Positions 1-32,000 of a stretch of DNA of 32,000 nucleotides are shown here, in pieces (within the stretch, counting starts at the first letter, position 1; each line of letters opens with the position of its first letter). The position numbers and the translations under genes are program-made. The notes under the pieces were generated by a model, which saw only the letters and a list, made by a program, of their open reading frames with translations, was not told the origin of the DNA and ran no database searches. Source of the stretch: Pyrodictium abyssi (GTDB lineage Archaea; Thermoproteota; Thermoprotei_A; Sulfolobales; Pyrodictiaceae); assembly GCF_036323395.1 (NCBI RefSeq), contig NZ_AP028907.1, positions 1,350,001 to 1,382,000 on the forward strand, in the 5' to 3' direction.

Positions 1-357
1 GCCTTCACAATACGCCGCGGAGACCCCAAGGACGTGCTAAGAGAGGCCAAGATGGTGCTGACAGAGAGGGGCCTCCCGGCCAAGCTGAGCCACAGCGGCT
101 ACGCGCTCCACGTACGCCCCCCGGAGGCAAGCAAGGGGCTCGGGCTCAGCATAGCTCTACGCCTAGCAGGGCTAGACCCAGGCTGCGTCATAGCGGTAGG
201 CGACTCAGCAGTAGACTTGGAAATGCGCGACGCAGGCGTACTCCTGGCAGCCGTCGGCAACGCCGACCAGCAGCTGCTAGAGGGGGCCGATATAGTGCTG
301 CCCGGTGAGAGCGGCAAGAGCATAGCAGTGCTCGCCAAGGCGATACTGGGGAGGTAG
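1..357 (+). CDS. HAD-superfamily hydrolase (subfamily IIB, Cof / archaeal phosphoglycolate-phosphatase-like), C-terminal part; 5' end lies outside the window
   Basis: The frame is open from nt 1. C-terminal HAD motifs are present: ...SKGLGLSIAL...VIAVGDSAVDLEMRDAG...AVGNAD...GADIVLP (K-G, then GDSxxDxxM, then NA). Confidence 0.75.
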   Translation, partial: AFTIRRGDPKDVLREAKMVLTERGLPAKLSHSGYALHVRPPEASKGLGLSIALRLAGLDPGCVIAVGDSAVDLEMRDAGVLLAAVGNADQQLLEGADIVLPGESGKSIAVLAKAILGR

Positions 358-470
358 CGCTCCCCGGGGGCGCGGGCATAGACGCGTGACCTACCTGTAG
401 CCACCGTGTAGAGCCCATGCGCGTGGATATGGGCGCCTACAGCCCCTACGCCCGTGTATAGGGGCCGGGG

Positions 471-773
471 CTAGCCCTCGCCGCACAGCTCCCTGGCCAG
501 CTCCACCCCCTTCTTGGTGAGCCCGTAGCTCCTCCTGCCCGGCCCATGTGTCTTCTCCCAGGCGAGGCCCAGGGCCACGAGCCTCTTTAGGGCCTTGGCT
601 GCTATGCCGCGGGCCTCCCGGGGGAGGCGGGCCACAGCCTCGGGCGGAACATGGCACCTTGTCGATAGACCGCATATCCGGTAGAGGGCGCACAGTGCTA
701 TGCGTAGCTGCTCCCTCCGGGGCCTGGCTACGAGGGGAGACGCGTAGCCAGGAAGACACCCGGAGGCTCCCAC
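471..773 (-). CDS. Small putative winged-helix DNA-binding protein
   Basis: 100-aa ORF whose C-terminus looks like an HTH plus wing (...GIAAKALKRLVALGLAWEKTHGPGRRSYGLTKKGVELAREL). It competes with overlapping antisense ORFs in GC-rich DNA, so coding status is only moderate. Confidence 0.45.
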   Translation of the reverse strand: MGASGCLPGYASPLVARPRREQLRIALCALYRICGLSTRCHVPPEAVARLPREARGIAAKALKRLVALGLAWEKTHGPGRRSYGLTKKGVELARELCGEG

Positions 774-780
774 GGCGCGC

Positions 781-1035
781 CTAGCCCGTGTCCCCGCACA
801 CGTCGTCGAACAGCTCGCCGAGCCTCCTAGCCATATTTGAGATGTCCAGCAGCCCGCGCTCGGTCACGTGGTAGCGGCGTGCTAGAACCTCGGGCGGCGC
901 GCCGCACACCACGTCTCAGAGGATGCTGCAGAACTGCCTATCCTTGGCCACGATGCTCCGGATCGCATACACCTCATGGCCCTTCCGCGTCAAGATATGC
1001 GTAAACGATGTCAGCGAGGACGGATTCTGGTTAGG
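781..1035 (-). pseudogene. Degenerate remnant paralogous to the C-terminal cytoplasmic module of the 8007-9257 regulator, with an in-frame TGA and no usable start
   Basis: My minus-strand translation gives PNQNPSSLTSFTHILTRKGHEVYAIRSIVAKDRQFCSIL*DVVCGAPPEVLARRYHVTERGLLDISNMARRLGELFDDVCGDTG*. It aligns to ...RELDAIRSLAARDEQFCGILQGLAEGVPLEVLSRRYRVSVKGLQDLSELVKRLDGKLTDVCREA* of the 8007 ORF. The TGA (916-918) sits where the paralogue has Q. The frame is closed upstream by a TAG at 1036-1038. Confidence 0.55.
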
Positions 1036-1232
1036 CTATAGAAACGCGTATATTAGATTAGCACATGTAGTCTACGGCCCGAATGCAGGGAGTTATAGTG
1101 GTAGCCCATACCTGATATATAAATTGCTGGCCACCCTAGCACTATTGGGAACGCCACAGGCCTGCAACCCCTGTAACCGAGTGCTCATGCAGAAGCGCAT
1201 TTAAAAATACCCTAGTGTACGAGGCCGCTTGG

Positions 1233-2108
1233 TCAGCCCCAGAGCTTCCTTATTATATCTTTCACCGCCTCTTCTAGTGCTTTGACGCGGCACTCTAGGT
1301 CCTTCAGCAGATTCTCCATGTCGGCCAGCTTGGACACCATGTTCTTCAGCTCGCCTTGCAGCGCTGAGAGCTTGGCGGCAAGTATGTCTACTCTAGCGGA
1401 TATGTCGTTTATCGTCCTGGATAATAGGTCTACTTTTGCTTCTAGCTGGCTTACCCGTTTCTCAAGCTCGGTGTCCTTTGTTATCCTTTCCAGCTCTATG
1501 TTTATGCTAACAGATGAACCCACGTCCACGTTAGCCTCGGCTACGTAGTAGCCTGCTGCACGCACGAGTATCTTCACAGTCCCCTCTCGCACCGTGAGCG
1601 TCGCTTTGCCGTCCTTCCCGGTCTCCTCCACGTCTAACACATTACCCTTAGAGTCGTAGGCTACTACCACCGCCTTGGGCACCGGTAGCCCCGTGCCCTT
1701 CTCCACCACAGTTACGTAGACTGTTGGCAGCTTCGGTGGCGGCGGGAGCGGCTTGGACTTGAGAGTAAAGGTCGCTGAAGCTGATGCAGCGCCACAGACT
1801 ATTTCGACGCGGTAGTTCCCAGCAACCCATCCACCGGTCGGTATTGATGGTATGGGTATGCTAATCCCCTTAGCCGCGTCGTCGGCTGTTACGAGCATTA
1901 CCTTTACCGGCTCGCCTATCGGCGATAGCACACGTAGCGTAGCGATGTCGCAGGGAAGAGTGCCGTTCACCCTTATCTTCACAGTATCGCCATACTCATA
2001 GACGCTCTTGTCAAGCACTATCGTAAAGCTTGCAGCAATAGCCGCTGCCGAGAAGAGAGCCAGCGCGAGCACGTATAGAGGGAGTGTCCTCGTCCCGATG
2101 TGGCGCAT
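1233..2108 (-). CDS. Secreted protein: signal peptide, two beta-rich domains (the second is carboxypeptidase-regulatory/PEGA-like), Pro-rich linker and C-terminal ~80-aa coiled coil
   Basis: N-terminal signal LPLYVLALALFSAAAIAAS; PPPPKLP linker; VVEKGTGLPVPKAVVVAYDSKGNVLDVEETGKDGKATLTV motif; heptad-rich tail ELEKRVSQLEAKVDLLSRTINDISARVDILAAKLSALQGELKNMVSKLADMENLLKDLECRVKALEEAVKDI. An A/T-rich TATA-like stretch and GGAG lie upstream of the ATG. Confidence 0.8.
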   Translation of the reverse strand: MRHIGTRTLPLYVLALALFSAAAIAASFTIVLDKSVYEYGDTVKIRVNGTLPCDIATLRVLSPIGEPVKVMLVTADDAAKGISIPIPSIPTGGWVAGNYRVEIVCGAASASATFTLKSKPLPPPPKLPTVYVTVVEKGTGLPVPKAVVVAYDSKGNVLDVEETGKDGKATLTVREGTVKILVRAAGYYVAEANVDVGSSVSINIELERITKDTELEKRVSQLEAKVDLLSRTINDISARVDILAAKLSALQGELKNMVSKLADMENLLKDLECRVKALEEAVKDIIRKLWG

Positions 2109-2306
2109 TCCTCTCCACCAGCTTAGAACAGCATAAGCCTGCGCTTTATTAATAATGCTTATAGACTGGTTTTCAGCGAACCCTGAGTATCATCTTTACG
2201 CGAAAGCAGTGCATGGATGCATTAACAGCAGATAAACAGAGCCCAGGCGAGCAACAACTATACAGCTGTTAGTCCCACGCCACAGTAGTGGCCCGGGGCC
2301 CCAGCC

Positions 2307-3467
2307 CTAGCCGAGGCTAACGAGCAATGGCATCTTGACGCCGTTTACTTCATCCACCACCCTATACCATATAGTGTTGCCGCTCTCCACGAAGTTTTGG
2401 TAAGGGAGATAAGGAGGCTTCTCGTACAGCAGCGTACCGCCGAGCCGTACCACATGCTTGAAGCCTCCCTTGGATCTGTACACAGCTATTCTCACAGTCA
2501 TGTCGTCTAGCAGCGTTACGCGTATCCATTCGTCACCATCCATATCCGCCTTGGTGCAGTCTGTTATTACCTCGGGTGAGTCCTCCCAGGCTATTAGGAA
2601 GTCGCGGCCAGCACCCCCTACCGGCTCCAGTATGAAGCACATAGTCTCGTTATACGGCTGCCCATTTTGTGGGTGCACCTCGTGCTTGAAGCAGAGTGTA
2701 GTGTTCTCCCCCGGCCTAGTGTTCTCGAGCACCACCACGCCGCGGCCGCAGAAGAGGCTGTTGAGGTACGTGCCGTTGGACACGGGGAGTACCCGCCCCT
2801 CTACCGGGGTGCTGCCAGCGGGCTCGTAGCGGTACGTTCCTAGCGCTAAGTCTAGTACGAGTCTTGAGCGGAACACACCGGTACTACCGTCGTAGCCCTC
2901 GAAGATGAACGCTGGTAGTCTGGGTCCACCGCTCACACTCTTTACCTCGAAGTGCACCATTATGGGTAGGTTGTCAAAGAGTACTCCCTCCCGGGCCTCG
3001 TAGTAGGCTTTCCCCGTCAGCTCGGCGTAGGTGGCGTAGAAGTCGCTGTAGTCGAGCGTGATGAGCGCCGCTGGCCTGTCCAGCGTTAGCACGGCCTTCT
3101 CCTGCTCGCCACGGGCTGTGACGCTAGAGAGCACGACTTGTAGGCTCTGGAATGCTTTCTGCAGCTCCTCTACCGGCTCTAGCTCTGCTTTTATGACGGC
3201 TACTCCTACCCCGGGGAGCGGGCGTATCCTCACCCGGCCGAGACTCGCCTCCCCCATAGCGCCCGGAGAGGTGATAACGGTCCCTAGTCCTCCCTCGATC
3301 TCCAGGGGCTCGCTGGTAGCGCTAGCTTCCCCCACCGCTGAGCCTCCACCGCCCCCTGGAGCTAGGGTGGTAGCGTAGGCAAGGAGCAGCCCCGCAACCG
3401 CGAGGACTAGTGGCAGCGCGAATAGGAGTACCCGGCCCCCGGTGTCCATGGCTTCTACCCGGTGCAT
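2307..3467 (-). CDS. Secreted Can-like (cannula-subunit-family-like) domain fused to a ~200-aa C-terminal domain of unknown function
   Basis: Signal/TM segment VLLFALPLVLAVAGLLLAYATT. Residues ~30-180 share the same landmarks as the 11204 ORF: (Y/F)ATT...SEP(L/I)(E/D)(I/V); EKAVLTLDRPAALITLD versus EVKAVLSLKKPSAVIVLD; YYEAREGVLFDNLPIMVHFEVKSVS versus YYEAKEGMLFDSLPVILNFQVLSVS. The start may be Met7 (3449). Confidence 0.8.
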   Translation of the reverse strand: MHRVEAMDTGGRVLLFALPLVLAVAGLLLAYATTLAPGGGGGSAVGEASATSEPLEIEGGLGTVITSPGAMGEASLGRVRIRPLPGVGVAVIKAELEPVEELQKAFQSLQVVLSSVTARGEQEKAVLTLDRPAALITLDYSDFYATYAELTGKAYYEAREGVLFDNLPIMVHFEVKSVSGGPRLPAFIFEGYDGSTGVFRSRLVLDLALGTYRYEPAGSTPVEGRVLPVSNGTYLNSLFCGRGVVVLENTRPGENTTLCFKHEVHPQNGQPYNETMCFILEPVGGAGRDFLIAWEDSPEVITDCTKADMDGDEWIRVTLLDDMTVRIAVYRSKGGFKHVVRLGGTLLYEKPPYLPYQNFVESGNTIWYRVVDEVNGVKMPLLVSLG

Positions 3468-3622
3468 CCCCCAGGCTCCTCTCCATATTCCATGAGTGCC
3501 TAGGCATTCTCTTATGCCTTATAGGCCGGTCTGAAGGCCTTGGCTCGGGTTGGGCTCTTTACTCCGGGGACCCGGGTGGATTCCACCGGAGACACAGCTG
3601 GAATGCCATCCTGCAGGCAGGC

Positions 3623-5383
3623 ATGGAGAGGTGGAGGGTGCTGAGGACCCTGCAGCGCTCTGGCCTGCTCGACACCGCGGCTGGGCTCCTGGTGGGGCTC
3701 TATGCTTCTCTGTTGTTCCGCGGCCTCGTAGCCGGGAGCGGGCTGCCTAGCTTCGAGCACGGTGTATTCAGGGATGCCAACATAGCGTTCTACATATCCT
3801 ACGCCACTATGATAGATGCCTGGGGTAGCCTCTGTGTGCCTACGTGGTTCGGCTTCTTCGACACTGTGCGGTTCTACCCACCGTTGGGAAACATGCTCAT
3901 CTATCTCCTAGGCGCCGTGCTGGACGGCGACTACGTGAGGGCCGCTATGCTGGCCTACATGGTTGTCCTCGTGGCGTTTGTCTCCGGGTTCTATACGCTC
4001 ATATACACGTTGACGGGGTCGCGGCTCGCGGGGCTTCTCGCGGCGCTGCTCCTGCCCCTAGTCCATGGCTACGCTTCCACTATTGCGCTGTACTGGGAGT
4101 ACAATAGGCTCCTCGGCGAGGCTTTCATGTTCCACGCGCTGGCGAGGCTCCACGCCTTCATGGAGCGCGGGGATAGGCGGCTGGCGCTCAGCGCAGCAGC
4201 CTACATGGCGCTAGTCCTGCTAAGCAACCTCGTAGCCTTCATAGAGGCGCTAGCGCTCGCACTAGCCACTGTCATGTACTGGGCCCGCCGCCACCTAGCA
4301 GAGGGCGCTGGCCCCGAGGAGCTGCTCTACCTTGCACAGAGGCTGGCCCTGGCATCCCTGTTCTTTCTCGGGCTTACGCTCTGGTGGCTCGCCCCCGCCA
4401 TAGCCCCCTACGGGCTGGGGCACTACCTCCGCATAAAGACGCCGCTAGGGTTCAAGGCTAGGGTCGTGGCCCTCGCGCTCCAGAGCGGGGCTCTACCGCC
4501 GCTCTGGAGCCCGGCGGTCCAGCTCCCGCTCCTCGTGGCAGGCGCCGTGGCTCTGATCATTCATCTGCTTCTCCGGAGCCGTGGCAGCGTGCTAGCCTAC
4601 TACGCTGCCGCACTAGCTGTGCTAATAGCCGTGTATGGACAGGGGCTGAGGCTTCTCCCGAGCCTCGGAGCCGTCCTAGCGGCTGCCGTCGCCTCGCTGC
4701 CACCCGCCGTAGCGGAGCGCGTAGGCGGCCGCTACCGCTGGGTGGCGGCAGCAGCCGCTATGATCCCGGCCATGCTTCTCGCTGGCTTCTACCTCGGCGC
4801 GTACCTGGGCGTCTATAGCACGCTTCTCCGGCCCGACTACAGCTTCATGGGGAGCGACGAGTACCGGGTAGCAGTGTGGCTGAGGGACAACCTGCCGGAG
4901 GGCTGTAAGGCCTACCTCATGCATGGGCCCCGGTTCCGCGGGGGCATGTGGGTCAACGTGTTCGCGCCGCGTGTCGAGCAGGTTCTGGGCGGCTACGTTG
5001 AGGGAGCTCTACCCGGTGTGGGGGACGAATACCTGCGCCTGGACTACATCATAAAGGAGACCGGCGACTGGTATACAGCCTACCAGCTTATGAAGAAGCT
5101 GGGCGTCGTGTACCTTGTCGTTGACAGGGCGTGGATGGAGTCCCACTGGGGCAGCGTCGTCGAAAGGCTAGAGAAGCGCGGGCTGATAGAGCCCGTGGAC
5201 GAGGTCAACAAGCAGCTAGGCTACAGCATGGTCTACCGGGTAGTCAACGCGACGTGCACAGACGGCTCTAGAGCCCCAGGGCTCTTCGAGTGTCTTGCGC
5301 TGCCCTCGAGGATTGTGGGCGCTGGGCTCTCGGCCGCCTCCATGCTTCTGTTTGCCCGCTGGCTGCGGAGGCTAGAGGACTAG
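3623..5383 (+). CDS. Large polytopic membrane protein with a C-terminal soluble domain (GT-C-glycosyltransferase-like architecture; function unproven)
   Basis: About 12 or more hydrophobic helices followed by a ~170-aa soluble tail. I moved the start to ATG 3623 (MERWRVL...). The 3410 start in the ORF track overlaps the divergent 2307-3467 gene, and its first 71 residues look non-coding. No AglB WWDYG motif was seen. Confidence 0.75.
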   Translation: MERWRVLRTLQRSGLLDTAAGLLVGLYASLLFRGLVAGSGLPSFEHGVFRDANIAFYISYATMIDAWGSLCVPTWFGFFDTVRFYPPLGNMLIYLLGAVLDGDYVRAAMLAYMVVLVAFVSGFYTLIYTLTGSRLAGLLAALLLPLVHGYASTIALYWEYNRLLGEAFMFHALARLHAFMERGDRRLALSAAAYMALVLLSNLVAFIEALALALATVMYWARRHLAEGAGPEELLYLAQRLALASLFFLGLTLWWLAPAIAPYGLGHYLRIKTPLGFKARVVALALQSGALPPLWSPAVQLPLLVAGAVALIIHLLLRSRGSVLAYYAAALAVLIAVYGQGLRLLPSLGAVLAAAVASLPPAVAERVGGRYRWVAAAAAMIPAMLLAGFYLGAYLGVYSTLLRPDYSFMGSDEYRVAVWLRDNLPEGCKAYLMHGPRFRGGMWVNVFAPRVEQVLGGYVEGALPGVGDEYLRLDYIIKETGDWYTAYQLMKKLGVVYLVVDRAWMESHWGSVVERLEKRGLIEPVDEVNKQLGYSMVYRVVNATCTDGSRAPGLFECLALPSRIVGAGLSAASMLLFARWLRRLED

Positions 5384-5458
5384 GCAACGGAGGGGCGGAA
5401 GCCGTAATAAGGCTATAGTAGTAGTGGTGCAGATAATGCTGAAGGGGCGTACCCGGGG

Positions 5459-6601
5459 ATGCGTGTTCCCATACTAGTGCTTCTTCTGCTAGGCCTAGCT
5501 GTACTAGCACTAGCGGTGCACACGGCTAGAGCAGAGGAGGCACCGGATATAGACGCTGTGGGCAGGGTTAGATACGTCATCGACGGGGACACGATGAGAG
5601 TCTATATACTCCGCGTTGACCAGCCGGTGCAAGCGTGCAGTGAAGGAGTCCTAGAGCCCCGGGCCACCATAACGATACGGCTTGCCGACATAGATGCGCC
5701 AGAGCAGAATGAGCAGGACTACGAGAAGGCGCGGGATGCGCTAGAGCGACTGATAGACGGGAAGATAGTACACATAGACGTGGACGACTATAGCTGCATA
5801 GGATACTATGGAAGAGTCGTCGCCGTGGTCTATCTAGAGTATAACGAGACACACATGCTTAACGTGAACGAGTGGCTGCTCGAGGAGGGCTACGCACGGG
5901 AGTACAACTTTACAAACAACGAGTTTGACCCCAGGGACTGGAGCCTCTACGTGCCCATATTCCCCTGGGATGACTACGGCCTGGACTTCGTAAGGCTAGA
6001 GGGCGCCGGAAACGTCACGCTCAGCGGAGACATAGAACTCCAGGTCGCAGTCGTGGACAGCGGCCGCGAGCCCCTCATATGCTTCGGCGGAGGGAGGGGC
6101 TGCGAGAGCATAGACGGCGATCTCGGCGACACGCACAGAGTGAGGATAGTCCTCAACGACACCGACGGAGCCAGGCTACGGCTATACCCCGACGGCTACA
6201 TAGGCTACGTGAAAGATCTAGACATAGAGGAGCTTTACATCGATGACAGGCTTATAGCATCAGACACGAGCATAGAGGGGGTATACGGGCTCCGCATAAC
6301 ATGGGCGGATAACGGTATAAAGCTAGCATTCACGGGAAACATAACCCTACTAGAGCTCAACGGGGACCAGCTGGCCACACCCGGCCAGGAACCCGGGGCA
6401 ATAGTGCTCGAAGACCTAGTACCCCTCAGCCTAGGCCTAAGAGAGACGGCGAGCATCACCGGGTTCGCCAGGATGCTCGCAAACCCGGAGGAGGTACCAG
6501 AAGCGCCGCTTCCAGCGCTCCTAGCTCTACCCGTTGCAGCACTGCTCCTCGTCCTAGCCCTGCACATTTACTCCCAGCTCAAAAGGAGCCACAGCGGCTA
6601 A
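5459..6601 (+). CDS. Secreted, C-terminally membrane-anchored thermonuclease (staphylococcal-nuclease/SNase fold) with an extra ~200-aa ectodomain
   Basis: Signal peptide MRVPILVLLLLGLAVLALAVHTARA. SNase motifs VIDGDTMRV...IRLADIDAPE...GYYGRVVAVVY...NEWLLEEGYARE. Several N-x-S/T sequons. C-terminal tail PEEVPEAPLPALLALPVAALLLVLALHIYSQLKRSHSG, that is Pro-rich motif plus TM plus basic end. Confidence 0.85.
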   Translation: MRVPILVLLLLGLAVLALAVHTARAEEAPDIDAVGRVRYVIDGDTMRVYILRVDQPVQACSEGVLEPRATITIRLADIDAPEQNEQDYEKARDALERLIDGKIVHIDVDDYSCIGYYGRVVAVVYLEYNETHMLNVNEWLLEEGYAREYNFTNNEFDPRDWSLYVPIFPWDDYGLDFVRLEGAGNVTLSGDIELQVAVVDSGREPLICFGGGRGCESIDGDLGDTHRVRIVLNDTDGARLRLYPDGYIGYVKDLDIEELYIDDRLIASDTSIEGVYGLRITWADNGIKLAFTGNITLLELNGDQLATPGQEPGAIVLEDLVPLSLGLRETASITGFARMLANPEEVPEAPLPALLALPVAALLLVLALHIYSQLKRSHSG

Positions 6602-6702
6602 AACGGCATAGAGAGCACCGCTTGCGGCCTCCAGGCCCCTCCAAGCGTTCGTCGTCCTGGGGAAGGGCGAGGCCCTCTAGCTAGAAAGTTCTTTGTGTCT
6701 GG

Positions 6703-6918
6703 TTGCTTCCTGGTCTATACCCGGGGTGTTGTTTGTTAGGCCGCGTCGACTACGCTGTCAAGAGGTGGGGCCGGAGCCTCTACCTGCTACTCCCGAAGCA
6801 CATCGCCGACATGTACGGGATAGGCGTGGGGGACAGGTTCCTAGTGGAGGCCCGGGAGGAGGACGGGGAGGTGCTGATGGTCTTCAGGTTCCCGAGGAAG
6901 AAGGAGGAGAGAGGCTAG
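6703..6918 (+). CDS. AbrB/SpoVT(MazE)-family swapped-hairpin DNA-binding protein (antitoxin-like)
   Basis: VKRWGRSLYLLLPKHIADMYGIGVGDRFLVEA is a typical AbrB/SpoVT beta-hairpin core. The start is uncertain: TTG 6703 or TTG 6733. Confidence 0.65.
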   Translation: MLPGLYPGCCLLGRVDYAVKRWGRSLYLLLPKHIADMYGIGVGDRFLVEAREEDGEVLMVFRFPRKKEERG

Positions 6919-7155
6919 GCGGGCACGGGTACCCTCTTCTCTCGGGCCCTGATTTCCTCAAGGTAGCGGCGCCACCACTCCTCCTCAAGGTCTACCCCTT
7001 GCTCGGCTAGAGCCTCGAGGTAGTCCTCGAGGGCTTTGAAGACTTCGAGGGGGTCAACGCTCTCGGGGCACTGGAAGTGTTCTACGCAGAGCCAGGCCTC
7101 GTAGGGGGTGAGGCCTAGCCTCGGGAGCCCCCAGGGCCCGGTTTAGCCTGGTCAT
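6915..7155 (-). pseudogene. Small (~79 aa) conserved-looking ORF interrupted by a 1-nt frameshift in a G5/C5 homopolymer
   Basis: ATG 7155 is preceded by GGAGGG. The first frame, MTRLNRALGAPEARPHPLRG..., dies after 33 codons. Dropping one base of the C5 run at 7128-7132 gives MTRLNRALGLPRLGLTPYEAWLCVEHFQCPESVDPLEVFKALEDYLEALAEQGVDLEEEWWRRYLEEIRAREKRVPVPA*. It is convergent with, and overlaps, the AbrB gene stop. Confidence 0.4.
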
Positions 7156-7834
7156 CCCTCCTCTCTCCTCTTCTCTGTCTGCACCTCTTCTCCCTTATAT
7201 AGCCGGGACCGGGCAGAGGGCTAGCACCCAGCACTCTCCTAGGTGGATGTATAGGCTCCACTTCATGCCGCATGCAGGGTATAGGTGCCGGTCGAGGCCT
7301 AGCAGGGTCTTTCTGCCCCAGAGTAGCCGCATCCTAGCCTTCAGCCCTTCTCGTCTCCTTGTCCCTAACGATGCTGACGGCAAGGCCGAGCTTCCAGAGC
7401 CTTAGTGCCCCATCCCGCCCCGGCCTTCGAGGTATAGTCCAGGTATAGGGCTATGCCGCATCGTATATGAGCCAAAGCTATACCAAAGAGGCTACACAGC
7501 GGTCAAGGGCCGCCTCTGTGCAACATAGAGGCATTCACGCAGCTCCAGGTCCCATAGTAAGTTACACAAAACCAGCATCAGCTAGCAACACGCCATGATG
7601 CATGACACGCTCACTCCAGAAAGCCAGACGCCAGACAGAAGGGACAAGCCACACGCACGCCCAGAGCAGGGCTCTCAGGGAAGAGGGAGGCAAGGCATGG
7701 CTAGAGGAGGGGTGAAGAGCTGGCGGCAGGGCCTCACCCCCTCACCGGAGGGGGTCTCCGCCCCGCCGCCCAAGAGGGCTCGGCGCCCCGGCTGCCGCCC
7801 CGCCCGCATGCTGTAAAGCAGGCTATGGCGTAAT

Positions 7835-7952
7835 AAGTATCTTATAGACCGTTGAGCGGTCTCGTTTATCTCCAAGTATCCGTTGAGGCCCGCCAGCGTG
7901 CTTCGGGCTATGCGGATTGGCGCGCGATGCGCGTCTACATGCAGACCGGTCT
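7835..7952. promoter_or_regulatory. Repeat-rich putative operator/promoter region upstream of the 8007 operon
   Basis: Half-sites AGACCG/CGGTCT occur twice. One pair has a 5-nt spacer (7846-7862, AGACCGttgagCGGTCT). The other is a perfect 10-bp palindrome (7943-7952, AGACCGGTCT) that abuts a TATA-like ctatagcattagttt. The direct repeats AAGTATC...CGTTGAG also occur twice (7835-7856 and 7874-7887). Confidence 0.3.
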
Positions 7953-8006
7953 ATAGCATTAGTTTAGGAGAGCCATGCATCCGGCGAGCCGGGGGCCCTC
8001 GAAGCA

Positions 8007-9257
8007 TTGGTACCCGTACCCCGTGTTTGCTGTAGCCTTGCTGTAGCCGTGTTCATTGTTATGGCCGGTCTTGTTCCGGCTGCTTGGGCCGCGGGTCTCG
8101 ATAGGGTGTTGTATGTGGCTACTGATAGCTATGATGCTGCTTTCCTCGAGGCGTTTCTAGGCTACTATAACGCTACGGCTAGGCTGGTCTACTTCCTGAA
8201 CAGCAGCCGTGTCCTGGATGAGCTAGAATGCGGCCCAAGCGATGTACTAGTTCTCTTGGATCCCAATATAGACGATACGGGACTTGCCCATAATGCTAGC
8301 GAGCGCATAGCTAGGCTCCTGGTTGACGGCTGCACCGTGGTGGCTACCCATAATGGGCTGGCTCTCTTGAATCTCACACTCACCGAGCTGGGCTATGTGG
8401 TGCACTCGGTAGACAACGTGACCGTCACCATGCCTGGCTACAATACTACGAAGTACAGGTATGCCTACTTGGTCACGCCCGACGGTAGAGTCCTCAACAC
8501 TACTGTGTGGTCTATAGAGGTTGGGAAAGGGAGACTCGTGGGCGTGGCTCTGAACGTTGTCTGGGCCTATGCCGATACGAGGAACACTACGTACCTGGAA
8601 CTGCTCTACAGCGCCCTTCAGGAGGCACTCAGCTCTCCTCCACGACCAGGCGTGGGCACCGCAGCTACAGCGGTGGGGGTGGCTGTTGCCGGCTCAGCTG
8701 CAGCGACTCTAGCGTCTTCGCGGGCGTACACACGAGCAGGCACGCCTAGAGGGGGCGGGGGAGGCGGGCACACGGGTAGGAGCGGTGGGCTAGGCGGCAC
8801 CGGGGGCGCAGGAGAGCCGGAAGACGCGCTTGTGGTTGCTCCTCTACGTGTAAAGACAGAGCCCAGTGAGATGCTCGAGCATCCTCTGAGGGCGCGTATG
8901 CTCCAGGTTCTCCGCGAGCGCGGGGCTGTACACCATAACGAGCTTATGCGTGTGCTCGGTGTCTCTAAGGCCACGCTCCGGTGGCACCTCTATATGCTGC
9001 TCCGTGGAGGCTACATAGGGTCCCTCCGGTACAAGAAGTACCTGGTATACTTCGCGAGAGGCCGCGAGCTCGATGCCATCCGGAGCCTGGCGGCCCGGGA
9101 CGAGCAGTTCTGCGGCATCCTCCAGGGGCTCGCAGAGGGAGTCCCTCTTGAGGTCCTCTCGCGCCGCTATCGTGTCAGCGTGAAGGGGCTCCAGGATCTC
9201 AGCGAGCTTGTTAAGAGGCTGGACGGCAAGCTTACCGATGTATGTAGGGAGGCCTAG
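8007..9257 (+). CDS. Membrane-tethered one-component regulator: signal/TM, ~180-aa N-glycosylated ectodomain, Ala/Gly-rich TM, Gly-rich linker, cytoplasmic ArsR-like wHTH plus helical tail
   Basis: N-terminus CSLAVAVFIVMAGLVPAAWA. Eight N-x-S/T sequons in the ectodomain. VGTAATAVGVAVAGSAAATLASS followed by RGGGGGGHTGRSGGLGGTGGAG. wHTH LEHPLRARMLQVLRERGAVHHNELMRVLGVSKATLRWHLYMLLRGGYIGSLRYKKYLVYF. TTG start as in the ORF track. Confidence 0.8.
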   Translation: MVPVPRVCCSLAVAVFIVMAGLVPAAWAAGLDRVLYVATDSYDAAFLEAFLGYYNATARLVYFLNSSRVLDELECGPSDVLVLLDPNIDDTGLAHNASERIARLLVDGCTVVATHNGLALLNLTLTELGYVVHSVDNVTVTMPGYNTTKYRYAYLVTPDGRVLNTTVWSIEVGKGRLVGVALNVVWAYADTRNTTYLELLYSALQEALSSPPRPGVGTAATAVGVAVAGSAAATLASSRAYTRAGTPRGGGGGGHTGRSGGLGGTGGAGEPEDALVVAPLRVKTEPSEMLEHPLRARMLQVLRERGAVHHNELMRVLGVSKATLRWHLYMLLRGGYIGSLRYKKYLVYFARGRELDAIRSLAARDEQFCGILQGLAEGVPLEVLSRRYRVSVKGLQDLSELVKRLDGKLTDVCREA

Positions 9258-10569
9258 AGAGGCCTTGGAGGGTTTTAGCTACCTAGCGCACGAGCTGTCC
9301 TGGTGGCCAGTGTTCCTCCGGGGTCTCTTGTACTACCTCCTGGTAGCCATACTCGTCGCTGGCCAGGCAGTTATGAGCGTCTACGCGGCCTGGTACATTG
9401 CGTCGTTTATGGAGTACTTGGTCTGGAGGCGGCAGAGGCCCAGACTCGAGCCCATGTGGGAGGGGCCGCTGGTGGCTGTAGTTGTTCCTGTGTACAACGA
9501 TTATGAGGTCCGCTCCTCCCTGGAGGCCCTCGTGAAGCAGAAGTATAGGCCATACCTTGTAGTTATTGTTGATGATTCAAGCGACTTTGGGCTTGTCGCC
9601 GATCTCTCTAACCATGCGCTGAGAAGCGGTGGCAAGGTTATCCACCTCCGCCGCCATGGCCGGAGGGGTCTTAAGGCAGGGGCGTTGAACGACGCTATAG
9701 ACCTGCTCGAGAAGTATAGGCCAAAGTACGTGGTGTTCTTCGACGCCGACTTCGAGCCCCCGCCCGACACGCTGGCCAGGCTCGTAGCCTATGCCGAGCG
9801 CTTCGACGCCGACATAGTGCAGGGGTATCAGAGGCACGTAAAGGGCTCAGAGACACTGTTTGGGCTCGTATATCGTGCGAGCCAGGGAGGAGCTATAGTA
9901 AACATGATTGGCCGCATGATGATGAGCATGATGCCCATATTCACTGGTTCCTGCGCGCTCATCCGCTACGACCTGCTCTATGAGACCCGGTTCCGCGAGG
10001 GGAGCATCTCTGAGGACTGGAGGTGGACTATCGATGTACTCCTGGAGAGGGAGCGTCTCCGCTACATAGCGGTGGACGAGGTATACGCTAACGGTAGCGT
10101 GCCGAAGAGCCAGAGGGCGTTTATAAGGCAGCAACTCCGCTGGTCTAGCGGCACCCTATACGAGACACTATGCACGCTCCTAGACTTCATGTCCGCGAGG
10201 CTGCCGCTGGGCGTGAAGGTGGGCTACCTGCTCCAAGGGTTGTTCTACAGCCAGGGTCTCTGGGTGTACCTTACGGTCCTCTCCTCGCTGCTGCTAGCCC
10301 AGCTCTACGGCGTGGACCTCCAAAGCTACGTTTGGCCCCTGGGGCTCTACGTGTGGCTCCTAGGGATAGAGACCGCCATACTCGCTGGCGCGCTCATCGA
10401 GCGGTACACCCCGAGGCAGATACTCTCGACAGCTGTAGCGACCCTGGCTATGATATACTACGTGGCTGCCACCCATGCGTATGGGACGCTTATAGCCTTA
10501 CTAGGAGAGACAGCCTCGTGGCGGGTCACCGGGAAGAGGGGTAGCTATGAGGCAGAGTACCAGGATTAA
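9238..10569 (+). CDS. Integral-membrane processive family-2 glycosyltransferase (cellulose/chitin/PNAG/hyaluronan-synthase-like beta-glycan synthase)
   Basis: Motifs VVVPVYNDYE, VIVDDSSD, GLKAGALNDA, VFFDADFEP (DxD), SISEDWRW ((S/T)ED) and RQQLRWSSG (QxxRW). There are 1-2 N-terminal and about 4 C-terminal TM helices. I chose ATG 9238, which lies 20 nt inside the upstream ORF, over the 9208 alternative start. Confidence 0.9.
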   Translation: MYVGRPREALEGFSYLAHELSWWPVFLRGLLYYLLVAILVAGQAVMSVYAAWYIASFMEYLVWRRQRPRLEPMWEGPLVAVVVPVYNDYEVRSSLEALVKQKYRPYLVVIVDDSSDFGLVADLSNHALRSGGKVIHLRRHGRRGLKAGALNDAIDLLEKYRPKYVVFFDADFEPPPDTLARLVAYAERFDADIVQGYQRHVKGSETLFGLVYRASQGGAIVNMIGRMMMSMMPIFTGSCALIRYDLLYETRFREGSISEDWRWTIDVLLERERLRYIAVDEVYANGSVPKSQRAFIRQQLRWSSGTLYETLCTLLDFMSARLPLGVKVGYLLQGLFYSQGLWVYLTVLSSLLLAQLYGVDLQSYVWPLGLYVWLLGIETAILAGALIERYTPRQILSTAVATLAMIYYVAATHAYGTLIALLGETASWRVTGKRGSYEAEYQD

Positions 10570-11056
10570 CACCTTCTACAAGATACTACTCATGTTCCTA
10601 GTACTCACGGCAGCCCTTGAGGCACTCGTAGAAACTGTAGGCAGGCATATTATACAGCTAGAGGCAGACATGATAATGGTTGTCCTCGGCGCTGTCGGCG
10701 TAAAGGCCTTGTCCACTGCCCCTGGCACCGTAGCCATTATAGGAGACAGGGAAGTCGTAACCCTAGTGCTTACCGACGAGTGCATCGGAGTCTACTCGCT
10801 CGCCGTTTACGCGGGTCTAGTACTGCTTACGCCACTCGCGGGTAGCCGTAACAAGGCATACGCGCTCTCCTTTGGGCTCCCTCTACTATTCCTGATAAAC
10901 ACAGCCCGTATAGCCCTTGCAGGCCTTGTAGCCGCCCACCTGGGTGGCCCGTGGTTCCGAATAATCCATGACGTAGTGGGCAGCAGCACCATGCTGCTTG
11001 CCGTGACCCTTATATGGCTAAGATGGATAAGCCGCGCCCTCAGCGTGGATACATAA
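10547..11056 (+). CDS. Minimal (169 aa) exosortase/archaeosortase-family membrane protein
   Basis: Four to five TM helices. The family landmarks are in canonical order and spacing: LTDEC(79)IGVYSL, then FLINTAR(121)IALAG, then RIIH(141)DVVGSS. The ATG lies 23 nt inside the GT2 ORF, which indicates translational coupling. Confidence 0.7.
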   Translation: MRQSTRINTFYKILLMFLVLTAALEALVETVGRHIIQLEADMIMVVLGAVGVKALSTAPGTVAIIGDREVVTLVLTDECIGVYSLAVYAGLVLLTPLAGSRNKAYALSFGLPLLFLINTARIALAGLVAAHLGGPWFRIIHDVVGSSTMLLAVTLIWLRWISRALSVDT

Positions 11057-11203
11057 GCTAAACCCGGTACGCCCTACAGAGCCGGCACAAGCCCCCTCTA
11101 GCCGAGACGTCCTACAATACACGGTGTCTAGTATACAACACACTATAGCCCCGTACGCAAGGGAAATTCTTATTAGCTAGTTGCGCAACATTTATTACCC
11201 TGG

Positions 11204-11743
11204 ATGAGGGAGATGCGTTACCAGACACTAGCTCTCCTAGGCATAATAGCATCGGCTGCTGCTCTCGCCCTGCTAGCTGGCTTCGCCACTACCCAGAGCC
11301 CGCTAAGCAGCTTCTACGCCACCGGCACAGCACAAGCAGTAAGCGAGCCAATAGATGTGAAAGTGATAGGTGACCTCCAGATAAAGCCTGCTGCTGGTGC
11401 GCAGGGTAAGACCAGTGAGGTACAGTGGCTTAACATAACCAAGTATACCGATGTAAATGTTGTAAAGCTGAAGGTGAAGATAGCTAACGCTGCTCAGCTA
11501 AAGCCCTACTTCAAGTACCTACGGCTTGTGCTAAAGAGTGCTGACAGCAACGAGGTAAAGGCCGTGCTAAGCCTCAAGAAGCCTAGTGCGGTGATAGTAC
11601 TAGATGAGGAGGACTTCAGTACCAATGCTGGTAATGCAAATGACTGTATCATAAACGTGACTGCCTACTATGAGGCTAAGGAAGGTATGCTGTTCGACAG
11701 CCTACCAGTAATACTTAACTTCCAGGTACTAAGCGTCAGCTGA
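11204..11743 (+). CDS. Secreted Can-like (cannula subunit family / donor-strand jelly-roll fibre subunit-like) protein, 179-aa precursor
   Basis: Sec-type signal LALLGIIASAAALALLAGFA|TTQSPLSSFYATGTAQAVSEPIDV. It shares blocks with two other ORFs in the window. The C-terminus is AYYEAKEGMLFDSLPVILNFQVLSVS. From memory it closely resembles Pyrodictium abyssi CanA (unverified). TATA-like elements lie at 11165-11198 and an oligo-T tract follows downstream. Confidence 0.8.
   Translation: MREMRYQTLALLGIIASAAALALLAGFATTQSPLSSFYATGTAQAVSEPIDVKVIGDLQIKPAAGAQGKTSEVQWLNITKYTDVNVVKLKVKIANAAQLKPYFKYLRLVLKSADSNEVKAVLSLKKPSAVIVLDEEDFSTNAGNANDCIINVTAYYEAKEGMLFDSLPVILNFQVLSVS
11264..11340 (+). repeat. Copy 1 of a 77-nt near-identical block shared by the two Can-like genes (end of signal peptide plus mature N-terminus)
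   Basis: 75/77 nt identical to 13991-14067; mismatches only at 11305 and 11307. A second block, 11477-11519, matches 14201-14243 at 41/43 nt. Confidence 0.9.
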
Positions 11744-11792
11744 AGCCGCGGAATAAGGCGCGGACGAGATAAGGGTCGCATTTCATCTATAG

Positions 11793-11837
11793 TATTTTCT
11801 GCTTTTAATTTCAATTTCCTTATTTCCTTCTTCTCTT
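11793..11837 (+). terminator. Oligo-T / pyrimidine-rich archaeal terminator region after the Can-like gene
   Basis: tattttctgcttttaatttcaatttccttatttccttcttctctt lies in an AT-rich non-coding stretch. A short hairpin ccgcg-N8-cgcgg sits just after the stop codon. Confidence 0.4.
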
Positions 11838-12132
11838 GTAGCGCGGGGTTACGGTTCCTAATTGCTGCCGCTCGCTCATCCGTGATAAGTGCCGGATCAA
11901 AGCGTTAAGAGGCAACGGGAGTTTATGGGGTAAGGGCTCTAGGGACTAAATATTTTACTTTATCATTTCGACCTCTGCATCACTACATCACCAGCTTGTA
12001 GCCCTGTCTCCCGCATCTAGGCTAGCGTCCCCTTCTCGGCAGGACGGTGGGCCAGCCATCTGGGGCAATAGGCTATTGGATGGTTCCGCCACTGGCTTGG
12101 GGCTGATGCGAGCCGGTCAGCCGCTGAAGGCT

Positions 12133-12167
12133 TGGAGGCCATCGACTCTGTGCAAGGATGGCCTCCA
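12133..12167. other. Perfect 11-bp stem / 13-nt loop hairpin within a 330-bp apparently non-coding, structure-rich spacer
   Basis: tggaggccatc (12133-12143) pairs with gatggcctcca (12157-12167). Further hairpins lie nearby (ccagcg-N8-cgctgg). The decamer gcttggaggc occurs twice, 56 nt apart. Confidence 0.5.
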
Positions 12168-12350
12168 GCAGGGCGTATGCACGAGCTTGGAGGCGGTACG
12201 TGCAGTGCTTGACCGTTGGCCAGCGCCTGGAGACGCTGGCAGAGGAGCACGGCGTCTAACCAGCTACAGGAGGCTACTGCCCGTGGGACGCACGCAATCG
12301 GGCTGACGAGTTGTTCGACATTTGTGCCAACTGGTTGAGAGGTGGGCGGC

Positions 12351-12845
12351 CTAGTCTGCCCCTCTCCTCTTCACCATGGAGGCTATCTCCCTTACCAGCC
12401 TTTCCACCCTCCTGTAGGCCGTTGTGACGTCCTTTTCGGCGCACCAGCCTTCGTAGAAGCAGGTGTGCATCTCGTTGCCCGCGGCCCAGGCGTCGCTGAC
12501 CCATTCTCCTAGCTCTTTTTCGAGCACCCTCTTGTACATCCATAGCTCCCGGTGGCTGGTGAGCCTCTTGCCGCCCCTCCACCACGCGTAGGCCTTCACG
12601 GCCAGCGCAGCAGCGCCCCAAGCCTTCCCGGCAGCCTGCCTCACGTCGCCCCTCTCCAGCTCCTCGCGGGCCTACCCGAGAAGAGCTGTGGCGGCCTCCA
12701 CGTACTCCAGAGCCTTATCCTTCGGGTCCAAACCCTGGCTGAGAAGCTCCGCCACGTACTCGTCGACGCTAACCCCTAGCCTCCCAGCCTCCTCCCAGAC
12801 GCGCCGGGCGAGGCGGCCACGGACAACGATAACTGGCTGGTCCAA
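12351..12845 (-). pseudogene. PaREP1-family protein (RHH-like N-terminus plus PaREP1/HEPN-like helical domain) interrupted by an in-frame TAG
   Basis: The downstream ORF (12351-12644) reads RQAAGKAWGAAALAVKAYAWWRGGKRLTSHRELW...FYEGW, a PaREP1 signature. The same frame continues upstream through a TAG at 12672-12674 into (TTG 12845) DQPVIVVRGRLARRVWEEAGRLGVSVDEYVAELLSQGLDPKDKALEYVEAATALLG*AREELERGDV... Confidence 0.65.
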
Positions 12846-13106
12846 ACCTGGCCGCCACTCAGCGCTTATTATACTCGAGTACTGCTAGCTTTAACTTCGT
12901 CTCTCGGGCTTGCGGGACCCCGGGTACGCTATGTGGGCTTGTGATACACAGGGTAGATGATTGGCAGCGAGATGGCTGTGGGCCCGGAGGTGCCCCGTGG
13001 AGAGGCAGCAGCACACGGTCAAGGGCTTCTCTGCGGTTGCTCTTATAGCGTGCTACCCGGGTGTGCTCTAGGTAGGGGTTCTCGGTCTGTGTCTCTCAGC
13101 GGTGGT

Positions 13107-13673
13107 GTGGACCGGAGGGCTCTCGGGGAGGCGCTGCTGGAGCTGCTTGAGGAGGACCGGGAGTTCCGCCACGCTGTGATGGGGCTGCTGGGCTACCGCG
13201 AGGTACTGGAGAGGATAACCAGGCTTGAGGAGCGGTTCGCGAGACTAGAGGAGAGGTTCGCCAAGCTGGAGGAGGAGTTCCTGGAGCTGCGGAGGGCCCA
13301 GCAACGCCTCGAAGAGAGGCAGCAGCGCCTAGAGGAGAGGCAGCAGAAGCTAGAGGAGCACGGTATGGAGGAGCGGCGTGTGCAGAGGCTACGCTACGTG
13401 GACGCCGATGGGAGGTTCATAGCGCCGGGGGCTACGCTAGAGATAGACGTCTACATAAATGAAGGCGATGTATGGCTGGTGGAGGTGAAGAGCTACGTCG
13501 AGGCAGACGACGTCACATGGTTCTACGAGAAGACACGGATAGCGGAGAAGGTCCCCGGCCGGAGACCCTCCCGCAGGATAATGCTCGCAGTAGAGGCCAC
13601 AAAGGCCGCCGCGAGGGCCGCGGAGGCGCTAGGTGTAGAGCTGCTCGCCGACAAGATAGTAGAAGAGGAGTAG
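13107..13673 (+). CDS. Coiled-coil plus PD-(D/E)XK nuclease-fold protein (archaeal repetitive family)
   Basis: Heptad repeats RLEERFARLEERFAKLEEEF...RLEERQQRLEERQQKLEEH are followed by LEIDVYINEGDVWLVEVKSY (the D...E-x-K core). The start is uncertain. The ORF track begins at 12957, but residues 1-50 look non-coding, so GTG 13107 is proposed. Confidence 0.65.
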   Translation: MDRRALGEALLELLEEDREFRHAVMGLLGYREVLERITRLEERFARLEERFAKLEEEFLELRRAQQRLEERQQRLEERQQKLEEHGMEERRVQRLRYVDADGRFIAPGATLEIDVYINEGDVWLVEVKSYVEADDVTWFYEKTRIAEKVPGRRPSRRIMLAVEATKAAARAAEALGVELLADKIVEEE

Positions 13674-13939
13674 AGCAATACTCCTCCATAGACCTCTATG
13701 AAGCTTCTTTCTCAGCATGTCTTGTCCAGCACTCTAGGGCTTAGCCGGCTCTCCGGTTCTCATCCACACTATCCGCTGATCCTAGGGTCTCCACCCCACA
13801 TCTCTGCGAAGGATTCTTAGAGCCTCCCAGCGAGAGGAGGCCACATCAAAACACCTATGCCAAACCGCAGAAATATTCTAGGACATATTTTTGAGGCCAC
13901 GAAAACCACTCCTAGATATGATAGAGCAGAGTGCCCGCT

Positions 13940-14890
13940 ATGAGGCCTACGGCTCTGGCTCTGGCTGGCATCGTGGCCTCGGCTGCCGCCCTCGCCCTGC
14001 TAGCTGGCTTCGCCACTACCCAGAGCCCGCTCAACAGCTTCTACGCCACCGGCACAGCACAAGCAGTGCAAGAGCCAATAGACGTAGAAAGCCACCTAGA
14101 CACAGCAATAGCTCCCGCCGCCGGGGCGCAGGGAGCCAAGGACATGGGCTACGTAGTAGTACCGGTAGGCAGCCAGGTAGACGACGTAAAGCTCCTAGTA
14201 AAGATAGCTAACGCTGCACAGCTGAAGCCCTACTTCAAGTACCCCATGCTACAGATAACAAGCAAGTACGAGATACGAGAAAATGACACAGTGGTTGTGG
14301 AGGTGCGTTTGAGTAATTCGGTGAACCGGATATAGTATAGGGGGTAGCGACGACACTGTAGTAGTGCAGACTAAGGAGTACTTGCCTTGGTCTGGCTGTA
14401 GGAACATAACGGTGGTTGATGAAGAGGATAGTGACGGGGATTGGGCCCTGGTGGAGGTATGCAGCGATAGGGGTAGCGGCGGGAACGCAATGAATGCTAC
14501 TATCTATAGCCTCGGGTTCACCAGCACTAGTGGCACATGGTATCTATTAGAGCCCGTCAGAACGGGCAACATAAACATATCCGGCATACTAAGAGTGGAC
14601 AACACGGTAGTTTGGAAGGAGGCTGCCGATGATAGTTATAGCGAGGTTAAGGCTGTGCTTAGCCTCTGGAAGCCCAGTGCTGTGGTTATCCTCGATGCCG
14701 AAGATATAGTAGAGATTGAGCACGGCTGTGATAAGGGCGTGTTCCTTGACAAGAACGGTTGATAGCTGGCCCTGGTATGGACTGGAAGGGTGCTGTCCTG
14801 GCTCTGAAAGCGTTCTACGAGATCCGTGAAGGCGCATTGTTCGACAGCCTACCGATAATCCTTAGCATAGAAGTACTGAATACCAGCTAG
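13940..14890 (+). pseudogene. Second Can-like gene, larger paralogue with a ~130-aa insertion, split into three ORFs by a +1 and then a -1 frameshift
   Basis: ORF a (13940-14335): signal plus ATTQSPLNSFYATGTAQAVQEPIDV...AQLKPYFKY. ORF b (frame +1, open 14325-14762) contains EVKAVLSLWKPSAVVILDAEDIV. ORF c (back in the original frame, open 14750-14890) reads KGAVLALKAFYEIREGALFDSLPIILSIEVLNTS*. All three pieces are collinear with the intact 11204 gene. Confidence 0.75.
13991..14067 (+). repeat. Copy 2 of the 77-nt near-identical Can N-terminal block
   Basis: See 11264-11340; the offset is 2727 nt, so the two copies are in the same reading phase. Confidence 0.9.
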
Positions 14891-15090
14891 CCGCTGAGGC
14901 AAGCCTTCAAGTGATCTCATGCCAAGGGCTACTTAGTTGCTGCGGGCCACCATAACCGTATGGGGCTACATCTTCGCGGAAGCCTATACGCAGAGGTGTG
15001 CCGCGTCTCTGGCATCCCTGGATGCTGGCGCGGGGAGACTGGCTTCTTTAGCCTACGTGTGGCCGTGCCGGGACACCGGGGAGGCTATGC

Positions 15091-15492
15091 ATGGGGCCTA
15101 GGATTGTCGAGGGCAGGCGCGTCAAGGGCTTTGGGGTCGGCGGCCGCTATGTCGGGCACCCGTACTATGGTGGGTGGTTTGAGCGGCTTCTAGGCTGCCG
15201 GCCCTTCCCGGGCACGTTGAACGTCGAGGCTAGTGTCGACTGGCGTGAGCTGGCTGGGCTCTGCGAGCCCGTGGTGGTGCCGGAGACTGTGTGGGAGGGG
15301 CAGCGGCTCGGCGCTGTCTATGTGTGGAGGGCGAGGCTCAGGACCAGGGAGGGGCCGGTCGAGGTGCTTATTATACGCCCGCTGCTGAGCGGTCATGGCC
15401 CGCGGGTGCTCGAGCTGGTGGCGTGCAGCAAGCTCGCGCCGCTGCTTGACAGTGATCGCGTGGAGCTTGAGATTCTATGCAGCGGGGCTTAG
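15091..15492 (+). CDS. ribK: Archaeal CTP-dependent riboflavin kinase
   Basis: 133 aa. [34 protein letters not shown] matches the G-x-G...Y...lG..PfPGTLNv signature of the MJ0056-type family. Confidence 0.8.
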
Positions 15493-15603
15493 TGCCCGCT
15501 TAGCGCGGCAGTATTATGCTTGTCCTCGACCTAGATAAGCCTCTCCTCCTCAGCTCCATGTAAGCGTCTAGCAGCGCCTTAAGCCGAGGGCTCTGGTAGA
15601 GTA

Positions 15604-15927
15604 TTATCCTTCTTCGATGGCGTCTATTATTATCGGGTTGCCCCGGAGGAGCATCCGTGTAGCCTCCTCGATTGTGTAGGGGTGTGGCTCAACCTCTACC
15701 GGGAGGTCTGAGAGAAGATCCAGTATACGGGCTATCCGGTCCAGATACTTCTCTCGGAACTCTGCTATTACGAGTATGTCGTAGTCGCTCCAGGGGACCC
15801 AGTCGCCCCGCGCCCTGGAGCCGAAGAGTATTATGGCGTCCACTCCACGGGGCCCATTGACAAGCTTTTCTACTATCTCCTTGACGCGGCTGTCGTGTAC
15901 GCGTCTTTTAGCCCGTTTGTTTCTCAA
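15604..15927 (-). CDS. Minimal nucleotidyltransferase (MNT) of a HEPN/MNT toxin-antitoxin-like pair
   Basis: ILFGSRARGDWVPWSDYDILVIAE matches the GSxxRGD...DxD motif. It overlaps the end of the upstream HEPN gene by 20 nt. Confidence 0.85.
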   Translation of the reverse strand: MRNKRAKRRVHDSRVKEIVEKLVNGPRGVDAIILFGSRARGDWVPWSDYDILVIAEFREKYLDRIARILDLLSDLPVEVEPHPYTIEEATRMLLRGNPIIIDAIEEG

Positions 15928-16314
15928 TCTCTTTCACCACGAACTCTATAATCCGTCTGGCCGCTGCTAGGGCACGCTCCGCCGTCTCCCTGTCATACGC
16001 CTCGTGCGGCGTGCCCTCCGGAAGAGCATTAGGATAGCGGGAGGGTATATAGTGCCTATCAAGCTCCCTAGCGTCTACAAGGAGGCTCTCCTTACGCGTC
16101 CCCGTAGCCTCGAAGTAGCGCTGTAGGAGCACACGCACGCTATGCCCCCAGGGCGCCTCGTTAATACTGTATAGAAGCGCCTTCGCAGCTTTTTCGGCAG
16201 CCTGCTGCGCGTAGAATGCAGCCGAGTTGTACCTTCCTCGCGAAGCAGTATCCTAGCCGTCTCCAGATACCCCAAGGCCTCGCTGAGCCATCTTCTTGCC
16301 TCGCCCCTCGCCAC
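15908..16314 (-). pseudogene. HEPN-domain protein, frameshifted near 16228-16240
   Basis: Frame A reads MARGEARRWLSEALGYLETARILLREEG, then drifts into nonsense. Frame B, closed upstream by a TAG at 16253-16255, reads YNSAAFYAQQAAEKAAKALLYSINEAPWGHSVRVLLQRYFEATG...ELDRHYIPSRYP...RIIEFVVKEIEKQTG*. Joined, the two give a canonical HEPN with its R-x4-H/RYP motif. Confidence 0.8.
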
Positions 16315-16428
16315 CAGACAACCACCCTCTACCGAGTACTGCTTCTAACGCCGCCCTAATCATAACTATAACCATATAGGCCTAGGGTTTTGAATGCCCC
16401 GAGGAGGCTGTTCACCTCTTGGGGTGAC

Positions 16429-17220
16429 ATGGAGCTGAAAATAGGCCTGGTCCTGGCTGGGGGCGAGGGTAGAAGGTTTGGCGGTGATAAGCTCCTAGCT
16501 CTTGTCGACGGCGTGGCCTCGGTGGCGCGTGTCGCCAGGGCTCTCCGCGGGGCTGGAGCCGAGCTGGTGTACGCTGCTGTCCGGGAGGAGCGCCGCTGTA
16601 AGCTATACATGGAGGCTGCTGGGCTGGATGGCTGCGTCTACGACCCCTCGTGGCTAGGCTGCGGCGGCCCGGCCGCCGCGTTTGCGGGGCTAGAGGGGCT
16701 CCGGGGGGATACGCTGTTCGCAGCGCCGGGCGATATGCCTTGGCTGGAGCCGGGGGTCCTGGAGAAGCTGGAGGCGTTCATGGACGAGGCTGGAGGCGAG
16801 GCCGCGTTACCGCTCCACGAGGGCGGGTTCCTGGACACGCTGGTGGCGGCCATACGCTGGAGCCTCGTGGAGCGGCTTCCCGGGGTGCTCCGGGGGCTCT
16901 GCGGGCTGCGGGGCGAGCTCCGGGCTAGCGACCCCTACCGGGCCGCGGGGAGGCTCGTGCTAGTCGGCTCCGGGCTCCTAGCGTCGAGCCCGGTGGTCTT
17001 CTCCCATATTAATAGCCGGGAGCTGCTTAGGACGCGTGAGCCCAAGAGCCCTCTTGGCCCCAAGCATGTTATTGCTGTAGAGCCCCGGTTTAGCCTCCCA
17101 GCATCTAGAGACTTGCTGTGTAGGCGGTTGGCCCGGGAGATGGAGGAGTACCAGAGGTTTGGAGTGGCGCATCTGTTGAAGCACGCCAGCAGGGATTGGA
17201 GCATGTTCTGTGGCCTGTAG
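16429..17220 (+). CDS. mobA: Molybdenum cofactor guanylyltransferase (MobA-like) with a C-terminal extension
   Basis: GLVLAGGEGRRFGGDKLL (LAGGxGxRxGxDK) and APGDMPWL motifs. ATG 16429 is preferred; GGTGA lies just upstream. Confidence 0.8.
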   Translation: MELKIGLVLAGGEGRRFGGDKLLALVDGVASVARVARALRGAGAELVYAAVREERRCKLYMEAAGLDGCVYDPSWLGCGGPAAAFAGLEGLRGDTLFAAPGDMPWLEPGVLEKLEAFMDEAGGEAALPLHEGGFLDTLVAAIRWSLVERLPGVLRGLCGLRGELRASDPYRAAGRLVLVGSGLLASSPVVFSHINSRELLRTREPKSPLGPKHVIAVEPRFSLPASRDLLCRRLAREMEEYQRFGVAHLLKHASRDWSMFCGL

Positions 17221-17453
17221 CCGGGGGTACGCAGTGTCTGTCCCGGCTTCTGTGCAGCTGTTGGCCCTTGGTTTTGTACTGTTCCGTCCCAGTGCATGTA
17301 TTCGCTAGCTACACGTCTATGTCCACTTGGTTATCATGTCCTTGGGTACCTGGACCACAACACATATTCACAAATGCATCGTGATGTTCTATCTTTGAGG
17401 CACTGTAGTGTGGCCGTGTTTGCTCTACCCGTGTCGTGTGAGGTCAATGTGCT

Positions 17454-18386
17454 ATGGACGACATACATGGTGGTAGGAGCGCGCTTTTGCGCAGCAAGCT
17501 TCCCGAGATAGAGGGGTGGATTGAGAGGCTCTCAGAGCAGGATCATAGGAATGCACAATCATATCGTGTGCTACGGGCGCTGTATAGGGCGCAGGCACGC
17601 ATCGAGGAGGAGGCTCTGCGTCGTCTAGAGGAGTCTGGGCTAGTCGAGGAGGTGGCTAAGGCAGCGCGTAGGATAGCCTTCCAGCGTCTACCACTCATCG
17701 TGATCCTGGGTGGACTCCCCGAGCCTCTTATGGATGAGGAGTTTCTGCGCCGTTCGATGCTCGAGATAATGGATGCTGTGGAGAAGGAGGGCTATAGCCT
17801 TGAGGGCGCTGCGGCGTCTCTCCGCGAGCCCGTTGAGAAGGCCGCGCTGAGCCTCTCCCGGCTGGTCGGGGAGCTGTTAGAGGGCCGGGAGGATAGCATC
17901 CACGCGTGGGCGGGCGCTGTCTCCGCAGACCGGGACCGGGTTCGGGCGCTAGCCCTATGGCTCATCCAGCCCTTGCTTAGCGCGCTGCGCGTAGCCGCCA
18001 GCGGCGCGCTGGGCTGGGTCCGGGAGTACTGGCAGCAGGGTCTCTGCCCGGTCTGTGGCTCGGCTACACGCGTCGGGTACATGAGGGGGGAGGGCCGTCG
18101 ACGGTTCCTCCGCTGCCAGGTCTGCGGAATGGAGTGGGTATTCCCCCGCGCTCGGTGCCCCTACTGTGGAGCCGACAGCCCGGGCGATGTGGTGTTCTAC
18201 CGGCCTCTCGAGTCTAGGCAGTGGCTGCGGCTCTACCGCTGCCGCCGCTGCGGGGCCTACTGGAAGATAGTAGACGAGGAGGACGAGGCCGCCGCTGAGA
18301 GGGGGCTGCCTCCGAGAGAACTGTATGACGCTTACACGTTCGTGCTCGACGCGGTAGCCGAGATGCTTGCCTCTAAGAGACGATAG
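17454..18386 (+). CDS. fdhE: FdhE-like (formate dehydrogenase accessory) protein
   Basis: Helical N-domain plus four CxxC pairs: CPVCGS...RFLRCQVCGMEW...ARCPYCG...LYRCRRCGAYWK. Confidence 0.8.
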   Translation: MDDIHGGRSALLRSKLPEIEGWIERLSEQDHRNAQSYRVLRALYRAQARIEEEALRRLEESGLVEEVAKAARRIAFQRLPLIVILGGLPEPLMDEEFLRRSMLEIMDAVEKEGYSLEGAAASLREPVEKAALSLSRLVGELLEGREDSIHAWAGAVSADRDRVRALALWLIQPLLSALRVAASGALGWVREYWQQGLCPVCGSATRVGYMRGEGRRRFLRCQVCGMEWVFPRARCPYCGADSPGDVVFYRPLESRQWLRLYRCRRCGAYWKIVDEEDEAAAERGLPPRELYDAYTFVLDAVAEMLASKRR

Positions 18387-18404
18387 TCCGAGAGGGATGT
18401 AGCT

Positions 18405-18566
18405 GTGTCGGAAGAGGGTGGCTTCGTGGAGGAGATGCCCGAGGACTTCTACGCCGCCGAGGAGCTCGAGCTCGGCAGGCTATCCAAGTGCAAGGGCCTC
18501 GGGAAGAAGCGGAAGAAGAAAACCGTGGACAGAGTGCTCGAGGGAGAGGGACAGGGCCCCGGGTAG
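18405..18566 (+). CDS. Possible small acidic/basic protein (53 aa), unknown function
   Basis: GTG 18405 (or ATG 18432) opens VSEEGGFVEEMPEDFYAAEELELGRLSKCKGLGKKRKKKTVDRVLEGEGQGPG*. It fills the gap between the two FdhE-like genes on the same strand and has coding-like third-position GC. No homology was recognised. Confidence 0.25.
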   Translation: MSEEGGFVEEMPEDFYAAEELELGRLSKCKGLGKKRKKKTVDRVLEGEGQGPG

Positions 18567-18578
18567 CCGGAGGGAGCA

Positions 18579-19151
18579 TTGTTGACTCTCCCAGGGCTCC
18601 GCGAGGCCGCCGTAGACGCGCCGAGGCGCAGCGAGGGCATCCTAGGAGTGCTAGAGGAGGCCGCAGACAGGATAGCCGGTGCAGCGAAGGCCGCTACGCC
18701 GCCGAGGGTAGCCGCTGTCTACGCGATGCTCGCGTCCGCAGGGGCGCTGCCAGTAGCCCTGAGGGGCGGGCCTCCGCCGCTTAGCCCGGTACAGTACGCC
18801 GACTTCGCCACTGAAGTGATAGCGCGGCTCGAGACTGCCGGGCTCTACGAGGAGGCTAGGCCCCTCCGGCGCGCCCTCATGTCGGGGAGGCTGCCGGTCT
18901 ACGACCTTGCCCGCAGCTACCTGCTCGGAGACCTGGACTTCGTTGCCTCGGTGTCGAGGGAGCTAGGGGCCGCCGAGTGGCTCGTCAGGATCCTCGCCGC
19001 CACTGTTGCCGCCGGCTCCGCTAGGGCTGTTCGCGCGCTACTAGAGGAGCGTGGGAGCCTGCCCGCCCCGGCCCGGGAGGCAGTGTGCCCGGTATGCGGC
19101 AGACCCCTAGCCGGTGGACAGTGCAGCTTCTGTCTCTACGCCCGGAGGTAG
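18579..19151 (+). CDS. Short FdhE-like paralogue (helical domain plus a single C-terminal CxxC...CxxC knuckle)
   Basis: 190 aa, TTG start, ending ...AVCPVCGRPLAGGQCSFCLYARR. It has the same orientation and context as the fdhE-like gene. Confidence 0.5.
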   Translation: MLTLPGLREAAVDAPRRSEGILGVLEEAADRIAGAAKAATPPRVAAVYAMLASAGALPVALRGGPPPLSPVQYADFATEVIARLETAGLYEEARPLRRALMSGRLPVYDLARSYLLGDLDFVASVSRELGAAEWLVRILAATVAAGSARAVRALLEERGSLPAPAREAVCPVCGRPLAGGQCSFCLYARR

Positions 19152-19215
19152 CCAATGCTGTAGCGTATATTATATCCCCCATAGCTGCCCCTGGGCGGGC
19201 GAAGGGTGTACCACC

Positions 19216-20610
19216 ATGGTTGTCCGCGTCGCGGTAATCGGCGGCGGCGCAGCCGGCATGGCTGCCGCTAGCCGAGTTAAGAGGCTGCTGGGTGACAAGG
19301 CAGAGGTCACAGTCTTCGAGAAGGGGAGCTGGGTCAGCTTCGCCCTCTGCGGGACACCTTACTACCTCGGCTGCCGGGTCCCAACCCTCGACATGCTGGT
19401 CCACTACCCTCTCGAAGAGTTTACGCGCCGCCGCGGGATAGACGTCAGGCTGAAGACAATCGTCACCGAGGTGGACCCCGAGGCGAGGAGGCTCCGCTAC
19501 CGCAGCCTCGGTACAGGCGAGGAGGGGGAGTACGAGTACGACTACCTCGTCCTAGCTACCGGCGCCCGGCCCCGTGTCCCCGGCGAGCGGCTCCGCTACC
19601 GCAACGTTTACACCCTCCACAGCCTTGGGGATGCGGACCGCCTCCGCGCAGCAGCCGTGAGGAATGATGTAAAGCGGGTAGTAGTCATAGGGGGCGGCTA
19701 CACCGGGGTAGAGGCGGCCGAGAACCTTGCCAGGCTCGGCCGCAGGGTAATCCTGGTGCACAGCGGCGAGTGGCTTCTCAACAAGATGCTGGACCGCGAC
19801 ATGGCCGGCGAGCTTAATGAGAGGGCCCAGGCAGCCGGCATAGAGCTTGTGCTCGGCCGGAGGGTTGCCAGCATAGAGGGCTCCGGCGACATAGCTGTGA
19901 GCGCTGTCCTAGACAACGGCGAGCGTATAGATGGCGACCTCTTCCTAGCCGCCAGCGGCATTGAGCCCAACACCGTGCTCGCCGAGAAGATGGGCCTAAG
20001 GATAGGCGAGACGGGGGCTGTGTGGACGGACGAGAGGATGCGCACAAGCCTCGACGGCGTGTACGCTGTGGGCGACGTGGCTGAGACACGTGACCTGGTG
20101 ACCGGCGGGCGGGTCTGGTGGCCCTTCGCGCCAGCCGCCAACAAGATGGGCTTCGTGGCCGGGACCAACATAGCTGGAGGCGAGGCCGTGTTCCCCGGCG
20201 TGGTGCGTACGAGCGCTCTAGGCGCCTTCGGGCTCTACGTGGCTGCGACGGGCCTTAGCGAGGAGGAGGCTCGACGCCGAGGCTTCGACGCCGTCTCCGC
20301 CAGGGTCAAGGCGCCTGTCCGGGCCCGCTATATGGGCGAGCCCGGCGAGATACTCCTCAAGGTCGTTGCCGACGCTAGGACCGGGAGGCTGCTCGGCGCC
20401 CAGGCGGTGTCGAGCGACCCTAGCAGCTTCTGGAGAATCAACGTCGTGGCATCGCTGATATGGATGCGTGCTACCGTCTGGGACCTATTCAGCATGGACC
20501 TGGGCTACTGGCCTGGCCTCAACCCGGTCTGGGACCCGCTGACCATAGCTGCTAGGCTGCTCTTTAGGGAACTCGGCACTACGCCGCACGGCAGCCACGG
20601 GCAAGCCTAG
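19216..20610 (+). CDS. FAD-dependent pyridine-nucleotide-disulfide oxidoreductase of the CoA-disulfide reductase / NADH oxidase / NAD(P)H sulfur-reductase type
   Basis: VAVIGGGAAGMAAA (FAD GxGxxG); the single redox Cys in VSFALCGTPYY; second Rossmann fold VVVIGGGYTGVEAAE; YAVGDVAE. The start was moved to ATG 19216. Confidence 0.85.
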   Translation: MVVRVAVIGGGAAGMAAASRVKRLLGDKAEVTVFEKGSWVSFALCGTPYYLGCRVPTLDMLVHYPLEEFTRRRGIDVRLKTIVTEVDPEARRLRYRSLGTGEEGEYEYDYLVLATGARPRVPGERLRYRNVYTLHSLGDADRLRAAAVRNDVKRVVVIGGGYTGVEAAENLARLGRRVILVHSGEWLLNKMLDRDMAGELNERAQAAGIELVLGRRVASIEGSGDIAVSAVLDNGERIDGDLFLAASGIEPNTVLAEKMGLRIGETGAVWTDERMRTSLDGVYAVGDVAETRDLVTGGRVWWPFAPAANKMGFVAGTNIAGGEAVFPGVVRTSALGAFGLYVAATGLSEEEARRRGFDAVSARVKAPVRARYMGEPGEILLKVVADARTGRLLGAQAVSSDPSSFWRINVVASLIWMRATVWDLFSMDLGYWPGLNPVWDPLTIAARLLFRELGTTPHGSHGQA

Positions 20611-21470
20611 ACCGGGCGCCGAGAGCCGAGGAGCCTTGCTGCTAGAGGCCTAGACAGCGCAGTGACCACCGTGAAGGCTGCGAACCCCGCCATCCCAGCA
20701 AGGAGCCCCATCTCCTCCAGTACGAGGGCCACTGCCAGCGCTGCGAGCGACACTACGAGGGATAGGAGCCTGACCCGTAGCCTCGGCGTCTCGAGGGACT
20801 CTTGTGCCCCGCCCATCCTGGCCAGCGCGGCGCCCGCGGCTACGAGCCCCGCGTCTATCCCGGTTAGCCGCGCCGCCGCCCCGTAGCCCGGGTCGGCCGC
20901 GAGAGCGGCCGCCGCTAGCGGGAGCCCGGCGAGCCCGAGAAGCAGCGCCGCGGAGGCCGCGCTCCTCCTAGCCGAGGCCTTGTAAGCCACGGCAGCCGCT
21001 GCTACGCCTACTATTATGCCGCCCAGCACGTCACGCGGGTAGTGGACGTTTAGGACTAGCCTTGACGCCGACACCGCTGCCGTATGGACGGCGCCAACCA
21101 AGGCTGCCGGCAGACTCCTGGCGTAGAGGGCCACCATCGTCCAGAAGGCTGCACTCAGCGCTGCGTGGCCGCTGGGGAACGCCGGGCCAGAGGCCTCTAC
21201 GAGCCACGTGTCCTCCGGGGGCCGAGGGAGCCCGGTGAAGACCTTTAGGGCGACCACGATGCTTGAGGCGAGGGCTAGGCCGGATACCAGCCTTATGCCG
21301 AGTGTGCCACTGAGGAGCGAGTAGGCTAGGATACCGATGAGCATGTAGACTGCCTCGTCACCGAGGCGGGTCACGGCCCTACAGTAGCCTATGCTGCCGG
21401 CAGTACACGCGGCTAGCTCCAGCAAGGCGCCCGAGAAAAGAACGAGCCATAGCATACGCTGGCGCATCAA
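20607..21470 (-). CDS. PAP2-family (type-2 phosphatidic acid / polyprenyl-diphosphate) phosphatase, membrane protein
   Basis: KVFTGLPRPP (KxxxxxxRP), PSGHAALS (PSGH) and SRLVLNVHYPRDVLGG (SRxxxxxHxxxD). It overlaps the upstream gene by 4 nt. Confidence 0.85.
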   Translation of the reverse strand: MMRQRMLWLVLFSGALLELAACTAGSIGYCRAVTRLGDEAVYMLIGILAYSLLSGTLGIRLVSGLALASSIVVALKVFTGLPRPPEDTWLVEASGPAFPSGHAALSAAFWTMVALYARSLPAALVGAVHTAAVSASRLVLNVHYPRDVLGGIIVGVAAAAVAYKASARRSAASAALLLGLAGLPLAAAALAADPGYGAAARLTGIDAGLVAAGAALARMGGAQESLETPRLRVRLLSLVVSLAALAVALVLEEMGLLAGMAGFAAFTVVTALSRPLAARLLGSRRPV

Positions 21471-22426
21471 CCGGTGTTCCTCCTCGCCGCGCGCTGCTTC
21501 TCTAGGCTCCGCGCTATTATCTCCAGCTGTATATCGCTCGTGCCCTCAGCCGGCTCTAGCGCGTAGAGGTGAAGCAGGAGCTCGGATAGGCCCGTACCCC
21601 TGCGCGCGGCGTGGCCGCCGAACGTGCGGACAGCGGCGTCGGCGGCCGCTAGCCCCGCCTCCACGGCGATGTACTTGGCTGCACTCGTGAGGGCCCAGTC
21701 GAGGCGGCCCCCGCTCTCCAGTGTGTCGGCCGCCTTCTCCACTAGGGCTTTGGCGGCTTCGAGCCCGGCGTAGGCCCGTGCAAGCCGGTGGCTCACAGCC
21801 TGGAAGCGGTAGACGCCCCGGCTAAGCGCCCAATCTACGGCTTTCTCGAGCACAGTGCTTGCCAGGCTCAGGGCGAGCACTGCTACCAGGACGCGGCTCT
21901 CGGCTAGGGAACGGAGCACTGCGAGGTAGGGCTCACGGCCCGGCCCGGCTACGAGCCGGGCCTCCACGTTCTCTAGCCGGAGCCTCGCTACGCCGCTGCA
22001 GCTGTAGGCCTCTAGGTCGAGCGGCTCAGCATGTAGCCCAGAGGCGCCCGGCTCCACGAGGGCCAGTACGTAGCCCTCGCTACTCCGGGCGAAGACTAGT
22101 ATCGCCGAGGCGTAGAGCGCGTTTGTCGCGAACACCTTCTCGCCGGTTATCCTCACTCTGCCGTCGCCCAGCAGCTCGGCGCTGGTCTCTACGCCTGCTA
22201 GGTCGGAGCCGCCGCGGGGCTCGCTGAGCGCGGGGGACAGCAGCCCCTGGGGCGCCTCAGCGCCGAGGCTCGAGAGGATGCGGCGGGAGACACAGTGGCT
22301 CACTAGGCTCATACCCGTACACGGGTCTATGCGCGCCTCCATGACGCGGCGGGCGAGCTTGCCTAGGCTGCTACAGTCTCCCGCCAGCTCGAGGACGCGC
22401 CCTGCGACGCTGCTACCGGTACCCAA
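21467..22426 (-). CDS. Acyl-CoA-dehydrogenase-fold protein (short N-terminus)
   Basis: Middle beta-domain ...ITGEKVFATNALYASAILVFARS... and C-terminal helical domain ...RTFGGHAARRGTGLSELLLHLYALEPAEGTSDIQLEIIARSL. Confidence 0.65.
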   Translation of the reverse strand: MGTGSSVAGRVLELAGDCSSLGKLARRVMEARIDPCTGMSLVSHCVSRRILSSLGAEAPQGLLSPALSEPRGGSDLAGVETSAELLGDGRVRITGEKVFATNALYASAILVFARSSEGYVLALVEPGASGLHAEPLDLEAYSCSGVARLRLENVEARLVAGPGREPYLAVLRSLAESRVLVAVLALSLASTVLEKAVDWALSRGVYRFQAVSHRLARAYAGLEAAKALVEKAADTLESGGRLDWALTSAAKYIAVEAGLAAADAAVRTFGGHAARRGTGLSELLLHLYALEPAEGTSDIQLEIIARSLEKQRAARRNTG

Positions 22427-22471
22427 GGCGCGTGTTCACCAGTGGTCTTCCAGACCCACGGCCAGGAGACT

Positions 22472-22954
22472 TTAACCCCGCTCTCTGCTGGCGTCGCAGC
22501 CGATTATCTCCGACAAGGCCTCGGCCGCCTTCCGGACAGCCTCGGCCGCCCTGACGGAGAGAGGCGCGCCCAGCTCCACCTTCTCGACGCCGAGGAGCAG
22601 GTAGACGACTCTACGGGCAGCGTCGGCGAGGAGCCTGTGCACAAGCGGCGGGGGAATGCCATGGGTCGAGATGGCGGACCACTCGGGGCCTGGCTCGCCT
22701 TCGTAGACCGCGACCTCCCCCGGCTCTAGGCCGAGAGCTGCATCCACCACTATGAGGAGCTCGGGGCTGTGCACACGTACCACGTGGATACACAGCTCGG
22801 CGCCGCCGGGGCACTCCTCGACGCAGCTGCATCCTTTGACGCGTAGCAGCCGGGCAGCCTCTAGCCCGGCCGCGTCATCTCCCATCAGCGGGTGGCCGAC
22901 GCCGAGGACTAGTATCCTGCACCTACTCTCCGCTGTCTCCTGCAAGCGGGTCAC
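22472..22954 (-). CDS. hycI: [NiFe]-hydrogenase maturation endopeptidase (HycI/HyaD family)
   Basis: ILVLGVGHPLMGDDAAGLEAARLL (GxGxxxxxDDxxG), VVDAAL (Asp) and STHGIPPPLV (His) are the metal-binding motifs. Confidence 0.85.
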   Translation of the reverse strand: MTRLQETAESRCRILVLGVGHPLMGDDAAGLEAARLLRVKGCSCVEECPGGAELCIHVVRVHSPELLIVVDAALGLEPGEVAVYEGEPGPEWSAISTHGIPPPLVHRLLADAARRVVYLLLGVEKVELGAPLSVRAAEAVRKAAEALSEIIGCDASRERG

Positions 22955-23312
22955 CGACTAGGCTGCCGCGGCTCGGCGTTGGCGGCGGCACCCTGTTGCT
23001 GACCCGGTACGCGTGGCGCGGGCATATGTCCACGCAGTGATAGCAGAACATGCAGAGGTCGTAGTGCACAACGGGGTACTTGCGGGGCTTCTTGCCCTCC
23101 CCCTGGGACGGGAGGAGCTTCATCTCTATAGCGCCGGATGGACACTCGATGGCGCAGAGACTGCAGCCTATACACTTCTCCACGTCGACTACGTGGAGGC
23201 CGCGGTAGCTGCTACTAGGTGTCGGCCCGGTTCTCACACCGTACTCTATGGTGGCTGGCCTGCGGGCTAGGTTTGATAGGAGCTCGCGGAGCAGGACGAG
23301 CACACGCGCCAC
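22923..23312 (-). CDS. 2x[4Fe-4S] ferredoxin-type hydrogenase subunit (NuoI/MbhN/HycF-like)
   Basis: CIGCSLCAIECP and CMFCYHCVDICP. The GTG start overlaps the large-subunit stop by 1 nt. Confidence 0.85.
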   Translation of the reverse strand: MARVLVLLRELLSNLARRPATIEYGVRTGPTPSSSYRGLHVVDVEKCIGCSLCAIECPSGAIEMKLLPSQGEGKKPRKYPVVHYDLCMFCYHCVDICPRHAYRVSNRVPPPTPSRGSLVGDPLAGDSGE

Positions 23313-24493
23313 TACCTGCCACCCCGCGTGTCTGTCCCTGCGAGGCGTGCTAGCCTGCGTAGGCTCTCTACGCGCTCACGCCCAGTACGCTCGTCAACAA
23401 CGATTATCCTCTCCATGCAGGATATGCACGGGTCAAAGCTAGCCAGTATGACGGGCACGTCGGAGAGCGTCACGCCTCTATACGCTATGAGGCTGTTCAG
23501 TATGTTTGGGAGGCTCGGCGTTCTTATCTTCACCCGGTAGGGCTTAGCACCGCCACGGCTTATGACGTGGTATAGGAGCTCGCCTCTCGGCGCCTCTACC
23601 CTGGAGACCGCCTCTCCCTCACGGAAGCGGCGCGGCGGGACCTTTAGGCTGTTTATCGGGCCACTTGGCAGCTTTTCTAGCACCTGGCGTATCATGTTTA
23701 TCGACTCGAGCATCTCCTCGAAGCGCACCATCATGCGGGCTAGGGAGTCTCCCTCGTTCCTCCTGGCTACGCGGAAGTCTAGCTCGCTATACCACGCGTA
23801 GGGGTCGTCGCGCCGGACGTCGATGTCTACCCCGGAGCCGCGCGCTGTGGGGCCGACGAGCCCGTGCCTTACCGCCTCGCTGTAGGGTATGACGCCCACG
23901 TCTTCCAGGCGGCTGCGTATCAGCTTATCGCTAACATAGACCCCCATGTAGTACCTTATGCGCTGCTCGAGGAAGTCCATGCTGCGCTTTATCTTCTCCG
24001 CTGTCTCGGGGCTTAGGTCGCGGCGGACGCCGCCTGGCCACACGTAGTCGGCTATCACGCGGTTGCCTGTTAGCAGCTCCTTTAGGTGCATAACCCTCTC
24101 ACGGTCCCTCATTATAAGCATGAATAGGCTCTCGAAGCCAATTATCTCCGCGACCACTGCAGCCAGCAGCATGTGGCTGTGCAGCCTCTCGAGCTCCATG
24201 GCCAGAACGCGTAGGGCCTGGGCGCGTGGCGGCGGCTCTATGCCCTGTATCTCCTCGAGGGCCTGGACGTAGCAAGTCGAGTGCATCATGTTGCATATAC
24301 CACAGACGCGTGTTACTATGTAGAGTGTTTTGAGGAACGTGTTGCTCTCCGCCAGCTTCTCTATCCCGCGGTGATTGTAGCCGGTCACCACCTCGACTCC
24401 TACCACGTCCTCGCCGTCAACGCGGACACGTAACATCACAGGCTCGTGTAGGGCTGGGTGCTGCGGCCCTATCGATACCTCTACGACTGGCAC
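23312..24493 (-). CDS. Group-4 membrane-bound [NiFe] hydrogenase large subunit (NuoD homologue retaining both Ni-Fe ligand pairs)
   Basis: L1 motif RVCGICNMMH and L2 motif DPCISCMER. The L2 motif is followed by a 30-aa C-terminal extension, the expected protease substrate. GTG 24493 is proposed as start because it lies directly after the stop of the NuoC-like gene. Confidence 0.9.
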   Translation of the reverse strand: MPVVEVSIGPQHPALHEPVMLRVRVDGEDVVGVEVVTGYNHRGIEKLAESNTFLKTLYIVTRVCGICNMMHSTCYVQALEEIQGIEPPPRAQALRVLAMELERLHSHMLLAAVVAEIIGFESLFMLIMRDRERVMHLKELLTGNRVIADYVWPGGVRRDLSPETAEKIKRSMDFLEQRIRYYMGVYVSDKLIRSRLEDVGVIPYSEAVRHGLVGPTARGSGVDIDVRRDDPYAWYSELDFRVARRNEGDSLARMMVRFEEMLESINMIRQVLEKLPSGPINSLKVPPRRFREGEAVSRVEAPRGELLYHVISRGGAKPYRVKIRTPSLPNILNSLIAYRGVTLSDVPVILASFDPCISCMERIIVVDERTGRERVESLRRLARLAGTDTRGGR

Positions 24494-24500
24494 GGTTCTG

Positions 24501-24980
24501 TCAGCCCTCCTTCCAGTCCTTTCGGAGCGGATACCCCGAGCCGATGTCGGGCGGCGTGAATATCCGGCGGAGGCTCTCATTGCCCTCGAACACTACTCCC
24601 ATTAGGTCGTAGACCTCCTGCTCGTACGCCGATGCGCCGGGGAGGAGGCCGGCTATGCTGGGGGCACGGGGGTCTGCGCGGGGTACACGGGTCCTCAGCG
24701 TTACGGCAGTCTTCTCGGGGATTACCCAGAATATGTAGTCTAGCTCGATGCTCTCCTCCTGGGGCAGATCCACCGCTGTTATGGCCGATATGTATACCCC
24801 GTCCGGGTAGGCCTCTAGGAGGCTCGCGACAGCCTCTGGTAGGGCCCACGGGTCGTCGATACGCGCTTCTAGGCGGCGGGGCTTCTTCTCGACAAGCTCT
24901 ATCTCGCGGCCTCTAATCTTCAGCAGCCTCTGCTTCAATCTCCTCGGCCTCCTTTCTTGCTCTCTTGAGGAGTTCGACAA
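24501..24980 (-). CDS. NuoC/MbhK-like (30-kDa family) hydrogenase subunit
   Basis: C-terminal signature AYEQEVYDLMGVVFEGNESLRRIF. The start is uncertain: TTG 24980 or TTG 24938. Confidence 0.75.
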   Translation of the reverse strand: MSNSSREQERRPRRLKQRLLKIRGREIELVEKKPRRLEARIDDPWALPEAVASLLEAYPDGVYISAITAVDLPQEESIELDYIFWVIPEKTAVTLRTRVPRADPRAPSIAGLLPGASAYEQEVYDLMGVVFEGNESLRRIFTPPDIGSGYPLRKDWKEG

Positions 24981-25392
24981 TGCCTTGGATTATCGCGTCG
25001 GGGCGTGGCGGGCAGCCGGGAATGTAGAGGTCCACGGGTACGGCCTTGTCTACTCCCCCGATCACGCTGTAGCTGTGGCGGAACACGTTGCCCGAGATAG
25101 CGCACGTGCCGACCGCTACCACGTACTTGGGGTCCGGGGTCTGCTCGTAGAGCCTCCGGAGCCTCTCAGCAGCCTTCTTTGTCAGGGCGCCGGTGACCAC
25201 TATGATGTCGGCGTGGCGGGGGTTGGGGGCCAGCTTTATGCCGAAGCGTTCTGGGTCGTAGAGGGGCGTTAGAGCTGCTACTACCTCTATGTCGCAGCCG
25301 TTGCACGCACCCGTATTGAAGTGCATTATCCACGGCGAGCGTGTGAGCATCTTTAATGCAAACGCGGTTTTACGGTGCTGCTGGTCTTGCAA
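24913..25392 (-). CDS. NuoB/MbhJ-like hydrogenase small subunit (proximal [4Fe-4S])
   Basis: CNGCDIEV, GTCAISGN and IPGCPPRP cysteine motifs. Confidence 0.9.
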   Translation of the reverse strand: MQDQQHRKTAFALKMLTRSPWIMHFNTGACNGCDIEVVAALTPLYDPERFGIKLAPNPRHADIIVVTGALTKKAAERLRRLYEQTPDPKYVVAVGTCAISGNVFRHSYSVIGGVDKAVPVDLYIPGCPPRPDAIIQGIVELLKRARKEAEEIEAEAAED

Positions 25393-25525
25393 GACCTACG
25401 CATACCCCCTTAGACTGTTATAGACGCCTTCATGACTGATTAGGCTTCTCCTGGAAAGACCTGGGTACAGAGCGTCACGGGCCGCGGCCTGGGGCATAGT
25501 GCCTCCCCCAGAGGGCGTTTACCGT

Positions 25526-26890
25526 CTACCCGATTGCGTCTACGATGAGCACGGGGGCTACGCCTAGGGCTATGGAGGCTATTGCTAGGAGAAGTAGCGG
25601 CGCTAGGAGGCTGGCCTGCGGCTCGGGGGGCGGCGGCCTGGGGGCAGCTGTCGCTGGGTGCCAGAATACGCGGCGCCAGAACCGGAGGGCGTAGGCGGTG
25701 GATGCTAGCACTGCTAGCGCCAGCATAGCTGCTGCTCCAGCGCCCCTACTGTGGCCGACGCCTAGCACTACTAGTAGCTCGCTGGGGAATAGGGCGAAGG
25801 GCGGTAGGCCTGCGAGGCTCATAGCCGCTGTGAAGCCCGCGAACGCTGTTAGGGGCATACGGTAGGCGAACAGCCCCATACGGCTTATGTCGTCGGTGCC
25901 GGCCTGCTTCTCCAGCACGCCCGCGACAAGGAAGAACAGCGCCTTGACAAGGCCGTGGGCTATCGCGGCTAGCACGCCGCCAGCCAGCGCTGCTGGGCTT
26001 GCGGCTGCGAGGCCAGCGTATATCATTCCCGCGTGGCTGACGCTACTGTAGGACGCTATTAGCCCGAGCCGGTTAGCCGATAGCGCGCGTAGGGCGCCGA
26101 TTAGGGCTGAGACTGCCCCCAGCCACACCGCTGCGTTGAGTATGCTGGTCGCGGCTTGAGGCCACGCTAGGGATGCCACAAGCCTGTACATCCCGTAGGC
26201 GCCTATACTTGTGACCACTCCGGCTAGTATGCCGGCTATGGCCGGGGGTACCGCCGTGTAGGCTCTGGGTATCCACGTATGGAAGGGGAACACGCCGAGC
26301 TTTATAGCGAAGGCCGTAAGCGCGGCTGTGAGAGCCAGGCCCGCTAGCCCGGTCGCGACGCTGGCGCCGAACACCGCGGCGCCGGATGCCACGAGGATAG
26401 CTATAGACACTAGGAGTAGCAGCGAGCCCGCATGCATGTATATGAAGAACTCTACTGCTCTGCGCGGCTCCCATAGCCATATCATCGCCGCGGAAGCCGC
26501 TAGCACCATCTCCCAGAATATGTAGAACGCTGGGAGGCTAAACGAGTAGACGAGCCCCAGCACAGCCGCGTGTAGCCCCACTACTACGAGCCTTAGCGCC
26601 GCCGTGCCGCCTCTCCCCATTAGCCCTGCCCCCTCGGCATAGGCTAGCACGCTAACCGCTACTACGCCCGAGAGCAGCGCGAAGAGCTTGGATACGGAGT
26701 CTATCCCCACGCAGAGGGGGATAGAGCCGAGCCATGGGGTGCACACGGGCCCGCCGCTTGCCAGCAGCGTGGCTAGGGTAGAGGCGGCTATAGCCGCCAG
26801 TACTGCCACGCGGGGCGCAGCCAGCGACGCCGCTGCGCCTAGGCCGAGCACTATCATCGATGCCGCGAAGGCTGCTGCCGCAACGGTCAC
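25526..26890 (-). CDS. NuoM/NuoN/MrpD-like antiporter-type membrane subunit
   Basis: 454 aa, about 14 TM helices. The core FAIKLGVFPFHTWIPRAY is typical of the family. It overlaps the upstream gene by 4 nt. Confidence 0.85.
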   Translation of the reverse strand: MTVAAAAFAASMIVLGLGAAASLAAPRVAVLAAIAASTLATLLASGGPVCTPWLGSIPLCVGIDSVSKLFALLSGVVAVSVLAYAEGAGLMGRGGTAALRLVVVGLHAAVLGLVYSFSLPAFYIFWEMVLAASAAMIWLWEPRRAVEFFIYMHAGSLLLLVSIAILVASGAAVFGASVATGLAGLALTAALTAFAIKLGVFPFHTWIPRAYTAVPPAIAGILAGVVTSIGAYGMYRLVASLAWPQAATSILNAAVWLGAVSALIGALRALSANRLGLIASYSSVSHAGMIYAGLAAASPAALAGGVLAAIAHGLVKALFFLVAGVLEKQAGTDDISRMGLFAYRMPLTAFAGFTAAMSLAGLPPFALFPSELLVVLGVGHSRGAGAAAMLALAVLASTAYALRFWRRVFWHPATAAPRPPPPEPQASLLAPLLLLAIASIALGVAPVLIVDAIG

Positions 26891-28200
26891 CAGCTAGCCA
26901 CCTCCAGCGCCTGGACTATCTGTGGCCACACGCCGAGCACGAGGAGTAGGAGCGAGTAGACGAGGAGCGGGGCTATCTGCAGACCACCACCGTTCCTTGC
27001 CACGGGGCCGCTTAGGGCTATGTAGCGGGCTATGTAGGCGGCTGCTACGAGGAAGAACAGGGCCGCGACCCCGGCCATCCAGGCGTAGCCAGCCGAGACG
27101 AGTGCTACGAGCATGGAGAGCTTGGCGGCGAACCCGTAGAGTGGCGGCAGGCCTGCTAGGCTTAGGAGCCCCACGGTCTCGGCGGCCTTTCCTCCGAGTG
27201 TGCCCGTGTAGCGCTGCGACGCAGCCACTAGCGCCGCCGACATGCTGCCCGCTGTCACGAGGTAGGCCAGCGCAGTCATCCCGTCCATGCCGGAGAGCGC
27301 TAGGGCCACTGCTAGCAGCACCTTGTAGCCTGCTCCGCCCACAATGCTGTAGCCTAGCATGCGGCGCACATCGCTCTGGGCTAGCGCGGAGAACTCGCCT
27401 ACAAGCATGCTAGCCAGCGCTAACACCAGTAGGGCTGCTGTAACGCCGCCCGCAGCCGCCCCGGCCTCGACTATGAGACGGAGCAGCGCCAGCATTGCTG
27501 GCGCGTCGAGCAGCAGTAGAGCAGTGGCTACGCCGAGTATGTGGGCTCCTTGCACCACGTCGGGGAGCCACATGTAGAACGGGGCGAGGCCGACCTCGAG
27601 CGCGAGACCAGCCACGAGGAACACTAGGCCGAGGAGCGGCTGGAGAGCCATGTGCTGGCCGTTACCTAGGACGGCGCCTAGGTCTGTGAAGCCGCGTACA
27701 CCGTTGCCATAGAGCAGGGCTGCGCCTAGCACTATGAACGCTACGCCGAGCATCGAGGAGTAGAAGTACTTGATTGCGGCTTCACCGGCCCGGCTCCCGC
27801 CTATACTGTACAGTGCCGCTAGAGCTGCTGCAGCCGTCTCTAGCCCTGCTACAAGGGTTATGAAGCTCTCCGAGTAGAGCACTAGGAGGCCGCCGGCCGC
27901 TGCTAGTATGACTAGCGGGGCTCTCCTATTATCGAGTTCTCCGACGAGGCTTAGGAGTACAAGTAGCTCTGCTGCTAGTAGGAGTACACCGGCCGCCTTA
28001 TACCCGCCTACCACGTGCGCCACGTCTAGCCCCTGGTGGCTGTAGACGCTCCCTACAGGCAGCTTCAGGACGAGCAGCAGCATGAGGGAGATGCTAGCTA
28101 GTGTGACGGCCTGCGAAGCTCTCCGCGGTAGAGCCGCCGCCATGGCTGCTGCCGCGAGCACAGCGCCTATACCGCCTACTAGCTGGTACGGGGCCTCCAC
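26887..28200 (-). CDS. NuoN/NuoM/MrpD-like antiporter-type membrane subunit
   Basis: 437 aa, polytopic; LEVGLAPFYMWLPDVVQGA core. Confidence 0.85.
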   Translation of the reverse strand: MEAPYQLVGGIGAVLAAAAMAAALPRRASQAVTLASISLMLLLVLKLPVGSVYSHQGLDVAHVVGGYKAAGVLLLAAELLVLLSLVGELDNRRAPLVILAAAGGLLVLYSESFITLVAGLETAAAALAALYSIGGSRAGEAAIKYFYSSMLGVAFIVLGAALLYGNGVRGFTDLGAVLGNGQHMALQPLLGLVFLVAGLALEVGLAPFYMWLPDVVQGAHILGVATALLLLDAPAMLALLRLIVEAGAAAGGVTAALLVLALASMLVGEFSALAQSDVRRMLGYSIVGGAGYKVLLAVALALSGMDGMTALAYLVTAGSMSAALVAASQRYTGTLGGKAAETVGLLSLAGLPPLYGFAAKLSMLVALVSAGYAWMAGVAALFFLVAAAYIARYIALSGPVARNGGGLQIAPLLVYSLLLLVLGVWPQIVQALEVASW

Positions 28201-28202
28201 GG

Positions 28203-30053
28203 CTACCCACCAACGCCGATCAGTGCAGCTATTATGAGGATGACTAGCCCGGCCAGATAGACGGCGTAGTAGTAGCTGAGCTTGCCCAGGTGGATGCTGC
28301 GCATGACCTCTCCCAGCTGGAGCGAGAGCGAGGCAACCGTCGAGGCGAGCGCGTCCACGACGCCTATGAGCCCCCTAGCTGACATCCTTGCGACAAAGAG
28401 TATCGAGGGAACGACTATCCTCGTATAGACGCGGTCCACGTAGAAGCCCTCAAGCACCATGCGGTGAACAGTCTTGGGCACTACAACCTCTAGTCTACCG
28501 CTGTAGAGCAGGTAGGCTGCTAGCAGCCCCGCAGACGCCGCAGCCAGGCCAGCGGCAACAGCCCCCGCGCTGGGCTCGACAGCTTGGAGCGGTGGCTTCA
28601 GCAGCAGAGGAGAAGCGATAGCCAGCACCGCGAGGACTAAGACCGGGGCTGCCATAGCCATAGGGGGCTTTTCTACCTTCAAGCCGCCGTGCCTCGGCTC
28701 TGCGAAGACCAAGTAGTATACCAGCTTAGCAGAGTAGAACGCCGTAGCAGCCGAGGCCGCGAGCAGAGCTAGCGCAGCGAGAGGGTCTGAGTTAATCGCC
28801 ACGTCTATTATCGCCTCTTTGCTCCACGCCCCGTTGAAGGGTGGTATGCCCGCCAGCGCAGCTGCTCCCGCTACCAGGCCTGCTACTAGTAGCCGGCTTC
28901 CACGAGCAGCCCCGGCTACGTAGCGCATATCCCTGGCTATCTCTGGCCCGAATAGGAGCTCGAACTCGTGTATGACGATCCCTACTGCCAGGAAGAGCAG
29001 AGCCTTGAACACGGCGTGACTTGCTACGTGCTCGAGCGCCGCCGCGAGCCCCTCGGAGCCGGCGCGCCATGCGAGGCCGATAGTGGCGTAGATGAAGCCT
29101 AGCTGGCTCATCGTCGAGTACGCTAGGAGCCTCTTAGCGTCGTACTGCGCTGCTGCTGCTAGGGCGGCGTAGAGCGCTGTAGCCGCCCCGACAATCGCGA
29201 CTATCTGTAGGAATCCGCTAGGAAGAGCCACCACATCCCCGGCGAGAGCCAGCGTGGACATCCTGAGGAGCAGGTAGACGCCAGCCTTGACCATCGTGGC
29301 TGCGTGTATCAGCGCGGAGACCGGCGTGGGGCCCTCCATCGCGTCGGGGAGCCAGACGTGGAAAGGCAGCTGCGCGCTCTTCGCAACCGCGCCTATGAAG
29401 GCTAGTGTCAGCGGGAGCCACATAGCGGATAGCCCGGCCTCTGCTAGCACGGGGTACTCGAGGGACCCCGCAGCCAGGTAGGCGTAGACTATGCCTACCA
29501 GGAGCGCTGTGTCCCCTATCCTCGTAGTCAGGAGCGCCTTAACGCCTGCTGCAGAGGCGCGTGGCGAGTAGTAGTGGTGGGCTATGAGCGCGAAGCTGCA
29601 GAGACCGACTATCTCCCAGAAAATGTAGAGCTGCGCTAGCCCACCGGCTAGCACGAGGCCTTCCATCGCGCCTATGAAGAGTGCGAGCAGGCTATAGTAC
29701 CTAGTATAGCCAGGGTCGCCCTCCATGTAGCTGTACGAGTAGACGACTACCAGGAAGCCTACTAGCCCCACTATCATGGAGAAGAAGGCTGAGAGCCCGT
29801 CGATGTACAATGAGAACCGTATACCCATGCCAGGCACTAGGGGTATACGGGGACCCTCGACGTAGAGAGGCTCCTCCACACCACTCGTGTAGAGCACGTA
29901 GGAGGATAGGAGCGCAGCTGCAGCCGAAGCAAGAGCTATGGCCCACGCTGCTCTGCGGCCCAGCAGGTAGCCCGCAACAGCTGCTAGCGGGGCAGATGCA
30001 AGCGGCACTAGGATGGCCGTGTAGCCCGCCGTGGCCGCATCCACCACCGCCAT
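28203..30053 (-). CDS. NuoL/MrpA-like antiporter-type membrane subunit
   Basis: 616 aa; AKSAQLPFHVWLPDAMEGPTPVSALIHAATMVKAGVYLL is the NuoL/ND5 hallmark. Confidence 0.9.
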   Translation of the reverse strand: MAVVDAATAGYTAILVPLASAPLAAVAGYLLGRRAAWAIALASAAAALLSSYVLYTSGVEEPLYVEGPRIPLVPGMGIRFSLYIDGLSAFFSMIVGLVGFLVVVYSYSYMEGDPGYTRYYSLLALFIGAMEGLVLAGGLAQLYIFWEIVGLCSFALIAHHYYSPRASAAGVKALLTTRIGDTALLVGIVYAYLAAGSLEYPVLAEAGLSAMWLPLTLAFIGAVAKSAQLPFHVWLPDAMEGPTPVSALIHAATMVKAGVYLLLRMSTLALAGDVVALPSGFLQIVAIVGAATALYAALAAAAQYDAKRLLAYSTMSQLGFIYATIGLAWRAGSEGLAAALEHVASHAVFKALLFLAVGIVIHEFELLFGPEIARDMRYVAGAARGSRLLVAGLVAGAAALAGIPPFNGAWSKEAIIDVAINSDPLAALALLAASAATAFYSAKLVYYLVFAEPRHGGLKVEKPPMAMAAPVLVLAVLAIASPLLLKPPLQAVEPSAGAVAAGLAAASAGLLAAYLLYSGRLEVVVPKTVHRMVLEGFYVDRVYTRIVVPSILFVARMSARGLIGVVDALASTVASLSLQLGEVMRSIHLGKLSYYYAVYLAGLVILIIAALIGVGG

Positions 30054-30055
30054 TG

Positions 30056-30349
30056 CTATCCCCTCAGCTCGTCCAGCTCGTCAACACTCTGGGCTCCGCG
30101 CCGCCTAGACGCGCTGAGGGCGAGAGCGGCCGCGAGCGCTACTGCTCCCGTCTCGACCACTAGCATGAAGACGAAGAAGCCTAGGCTACCGCCCCATAGG
30201 ACTAGGGAAGCTAGCGACGCGGCTGCCACAAGCTCTAGCCCGACTAGCACGCGTAGGAAGCTAGAGTACCGGGTAATCATGTAGAGCCCTGACGACGCGA
30301 GCACTGCTATAGCGAGCGAGTAGAGTAGGCTAGTCTCCACGGCTGCCAC
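30056..30349 (-). CDS. NuoK-like small membrane subunit
   Basis: 97 aa, 3 TM helices; LVGLELVAAA...VVETGAVALAAALAL...DELDELRG matches the NuoK/ND4L layout. Confidence 0.8.
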   Translation of the reverse strand: MAAVETSLLYSLAIAVLASSGLYMITRYSSFLRVLVGLELVAAASLASLVLWGGSLGFFVFMLVVETGAVALAAALALSASRRRGAQSVDELDELRG

Positions 30350-30773
30350 CTCCTATGACCAGTCTTAGCGCTAGGAGCACTGATGCTAGCGGCGCGGAGG
30401 CCATGGCCACGGCTAGTGGTGCCCACTCCTCGAGGCGGGGGTTCGGGGGCTCTACGCGTGAGCCGAGGTGCACGAGTACTACAAGCAGCACTAGCGCTCC
30501 TGCGACGCCTAGGCCCGGCACTGCTCCCCGCTTCACACCCCCCAGTTCTGGGGCGAGGAACCCAGCAGCAGCGAGGAAGCCCCCAGCTAGCGAGAGCTGG
30601 ACTATAGCCGCTGCCGGCTCACCCATATCGAGGAAGAGGAGGGCTAGGAACACCAGAGCAGCCGTGGAGGAGAGCAGCATCCTCTCGTCGCGCTCCGTGA
30701 GCGCAGCGTAGAGCCCGGCCAGCGCAGCCGCGACTGCTAGCAGGGGCGCTGCCTCGGCCAACCTCGTCACCAC
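30330..30773 (-). CDS. NuoJ-like (or MrpB-like) membrane subunit
   Basis: 147 aa, polytopic; FLDMGEPAAAIVQLSLAGGFLAAAGFL resembles the NuoJ central motif. It overlaps both neighbouring genes. Confidence 0.55.
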   Translation of the reverse strand: MVTRLAEAAPLLAVAAALAGLYAALTERDERMLLSSTAALVFLALLFLDMGEPAAAIVQLSLAGGFLAAAGFLAPELGGVKRGAVPGLGVAGALVLLVVLVHLGSRVEPPNPRLEEWAPLAVAMASAPLASVLLALRLVIGGGSRGD

Positions 30774-31723
30774 CCCGCTGCAAGCGCTACCGCCGCTAGG
30801 AAGAACGACGCGGGTACTATGATGCCCCAGGAGGCCTCGCCAACGTCTATCAGCCGCAGCCTCGGGGAAGCGGCTGCCACGAGAACCACTGCCAACGCCA
30901 CAGCTGCCCCCGCCGCGAGGAGGGCCAGGAGGCCGAGAAGGCCGCTCAAGGGCGGCGCAATGAACATGGAGGTGTAGTAGTACACCGCGACGGTGGACTG
31001 TACGCTATGAGCTAGATGAGCGAAGGCCAGGCGACGCCCACTCATATCGGCTACAACGCCGCCCGCTATCTCTGTCTCCGCCTCGGCTATGCTGAAGGGG
31101 TTCCTCCCGCTCTCGATCAGTATGAGGAAGAATCCTAGGAGTAGACCAGCTAGCCAGACGGGTATGAGGATAGGCTTGGAGGCTAGGCTGCTCCAGAGCT
31201 TCGACCTTATCTCGGCGAGCTCGAGCGAGCCCGTAGCAGCATACGGGACTGCTAGCAGGGAGAGGAGGGCTACCTCGTAGCTGGCTAGCAGGCCAAGCAA
31301 ACGGAGGCCACCGACGACGTTGAAGGGGCTATGGGTCGAGTATGCAGCTAGGTAGAGGAGCCCCGTGGAGAGGACCAGGCACACAGAGACCAGTATTGTG
31401 TCGCCGTAGAAGCTGAAGCTGGTAGCGCCGTTCCAGGGTATGAATAGCGATGCAAAAGCAGCGAAGCCGAGGCTCAGCACAAGCATGACTGGCGTCGCCA
31501 CGGGATCCTGGCTTCTGGGCGCTAGGTCCTCCTTGCCGAGCAGCTTGAGTATATCGAAGAGCGGCTGGAGAAGCCCCCAGAGCCCAGTGTAGCTCGGCCC
31601 TATCCTGTTCTGAAGCCTCGCTGCGAGCTTCCGTTCAGCAGCTTCAAGGAAGAGGGCAAGTGCTACTACGAATGTAAGACCCGGGTACACAGTAGATTCC
31701 ACTACTAGTTGTGGAAGACTCAT
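30767..31723 (-). CDS. NuoH/MbhM/HycD-like membrane subunit
   Basis: ERKLAARLQNRIGPSYTGLWGLLQPLFDILKLLGKEDL is the NuoH/ND1 N-terminal hallmark. Confidence 0.9.
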   Translation of the reverse strand: MSLPQLVVESTVYPGLTFVVALALFLEAAERKLAARLQNRIGPSYTGLWGLLQPLFDILKLLGKEDLAPRSQDPVATPVMLVLSLGFAAFASLFIPWNGATSFSFYGDTILVSVCLVLSTGLLYLAAYSTHSPFNVVGGLRLLGLLASYEVALLSLLAVPYAATGSLELAEIRSKLWSSLASKPILIPVWLAGLLLGFFLILIESGRNPFSIAEAETEIAGGVVADMSGRRLAFAHLAHSVQSTVAVYYYTSMFIAPPLSGLLGLLALLAAGAAVALAVVLVAAASPRLRLIDVGEASWGIIVPASFFLAAVALAAGW

Positions 31724-32000
31724 TGCTGTCTGGGCCTCCTTTTCCCGTTAGCTATATCCCGGGCAGCTATCGCCAAGAAGGCTCCAGCCGAGGCGAAGAG
31801 GAGAGTAGCAGCACCACCGCCGGATACTAGTACTGCTACGGGGACAGATTCGACTGAGGCGAAGAGTAGTAGGAGCCAAGGGTATGGCAGAGAACTCCTC
31901 TTGAGCGGTCCAGCCTTTTCTCCACACATGTAGGGGGCTATCGCATCGCCTCTATTCCTGGAGGATGGAGCTAGGCTCCTTGCTGCGAGGTAGTAGCTAG
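31720..32000 (-). CDS. NuoA-like small membrane subunit; 5' end lies outside the window
   Basis: The frame stays open to the window edge: ...SYYLAARSLAPSSRNRGDAIAPYMCGEKAGPLKRSSLPYPWLLLLFASVESVPVAVL... This resembles the NuoA loop (Y-E-C-G-like) followed by its TM helix. It overlaps the nuoH-like start by 4 nt. Confidence 0.5.
   Translation of the reverse strand, partial: SYYLAARSLAPSSRNRGDAIAPYMCGEKAGPLKRSSLPYPWLLLLFASVESVPVAVLVSGGGAATLLFASAGAFLAIAARDIANGKRRPRQQ

Follow-up and report, generated by a model that had tools for sequence, protein, structure and literature searches.

A dedicated protein-sorting system can be recognized, following Haft, from an enzyme and a single target encoded in adjacent genes, with the sorting motif abutting a hydrophobic helix (10.1101/2023.06.07.544157). 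In the bacterial XrtG system of Firmicutes, described for Lactiplantibacillus plantarum, a Firmicu-CTERM target is encoded with XrtG and two glycosyltransferases (PMC12854382); the system is covered by the NCBIfam models TIGR03110 and TIGR03111, and models of XrtG- and XrtP-associated glycosyltransferases also exist. The XrtA (EpsH)/PEP-CTERM system of Gram-negative bacteria comprises an enzyme of about 8 membrane spans with extra domains and many PEP-CTERM targets, its exopolysaccharide loci carry Wzx/Wzy-type genes, and the exosortase is genomically tied to exopolysaccharide-biosynthesis genes and regulators (PMC1569441). Among archaea, ArtA of Haloferax volcanii, which acts on PGF-CTERM proteins, serves many Sec-exported substrates per genome, in each of which a C-terminal motif is followed by a helix and basic residues, and attaches a prenyl-derived lipid. 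Reviews assign archaeosortases to Euryarchaeota, or to halophiles and methanogens.

We analyzed a 32,000-nt stretch of the Pyrodictium abyssi genome (hereafter, the window), in which a cassette of a small archaeosortase, a family 2 glycosyltransferase (GT2), a membrane-tethered winged helix-turn-helix (wHTH) protein, a large polytopic membrane protein (BIGTM) and a candidate sortase target is encoded. Among known systems, the XrtG system comes closest to the cassette in architecture: in both, consecutive genes encode an exosortase-family enzyme of ~170-190 aa, one target with a tail and two glycosyltransferases, of which one is a membrane GT2 of ~440 aa. It differs in its archaeal host (Thermoproteota), its NGxEVPE tail and, in most loci, the membrane wHTH protein. 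The P. abyssi sortase matched the XrtG model at 2.6e-7, with a score of 30.7 against a cut-off of 102.75, and the cassette GT2s matched the XrtG-associated glycosyltransferase model at 3e-3 to 2e-5 (16-24 against a cut-off of 364) and the XrtP-associated one weakly. ArtA and ArtB-ArtH belong to the same family as the cassette enzyme and share its conserved Cys, Arg and His, as well as the logic of a tail-bearing substrate exported by Sec, but ArtA is larger, whereas the cassette enzyme is minimal (169 aa), has one target encoded next to it and is co-inherited with two glycosyltransferases. Moreover, unlike the reviewed archaeosortases, the cassette sortase occurs in Desulfurococcales. As in the XrtA system, the enzyme is encoded beside exopolysaccharide-type genes and regulators; unlike XrtA, it is minimal, appears to have a single target and is paired with a synthase-type GT2.

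Organization of the locus

The cassette genes and the adjacent cannula-type gene are listed in Table 1. As the preliminary description had claimed, ATG 9238 of the GT2 gene lies 20 nt inside the wHTH open reading frame (ORF), and the sortase gene likewise begins within the GT2 ORF, at ATG 10547, with 23 nt of overlap. This tight coupling recurs: of 8 loci measured, 7 have GT2-sortase overlaps of 8-38 nt. An alternative GT2 start is TTG 9208, and the deposited wHTH and GT2 proteins were matched by none of the start codons tried. The longest ORF covering BIGTM begins at 3410.

Table 1. Features of the P. abyssi locus (positions in the window; strand in brackets)
Feature	Position	Size, accession	Basis
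BIGTM, large polytopic membrane protein	3623..5383 (+)	586 aa annotated, WP_338248753.1	cassette orthology
Candidate sortase target	5459..6601 (+)	380 aa, WP_338248755.1	SNase domain, tail, homology
Tripartite C-terminal sorting signal of the target	6485..6598 (+)		motif, hydrophobic helix, basic residues
Membrane-tethered ArsR-type wHTH protein	8007..9257 (+)	416 aa, TTG start	HTH_20
Membrane GT2, processive-synthase class	9238..10569 (+)	443 aa	Pfam GT2 families, BcsA profile
Mini-archaeosortase	10547..11056 (+)	169 aa, WP_338248765.1	TIGR04178, PF09721
CanX paralogue, outside the conserved cassette	11213..11743 (+)	176 aa, WP_338248767.1	72% identity to CanX

A minimal archaeosortase and a membrane-tethered wHTH protein

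The 169-aa product had been proposed to be an exosortase/archaeosortase with a Cys-Arg-His layout, and profile searches and conservation analysis agree. It scored 48.5 bits against TIGR04178 (cut-off 23) and 30.5 bits against PF09721 (cut-off 25.7), and it carries Cys79, Arg121 and His141 together with Asn118. All 25 sequences compared have N118, R121 and H141, and conservation of C79 among them is at least 90%. None of the named subfamily models reached its cut-off for the P. abyssi protein or its 24 nearest relatives, the best for the former being ArtB (42.7 against 150) and ArtF (39.9 against 150). An exhaustive search yielded 229 relatives at E<=1e-3, only 13 of them at E<=1e-10.

The identification of the first gene of the overlapping trio as a membrane wHTH protein was likewise borne out, with a score of 31.5 bits against HTH_20 (gathering cut-off 27). 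Its product consists of a signal/anchor segment (aa 1-32), an N-glycosylation-rich ectodomain (~33-210), a weak span (~214-238) that is Ala/Gly-rich and weakly hydrophobic (Kyte-Doolittle maximum 1.52), a Gly-rich linker and the wHTH domain (aa 290-337). The confinement of all 8 N-x-S/T sequons to aa 55-193 speaks for an outside-inside topology. Orthologues of the same architecture are encoded in ten related loci (L002, L005, L007-L011, L018, L019 and L021), and a profile of 10 orthologues matched the structures of ArsR, BigR and HlyU over the HTH part only.

The candidate sortase target

No protein of the overlapping operon had appeared to carry a recognized sorting tail, and the substrate had thus been left open. 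It can now be narrowed down: the product of the adjacent conserved gene, located at 5459-6601 in P. abyssi, is secreted and ends in a tripartite tail, which makes this thermonuclease-domain protein the candidate substrate. Its signal peptide is followed by a staphylococcal-nuclease domain (aa 72-155; Pfam SNase, 8.9e-12), the conserved beta-rich target domain and the C-terminal signal, which reads ...ANPEEVPEAPLP-ALLALPVAALLLVLALHIY-SQLKRSHSG. This is the only tail of its kind in the window, although others may be encoded elsewhere in the genome. Over its C-terminal half, the protein shows homology to the product of the first cassette gene of Hyperthermus butylicus (BLASTP 2e-4 and alignments).

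A target-like gene lies directly 5' of the cassette in 13 of the 14 informative loci. Eleven BLAST-recognizable target orthologues have a signal peptide, a motif of the [VI]NGxE[VI]P[ETK] type, a helix and an R/K cluster, the typical ending being (V)NGxEVPE with a hydrophobic helix and then a cluster of basic residues behind it. A four-sequence alignment shows no variation at the N, E and P of this motif; the P. abyssi version is the most deviant, with ANPEEVPE versus VNGxEVPE. This deviation and the 1.4 kb between the P. abyssi target gene and the wHTH gene count against the assignment. Diverged tail-bearing proteins occupy the target position in L009 and L010, the latter too diverged for BLAST-recognizable homology, and no target gene was found within the DNA examined of L019. 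None of the NCBIfam CTERM models recognizes the NGxEVPE tail. With an adjacent enzyme and single target, and a motif abutting the helix, the cassette corresponds to what Haft described as a dedicated system (10.1101/2023.06.07.544157).

A conserved five-gene cassette

GT2 and sortase genes lie within a tightly packed cassette in ~17 related loci, in hosts including Desulfurococcus, Thermogladius and Acidilobaceae. The usual order is target-wHTH-GT2-sortase-BIGTM, found in H. butylicus (L005), Desulfurococcus mucosus (L021), Thermogladius (L011), L007, L008 and L018; the wHTH gene is missing from L004, L006 and L012, and the order GT2-sortase-wHTH-BIGTM occurs in L009, L010 and L019. Most junctions measure between -38 and +12 nt; wider gaps are few and reach 184 nt in L018.

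BIGTM orthologues, to which the P. abyssi protein is 32-39% identical, directly follow the sortase gene in L001, L004-L008, L011, L018, L020 and L021, and the wHTH gene in L009 and L019. In D. mucosus, the orthologue scores above the gathering threshold of PF10131 (30.2 against 26.4), and three further orthologues align to this family in the same register below threshold. PF10131 (PTPS_related) is assigned to the GT-C clan CL0111 (PMC7801869). The P. abyssi protein itself has no Pfam or NCBIfam match, and its predicted structure (pLDDT 44.5) is too poor for use. Judging from orthology, BIGTM is a divergent PF10131 member and the fifth cassette gene, displaced upstream in P. abyssi.

The comparison of gene orders indicates an ancestral arrangement of target, (membrane wHTH), GT2, mini-archaeosortase and GT-C-like protein, of which the P. 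abyssi order is a circular permutation: BIGTM, target, a 1.4-kb spacer, wHTH, GT2 and sortase, with a nuclease domain gained by the target. The module first delimited at 8007-11743 was correct in its three overlapping genes but missed two system genes upstream (3623-5383 and 5459-6601), and the operon described initially corresponds, by homology, to three-fifths of a conserved Desulfurococcales cell-surface cassette.

The GT2 and the fate of the target

The assignment of the GT2 to the BcsA/PgaC/NodC class stands, as does the full set of processive motifs: all six were located, at residues 83, 112, 146, 168, 258 and 298, and are invariant across five orthologues. The protein matched Glycos_transf_2 (7e-22), Glyco_tranf_2_3 and Glyco_trans_2_3; the nearest NCBIfam models were PgaC/IcaA, NodC and CelA, all far under cut-off. 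A GT2 profile matched cellulose synthase BcsA at 1.3e-12 across the FFCGS, TED and QxxRW region. Like BcsA, PgaC/IcaA, NodC and chitin/hyaluronan synthases, the cassette GT2 has its GT-A domain flanked on either side by membrane helices and carries D, DxD and QxxRW motifs, SED as a TED-like motif, and PIFTGSC as an FFCGS-like one. Unlike these synthases, it misses the equivalog models ~tenfold in score (PgaC, 45 vs 422), lacks a PilZ domain and a BcsB- or PgaD-like partner, and belongs to a family with its own invariant C-terminal motif, W-x-V-T-x-K-R-G.

Three-component systems for protein or lipid glycosylation, as opposed to polymer synthases, classically pair a GT2 with a membrane protein of the GT-C clan. 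In such a scheme, the GT2 would load polyprenyl phosphate with a sugar, as do GtrB, CsbB and DPMS, the GT-C-like protein would pass this sugar on to the exported target on the outside, and the sortase would only trim or release the glycosylated product. The relationship of BIGTM to PF10131, the 5 sequons in the P. abyssi target, a match of the GT-A part to the Dol-P-Man synthase 5MLZ (4.5e-9) and a MurJ/MatE-type flippase gene adjoining the cassette in L018 are consistent with this scheme. However, the flippase gene is adjacent in this one locus only, the GT2 has the complete D, DxD, TED and QxxRW set together with C-terminal membrane helices, and over its full length it is matched best by BcsA, PgaC and NodC, the matches taking in the region from QxxRW to the membrane helix that is absent from GtrB/DPMS. 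We therefore regard such a glycosylation system as unlikely.

Alternatively, cleavage by the archaeosortase might only free the target into the medium, as a free nuclease in P. abyssi, with the glycosyltransferases making an unrelated exopolysaccharide under shared regulation. Endopeptidase activity is the sole experimentally established activity of the enzyme family, one-step transpeptidation being unproven even for ArtA, and nuclease domains of this kind typically belong to secreted enzymes in other organisms. However, the GT2, sortase and BIGTM genes are tightly co-inherited across the ~17 loci, frequently in overlapping frames, which argues for one pathway, and both ArtA substrates and GlyGly-CTERM proteins gain a new C-terminal moiety after cleavage. 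Mere shedding thus appears improbable.

The neighboring cannula-type gene

The gene downstream of the sortase is Can-like, as first described: its product of 179 aa shares 72% identity with CanX (PDB 9H8B; WP_338251948.1), of which it is a paralogue, and matches CanA (7UII) at 1.6e-39. It shares with CanA and CanX a signal peptide, a donor-strand N-terminus and the C-terminal ...FDSLPVILNFQVLSVS; the protein ends in ...NFQVLSVS, with neither helix nor basic tail in this sequence. The reported distance of 147 nt from the sortase stop holds for ATG 11204, whereas the annotated ATG 11213 (176 aa) makes it 156 nt. Reading the 147-nt gap, we saw no obvious oligo-T terminator, so that co-transcription in P. 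abyssi by local read-through is possible. Two further Can-like genes lie within 12 kb.

Cannula subunits are glycoproteins whose known glycan is N-linked GlcNAc, CanA self-assembly with calcium has been published, and published Can gene neighborhoods contain no dedicated factors. The proposed link between the GT2/sortase pair and can-like genes failed in the comparison of neighborhoods: no Can-like gene was detected in any related locus by BLAST (L001-L022) or by the more sensitive HMM/phmmer --max screen (L001-L016 only). DNA synteny with the nearest Pyrodictium relative (Pyrodictium sp., L002) covers 7935-11020 of the window and ends before the Can gene, and the 611 nt that follow the L002 sortase contain none. 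The G+C content of 11001-12000, about half of which is the Can gene, is 48.8%, versus 57-59% for the cassette. Furthermore, the cassette target and the Can-like protein have no detectable homology (hhalign probability 9%). Since the cassette is conserved in many heat-loving archaea without cannulae, the CanX-like gene looks like a recent, P. abyssi-specific neighbor with no conserved genomic link to the cassette.

According to the initial model, the locus would serve cannula or matrix assembly, and the Can-like fiber subunit would be what sortase and GT2 polymer act upon, anchor or embed. This model could draw on the same-strand position of the Can-like gene close behind the sortase, the lack of a clear terminator, the additional Can-like genes and the glycoprotein nature of cannulae, but as a conserved functional link it is largely refuted by these comparisons and retains very little probability, given that CanX homologues are reported only from Pyrodictiaceae while the cassette reaches Desulfurococcus, Thermogladius and Acidilobaceae, that Can proteins lack the helix-plus-basic tail, that recombinant CanA polymerizes with Ca2+ alone and that a BcsA-type synthase would not be expected to produce an N-linked GlcNAc glycan.

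A proposed one-enzyme-one-target system

Following export of the target by Sec, its C-terminal helix would hold it in the membrane, where the archaeosortase, with Cys79 as the nucleophile and Arg121 and His141, would cleave at or beside the NGxEVPE motif. By analogy with ArtA and sortases, the enzyme may then hand the new C-terminus to an acceptor. The co-inherited BcsA/PgaC-like GT2 and the GT-C-like protein would either synthesize a glycan or glycolipid or decorate one, and this product may be the acceptor or a co-assembled surface polymer, and the wHTH protein, through its glycosylated ectodomain, might tune transcription of the cassette to a signal from outside. Thus, the cassette probably represents an undescribed, dedicated one-enzyme-one-target archaeosortase system of Desulfurococcales that would be coupled to glycan synthesis, rather than cannula machinery.

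A conserved cassette of five genes

The window was compared with ~17 related loci, collected from the contigs of the closest sortases and from a scan with the GT2 glycosyltransferase alignment (one genome per species) and annotated by BLAST against the P. abyssi and Hyperthermus butylicus proteins. In all related loci, the genes for the GT2 protein and the small sortase are adjacent, mostly overlapping, and embedded in a larger, tightly packed cassette, the other genes of which encode a target with a C-terminal sorting signal, a membrane winged helix-turn-helix (wHTH) protein and a large polytopic membrane protein (BIGTM). The order target, wHTH, GT2, sortase, BIGTM was found in H. butylicus (L005), Desulfurococcus mucosus (L021), L007, L008, L018 and, with frameshifts, Thermogladius (L011). 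In L009, L010 and L019, the order is GT2, sortase, wHTH, BIGTM, preceded in the first two by diverged targets in the same position, with no target found within the DNA available for L019. Three loci (L004, L006 and L012) have target, GT2, sortase and BIGTM without the wHTH gene, which is thus dispensable.

In P. abyssi, the BIGTM and target genes lie upstream of the wHTH, GT2 and sortase genes on the same strand, with 1.4 kb between target and wHTH. This arrangement corresponds to the common order (L005, L021, L007 and L008) after circular permutation, and could be explained by a tandem duplication with subsequent loss of the outer copies. The spacer holds a MazE/AbrB-type ORF of 71 aa (1.2e-7) and an 18-nt inverted repeat bracketing 604 nt, and may be the remnant of an inserted element. 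The overlaps noted in the preliminary description, of 20 nt between the wHTH ORF and the GT2 start codon (ATG 9238) and of 23 nt between GT2 and the sortase start codon (ATG 10547), as well as the 147-nt gap that precedes the cannula (Can)-like gene, are all present.

Additional genes were observed at some of the related loci, namely a MurJ/MatE-type flippase gene beside the cassette in L018 and a second GT2 gene after BIGTM in L019. In Thermogladius sp. 4427co, two ORFs make up the broken wHTH gene and three the broken BIGTM gene; this cassette may be decaying, or the assembly may contain indel errors.

Coordinates of the cassette, the Can-like genes and associated features
Location	Feature	Position (nt)	Strand
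Window	Secreted 291-aa protein	1233-2108	-
Window	386-aa protein with Can-like N-terminal domain	2307-3467	-
Window	BIGTM	3623-5383	+
Window	Target	5459-6601	+
Window	Spacer within cassette	6602-8006	
Window	MazE/AbrB-type ORF	6703-6918	
Window	Inverted repeat	7103-7120 / 7725-7742	
Window	wHTH protein	8007-9257	+
Window	GT2	9238-10569	+
Window	GT2 C-terminal motif (aa 427-436)	~10516-10545	+
Window	Sortase	10547-11056	+
Window	BRE/TATA-like element (our reading)	~11160-11176	
Window	Can-like gene (CanX paralogue, WP_338248767.1)	11213-11743	+
Window	PaREP1-family gene	12351-12644	-
Window	PD-(D/E)XK nuclease-family gene	12957-13673	+
Window	Split Can-like gene, first ORF	13931-14335	+
Window	Split Can-like gene, second ORF	14364-14762	+
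L011	Broken wHTH gene	8802-9990	
L011	Broken BIGTM gene	11785-13553	
L018	MurJ/MatE-type flippase gene	6131-7471	-
L019	Second GT2 gene	5848-7047	+
L022	Mini-sortase P0017 and preceding gene	1-808	

The sortase represents an unnamed clade

The 169-aa product, identical to WP_338248765.1, scored 48.5 bits against the signature model TIGR04178 (cut-off 23) and 30.5 bits against PF09721 (cut-off 25.7) and is, by these profile matches, a member of the exosortase/archaeosortase family, as the preliminary description had proposed from its Cys-Arg-His layout. The layout itself is conserved: in an alignment of the 25 closest sortase sequences, N118, R121 and H141 do not vary, and conservation of C79 is 90% or higher. 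A hydropathy scan yielded six overlapping hydrophobic segments that merge into about five spans.

None of the named subfamily models reached its cut-off, the scores being 42.7 bits for ArtB (cut-off 150), 39.9 for ArtF (150), 39.1 for XrtX (170), 30.7 for XrtG (102.75) and 20.3 for XrtH (86). The 24 nearest relatives also matched the named Art and Xrt models weakly, with a best E-value of 1.1e-22, which we read as well under the subfamily cut-offs of 86-170 bits. Judged from these profiles, the P. abyssi sortase belongs to none of the named subfamilies. Given that the triad is conserved and the named models are matched weakly, the clade is real, probably catalytically intact and unnamed. The UniRef label 'Exosortase H' appears automatic and misleading and was judged uninformative, and a full-text literature search found nothing on ArtF.

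Word-indexed searches recovered few homologues (2 proteins with the sortase alone, 4 with the sortase alignment and 2 with the BIGTM alignment); the productive routes were neighbourhood look-ups and HMMER, run exhaustively against 1.84 billion representatives, which found 229 relatives of the sortase at E<=1e-3 and only 13 at E<=1e-10. A mini-sortase of a different clade (P0017) was observed in L022, where the preceding gene ends in a tripartite tail (…VSGVPASSGWSVGLLALAGVVLIGTRMKRHGFERS), apparently another dedicated enzyme-target pair.

The adjacent candidate target carries a new sorting signal

The leading cassette gene codes for a secreted protein rich in beta structure, to which neither Pfam nor NCBIfam assigned a family. 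In the 11 target orthologues recognizable by BLAST, a C-terminal [VI]NGxE[VI]P[ETK] motif is followed directly by a hydrophobic helix of ~20 residues and a cluster of R/K residues; in P. abyssi, the motif is ANPEEVPE and the tail reads ANPEEVPEAPLPALLALPVAALLLVLALHIYSQLKRSHSG. Substrates of sortases, exosortases and archaeosortases are defined by this tripartite succession of motif, helix and basic cluster. An adjacent cognate target with a signal peptide and such a tail is present in 13 of the 14 informative loci, and a single target adjacent to its enzyme is the criterion of Haft for a dedicated system (10.1101/2023.06.07.544157). The preliminary description had left the substrate of the sortase open; the tail and position of the target now provide a strong candidate substrate other than the Can-like protein.

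The CTERM models matched none of the targets scanned (E<=1; E<=0.1 for the P. abyssi target), and a 'midcut-by-XrtH' match of one target (0.018) was weak and judged uninformative. Similarity of the target domain to the designed 8-bladed propeller Tako8 (2e-15 in a PDB profile search) was rejected as a repeat artefact rather than homology, because a single strand-rich segment of ~35 residues had been matched eight times over. A relationship between the target and Can-like domains was likewise rejected (hhalign probability 9%). The P. abyssi target carries an extra staphylococcal-nuclease domain (8.9e-12).

Predicted glycosyltransferases and a membrane-tethered regulator

All six sequence motifs on which the preliminary description had based its assignment of GT2 are present, and its family calls for GT2 and the membrane wHTH protein agree with the profiles, which show the wHTH domain to be of the ArsR type. 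The GT-A domain of GT2 carries D, DxD, (T/S)ED and QxxRW motifs, which are invariant in 5 orthologues and aligned to those of cellulose synthase BcsA. The orthologue profile aligns to BcsA over the FFCGS, TED and QxxRW region (1.3e-12), and the closest curated relatives in profile searches are PgaC/IcaA, NodC and CelA, with all equivalog cut-offs missed. Hydrophobic segments span aa 22-54, 341-359 and 368-388, and beyond QxxRW the alignment extends into the first membrane helices of BcsA. The far C-terminal end of GT2 holds a W-x-V-T-x-K-R-G motif, invariant in 5 of 5 aligned orthologues, which may resemble the (S/T)WGT(R/K) motif known from chitin and hyaluronan synthases.

The ~560-600 residues of BIGTM form a polytopic protein that has a globular region towards the C-terminus and ends with a helix. 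Profile searches with the P. abyssi protein yielded no family match, PF10131 (PTPS_related) included. The orthologues share 32-39% identity with it, and the one from D. mucosus scored 30.2 against PF10131 (gathering score 26.4), with sub-threshold matches in the same register and profile region for three others, from L006 (18.3), L019 (12.8) and P0153 (9.9). PF10131 belongs to the GT-C glycosyltransferase clan, CL0111 (PMC7801869). The BIGTM profile matched nothing among PDB sequences, and an AlphaFold2 model built from a 2-sequence alignment (pLDDT 44.5) was too poor for fold comparison.

The wHTH protein matches HTH_20 with 31.5 bits (cut-off 27). Only its wHTH part matches solved structures (ArsR, BigR and HlyU families), the orthologue profile aligning to 5DUK, 1UB9, BigR 3PQJ and HlyU over profile positions ~261-340; this domain is, by homology, an ArsR-type winged helix-turn-helix regulator predicted to bind DNA. 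Ten orthologues share a common plan, consisting of a signal or anchor, an ectodomain of ~180 aa, a weak Ala-rich span, a linker and the wHTH domain, with DPNW and NxVWAYxDT-like motifs invariant in the ectodomain, where all 8 N-glycosylation sequons of the P. abyssi protein are located. Membrane-tethered one-component regulator is a fair description of this predicted protein.

A possible protein-glycan conjugation system

Starting from the gene content and order, the families, the catalytic residues and the tail observed, a mechanism can be drawn in which the helix would retain the target after export; the sortase would then cut at the motif via Cys79 and pass the protein to an acceptor; GT2 and the GT-C-like protein would supply a glycan or glycolipid, serving as the acceptor or as a co-assembled polymer; and the wHTH protein would tune expression. 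We tentatively propose, with low confidence, that the cassette might be an unrecognized archaeal protein-glycan conjugation machine, in which the sortase transpeptidates the target at NGxEVPE onto the nascent beta-glycan or glycolipid made by GT2 and the GT-C-like enzyme. To our knowledge, no sortase-type sorting system has been characterized in Thermoproteota so far.

In an alternative reading, which we consider unlikely, the genes would serve a glycosylation pathway of three components, with GT2 producing a lipid-linked sugar. That the sortase is purely a sheddase we regard as improbable.

In architecture, the closest known system is the bacterial XrtG system, in which the Firmicu-CTERM target, XrtG and two glycosyltransferases are encoded by consecutive genes (PMC12854382). 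The P. abyssi-type cassette likewise combines a target, a small sortase and glycosyltransferases in consecutive genes. Unlike in the XrtG system, however, the targets of the cassette lack the Firmicu-CTERM tail, and the XrtG and TIGR03111 scores are far under the cut-offs. GT2 matches the NCBIfam XrtG- and XrtP-associated GT2 families weakly. Thus, with all XrtG models widely missed and a different tail, membership in the XrtG system is unsupported. No published description of the cassette was found in a literature search that did not cover Haft et al. 2012. The features listed in the preliminary description are confirmed, and its interpretation holds in part, the connection to cannulae being unsupported. 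What remains is a conserved, undescribed cassette with a new C-terminal sorting motif.

The cassette is not linked to cannula genes in the related loci

The product of the gene downstream of the sortase is 72% identical to CanX (PDB 9H8B), the major subunit of native cannulae, and matches CanA 7UII with 1.6e-39; by this similarity, it is a member of the cannula subunit family, a CanX paralogue rather than CanX. The UniRef label 'Type VI secretion system tube protein Hcp' of this paralogue appears automatic and misleading and was judged uninformative. The preliminary description had expected the GT2-sortase pair to co-occur with Can-like genes in related genomes, which was not borne out: no Can-like gene was found by BLAST in the compared loci L001-L022 or by unfiltered HMM and phmmer (--max) searches of L001-L016. 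The closest relative, a Pyrodictium sp. MAG with a 77% identical sortase, matches the DNA of the window (85.6% identity) between 7935 and 11020 only, up to a point just before the sortase stop codon, and its next 611 nt hold no Can-like gene. With no Can-like gene in the related loci and the DNA match ending at 11020, the juxtaposition of the sortase and Can-like genes is specific to P. abyssi.

Outside Pyrodictiaceae, the cassette was found in Desulfurococcus, Thermogladius and Acidilobaceae. CanX homologues are exclusive to Pyrodictiaceae, Can gene neighbourhoods hold no dedicated factors, and recombinant CanA self-assembles in a calcium-driven manner (Sleutel et al.). The Can-like proteins end in NFQVLSVS, with the helix and basic tail absent, and the G+C content is 48.8% for 11001-12000, about half of which is the Can-like gene, versus 57-59% for the cassette.

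No clear terminator was seen in the gap between the sortase and Can-like genes, and read-through transcription into the latter is thus possible. No promoter block is common to the DNA upstream of two Can-like paralogues, conservation being confined to the DNA that encodes the signal peptide, so that an independent Can promoter is not demonstrable by this comparison; it is only our reading that GGGAAATTCTTATTAG in the gap is BRE/TATA-like. Among the related loci, there is no evidence of a conserved functional link between cassette and Can-like genes, and the model of the preliminary description, in which the operon serves the assembly of a cannula-like fibre, is very improbable despite the proximity of the genes.

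Several other features were observed around the cassette. A larger Can-like gene is split by an apparent frameshift or stop into an ORF with the Can signal peptide and N-terminal half and one with the conserved 'EVKAVLSLWKPSAVVILDAEDI' block; the split marks either a pseudogene or an error in the sequence. A PaREP1-family gene and a gene of a coiled-coil PD-(D/E)XK nuclease family separate the two Can-like genes. Together with the MazE-like ORF, these genes and the frameshifted Can-like gene fit a region that has undergone rearrangement. The gene adjoining BIGTM in divergent orientation encodes a protein of 386 aa whose N-terminal domain is Can-like (…KAYYEAREGVLFDNLPIMVHFEVKSVS) and whose C-terminal extension of ~190 aa matched no family. 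Farther upstream lies the gene for a secreted protein of 291 aa, likely another surface or matrix protein, in which a CarboxypepD_reg beta-sandwich domain is combined with a long coiled coil at the C-terminus. Searches of the window for tRNAs and Rfam families were negative.

Implications

Reviews place archaeosortases in Euryarchaeota and name ArtA as the sole archaeosortase studied experimentally. The cassette now adds to hyperthermophilic Thermoproteota a minimal archaeosortase whose single target can be clearly assigned, and ties the new motif to two predicted glycosyltransferases and a membrane-bound regulator. It is thus a compact, testable system for the question, posed by the exosortase family, of what the cleaved protein attaches to, an acceptor made by the neighbouring genes being an obvious candidate. 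Cannula biology gains a negative but helpful result: the seeming operon link to the CanX paralogue is a chance product of local genome rearrangement, in keeping with the view in the literature that no dedicated factors are needed for cannula assembly. If the tentative conjugation scheme is true, the cassette would produce a covalently anchored surface or matrix glycoconjugate, and the P. abyssi cargo would be a nuclease, a DNA-degrading enzyme tethered in the extracellular space that the cannulae also occupy.

Follow-up and report, generated by a model that had tools for sequence, protein, structure and literature searches.

The 32,000-nucleotide stretch of the Pyrodictium abyssi genome analysed here (referred to as the window; contig NZ_AP028907.1, positions 1,350,001 to 1,382,000) encodes, judging from its residues, a genuine archaeosortase-type enzyme with the appearance of an active transpeptidase. 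It represents an unnamed clade and a new member of the "dedicated exosortase plus glycosyltransferases" systems, arranged like the XrtG system. This archaeosortase-type transpeptidase probably processes a substrate encoded in its own gene cassette, and there are good grounds for regarding the cassette as a conserved surface-modification unit of the Desulfurococcales and Pyrodictiaceae, with the sortase as its processing enzyme. The likely substrate is a thermonuclease fusion protein encoded in the same cassette, approximately 4 kb upstream of the sortase gene (Table 1).

Table 1. Features of the sortase cassette and its surroundings in the window of Pyrodictium abyssi
Feature	Coordinates	Strand	Evidence or remark
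Can-like gene flanking the cassette	2307-3467		
Multi-pass membrane protein with C-terminal soluble domain, probably divergent PF10131 'PTPS_related'/PMT_2-like (GT-C-type)	3623-5383	+	
Candidate substrate: signal peptide, SNase (thermonuclease) domain, beta-rich 'target' domain, C-terminal sorting signal	5459-6601	+	SNase PF00565, E = 8.9e-12
Putative tripartite sorting signal: ANPEEVPEAP / LPALLALPVAALLLVLALHIY / SQLKRSHSG	6479-6601	+	Residues 341-380 plus stop codon
Cassette winged-helix protein	8007-9257	+	HTH_20 match, residues 290-335
Membrane-embedded GT2 glycosyltransferase, processive-synthase type	9208-10569	+	Pfam GT2 matches
Archaeosortase/exosortase-family protein, 169 aa, unnamed clade	10547-11056	+	TIGR04178, PF09721, triad, AF2 model
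Can-like gene flanking the cassette	11204-11743		
Can-like gene flanking the cassette	13931-14890		

The sortase gene lies on the + strand and runs from ATG to TAA, with the length given in the initial annotation. Its membership of the exosortase/archaeosortase family, proposed earlier from the order of three catalytic landmarks, was borne out by profile searches, as the product passed both curated family models (TIGR04178, 48.5 bits versus a cutoff of 23; PF09721, 30.5 bits versus a cutoff of 25.7) and was not placed in an unrelated family. A residue check found these landmarks at the positions proposed, namely Cys79 (TDECIGV), Arg121 (INTARI), and His141 (IIHDVVG). All useful homologues came from an exhaustive search of representative proteins, which returned 229 sequences at E <= 1e-3; a word-indexed search yielded the protein itself and one 77% identical relative, and an alignment query yielded five proteins. 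The triad turned out to be near-invariant rather than variable among the 151 best relatives (Cys79 in 147, Arg121 in 148, and His141 in 148), and Asn118, conserved in 149 of them, was added to the putative catalytic set as an invariant residue. The AlphaFold (AF2) model (pLDDT 91.6) consists of a long N-terminal helix (residues 4-49), a three-stranded sheet, and three more helices (82-94, 100-132, and 134-167). All three landmarks had been placed on transmembrane (TM) helices; this applies to Arg121 and His141, which lie within helices, but Cys79 directly precedes helix 82-94, in the N-terminal cap position. The hydropathy profile and the positive-inside pattern, with a K/R-rich N-terminus and the loop 98-105, suggest that the three residues are oriented towards the outer membrane face. 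No relative was found among solved structures, either by sequence or by fold (best fold match, E = 0.68). The protein is indeed about half as long as classical exosortases, as had been remarked, but 150-170 amino acids is a normal length in many named subfamilies, the profiles of ArtB, ArtD, ArtE, ArtF, XrtX, XrtR, and XrtS having 150-168 positions.

The sortase could be assigned to no named subfamily. The best-scoring ones were ArtB (VPXXXP-CTERM), ArtF, and exosortase X, whose models of 156-168 positions can be aligned with the sortase end to end. The scores obtained against Archaeosortase B (TIGR04144; 42.7 bits, cutoff 150), ArtF (TIGR04293; 39.9 bits, cutoff 150), and exosortase X (NF046081; 39.1 bits, cutoff 170) were far under the cutoffs, and the sortase therefore belongs to none of these three. 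Members of the cassette clade and more distant relatives matched the same models at E = 6e-22 or weaker, and two cassette sortases carry family-level annotation only in public sources. Similarly, the cutoff of the XrtG model (TIGR03110) was not reached (30.7 bits versus 102.75), and the Archaeosortase A model (TIGR04125) was absent from the matches of the sortase at E <= 10.

Relatives of the sortase with 24-43% identity were retrieved from Hyperthermus butylicus, Desulfurococcus mucosus, Thermogladius, and Desulfurococcales metagenome-assembled genomes (MAGs), and a second Pyrodictium copy shows 77% identity and the same gene order. A five-gene cassette is constant around the sortase gene, which is accompanied by genes for a GT2 synthase, a winged-helix protein, a PF10131-like protein of approximately 570 amino acids, and, usually, a target protein. 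This cassette is present in H. butylicus, D. mucosus, Thermogladius sp., MAGs of Desulfurococcales and Pyrodictiaceae, and vent metagenomes. More loci were gathered via an alignment of the PF10131-like protein; the sortase alignments were without a conserved stretch. An alignment search with this large membrane protein among word-indexed proteins returned two proteins, and a metagenome scan with the PF10131-like alignment returned only Bathyarchaeia fusions without a sortase. Neither Rfam nor tRNA scans gave a match in the window.

The glycan-synthase context described previously was confirmed, the upstream neighbour of the sortase gene coding for a GT2 glycosyltransferase. This protein carries the motifs DAD, SED, and QQLRW, as read from its sequence, and is most similar to PgaC/IcaA, NodC, and CelA among the NCBIfam models and to the cellulose synthase BcsA among solved structures; translation may actually begin at the Met at approximately position 9238. 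The GT2 stop and the sortase ATG overlap by exactly 23 nt in seven loci, in which AAGAGGGG upstream of the sortase ATG is kept along with the overlap; in three further loci, the overlap is 8-26 nt. The winged-helix protein, a member of which occurs in all cassettes (32% identity over the full length with that of H. butylicus), comprises a signal peptide or anchor, an ectodomain of approximately 200 amino acids, an Ala/Gly-rich hydrophobic segment (approximately residues 216-237; probably a TM helix), a Gly-rich linker, and an ArsR-type winged helix. It is probably a membrane-tethered regulator with a cytoplasmic winged helix. The PF10131-like protein has approximately 586 amino acids if translation is taken to begin with the ATG at 3623 (3410 being the start of the mechanical ORF), is multi-pass according to hydropathy, and is 39% identical to an H. 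butylicus protein whose gene is located after the sortase gene there. The window protein itself did not match PF10131. A family HMM linked homologues to it with E values of 1e-48 to 1e-104, and the PF10131 threshold of 26.4 was passed by those of the loci L017 (55.4), L015 (35.3), and L014 (26.7); the D. mucosus cassette homologue has a precomputed PF10131 match. A PDB sequence search with the PF10131-like protein gave no match, and a fold model made from two sequences (pLDDT 40) was set aside.

Contrary to the initial annotation, which had seen no obvious cognate sorting signal nearby, the tail of the thermonuclease is the window copy of that of a conserved, cassette-encoded family of candidate substrates. 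This target family consists of secreted beta-rich proteins whose C-terminus is formed by YVNGxEVPE, a TM helix, and a basic cluster, and it was found in nine of the ten cassettes with readable upstream DNA. Both the SNase domain and the tail of motif, TM helix, and basic residues, already noticed earlier, were confirmed, and no other ORF of the window has an EVPE-type motif with a TM helix after it. Its C-terminal half aligns with the target family, and its motif could be aligned with the YVNGxEVPE of seven other cassettes; it matches the target HMM with modest significance (E = 8e-6, and 2e-5 on a larger ORF set) and the window motif NPEEVPEAP deviates from the consensus NGSEVPEFG. The motif preceding the TM helix is the most conserved nine-column window of the target family (mean pairwise identity of 0.51 versus 0.29 overall). 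Among 1352 ORFs on 309 kb of fetched loci, no target family member occurred beyond the cassettes, and the family was absent from the nine loci with a PF10131-like gene and no sortase. In one cassette (L024/L025), neither the 2.4 kb of contig on the upstream side nor 10 kb on the downstream side contained a target, and the upstream protein of another (L027) has the same layout with an SSEG motif instead and was missed by the target HMM. The target family had no match in Pfam or in NCBIfam, including its CTERM models, and the tail is unrecognised by existing CTERM models; PDB profile matches to the designed propeller Tako8 and, marginally, to FimG were judged compositional or due to chance.

The processing proposed would start with export of the thermonuclease fusion by Sec and its retention through the C-terminal helix. 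Cys79, located together with Arg121 and His141 near the outer face, would then attack the polypeptide in or close to the EVPE motif, removing the helix and the basic tail and leaving an acyl-enzyme. The acceptor of the new C-terminus could be a membrane lipid (the situation in Haloferax ArtA) or a glycan or lipid-linked sugar made by the GT2/GT-C pair. For the Pyrodictium sortase, we infer both the cleavage and the acceptor.

An alternative, which is considered unlikely, is that the sortase-like protein does not cleave proteins and serves the GT2/GT-C glycan machinery as an accessory subunit, acting for instance on a lipid-linked or glycan intermediate, with the target being an operon protein anchored permanently by its TM helix. 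Indeed, no linkage in the cassette is tighter or more conserved than the 23-nt overlap with the GT2 gene, and one cassette is without a nearby target. Furthermore, the pair of GT2 and PF10131-like genes exists without a sortase gene in L015 and L017, so that glycan synthesis would be the core function, and the conserved motif before the C-terminal TM helix could simply end a folded domain on an anchored protein. Also, we know of no small exosortase that has been shown to be a protease. However, sortase and target are present or absent together across the loci, and conservation within the target is highest in the motif immediately outside the TM helix, as it is in all exosortase signals described. 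In addition, the complete Cys/Arg/His triad is near-invariant, and these are the residues needed for proteolysis by ArtA (PMC6098224).

A second alternative would make the neighbouring cannula (Can) subunits the substrates, with their EGxLFDxLP...F(Q/E)V terminus as a signal lacking a TM helix. Can-like genes do occur on both cassette flanks, and the initial annotation was right in describing neighbouring secreted fibre proteins that end in this motif; the corresponding genes lie downstream. They are the Pyrodictium cannula subunits CanX/CanA (match to CanX, PDB 9h8b, E = 4.6e-68), but the motif is part of the Can domain and not a sorting signal; in the paralogue at 2307-3467 it is internal, with approximately 200 amino acids after it. 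Moreover, Can proteins have neither a C-terminal TM helix nor a basic cluster, filaments were assembled in vitro from recombinant mature CanA from which only the signal peptide had been left out, and CanX was concluded by its authors to self-assemble with calcium, no external assistance being needed. Pyrodictium cannula loci have been described as devoid of genes for chaperones or dedicated signal peptidases. Homologues of CanX are reported in Pyrodictiaceae only, and the H. butylicus locus that was fetched is free of Can-like ORFs to a distance of approximately 8 kb from its cassette, with none near the cassettes of D. mucosus and Thermogladius either. A 180-aa gene downstream of the H. butylicus cassette was considered and is not Can-like. 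A cannula-like gene near the sortase gene in the window is broken over three frames. Processing of Can subunits by the sortase is thus highly improbable: the cannula genes are not its substrates, and their adjacency to the cassette is Pyrodictium-specific. Lastly, that the sortase ORF is a decaying or inactive remnant without current function can hardly be credited. Decay would fit the broken cannula-like gene and the Thermogladius cassette, in which the HTH protein is fragmented, as is the large membrane protein. However, the sortase ORF is intact, has a 77% identical counterpart in the same gene order, retains all catalytic and family-invariant residues, and keeps both its nested start and the upstream element.

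Processing of a cassette-encoded substrate by the sortase can be compared with several known systems. The closest in layout is the XrtG system of Firmicutes, made up of the small exosortase XrtG, a single dedicated, co-encoded CTERM protein (Firmicu-CTERM), and two glycosyltransferases, one of which is a GT2 protein (PMC12854382). It differs in its sorting motif and its bacterial host, and the archaeal Pyrodictium cassette has the membrane-tethered winged-helix protein in addition. Glycosyltransferase models in NCBIfam bear the names XrtG-associated and XrtP-associated, the former being TIGR03111, which the window GT2 did not match at E <= 1e-3; the highest score, that of the D. mucosus cassette GT2, was 27.5 bits versus a cutoff of 364. 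The layout is analogous to that of XrtG, but the GT2 partner is not orthologous to TIGR03111. The second XrtG partner is presumably a PF10131-type protein. ArtA of Haloferax volcanii shares the superfamily, the Cys/Arg/His triad, and a substrate tail of motif (PGF-CTERM), TM helix, and basic residues, and we take it to be about twice as long as the sortase. It is the only archaeal member with experimentally proven cleavage and lipid attachment, and its proteolytic activity requires the triad (PMC6098224). Whereas ArtA recognises a PGF motif in one up to 52 predicted proteins per genome, including the S-layer glycoprotein (PMC6098224), the Pyrodictium cassette has an EVPE-type motif and seemingly a single substrate, and its sortase gene sits inside a glycosyltransferase operon. 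The PEP-CTERM/exosortase A (EpsH) system of Gram-negative bacteria resembles the cassette in its link to exopolysaccharide genes and in a Pro-Glu motif directly before the TM helix (Haft 2006/2012, summarised in PMC6098224), but it has many substrates and large EPS loci compared with a compact five-gene cassette. An NCBIfam exosortase model bears the name 8TM_EpsH. EpsH-type enzymes have eight TM helices and are much larger than the sortase. Finally, the PEFG-CTERM signal, presumably the partner of ArtF, is similar to the ...EVPEFG present in some cassettes, but identity is supported by no model match; in the literature, this signal is confined to papers on ammonia-oxidising Thaumarchaeota.

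In a 2018 review, archaeosortases were assigned to a subset of Euryarchaeota, and Sulfolobales were listed without one (PMC6098224). The present clade brings a complete system of enzyme and substrate to cultured Thermoproteota, namely H. butylicus, D. mucosus, Thermogladius, and Pyrodictium. Comprising just five genes, with one substrate that is clearly identifiable, it makes the attachment target of small exosortases directly testable. It also corrects the view of Pyrodictium cannula loci, one of which contains a glycan-synthase/sortase cassette and the gene of a secreted nuclease. A more speculative possibility, to which only slight credence is given, is that the sortase joins the C-terminus of its substrate to the GT2/GT-C polysaccharide or its lipid-linked precursor instead of to a lipid anchor. 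In Pyrodictium, where a thermonuclease domain has been captured by the cassette and the cassette lies inside a cannula gene cluster, the nuclease would then be fixed in the cannula matrix. If true, this would represent a covalent protein-glycan conjugate on wall-less hyperthermophilic archaea, with a nuclease in the matrix of cannulae for which DNase-sensitive cargo has been reported.

The sortase ORF, described in the initial annotation as a minimal archaeosortase/exosortase-like protein, was found as claimed (Table), with Cys79, Arg121 and His141 inside the motifs TDECIGV, INTARI and IIHDVVG. Its family assignment was supported by two models, the cutoffs of which were both exceeded, namely TIGR04178 of NCBIfam ('exosortase/archaeosortase family'; 48.5 bits, cutoff 23) and PF09721 of Pfam (30.5 bits, cutoff 25.7). 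Of 1.84 billion representatives, searched exhaustively, 229 were homologous at E <= 1e-3, the nearest displaying 30-43% identity and a length of 168-198 aa. Among the best 151 of these 229, Cys79 was retained in 147, Asn118 in 149, and both Arg121 and His141 in 148. Since the family models were passed and the Cys/Arg/His positions are kept in relatives, the ORF neither falls in an unrelated family nor has a variable triad, the two outcomes that would have counted against the initial annotation. The HMM classification proposed there placed the sortase below the cutoff of every named subfamily; scores were 42.7 bits for ArtB (cutoff 150), 39.9 bits for ArtF (cutoff 150), 39.1 bits for XrtX (cutoff 170) and 30.7 bits for XrtG (cutoff 102.75). 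No solved structure resembled it, whether by sequence or by fold. Its AlphaFold model, based on 25 homologues, was confident (pLDDT 91.6, pTM 0.82) and contained a long helix (residues 4-49), a three-stranded sheet (53-74), and helices 82-94, 100-132 and 134-167. Both the N-terminus and loop 98-105 are basic, which suggests an outward orientation of the sheet and of Cys79, Arg121 and His141.

Features of the window in and around the sortase cassette
Feature	Coordinates	Strand	Description
Secreted protein	1233-2108	-	CarboxypepD_reg-like domain, long C-terminal coiled coil
Can-like gene	2307-3467	-	Can domain, then ~200-aa C-terminal extension
Multi-pass membrane protein	3623-5383		~570 aa, cassette member
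Thermonuclease	5459-6601		C-terminal end ...FARMLANPEEVPEAPLPALLALPVAALLLVLALHIYSQLKRSHSG
MazE/AbrB-type ORF	6703-6918		71 aa; PF04014, E = 1.2e-7; sole ORF in the 6601-8007 gap
HTH protein	8007-9257		~400 aa: signal peptide, ectodomain, likely TM segment, ArsR-type winged helix
Membrane GT2	9208-10569		DAD, SED and QQLRW motifs read from the sequence
Sortase ORF	10547-11056	+	ATG to TAA, 169 aa
Cannula subunit	11204-11743	+	CanX (PDB 9h8b), E = 4.6e-68; CanA (7uii), E = 1.8e-39
Accessory gene	12351-12644	-	PaREP1-family protein
Accessory gene	12672-12845	-	57-aa partner ORF
Accessory gene	12957-13673	+	Coiled-coil/PD-(D/E)XK nuclease-domain protein
Can-like gene, split over three frames	13931-14890	+	Pieces 13931-14335, 14364-14762, 14759-14890
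Accessory gene	15604-15927	-	Nucleotidyltransferase (NTP_transf_2)

Genomic loci (numbered from L001 onward) were fetched for sortase relatives down to 24% identity and via the large membrane protein, and all their ORFs were annotated with local HMMs. A GT2 of the same type adjoined every sortase relative. The window GT2 carries motifs of processive beta-glycan synthases; its top curated similarities were PgaC/IcaA, NodC and CelA, and cellulose synthase BcsA was its nearest solved relative. GT2 and sortase form a nested operon: in seven loci (the window, at 10547-10569, and L001, L004, L008, L009, L022 and L027) the GT2 frame, stop included, runs exactly 23 nt into the sortase gene, with AAGAGGGG located 5-8 nt 5' of the ATG; in three further loci the overlap is 8-26 nt. 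The conservation of the 23-nt overlap and of AAGAGGGG among proteins that are just 30-40% identical argues for translational coupling. The HTH protein shares 32% identity with its H. butylicus counterpart and probably regulates the cassette. The multi-pass membrane protein, with 39% identity to its H. butylicus counterpart, probably represents a divergent branch of PF10131 ('PTPS_related') with weaker PMT_2 matches; its family is thus GT-C-like. Three family members passed the PF10131 gathering score and the D. mucosus cassette member had a precomputed match; the window protein itself had no PF10131 registration. Because PF10131-like homologues with no accompanying sortase are found in Bathyarchaeia and other MAGs, in some still adjacent to a GT2 (L015, L017), the GT2/GT-C pair looks like the older core of the cassette. 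Giant proteins with a PF10131-like domain were encoded in L012, L016, L018 and L019 (1572-1598 aa; Bathyarchaeia or vent metagenomes) and in L011 (at least 1075 aa, contig end), and TPR repeats occurred in L013 and L017; none of these loci contained a sortase or target gene.

Cassette hosts, by record, were Hyperthermus butylicus DSM 5456, Desulfurococcus mucosus and Thermogladius sp. 4427co, besides Desulfurococcales and Pyrodictiaceae MAGs; in public sources, the cassette proteins go by 'hypothetical protein' or 'exosortase/archaeosortase family protein' only. The window cassette is interrupted between the substrate and HTH genes by 1.4 kb (6601-8007) without a long ORF, the cassette being contiguous in other genomes. 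In the complete Thermogladius sp. 4427co sequence (L008, CP196893.1), the coding sequence of the HTH protein is broken into two ORFs and that of the PF10131-like protein into three (5577-6711 and 8518-10274), which may reflect cassette decay or frameshifts; sortase, GT2 and target are intact. The L024/L025 cassette (1084-7047) has the order GT2, sortase, HTH, PF10131-like, then a second GT2, with a HEPN/nucleotidyltransferase pair upstream.

The gene immediately upstream in the cassettes encodes a candidate substrate of 205-265 aa; members of this family combine a tripartite C-terminus with a Sec-type signal peptide and a beta-rich domain that matched no Pfam or NCBIfam model. Their tails read ...YINGAEVPELGSPLSLVGLALAASLLAVVGRAVKARDR (H. 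butylicus), ...YVNGSEVPEVTPLSVLALSALPVIAAGTSMLAGRRSRA (D. mucosus), ...YVNGSEVPKVGSVFIATPIILLALAYPVYRLFKSRKNF (Thermogladius), ...YVNGSEVPEFGLAGLFGLGLLFLLALTGG... (L004) and ...YVNGTEVPEFSPIGLVALALAGLLILVKGLR... (L022). As judged from sequence comparison, the window thermonuclease is this genome's member of the target family, an inserted SNase domain following its signal peptide: its C-terminal half could be aligned along its length with the family, and the family HMM matched it at E = 8e-6. The initial view that no obvious cognate sorting signal lay nearby was hence overturned, the thermonuclease tail being the window copy of the putative signal. The nine-column alignment segment covering YVNGxEVPE is the best-conserved part of the family (mean pairwise identity 0.51 versus 0.29 overall). 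A tail pattern scan of L001-L019 and the window returned only the five target-family members there, and all matches of the target HMM among 1352 ORFs (309 kb) were adjacent to a cassette. The target co-varies with the sortase, being present in 9/10 cassettes with a readable upstream region versus 0/9 loci without a sortase. The conserved segment, the cassette-restricted matches and this distribution support the pairing of sortase and target. No target was found in the available flanks of the L024/L025 cassette; in L027, and less markedly in L020, the sequence immediately preceding the helix has changed from the motif to (P/S)EG.

Cleavage by ArtA depends on these three residues, and its product carries a lipid modification (PMC6098224). 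By analogy, the substrate would be exported and then held by its C-terminal helix, Cys79 would cleave at or near EVPE, the tail would be discarded, and the new C-terminus would be passed to an acceptor. The sortase is so closely coupled to a GT2 of the processive type and to a GT-C-like protein that, beside a membrane lipid, a glycan or lipid-linked sugar has to be considered seriously as acceptor. The cassette has the layout of the XrtG system of Lactiplantibacillus, i.e. a small exosortase, one dedicated CTERM protein and two glycosyltransferases (PMC12854382). NCBIfam also includes models for XrtG- and XrtP-associated glycosyltransferases. By score, however, the cassette sortase and its GT2 both fall outside those families. 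On profile scores, the sortase represents a novel, as yet unnamed subfamily within a known type of system, differing from the named ones in its new sorting motif, the added membrane-tethered HTH protein and the archaeal host, the phylum of which, Thermoproteota, is unmentioned among archaeosortase-bearing lineages in a 2018 review (PMC6098224). Literature searches retrieved no paper in which Pyrodictium, Hyperthermus or this cassette is connected with archaeosortases, and the cassette is also unmentioned in the cannula paper (bioRxiv 10.1101/2024.12.30.630787).

Three CanX/CanA-like genes flank the window cassette, the split one being either a pseudogene or the result of sequencing errors. The CanX match of the subunit at 11204-11743 assigns the window to a Pyrodictium. 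The motif EGxLFDxLP...F(Q/E)V, noted initially in neighbouring 'fibre' genes, was present, but these genes encode cannula subunits and the motif belongs to the Can domain, being internal in the extended Can-like gene, ~200 residues of which follow it. Filaments have been assembled in vitro from recombinant mature CanA from which nothing but the signal peptide was missing, and the authors concluded that calcium is enough for CanX self-assembly, with no external assistance (bioRxiv 10.1101/2024.12.30.630787). Cannula subunits were therefore rejected as sortase substrates. The interval between the two downstream Can genes, and the DNA immediately past them, hold small accessory genes. The secreted protein at the other end is a possible anchor of the S-layer or matrix; it weakly resembled the S-layer stalk protein SlaB (38 bits, far below cutoff). 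Among the cassettes compared, only that of the window has its target fused to an SNase domain and is embedded among cannula genes. As DNase-I-sensitive 2-nm cargo has been reported in P. abyssi cannulae, a putative surface-fixed thermonuclease in the cannula cluster is a lead worth following and may be relevant to cannula DNA.
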